A stretch of DNA of 64,000 nt from Ophelia neglecta (taxonomy: Eukaryota). This document shows, piece by piece, positions 1 to 64,000 of this stretch. Each line of letters starts with the position of its first letter. Position 1 is the stretch's first letter. A program made the translations under genes and the position numbers. Under the pieces are notes generated by a model, which ran no database searches, was not told the DNA's origin, and saw only the letters and a list, made by a program, of their open reading frames with translations. The stretch covers positions 52,638,001-52,702,000 of the forward strand of contig OZ260664.1 in assembly GCA_965285935.1 (NCBI GenBank). Reading direction: 5' to 3'.

Positions 1-700
1 CCTATCCAAGCAACAAGAAACAAAGCCGGTGACTTCTGAAGTATTTTTAATCTGCACTTTACATAATGCGCACTTTCTATATCTGCACTCTTGGTGTCGG
101 ACAGCGCAATTACGTCTGATGTGAATATATAATTTTATTGCTGTTAACTTCTGTTTGATCGATTGTTGTTATAATATGTTTATGACCTTTAACGACCTAT
201 GAGTCATAGGCTGTCAGCGTATTATTTTGCTTGGCCACATTATTATTTTAACGTTTTCGAGGTCAATTACTAAGATTTGACGTCGTGCAATAAACCCTGC
301 TTCAGCAGGCAAAAACACGCCTGAAACTAAATCATGGCTCTGTACAGCGCACACAGCTATTCCGTTACACAACCCTGTTAGCCTCGCATGATATTTCATT
401 TCCCTTTGATATTTTACTTTTCATTAACTTTATTTGATCCCACCAAGTCATTTGGGAATCAATCATTACACCTTGAATATTGTGACATTTACTCTTTTCA
501 ATGTCGCGCAATTAAACATGTATTTTTTTAGGTTAAAACCGTCTTATTCGCGATCGGAAAACATATACCTTATGTTTTAAAGACATATGTTGGAACTTAT
601 CAAGTATTATCAATACTGAAATTCAAATAGTGTCCTCTATTTTTTACCAAAGATTTCAATTGCATACTTTGCGAGTCTTGTCTTTGCAGACATTGGTGTA

Positions 701-907
701 TTAACAGTCTACTGTTGCGATTGATACAAACGTAGGGAAGTGGTCGGAGATACCGGTGTAGAAGATTCCATTAAATAATTCATTTTGAATATTGTTGCAG
801 TATATTATTTGGCTGAGTCTATCCCTACTCGAACCTATCGGAAGAAAGGAAACAGTATAATTGTTCCAAGAATGACGAGCTAGTAAATCAAATGTAACTA
901 TAAACAT
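701..907 (-). mobile_element. Degenerate LINE endonuclease remnant
   Basis: IYCNN...GIFYTGISDHFPTF resembles the C-terminal SDH motif of APE-type LINE endonucleases; boundaries unclear. Confidence 0.45.
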
Positions 908-2273
908 TTGTAAGGTTTATGTGGAGGTCTTCAGTAATATACACTAGCTTGTTCCCTGCTTTATTAAGATACATAAGACGGGTTATTTGGTCGGAAGATT
1001 TCCATATCAGTATCAGGAAGGCGATAAAATACACACACAATGATCGTCTTGTTGCATCCTCTTTGGACCCCAGGCATTTCAATAAATGAAGCCTCAAAAC
1101 TGTATTTATAATATCCGGATCACTATTATTTGGTCATTGATAACACTGCTGATGAAGGAAGGAACATCTCCTCCTCTTCTAGCAGGCCGATAAAGGCTCT
1201 CCTGTTTATAATTATGCAAACGTTTCCACATTTGATTTGACTTATTAAACCATGGTTTGGATGTATAAATTACTGTTAATACCTGTTTGAAGGTAAACTT
1301 CAACTTCTTTAAGTTTTTTGACTTGCAATTGAATTGTTTAGTGAAATACAGAGAATAGGTTTGCAACCAACAGGGTTTGAAATTAACTCTTGTTAAATTT
1401 GTCTTCTGAAAAATACTCACAATCTGATGCCTTGCACGGATTAGAATCTGATCTTGAACAAAATTCCTTAGAATCATTTATTTATCATACAAACGGATTG
1501 AATTATATTTCCTCAAGACTCTGCATGGAGTGAAATACTGTTATATGAACCCCAGTATTCTGAAAAAGCTGAATCGGACCAATGGGTTTAGAGTTGTTTG
1601 TGTTTTTGTCACAACAGTCATTGTATTCGACGCAAATGCCCAAAGGCGAAAACATAATGTTTGCTTTAGTCAACATTAAAAAAGTTTAGTAGCTTTTCAA
1701 ACCGCTCAGTGAGTCGTGGTTGTGCGGTGTAAAGAAATGTCTACCCGACCACCAGAAAAGCCCTAGGAAAAACATATATTGTAGCGATGACTGCCCTTTT
1801 TACCTTCAATAAACCGCGAAACTTTTATAGCTTATATCTAGTTTCTGTCTGTCACGGGCACCCGCTGTCATGATGCCCATAATGTTTGTATGATTTTTTC
1901 ACAATCGGCCTTGGTAAAAGAGTCACTTGTCTATTAACTTTTCATTATTTCGTTGCAGAGAGTTGTATCAAAGTCTGATCAGAAGGGAAGTGTTCAACAT
2001 CCAGGCCGCAGTTGGCTTCGGAACAACCCCAAGCGATTTAGCTAATCAAGTATAAAGATATTTTGACGCGGAATCCTAGACTCTACTCCCCTGATACTAA
2101 TCAAGCGGGCATCTTGTCGGTTAAAACAGCTGCATCCATACATCGAGAAAGATTTCTTTTTCTCGTAATGTAGTCAGTGGACTCGAACCTTAGACTCACA
2201 GGTGGCTCTGCTGGTGAAAATAATAGCACGTTTTAGAAGCAAAGCCATTATGTTATAGTTCGACCGACGATGA

Positions 2274-47026
<44,753 letters not shown>

Positions 47027-50000
47027 CGTCATATTTATAATGAGATCTTAGACAAAATAGCGTTCACAATCATTGATTCCCTGTTATGATATTTCGCAAA
47101 ATATTTTCCAACATGAACAAACAACGCAGATCAACATATGTTTTTCTTGTTAGGAAACAGTAGTGTTGGGGATGTAAATGTTTGGTTAGTGGTAATCAAA
47201 ATAAGTTTACGCATTGATAGGCCTATTGTAGAAAAAAAAACTACTGGAAAGTTTATATTGGTTTTTCACTTTCTTCATGAATACTGATAGGCCTAAGCGG
47301 TTTAGGTTTTTAATCTTTTATAAAACCAAACCAGTATGTGTCAAACTGAGCATTATATTCTATTAGGAAGAAATGGGATATGCAGCAAGCCCGTAGAATG
47401 AAAACAGAAAGCCCTACTGTCTTTATTTTACATTATCTTTTATTGTTGAGTAGGCCGATCATAATTCAAAACACTAGTCATGCCAGAGTGATGTTGCCCA
47501 AGTTTGTTTTTACATTATGTGAAACATGTAGCAAAATGATGAATTAAGTGATTATTGCTACACCAATCATAGTAACACTGTGTTATCGTGATAAAAGTCG
47601 TACAGAAATTCCCCAGAAGTTACCAACGTTAGTCTTGTTTTTGCTGCTATGCAAGCTTTTGAACAGCTTTTTAGATACAAAGCCGACATTCCGGTTTTAT
47701 ATTCAAAGCGCAAAGATTTTAGTCGCACAACAGTTCTGTAGGGGAACTGAATTAATATCATCTTGTAATACAGTTTTTTGATTTTTAAACGTATCATGGT
47801 GACTCCTCAAATACATGTGTATAAATATAGTAGATACCGGGGAAGCTTGGTGTCTTAGGATTTGAGTCTGATACAGCCATGTAATATTCTGGTATATGGT
47901 GTATGTATACGGGTTATCCGCTTCGTTTGTGAATCACTAACAAACGACATTTTAGTTTGATCGATGAAGCATTGCGCAGGAAGAAGAAAATTTACCATGC
48001 ATTCATTGAGCTGCGAATTAATATGATCAATTGAATTTGACCACGACACTCATTGAATGCTTTATAACTGCATTTAGGGGATGTATATGATATTGATATT
48101 TTTGCGTACCAATTATGAACAAATAACGATGTTGATTATAGGAATATTTGCATTGGAATACATTTAATACATAATGGATTTATCAGCAATTGATTTACTG
48201 GGCTGAGGATTGATTAGTCTGGACCATGACGCCTAACGAATGCTTGAAAACCGCATTTGACGGATATTTATCTAGAATATTTTTGTGCATTGAAAGGGCA
48301 AACAATTAAGGATGCTAACTCTAGGAATTAGTATAAACAATGAAATAGTTTTAATACAGAATAGCATTCCTCGGCAAATAATCAACGTGCACCTATGTGT
48401 TCATCATGTACGTATATATGTATATTTGGATAACTCCCATTTTGTGAATGTCTGTTTACATGTATCCCGTGTATATTTAAACAGAGCGGGCGATGTGCAA
48501 CTGCAGATATTGAGTCATAAGTAGTTACATTATCATAGCAGCAGTATCGCTGTGTATTTGGCAGGATGGACGTAGTATAGTCCTAGTACAAGCGTAGCTA
48601 CTTTGCTGCGTATAGCGCTGTATGTGCGTAATATGTATATGGGTAAATATAATTGGCAAGACTTGTTGAATATTATGTATGAGTTACATATATATATATA
48701 TCGTAAATAAGATATTGTATCTTTGTGACGCAAATAATTGAATATATTTTGTACATAGTAAAGCCATTGTTTGTTTCATGACATTAGGGCAAGAAAGGGT
48801 AAAACATGTAGCTTAGATTCCGCTAAGCTAGTTGTTAAAGACAGATTCATGGATAATGCTTGGCGCCAAGTATATATATGCAGGGTTTATTGTAAGGAAA
48901 TTTTATAATATTATGACACACACAAAATAGTATACGCAATATAAATTTTCTTTCTCTTCCACTCGTAACTCCATCGAGTTGTGTGGACAATTGGGTATGT
49001 TGCACCGTAAAGGGGCAAGAGATGAAAGGCGCGATAATATATGCACACAGTGTATGATAGTCGACGGTTCAAATTATACCTCTGTGTTTTAATGTTACTC
49101 TTGCTAGGTAATGATAAAGGGCTGTCACGGGTCATTTTACATTACAATTAATCTGTTACTAGAAGAAAAAATCCACAGTGGAGGAAATTATCCGAATAAG
49201 AAACAACCAAATTAGACAGACAAAATGGTGTACATAGCAACTTTTTAGCAGCACCACCTGTCTCATAAAAGCAGTTTTTTTTGGTTTCACAAAGGATTGA
49301 AGGAGAAAAAATATACTAAATATAGGTTCCCAAATATGGGCCAATACCAGAACAGTCCAGACTGGTCTGATTTATTAAGTTCCTTCCTCCACCCCGAATG
49401 ATTGGATCAAAGAACAAAACAACCCGGACCGTTGGTGCACTACCCTAAGCCCCCTTTCATACTTATGGATAGGGTGACAGGGGCCTAGAACCAAACAAAC
49501 TGGATAGGTCTGCTCTGTTGGTTCCCCCCTACACACACTCCAATATACAAATCATGTTCATGAACTGAGCAAACTGGACTTTTTATACCCCCTCCCCCTC
49601 CCCCTTTATATAAGCCTCCTCTCATTGGCTACCCCATTTGTGCTGTAAGCCTTACCCTCCCCTGGCTGCCCCCCCCCCCCCCCCCCACCACCACCACCAC
49701 CACCGTAGCCTCAGTCTCCTCTTATAATGCCATTTATATGTTAATCTGTTGTGTCAACAAAACAGGTTCAAAGAATTTTATCAGTAATCAGCATGGCTTG
49801 TTGAATGGAGGCAGGCTCTGCTCTGGTACAGTATATCCCATGATGCACTGCTGCTGTTTGGCAACATCGAGTATGGCTGCCAATGATACAGACGATGCAT
49901 GTGGCAAAGACGCAGAAAAGGTGTTTTATTGCAAAATGCACACCGCATACCGCAATCTCGCTTAGCCTATCACAACCATAGATGCTTCAGCAATAACTGG

Positions 50001-51438
50001 TGAAGATTTCAGGCACATCCTTTTGTAAATGAATGAGGAAATCCTTGTTGCATACCGGTAATATTAATATAGATAACCATGCAGATGAGATGGCACTGTT
50101 AGAGTAGTAACGTTAGATAAGACTAGAATGTTTTGCCCAATCACCACCGCTAATAAAAAGATAAACCCATTCATTTAATTCCTATCCGGTTGCTCAGCGA
50201 GACAATCTGTATTTACTGAACTTACGCCATTTTTGAGATTGGTGGTAAAAATATATTTCTCAAAATGCCTTATCTAATGCATATACAATAGACCAATACA
50301 ATATTTAGCCCAATATAGGTAATACTCAACTGAGGCTAAACACATCCGATTCTCACGAGCAATAAAGTGCATGCTTATTTTCATAAGTACAATCCACGCA
50401 AGAAGGCGAAATAATAACATGCAGACGAAGGAATTTTCTTTTTTATTTTTTTTTTCTATTTTGTTCACAAATACTTAAGCTACTTGTGTTGTACTCTCAG
50501 AAAAACCTCTTTGATGCATTTTCTTTCTTATTAATTAACAGATGAAGAGGGGAAGACCCCACAGTATTAATTGGCAAACTTGATTGAAATCATGTATCGT
50601 TTAAACATAAATCGTCGCATTATTTGTTGTATTGTAAAATACGACCTATACCGAATATATGTGGTAACCCAATGGAAACGTGATGTCATATATAACTGCT
50701 AAGTATATCAGGAGTTGTGTCTTGATGCAGCCGATTGATGGCATTCACATAGGAGGCGTCATTTCTCAGTATTTCCCCTTGGACTTCATCTTCACTCCTG
50801 TGTGAAAACGAATAAAACAATTTGTGAGATAACGATTGTATAAACTTGTCACAGTGTAAACCGGCCAGCTATTTCAAGCTTCTTATTATTGAGGTTCATA
50901 ATTATTGCGATTATAATTACGGGTTTTAATAGTTCAAGTTCAATTCATTATTAAAAGTCATTTCTGACAAATGTCACATATATATATAAACACATACCGG
51001 GGTAAAGACATATAATACATTGAAACACACATGCTACATTGTATATAAAAAAAACATATCAATGAGCGGATCTACAGCGTTATCCCACTCAACATCAGCA
51101 AATGCAGCATCCCCACAGCTCAAGAAGCCCTGTCATCCACCGCTGGAGGGAACTAACAATCGCTAGCCATGTATAACTAGTTAGAAAGGTTTCAGTCATA
51201 CACAGAAAACTTGTCTTGAGCTGACATAGAAGACATATTTGAATTAAGGGCTCAGCAAGTCCAGCCTTGTTTCTAAACAAAGCCCTTTTAGATTTTGACG
51301 GCCGTGCTGAAACTAATGGATCCACACTAGTCAATAAATAAGCAAACGTGTGTTGGAGAAAGATAACCAAATTTGAACACCTTGTCGAAACTCTTTCGGA
51401 AAAGTTTCTGCTAAACTATTATGAATTAATCAAATAGG

Positions 51439-51890
51439 TAGTCAATTCGACTACCCTGTTGGTCAAATACTAGTCAATTAGACAACTTGTGAAGTTTGAT
51501 TTTTGTCAAATTGACTGCTTACCCATAGTCAAATTGATTACATGAAATCAACATGACTACCAAAAAAGTATTCATATTAACAACATCTGGTCAATTTGAC
51601 TAGTGTCAAGTTCAATATGGCCACTATAAGGTGGTTATAGTGAATATAGACGAGAACCTCCACGATAGTCACATTGTCCAAATATGGTGACAAGGGGTTC
51701 ATATGGACCAACATAAGGATGGTGGTCACTTTGACCAAATATGGTCACTCTGACTTCCTAGATGATAGTACACATTAACCAGATATTGTCAATTTGACTT
51801 CCTATATATGATAGTCACATTGTCCAATTGTTCTCAAATTAGGCCAGTATTATCGCCCTTTGGCAGTCACATACTGTCGAATTGACCAAT
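51439..51890. repeat. Degenerate array of palindromic TRGTCAnnnTGACYA units
   Basis: About a dozen units, e.g. tagtcaattcgacta, tggtcaatttgacta, tggtcactttgacca, tagtcacattgtcca. Confidence 0.75.
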
Positions 51891-54440
51891 AATGGGCCAA
51901 AAGTAATAAAGGCTTTTTATCATTTTAAAACAAACTATTAATAAAGAAACATTGTTTATACAATAGGCAGGAACATTCTTATTACTTCTTACGACCTTTG
52001 AATCTAATTTAGGCACATTCATTTATCTTTAGAGACATAGACAAGATTAATAATCCAATCTGTCAGAGACTTCTTGAATACAACGAACTATCTAATAATA
52101 TGCAAAATACATTTTAAACATATACTCTCTTATAGTTTCTTGATACACCAGCAAACCTACTGGAGAAGAGTGCTATCCGCTATGTTCACAAATACTGACA
52201 TCAACACGAATGAGAGCTTTCTCCAGTCTCTTAAAGCCTGCATGGCAGTAAATGATAGTAGCACGAAGTGCCCCATCTTGTTGCACTCAGCTGATGAAAA
52301 AGATCTACCGTCAAACTCGGCACGCAACAGAAGCAAATATACTAATAAAAACAGCACTTCACGATGAAATGTGGCGAGGGAGTCACATCAAGTACACCTA
52401 GTCATTCCAAGTAATATTATATCATTCAGTCTAACTGATTAAACACGAATGAAACGCCTTGGACAGCTGACAATCTAATGGAGGTGGAGGATGAAGGTCA
52501 CCAGCCATTAAAGGTGCACAAAGCAAGTAGCAGGAAATACTACTCAGAGGTAACGTGACAAGTCGATTGTTAATTTCCGCTCCACCTGGTGACATTACAC
52601 CACTCAGGTGAACACTATAAAGGTTATTAAACGCTAGCTTGTCACCTCGGTAACCGGTCAGATATTCACTGCACCCAAACTAACGGTGTTTATTATGCAC
52701 TTTTTTTTTCAAACTATTAAGTGCTGACAGGGATAGATACCCTATCTTGGCGGTCTTTACAAACTTGTTAGCAGTAAAGAAATGATGGTTTTCTCTATTG
52801 ACAGCTGTGTAAAATCCCCTTTATGTCCGATGTACAATTTCAATATTAGACAGTGTTGTTGTAAAAACCAGTGCCTATAATCTGTATAAACATATAGCCA
52901 GCTAGATTCATTTAAGTTCTTTCTATAACAATTTTAAGAGTTCAAATAACTCAATCCATTGAGCAGCGTTAAGATTTTCACATTCAGATGCACATGATAT
53001 CTCGGAAATTTATGCCACACATAAATGCTTTCCAGCCATGCGTATTGACACGCGGCGATCGCATCTAGATAGTTCCTATTTCGGTATTCCTTCCCGAACT
53101 TTCTACCCATCGGGCCTAGCCCTTGGCCTTCCTGGCAGCCGTGGGTGAAATGCCGCCCACCGCCACTCTAATTTCTCGGAATATTTGGCGAAACAGGCAT
53201 TTCTTTTCTAGGTGCTTTAGCACGCGGTGATCGTTTATAGATGGGTCATTTATGTTATTTATTCCCTAATTTCCTACTCCCACGGACCTCTCGGCCTTCC
53301 CGGCAGGGCTCGGATAGCTTTTTTCACCTCTATTAGATTTGCTTCAAGCCGCTTATATCTATTGGGGTTATGTTCCATACGTAATTACTGTCTCGAAACA
53401 TCGAAGAGTGAAGACAGCTTAAGTTTTTTCCAATAGGTCTTCTACAGACTATGCAGTTATGACCAGCTTTATAATCATTATTTTGACACGCATATTGTCA
53501 CAATTTTTTAGGCATTACAACGGAGATGTTATGTGGGTACTGTCTTTTTCTATTTTTCTGGTGTCATTTATAATCAAATAATGTATTTAAGAATTATACT
53601 TATGTTTGCTATCAATTGAAGTCATTGTTAATATTTCAGGAGATTTTCACTTGCTACAAGTTCGCAGAGAGTATACAATAAACGTACAGTTGACGTGGAA
53701 AGATGGAATAGGACCGACCATCAAACCAACTCAGAGAACAGTCTCAAAGAGGAGAGCCTGTGATTGGTTATGGCAGACTGTTTCCGGATATGCTGTGCGC
53801 GAATCCGTTAACAGTGAACAGACAGGATTAAAACTGTATAACACATCTATCTTGTTTATAACAAAAAACAAGACACGTGTTAGGCAAGCTTGCGAAGTTT
53901 TGTTCCAACATTAGGAATCTATAATGTAATATGTGTATTCTTTTTAATAAATGGTGTAATCGGAACATCAATTTCTCCCATGTCATTTTTTAAAGCAACA
54001 AATGAGTTCACTACTTCTCATTGCCAGTGATATTTAGAGGTCACTAAATGAACATTTTCATAGTATACTCCTATTCAGCCCGAGACATCCATATTAGGTG
54101 TCAAGGGCTGATATTTTATTGTTTGTGAATTGGATATATATTAATATCATAACCTTTTTATCATATGTTAAGCATTGATTAGAGTGGTTAATTGATTTTG
54201 CTTTGTCTGCTGGGCATCTAATCCCGTTTTTTAATAAAAGCGTCTATAATACCGGCAGACAAATAATAATCGGAAATAAAGACTAATCAATTGAACCAGC
54301 CCGCATGAATCAGCAACCATAGCATTATTTGTCTTTAAACTTTCAGATGTCGACATGTCTACTTACATATCACAGTTCTTTGTTCAACTTATCTGTCTTT
54401 AAACTTTAGGTCCCTTACTGTGTGCTGCCTACTTGCCTAC

Positions 54441-56500
54441 TTACATATCACAGTTCTGTGTAACAGGCAGAATATTTTCCGAGCTTTTCGCTGCTTGGCA
54501 GTCACTGGATTGCACGTCCTCGTCAGGGGCTTAAGGGAAATAAGTTGTCGGTTGACACAGTATCCGGTCCAAAAGAGCCCAAATTGTAATCGGTTCCAAA
54601 AAAGGGAGCAAATGCTACCAGGTAACGTTTGGAAGTTAACGATATGCCCTTTAAGAAATATATGATAGCACGGACTAAAAGTTTGTGCAAAAATAAATCA
54701 AACTAAACATTCGGATCTCCGAAAACATACTTATGTTATCAGCTCTAGTATGTGTCCTTCTTCTATGTTTGATCAAGTCTTTGCAACATGCTCCTGCACC
54801 CCAGCAACAGCAACATATGATCCAGAACATAGCAAACCCAACGGAGGTGATAAAAGCGATGGCCCATTTGGGAACACTGCAAGAATACTATACATATAAT
54901 ATGCATTGTGGTTTTTCTTCTACAGAAAATGGCATAAAGCGATAATTGGTTTATCATTTCAAACTACATACAAACAATTCCCCCTCTCCAAACACTATAG
55001 AATCATGTTTTTGCTGAAGAATTCGTTCTTGAATTAATGAATAATCCCAGCTAACATCAGCAGATAAAGGGTTGATGTTCAAATTCTATTGTTGAGCTCA
55101 GGATAAGCATAAGTGAGCTTTTTAATTGCATACGATTTCACATTTAAGATTTAATTTAAAGTACATGTTAATATTCCCAGCAAGTTATCTTGCTAAATAA
55201 ATATGTTTCGCAGCAAGTAAGCCCACAATGGCACTGATATCTCGTAATAGCCGATTTCCTTAACTTTAACCACCTGTGTTTGCATATCCGTGAGAGAATG
55301 GAAGATGCAAGGTATCAGTGTATCGACATCTCACATAAGATGACATTTTATCTCCTATACAAATGGGGTCATTGCAACTACTAATAAGAATGGTTTTGAA
55401 TACATTATATTCAAAGTGATATAATATGTTTGTATTATTGTTAAAACTACCGGTTTGGTCCCAATAGACCGACAAAAATATGAATTTGTCAAAAGAAGAG
55501 CAATAAGAGTGTCACGAAATTCAACCTAGAACATTGCCTGGAAATCTCTTCAGAACAGGCGCGTAAATGACATAGTTTAATGTCTATAAAAACGTTAATG
55601 GCATGGTTGCGTGCATTCCCTTGACCTTCCGATATGTGTACTCAATCGCAAACTCTTACAACGTTACAGGTCTCAAGAGGTCTTTTTTTTGTTAGAACAA
55701 CCTCCTGTAAAATCCAAAGTTGTCATTATGTTTACCATTGATATTTAATGTTGGTATGAATCTTACTTATTTTTCATTCCCATCAGGGGGCATTTCTATA
55801 CAATGTGCTGGAATATTAAGCGCATATATCAGAATAGAGGTAATTTATGACTTACCAGCAGAATATGTTATCACTACGCAATTAGCACATATAACTGATC
55901 TTTTTATTGTACTACCATATTTGTGATCTTTGGTCGACATGCATTTATTAGGCCCTATATGGCATATAATTAGTTAGATAGTAAGTCAGCTATACAAATA
56001 ACAATTATTGTTTCACTATATAGTTATTTTGTGTTATTTGCCCGAATTATTTGTTCCTAATGTATGAATTATATACTTGGTATAAGAAAATGAGCAAACC
56101 AACCAGTATGAGTCGTACAAGTGTACATATTATTCTCACCCTCATCAGTGAGAATGACGGACAAATGCTACACCTACCCCCCGATTTCCTCGAAACATTC
56201 CGGCGGACAAAATTCCCCGAGACATAAACACGGATCCTCTGATTGGTACACATTTTCCTGTCCTTTGGTATTAAGCGATCCTGCTATTACTGAAAAACAA
56301 TTTAGGACCAAAAGTGGAAATTGCGTATAGGTATCCTAGGCTTGTTTTATAGCTATAAACTTTATGTGTATATTTGAAATGTCTCTACAGGGAATTTCCA
56401 ACAATTTCAGTTCAGAATTTGGTAGATATGTCTACTCACCGGAACTAACAACACAACTGTAGATAAAAGATATATGGCCACAACAAGTGTTCTTGGTCAT
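54441..56500 (-). CDS. Uncharacterised small single-pass membrane protein, paralogue A; exons 56500-56440, 56289-56178, 54876-54731, 54529-54441
   Basis: GT-AG introns, phases 1/2/1. MTKNTCCGHISFIYSCVVSS|VIAGSLNTKGQENVYQSEDPCLCLGEFCPPECFEEIG|GVPKWAIAFITSVGFAMFWIICCCCWGAGACCKDLIKHRRRTHTRADNI|TPDEDVQSSDCQAAKSSENILPVTQNCDM*. Structure shared with paralogue B; last exon least certain. Confidence 0.75.
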
Positions 56501-58113
56501 TTTTTATACAAGTTCTGATAGCTTCCTGAAGCATTTTATTTCAAATGCTACGTAGAATAAGCAACCACACAATACTAAACATTAGATGTTACACTAACGC
56601 ATATACATGCGTAAATGTTACAATATAACAATTGTTGACACTTTGATGGTTCAATGTGAAGTTTGATTTAAAGCTTATAAATTAACACGTTGGCTGTTGA
56701 ATGTGTCATCAAACCATGTGTAAGACACGCATTCAATAACATTGAGAAGTAAACACACTTCCGATTGAAGATGTTGTTATGACTGGTCGCTAAGGAAAGC
56801 AGGTCATTTATTTCATCGAAGGTTCAATTAATCTCTAGATATCATGTTACAGATCTTTGGAATATACTACCTATAAAAGTAAAGAATCCAAAAACATTAA
56901 AATCACTGAGAACAAAGCCAGGCAATTTTTGCATAAAAAATAAATAAGTACAACGATTGAAAACTAAATTAAATCTTGCTATACTAAAAGCTTATCCCTA
57001 GAAGACTGGACAGGCGGCTGAAACGATGATTAATTGCAATATCGGATAGAAATATAGGTGGAACTATATTTTATTGATAGTTTTTGTATCGTATTTGTAT
57101 GACATTTCTGAAATCCCTATTATGAACATAGAAAATCAATTATTATTAGTAGTATTAGCAGAAGTATTACTAATATAAAAATTGAAGAATTAACAGAAAA
57201 ATAATGTGCGTAACAAACGGGTGCACGATGGGTTTCACGAGGGTAATAAATTAAGGGATACTCGGAGGTATGAGTCAGACAATGAGTTATTTATTGCACT
57301 TGAATTTACCAGCTTTATGGTACTCGTCTTTCCTTCGATTAAGATAACTTTTGACCCCGGGATCGGCTGGTCTATATACCAGATGCTAATGACACTATTT
57401 GTCGTTAATACAAAATGAGTTTAATAAAGGTAAATGAAATGTGAAAAAGATAGATTTTGGAGCTTCTAATATTATCTAGACCTTGTTATTTATGTGCCAA
57501 GGATAACCCGACAAACATAAACCAGTAAATTATACTGCTATACCAACTTTTATATATATACTATTTTTTTGAACGTCATTGTTATATTCAAATGCCCTTG
57601 CTACAAGCAATTGACAACGAATATTCGTGAAATAATAACTTCCGATGAGCTCATCAAACACAGCTCGTGAAAACCTGCCGGAAAAACGACATTAGTAGGC
57701 ATAATATCTGGCGTTCAATAATACAATAAATCTTGTCAGCAGGTGCAGTAGCTGATTTTGGCTCGATATTGGCAGATGGTACCTATAGTTATATTGCGGA
57801 TGTTGATTAGGTAGGCCATGTATCTACGCTCCGGGCTGCTTGGCAGGCCACGAATACTGGCTGATGTTCTCCCAAGCAAATTAAGCAGCAACATTTACAG
57901 ATCGCAGGCGTCCCTCACATTTACTTTAAAACTTCAGTGGGCCAAATCTCTTGGCAACCAGTCTACCAGTTCACCATTTCGTGTATAACAATAATTGCAC
58001 GTTTCACCTGGATAAAGCCATGTAAGAGGGACACTGGTGTTATTGTGGTACTTTTGCTGTCCTTGCAACTATTAAACAGTGTTACAAAGTTGCATTTCAG
58101 CCCAATTGGACTA

Positions 58114-58290
58114 CAGTGAAACCTGCCTTAAAGACCACCTCTATAATCAGACCACCTGACAATTCAGACCACTAATATGAAGACCAAAGTGTACCATTTC
58201 AACGTAAAATAACCTGTGTAAACAGTCCACCTCTCTAATCAGACCAGTATTATCAGTCCCTTTGGTTGCCTTAATTCACATGTTTCACTG
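58114..58290. mobile_element. 177 bp pogo/Tc1-mariner-type MITE, related to 32829-33007
   Basis: TA|CAGTGAAAC ... GTTTCACTG|TA; internal AGACCACC repeats. Confidence 0.8.
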
Positions 58291-59743
58291 TATTTGATAT
58301 TAAAATTAATTCTCCACTTGTTTGCATCAACCGTACACAAATCAATAAATTCCTGTAGCCCACAGAGCAGCAAACAATGATACGTCATCTACATACAAGT
58401 GAATTAAATAAATGATTACATAATGGTTTTTCGAGATATTTTCCTCTAGGGGGAGGGGGCTGGAAGGGAGCTTTTTTCAGATCCCTCTCCGCTGGCCAAA
58501 CCATTTCCCAAGAACCCTCATACCCCAGAAAAGACCCCCGTATTCCGGACGCGACTTTCACCAAAGCGTCCCATCACCATCTGAATCACCGAGTCACAGA
58601 GCGACGTTGTCTGCTCACTCACACTTGGGTCTTATTTGAGTCCTGATGGAATCGAACTTTAAAATATCATTGTCACCCTTGGTGTCTTAATTACTGGCCC
58701 AGGTTTCTGAACTCTGCACATTAAAACGATCATTTTCCCGATTCCCATATAAATAGTCCCGCAACCTGAAGTTGGAGGCTAACTAAAAAAGGAATAAATA
58801 TTATGCTCAAAAGTAACAAAATCTACCCGTCTTCATAACTCCATAAAACGCACATTAAAAACGCCCCATTCTGTATGTGAAACTAAATTTCTTTATAAAC
58901 TATACCTAATGTTTTTACTTCGAAAGGACATACCTTTGAGACATATACGTGATCATTCATTTATTTTTCATACAAATGCATATGGGTGTTGTTTGTAATA
59001 GAGTAAAAATTGTTTAGGTGTGTTATTTAAACAATTGTGATTATGAATTTTGTTGTATTATTCAATAATTAAATTAATTTGAGTTCAGATCAAAATTTCT
59101 CAACGTATTTAACAAATATAATGTTAGTCTTAAACGTGTAATAACACACTACACTTGCAAACATACACGAAAACCATTTAACTGGGTATATGCAGATTTC
59201 AACTTTATGTAGCAGAGTTAAGACGTCATTTAAAATGTGAGATCGAAATCGTTAATGAGAAAAAACACAAGCTTATCCTATCCAAGTTACTTGATGTCAT
59301 CAGTTATGTCTATTGTATAAGCGTTAGTGTCAAAATTGCCCATGGAACCACTGTCAGGGGTGGCGTGCTCGAACAATAATATTCTCTTCTTCACAGCATA
59401 TATATAAACCAAACAAATAGCACTTTGAAGCAAAGTGTTAGATGTAGGTGTTCAGTGTATTAGAGTTATTTAGCATTGTGCTTCTGGGAACTGTGTTCAT
59501 ATCAACTATAGACATTACGTGATTTCCAGGGTTCTTAGGTTTGATTCCATTGTCCAGTCTGTGTAAAAAGAAATAAATTTAAAGTAACAAAAAGCATAAT
59601 GTAAATTGCCAAAGTAAACGCGCGTGCTTCGTTATTGGCGCCACTGACAATTAGACATACGTTTTCTATAACATATGTGCTTATGTTTATTTTCCCTGTT
59701 GGTTATGTGTTTCTTAAAGTAGAAAAAAAATGTATATCGGAAC

Positions 59744-61235
59744 TTACAAATCGCTCGCCGGGGAAGCATCTACCGGTTGGATTTCTGTTAGGGTTGCATT
59801 TTTACTGCCACCAATATAAACGTCGACACCTTGAATAATCATTAAGATACACGGAACTTTATTTCAGCCACATATGCAATAGGTGGTATATGTCAATGCC
59901 GGTAATCCTACGGTGACTGGCATTGACTAAACTGAGCACTGAATGTACAATATATTTGGCCAAAATGGAGAAGAAGATGCTCACTTTGTAGGAAAATTAA
60001 GTGTCATTTAATCGTTGTTTAAAGAAAACCGAGGATATTCTGTATTTGAGGGAATCTGGTTGCTTCATTTATAAATTTCAAATACTTACATACACTGTAC
60101 GATAATTGTTTTCAATTCAATCAAAATTCAATTCAATTCAATTAACGCTTGACTGAAAATTTGAAATAGCAAACAAAGCACACCAACAACAAAATAATAG
60201 GGCACAGGAAATCTGCATATGTATAGAGGATTATTTATACCCGTGGTATCCGCTTCGGTGTGTCCTTTTCCATGTCTATGTTTGAAGCAGTCTTTAAATC
60301 CAGCTCCAGCACACCAACAGCAACAACATAAGATCCAGACAGCGGCAATGCCAACTGTGGTTAGGAGACCGATCGCCCATTTCGGAAACCTGGAAGTTAT
60401 CTTAAATATTGGAATGGTAAGGCAGACTTGAGTAGCTTCTAACTATTTCTTGCACTAGAACAGTCCTTTATATACCTTAAATGGATAATTTCCTTGAGAA
60501 CTCTGATATCCTTCGGTAGAAATAGTGACTGTCGTAATTATTCATTAATTTCTTGTTTGCAAACCTAAAATTCTGCAATCTTACATTCTGTTACAAATCT
60601 TATCACTATGACTTTTGTGGCCCTATACATCACTTTTTGTTGACTTAAACATGTTGACTGTATGTATAAGGCCTATAGGACTACTGCATTCTTAACAGGA
60701 ATAGATTTAGTCATCAGTGCTGAATACCTCCTCAAGTACCTTCAGGGCACCATGCACCCAGTGATCGGGTTTATACGGTATCAAAAGACAAATATGAATT
60801 ACCAATAAATTCGAACTAATGAAGCTTCTCCTCACTTGTCAAAGTGAAAAATTGATGCATTCATAAAATATAAGCAATAAGTACATAAAAGGTTTGCAAA
60901 ACCAGACATACCGCTAGATAACAAAAATAAGTACATGTTATCACGTACCCCCCGATCTCTTCATTGCATTCTGGGGGACAGAATTCCCCGAGACATAAAC
61001 ACGGATCTTCAGGCTGGTCTAGATTTCGCTGTCTAGAATTACCGGCTAAACCTGCTGCAAATGGGAAAATGGTGAAAGGACTGTCTAAAAGTAAGCTCAA
61101 GTAATATACTTATAAATATTGGTTCTATCAGCACAATATTTCAGACATTTTAGTAAGGTAGGTTATGTACTCACCGGAACCGAAAACATACATATACATC
61201 AAAACTAAGTGAACACGTAAAATCTTCCCGATCAT
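59744..61235 (-). CDS. Uncharacterised small single-pass membrane protein, paralogue B; exons 61235-61175, 61051-60949, 60389-60241, 59829-59744
   Basis: MIGKILRVHLVLMYMYVFGS|GLAGNSRQRNLDQPEDPCLCLGEFCPPECNEEIG|GFPKWAIGLLTTVGIAAVWILCCCCWCAGAGFKDCFKHRHGKGHTEADTT|GVDVYIGGSKNATLTEIQPVDASPASDL*. Same intron phases as A and the same 61 nt first coding exon. Confidence 0.75.
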
Positions 61236-61808
61236 TTTTAACATTTATATTCGCACAAATGTTTTATAAATTACGAATAAGCTTTAGACTCGGTAGGCCT
61301 TTTCCTTCAGGGTGTTATCTATTCTAAGAAATGTTAGGCCTTGGTTCTTGTTGATTATTTCAATTGGGTCTTTGAAAAATGGATGGACACATTTACGACC
61401 TAACTGTTATAATAAATATTAATTAACTGCTGGAAAAGATATATAGATACTTCAAATTCGCGACTAGGTCGTATACTTATGAATCATCCTAGATTCAGCC
61501 TTTGTTTCATACCAGTTAATTTCTAAAGGAGTGGCCTTAACCACTGAAGGACAGTACAATACTGTATGAAATGTGATATAACCCCGGGGATATGACAATC
61601 AGGAGCCATAAAGTAAACTGACTAAAGATGAGCCTTTTGCAATCAGCAATAAAGTGTATAATTATGAATACTTGTATTGCGAACAGAAAGAATTTACTAG
61701 TGACTGGTGTCACATTTTTCGCCTAAAAAAACAATGTACATGTGTAGTATTAGTGAGTTCACTGGCTTTTATATACATTCTAATTAATGGAATTTCGTAT
61801 TCGAAGAA

Positions 61809-61868
61809 GAATGTGAATCCGAATGTGAATCCGAATGTGAATCTGAATGTGAATCTGAATGCGGATCT
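61809..61868. repeat. Compound hexamer tandem repeat (GAATGT/GAATCY)n
   Basis: gaatgt gaatcc gaatgt gaatcc gaatgt gaatct gaatgt gaatct gaatgc ggatct. Confidence 0.85.
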
Positions 61869-62475
61869 AAAAGTAACCCAGAATCGGAATTCAACTTGAC
61901 GCTGTAAAAAAGTAATAAACAAACGATGCGCTCATTTTAACAAAAAGCCCGATGATTAGCAGTTTAGTAGTATTTAGTATTGCCTTTTTTTGTCTACCAG
62001 TTCAGGGACGGCGGTTCAGCTAAGCGCCCAAGACTAAAACTCGATTTCACAAGCCATTTGGATTAGAGGTTACTGGGACTTAGGGAAATGTTTAGGTGAC
62101 ATTGATCACATCACCCCGGGAACAAAATGAAAATATTTAGTAGACTGGCACAAATGATTGTTTTTCTCTACCAATCTATCGTTAGTTCACTTATATTCAT
62201 ATTAATCAGCATTAGATAGAATCTATATTTTCTGTTTTTATAGTTTATTTTATTCCATCTACTGATTTGTTAATGCATATAGAGATGAAAATACAATTAG
62301 GCCTAGTCAAAGGCAATTTTTTGCTAACGTTTTTTTACCCTCGGATTGTCAATTGCCGCCTTTTTCCAACTGACGCGCTGGTCACGTGGTGGTCACTTTG
62401 GACCGAAACATGCGGGTCTAGTACTATCCTACGAAAGCGTATTAGGGACATGCAGATTTTTTTTTCTACGGAGAT

Positions 62476-62541
62476 TAACTCGCCGCGGCGAGATACTAAC
62501 TCGCCGCGGCGAGATACTAACTCGCCGCGGCGAGATACTAA
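62476..62541. repeat. Three exact 21 bp tandem repeats with a 14 bp perfect palindrome
   Basis: (TAACTCGCCGCGGCGAGATAC)x3 then TAA; core CTCGCCGCGGCGAG. Confidence 0.95.
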
Positions 62542-64000
62542 GGCCCCTTTTACACAGCACAGAGATCGTTGGGCGACCATTGAGCGATAAAAATTAACCC
62601 GATCTCGCATTCATCTTCTTACAGCCTCGAAAAAGCCGTTTCTGTGTAAATGTGGGAGATCCTTGTGCGCTCGTCGAGCGATCAAAAATTCAATTTTCGG
62701 CAACATTCATGGCGATCTAAAGAAACCTTTGAGCGACCTTGGCGCTCATTGAGCGCTCATTGAAAGATCCTTGAGAGATCCTTGAGAGATCAATGGAGAC
62801 CAAGCTTCCTGCAGCGACAATTGAGAGTTTGCTGAGCGCTCGTTGGGCGACCAAGAGAGATCATTGAGAGATCTACGGAGATCGCTGAAAGATCAGGTGC
62901 GACCATGAGAGATCACCGAAAGACCAGAAGAGATCCTTGAGGGATCATTAAGAGTTCCTTGGGAGACCAAGAAGGTTTCTGGGCGTTTCATGGGCGACAG
63001 GGACACCTCTGGGTATATATTTGAGAGGTTTCTGGTGTTCTTCAGTCAGTCTCTGGCAAGGTGTAGAAGAAGCAACGATTCCAGAAGGTCAAGATGAACA
63101 ACCAAGCTTTGGTACATGGTGCCATCCTACTATTCGCCTACTTCAGAGACCATATCAACCTACTTCATGATTGATTTTTAATATGGAAATATGTAATATA
63201 TAATGAGAGGTTATAATTATGACAGCAAGGAAGCGTTTGTTTGAATACTGACAGTCTGCTTTACAGAAAACAACGGCAGATTGTTGAATTCAAACAAAAA
63301 TCGCTCAAATATCTTAAGAGAGAATTCAAATCAAACGGTATCAGATACAAATGGTCATACAAAGGATGTCAGTCTCGATTCTCAGTGTGTTCTTTGCCCT
63401 GTTTCAGTTCATATTTGTATTGTTCAACATGTATAAGGGTAAAGTCACCATTAATTCCTGATAATACTAAGACTATATAGGTCACCAAGCACTTCTCCAG
63501 AACCAGATGGCCATTGCTCTCGTCAGAAGGAGGAGGCAGAGGCACGGAAGGAGACCAAGAACCTGGTGGGTCCACCTCTGGCTGAAACAAGCAAATATGC
63601 CACAGTTTGGTGACTACAGCCAGCTGATGCAAGAGCTGAGGCTGGAAGATGAGGGGGCATTTTTCAGCTACCTGTGCATGGAGCCGGCTTTGGTTGATAT
63701 GCTCCTGCAAAGGGTTCGACCTAGGATCAATAAAGCTAATACCAACTGGAGAGAAAGTCTTGGACCAGGGCTCAAGTTGGCTGTGACCCTCAGGTACCTT
63801 GCTACAGGTGACATGTATCCTGCCCTCCAATAGGCCTATTCGTATTCTGTTTCACATGGTGGAAAATTGAAAGATCGCTGAGATCAGTGGGAGATTGATG
63901 AGATCTTTGAGCGTTCCTTGAGAGTTGGTTGAGCGTTAGCTGAGCGTTTGCGGAGAGATCGGTTCTCTTGGCGATCGGTGAGCGATTGTTTTGGATCGAG
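62542..64000 (+). mobile_element. Internally deleted PIF/Harbinger DNA transposon (right end beyond the window)
   Basis: TAA then GGCCCC terminus; GAGATC/GAGCG subterminal repeats at about 62560-63000 and again from about 63870; transposase fragment between them. Confidence 0.8.
63507..63833 (+). pseudogene. Harbinger transposase N-terminal fragment
   Basis: WWVHLWL...GDYSQLMQELRLED...FFSYLCM...LLQRVRPRINKANTNWRESL...KLAVTLRYLATGD; stops before the DDE domain. Confidence 0.85.

What the first reader, a model, noticed from the sequence alone, without database searches (positions are those of the whole stretch)
54441..61235. Tandem pair of unrecognised small Cys-motif membrane protein genes
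Seen: two 4-exon genes with identical intron phases and 61 nt first coding exons. Each has an N-terminal leader (clearly hydrophobic in B, weaker in A), a short ectodomain with invariant EDPCLCLGEFCPPEC-x-EEIGG, one TM helix ending WIxCCCCW, a basic juxtamembrane patch and a short tail. The Cys motif is conserved while flanks diverge, implying selection. I do not recognise the family. The layout loosely recalls Shisa-like/WBP1-type adaptors with a palmitoylation cluster. They lie tail-to-tail with the mGluR, and any functional link is speculation.
Basis: partly seen in the sequence, partly recalled or inferred. Interest (0 to 1): 0.7.

Follow-up and report, generated by a model that had tools for sequence, protein, structure and literature searches.

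The report
Orphan four-cysteine membrane adaptor gene pair
Two neighbouring genes in a probable segmented-worm genome encode small predicted membrane proteins that share an almost unchanged four-cysteine outer motif and, through a likely fifth exon, a predicted scaffold-binding tail, so they likely anchor partner membrane proteins; no relatives turned up in the databases searched.

Summary
The two genes are in the sequence as intact tandem paralogues on the minus strand, with GT-AG introns in the same phases. The Cys motif is 20 of 21 residues identical despite 9 synonymous changes (dN/dS about 0.02), and the membrane helix is also constrained.

The four-exon model is probably incomplete. The products (171 and 172 aa) end S-Y-I and T-Y-I, a class I PDZ-type ligand.

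Only these two copies were found in the genome. No relative was found in Pfam, the PDB, 5.8 billion or 1.84 billion proteins, or metagenome contigs, although one as distant as A is from B should have scored. Shisa/WBP1 membership fails: four rather than six Cys, and no PY motif.

Best reading: a palmitoylated type I adaptor or auxiliary subunit, built like MAP17 or CKAMP, that grips a partner with its Cys knob and helix and ties it to a PDZ scaffold. Splicing, expression and partner are untested, and nothing links it to the mGluR beyond position.

The parts
61175..61235 (-). Gene B exon 1 (61 nt coding; alternative in-frame ATG at 61244); predicted signal peptide or leader
   Evidence: donor CCG|GTGAGT
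60949..61054 (-). Gene B exon 2: variable linker, then the four-Cys motif C-x-C-x4-C-x3-C (about 61010-60949)
   Evidence: haplotype changes fall in the linker (S27H, R28M), none listed in the motif
60241..60389 (-). Gene B exon 3: membrane helix PKWAI...WILCCCCW (60385-60314) and basic juxtamembrane patch
   Evidence: AlphaFold helix over residues 4-39 of the 51-aa piece, pLDDT 72-82 over the first 20
59748..59829 (-). Gene B exon 4 (tail), ending at a GTAAGT donor that holds an in-frame TAA
   Evidence: 4 synonymous vs 2 non-synonymous haplotype changes
59438..59558 (-). Gene B predicted exon 5, ending T-Y-I-stop (class I PDZ-type ligand)
   Evidence: splicing not shown by RNA
56440..56500 (-). 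Gene A exon 1 (61 nt coding; in-frame stop just upstream); predicted leader
   Evidence: DNA identity to B exon 1 0.62, above all 300 shuffles
56178..56289 (-). Gene A exon 2: linker and four-Cys motif (about 56239-56178)
54731..54876 (-). Gene A exon 3: membrane helix PKWAI...WIICCCCW (54872-54801) and basic patch
54445..54529 (-).
54339..54383 (-). 45-nt tandem copy of the end of A exon 4 with a second GTAAGT donor, 78 nt downstream
   Evidence: family D6
50686..50797 (-).
   Evidence: best of 16 candidates on both acceptor identity (16/20) and last-30-nt identity (18/30) to B exon 5; 0 of 878 null candidates reach either value
45617..47026 (+). Last open frame of the neighbouring group I-like mGluR, ending S-D-V; its stop is 3.66 kb from the predicted A stop (context, not part of the pair)

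Best explanation
A and B are two intact tandem paralogues that encode predicted small single-pass membrane proteins, which likely work as palmitoylated adaptors or auxiliary subunits: a four-cysteine outer knob and the membrane helix would grip a partner membrane protein, and a C-terminal S/T-Y-I would tie the complex to a PDZ scaffold. SHOWN: open frames, canonical splice sites in matching phases, strong purifying selection on the Cys motif and helix, charge asymmetry around the helix, matching fifth-exon candidates. INFERRED: N-out topology (positive-inside rule, established knowledge); two disulfides in the knob, possibly nested, from a low-confidence hairpin model; palmitoylation of the CCCC run at the inner end of the helix (shown for the similarly built WBP1L, PMC6991692); use of exon 5; PDZ binding. 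UNTESTED: expression, the partner, and whether a short PDZ-less form arises when intron 4 is retained, which would stop at the TAA inside the donor.
For: Frames and phases. Selection is graded like a binding surface: JC-corrected dN/dS 0.02 for the Cys motif, 0.13 for the helix, 0.30 juxtamembrane, 0.28 overall; uncorrected pN/pS 0.06, 0.27, 0.49, with Fisher p 1.4e-6, 3.4e-4, 0.049. In a second haplotype, 11 of 11 listed indel or skip events in B avoid the 519 coding nt of 1891 (p about 0.03), and of 11 changed codons among the 40 of 76 rows shown, 6 are synonymous and none alters the Cys motif or helix. Small residues are kept in the helix (T66, G69, G/A63-T/S67-A71). Exon 5: GTAAGT at the same place in both genes (TAA is followed by GT in 395 of 7954 flank sites); the A candidate at 50797 is best of 16 on acceptor and stop-anchored identity, 0 of 878 null candidates reach either; 1 of 878 null candidates ends [ST]YI; the best local DNA alignment of B exon 5 in 7.3 kb downstream of A runs acceptor to stop over this candidate. 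Class I consensus S/T-X-hydrophobic-COOH: bioRxiv 10.64898/2026.07.07.736929, passage. Same layout works this way in MAP17/SMIM24 (PMC7462921 passages) and Shisa9/CKAMP44 (PMC6502786 passage).
Against: Exons 4 and 5 as wholes are no more alike than shuffles (151 and 103 of 300 shuffles reach them). The exon-5 local alignment score is reached by 9 of 40 null stretches, and the protein end-score ranks third of 112 pairs and is reached by 9 of 817 null candidates; selection on the last 10 codons is not significant (p 0.07). I chose the B exon 5 candidate and the 20/30-nt test windows after seeing the data. An AATAAA lies in B intron 4 at 59691, so the short form may be real. The leader exon shows no constraint. 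The knob model is low confidence (pLDDT 59.7). A conserved knob fits a soluble ligand as well as a membrane partner. In MAP17 the PDZ motif is dispensable for activating SGLT2.
Confidence: 0.5

Rival explanations
1. A minimal receptor: the four-Cys knob binds a soluble or opposing-cell ligand, as single-cysteine-rich-domain TNF receptors do (BAFF-R, Fn14; recalled, no call), and the tail signals or is only anchored.
For: The knob is the most constrained part (dN/dS 0.02) and sits on the predicted outer side; A has one Y-V-N site of Grb2-SH2 type (motif meaning recalled).
Against: The Y-x-N site is absent from B; no conserved YxxPhi, dileucine or PY motif in the tails. No Pfam or PDB match to any receptor domain. 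The knob ends a few residues from the membrane, and the helix is also strongly conserved, which suits in-membrane contacts.
Confidence: 0.2
2. A self-associating junction or adhesion protein: A and B form disulfide-linked homo- or heterodimers through the C-x-C and small-residue helix faces and are clustered by a PDZ scaffold.
For: Near-identity of the knob between old paralogues (dS about 1.5) would follow if A and B must pair with each other; small-xxx-small spacing is kept in the helix.
Against: An even number of outer Cys can pair within the chain, and the hairpin in the weak model places two of them across from each other. The ectodomain (about 35 residues) is short for cell-cell contact.
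Confidence: 0.13
3. The four-exon forms (135 and 133 aa) are the main products, and the proteins are very divergent Shisa-like trafficking adaptors with no PDZ role.
For: Both four-exon forms are open and end at equivalent TAA codons; AATAAA in B intron 4; a duplicated donor in A would keep the stop; best named Atlas look-alike is TMEM52 at 0.82, a lead only.
Against: Exon-5 candidates match each other beyond 878 null candidates. Six-Cys pattern and PY motifs absent. No Pfam match.
Confidence: 0.1
4. One or both copies are silent or decaying, and the conservation reflects recent gene conversion of exon 2 rather than function.
For: Eight successive codons in the Cys motif are identical at DNA level between A and B; leader exon unconstrained.
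Against: The same motif still holds 9 synonymous differences, exon 3 is constrained too, frames are intact over five exons, and indels avoid exons.
Confidence: 0.06

Closest known systems
Shisa-like / STMC6 adaptors (WBP1, WBP1L, VOPP1, TMEM92, CYYR1); PMC5578492 and PMC6991692, passages read; Pei and Grishin 2012 not held, not read
   Same: Short single-pass protein, small Cys-containing outer part, Cys cluster at the inner end of the helix (palmitoylation shown for WBP1L).
   Different: Four outer Cys spaced C-x-C-x4-C-x3-C instead of six in C*C*CC*CC; no [L/P]PxY motif; tail only 3-5% Pro; no Pfam match.
MAP17 (PDZK1IP1) and SMIM24/MARDI; PMC7462921, passages read
   Same: Small membrane protein with a C-terminal PDZ-binding motif that acts as accessory subunit of another membrane protein.
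   Different: No sequence match in Pfam or PDB; the Cys knob and CCCC run are not known from MAP17 (recalled); partner here unknown.
CKAMP44/Shisa9 and Shisa6-8, AMPA-receptor auxiliary subunits; PMC6502786 and PMC7653359, passages read
   Same: Cys-rich outer part, one helix, binds a PDZ scaffold (PSD-95) and a receptor.
   Different: Shisa Cys pattern and Pro-rich tail absent; much smaller; PMC7653359 places the origin of that role in vertebrates, so any likeness would be convergent.
TMEM52 (PF14979), Smim3, stannin: ESM Atlas look-alikes of the membrane exon (0.82, 0.80, 0.79)
   Same: Single helix followed by Cys and basic residues.
   Different: Scores under 0.9, which shuffled proteins reach a third of the time; only 1 of the ten best named hits shares a family; no Pfam match.
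Antistasin module (PF02822)
   Same: Contains a C-x4-C-x3-C run preceded by C-x-C of the previous repeat; abundant in this genome (150 matches scored).
   Different: No C-x-C-x4-C-x3-C in 25 antistasin loci examined, and the downstream x10-C-x2-C-x-C cysteines are missing from A and B.

Membership tests
Shisa-like / STMC6 | Six outer Cys in a C*C*CC*CC pattern (PMC5578492, PMC6991692 passages) | tested here: not met
   Four Cys, no adjacent pair, between leader and helix in both proteins
Shisa-like / STMC6 | [L/P]PxY motifs and Pro-rich cytoplasmic tail | tested here: not met
   0 motifs in A and B; tail Pro 3.4% and 5.5%
Shisa-like / STMC6 | Short single-pass protein with Cys at the inner end of the helix | tested here: met
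   (prediction only)
Shisa-like / STMC6 | Profile match to a family model | tested here: not met
   0 Pfam families at E<=10 for 6 of the 10 exon pieces (B exons 2-5, A exons 2-3); pieces were scanned separately, which lowers sensitivity
MAP17/SMIM24 | C-terminal PDZ-binding motif | tested here: inconclusive
   S-Y-I and T-Y-I fit the class I consensus but depend on exon 5 being spliced; binding untested
MAP17/SMIM24 | Sequence match to the family | tested here: not met
MAP17/SMIM24 | Activates or binds a transporter or receptor | not testable with these tools
   needs co-expression or pull-down
Antistasin module | Six-Cys spacing C-x4-C-x3-C-x10-C-x2-C-x-C | tested here: not met
Single-CRD TNF receptors (BAFF-R, Fn14 type; recalled) | TNFR cysteine-rich domain and TRAF-binding tail motif | tested here: inconclusive
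   No Pfam or PDB sequence match; the knob model was too weak for a fold search to mean much; TRAF motifs not scanned
CYSTM tail-anchored module (recalled) | Cys-rich helix at the very C-terminus | tested here: not met
   52-91 residues follow the CCCCW in either model; no Pfam match

The most novel reading that the evidence does not exclude
A new, annelid-restricted family of auxiliary subunits for the neighbouring group I metabotropic glutamate receptor: the four-Cys knob and helix dock on the receptor, both tails (S/T-Y-I and S-D-V) bind the same PDZ scaffold, and retention of intron 4 switches the anchor off.
Probability: 0.05. Interest if true: 0.75.

Novelty: new variant of a known kind. 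Interest (0 to 1): 0.38.

Why it matters
Small single-pass accessory proteins such as MAP17 and the CKAMPs were found late, because they are short and lack recognisable domains, yet they can change a partner's activity by two orders of magnitude (MAP17 on SGLT2, PMC7462921). This pair has that layout with a 12-residue four-Cys knob that matched nothing in the libraries searched, so it is a candidate for an independently evolved accessory subunit in a poorly sampled animal group. The corrected five-exon model gives two direct handles, the knob and the PDZ-type tail. Until a partner is found it is one of many lineage-restricted small membrane proteins, which limits the interest.

Tried and rejected
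RNA: no RNA holder listed (3 runs, one sample, one study). The runs laid cover introns and show no spliced joints, so they behave as DNA. No evidence on expression either way.

Homologue searches, all blank: B exon 3 against longer proteins, 2 candidates, 0 at E<=10; exon 2 alignment, 199 candidates, 0; exon 3 alignment, 56 candidates, 0; exon 2 profile against 1.84 billion representatives, 0 at E<=0.001. Control: B exon 2 and exon 3 score 46 and 52 bits against A, E about 1e-7 to 1e-8 at these library sizes, so relatives as distant as A is from B would have shown; more distant ones could be missed. Full spliced proteins were not searched outside the script machine, and 'near' and 'shorter' length ranges were not searched.

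PDB by sequence: 3 and 4 hits at E 0.87-3, all chance-like. Foldseek on the knob model: 0 matches. Metagenome scan: 1 of 71 stretches passed, L027, which lies in a prokaryotic gene read in another frame; rejected. Second Atlas search not available. Complex prediction (helix homodimer) not available: no verdict.

More copies in the genome: exon 2 and exon 3 queries from both genes and two degenerate patterns return only A and B. Extra weak hits rejected: L005, a mucin-stalk protein sharing only the PxWAI helix cap; L006, L025 and L057, chance or antisense to a Thr-rich frame. No further copy in 150 kb of flanks.

Antistasin origin of the knob rejected. An alternative A exon 4 from an acceptor near 54615 was set aside: a haplotype has a 1-nt insertion at 54541 inside it. 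Type II topology (tail outside, where the N-x-S/T sites lie) rejected on charge asymmetry.

Papers: no paper held all of single-pass/palmitoylat/PDZ-binding motif/annelid/cysteine-rich; none held 4 of 5 annelid, lineage-specific, single transmembrane, PDZ, tandem duplication terms; a search with five short motifs gave 4 papers, all for PKWAI alone and unrelated by title. Pei and Grishin 2012 is not held. Earlier findings: nothing near, by sequence, by words or in relatives.
Full report
Setting. The window is G000:C7:52638001-52702000 of a 762-Mb animal genome. The genome holds two matches over the cut-off to the erythrocruorin linker family PF16915, which from established knowledge points to an annelid; two earlier unchecked notes on this genome say the same. 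Most of the window is a plus-strand mGluR whose seven-helix exon matches mGlu5 and mGlu1 best (E 1e-111, against 1e-80 for mGlu2) and whose last frame ends at 47026.

Gene models. Six-frame reading and exon joining by coordinates (after two runs with boundary slips) give gene B at 61235-61175, 61054-60949, 60389-60241, 59829-59748, 59558-59438 (172 aa) and gene A at 56500-56440, 56289-56178, 54876-54731, 54529-54445, 50797-50686 (171 aa). All 8 introns are GT-AG and the phases are 1,2,1,2 in both. Of 166 aligned codons 73 give identical residues.

More than chance. Synonymous sites between A and B are near saturation (pS 0.65, dS about 1.5) while the Cys motif keeps 20 of 21 residues with 9 synonymous changes. 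Uncorrected pN/pS is 0.06 for the motif (CI 0.00-0.19), 0.27 for the helix (0.11-0.54), 0.49 for the juxtamembrane part (0.20-1.18), 0.62 for the gappy tail (0.46-0.82; alignment uncertain) and 1.32 for the leader (0.55-5.72). Contigs from one DNA sample carry a second haplotype. Over gene B, all 11 listed indel or skip events lie in introns (p about 0.03 if independent). Among the 40 of 76 substitution rows shown, 13 fall in exons and change 11 codons: 6 synonymous, 5 not, none of the latter in the motif or helix.

The fifth exon. In both genes the TAA taken as the stop is part of a GTAAGT donor at the equivalent place; in the flanks, TAA is followed by GT in 395 of 7954 cases. B has a strong acceptor 189 nt further on, opening a frame that ends T-Y-I-stop. 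Among 16 phase-matched acceptor candidates in the 7.3 kb downstream of A, the one at 50797 is best on acceptor identity to B (16 of 20) and on identity of the last 30 nt (18 of 30); none of 878 null candidates from 150 kb of flanks reaches either value. It ends S-Y-I-stop, with synonymous differences at the last Leu, Tyr and Ile codons; 1 of 878 null candidates ends [ST]YI, 33 end [ST]x[VIL]. Against this: exon 5 as a whole is no more alike than shuffles (103 of 300); the local alignment score is reached by 9 of 40 null stretches, though the best alignment does fall acceptor-to-stop on this candidate; the protein end-score ranks third of 112 pairs; selection on the last 10 codons gives p 0.07; and I fixed the test windows after seeing the data. 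I put exon 5 at about 85%. A short form is also possible: B intron 4 holds an AATAAA at 59691, and A has a 45-nt duplication that repeats the donor 78 nt downstream.

Anatomy. A leader of about 20 residues (hydropathy about equal in A and B; no signal-peptide predictor was available) is followed by a variable linker, the knob C-x-C-x4-C-x3-C, an acidic step, one helix and a CCCCW run. The 15 residues before the helix hold 0 basic and 4 acidic residues, the 20 after it 4-6 basic, which by the positive-inside rule puts the knob outside and the CCCC at the inner face. AlphaFold on a two-sequence alignment gives one continuous helix through the juxtamembrane part (pLDDT 72-82 over the first 20 residues, mean 63). 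For the knob it gives only a weak model (mean 59.7) with a bridge between Leu and Phe on either side of Gly-Glu; such a hairpin would favour nested disulfides, which is inference from a poor model. The tails have no PY, conserved YxxPhi or dileucine motif; the one shared feature is the last tripeptide, which fits the class I PDZ consensus S/T-X-hydrophobic-COOH (bioRxiv 10.64898/2026.07.07.736929, passages).

Relatives. Only A and B answer exon and pattern searches of the genome and of 150 kb of flanks. Pfam gave 0 families for 6 exon pieces. Three searches of the 5.8-billion set gave 0 hits at E<=10 from 2, 199 and 56 candidates, and HMMER over 1.84 billion representatives gave 0 at E<=0.001. 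The PDB gave only chance-level hits by sequence and none by fold. The metagenome scan gave one false hit. A relative as distant as A is from B would score E about 1e-7 or better at these library sizes. The blank therefore means no close relative is in these collections; it does not exclude distant ones, because only single exons of 40-51 residues were used and I ran no control on how well this animal's lineage is sampled.

How it most likely works. Constraint is highest on the knob and the helix, falls through the tail and rises again at the last residues. That is the pattern expected of an accessory protein that touches one conserved membrane partner and is parked by a PDZ scaffold, with acylation of the CCCC run steadying it in the membrane. 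MAP17 and SMIM24 act this way on SGLT2 and carry a C-terminal PDZ motif, though that motif is dispensable for activation (PMC7462921, passages). Shisa9/CKAMP44 binds AMPA receptors and PSD-95 (PMC6502786, passage). WBP1L is palmitoylated and has a small disulfide-held outer domain (PMC6991692, passages). I give this reading 0.5, a minimal ligand receptor 0.2, a self-pairing junction protein 0.13, four-exon Shisa-like adaptors 0.1, and silent copies 0.06.

Membership. Shisa-like proteins are defined by six Cys in C*C*CC*CC and by PY motifs (PMC5578492 and PMC6991692, passages; the original paper was not held). Both features are absent, so A and B are not members, although they are built alike. 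Antistasin spacing was tested on 25 loci of this genome and does not fit. TMEM52, Smim3 and stannin appear as Atlas look-alikes below 0.9 and are leads only. PMC7653359 (passages) places the AMPA-auxiliary role of Shisa6-9 in vertebrates, so a similar role here would be convergent.

The mGluR. With exon 5, the A stop lies 3.66 kb from the mGluR stop, and both end in class I PDZ-type tripeptides. In animals, neighbourhood alone says little about function (established knowledge); the other neighbours include an adaptin beta subunit and a zinc-dehydrogenase-fold gene. I give a direct link about 5%.

Verdict. Real, old, selected paralogues with a corrected five-exon structure, no relative found, and a familiar adaptor layout carrying an unmatched four-Cys knob. 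Not found in print by three searches, which cover only open-licence PubMed Central and bioRxiv text and no supplements. New variant of a known kind; interest 0.38.

Noticed in passing
window 54339-54383 and 54417-54461: 45-nt tandem duplication of the end of A exon 4 with its GTAAGT donor; use of the second donor would keep the TAA and give the short form.
   Followed up: partly
window 59691 (minus strand): AATAAA inside B intron 4, a possible intronic polyadenylation site for a PDZ-less form.
   Followed up: no
window 56214-56236 and 60985-61007 (approximate): Eight successive codons of the Cys motif are identical at DNA level in A and B despite saturated synonymous sites elsewhere: chance, local gene conversion or a splicing element.
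   Followed up: no
window 2274-47026 (+): Group I-like mGluR with a 469-aa last open frame that has no Pfam match and ends S-D-V.
   Followed up: partly
window 16197-20378 (+): DIRS-type tyrosine-recombinase retrotransposon inside an mGluR intron: gag-like frame, RT/RNase H/Dam-like frame and integrase-family frame, all open.
   Followed up: partly
window 58112-58251: Very high-copy short repeat between genes A and B (summed contig depth above 370,000).
   Followed up: no
window 62490-64000: Repeat-rich stretch with a 120-aa frame at 63471-63833 that looks like a PIF/Harbinger transposase fragment (recalled likeness; no Pfam match at E<=0.01).
   Followed up: partly
window 54885-55306: Two haplotypes in the DNA sample differ at 53 of about 422 bases in A intron 2, very high heterozygosity.
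   Followed up: no
L005 1453-2826 and 636-1415 (minus): Unrelated type I membrane protein with a long Ser/Thr mucin stalk and a PxWAI helix cap ending in CC.
   Followed up: partly
L007 2949-4106 (+): 386-aa single open frame just beyond the window with an N-terminal hydrophobic stretch and no Pfam match.
   Followed up: partly
G000:C1 71313553-71331790, 68306914-68318881, 112560225-112565945: Very long antistasin repeat arrays, one in a 2004-aa open frame.
   Followed up: no
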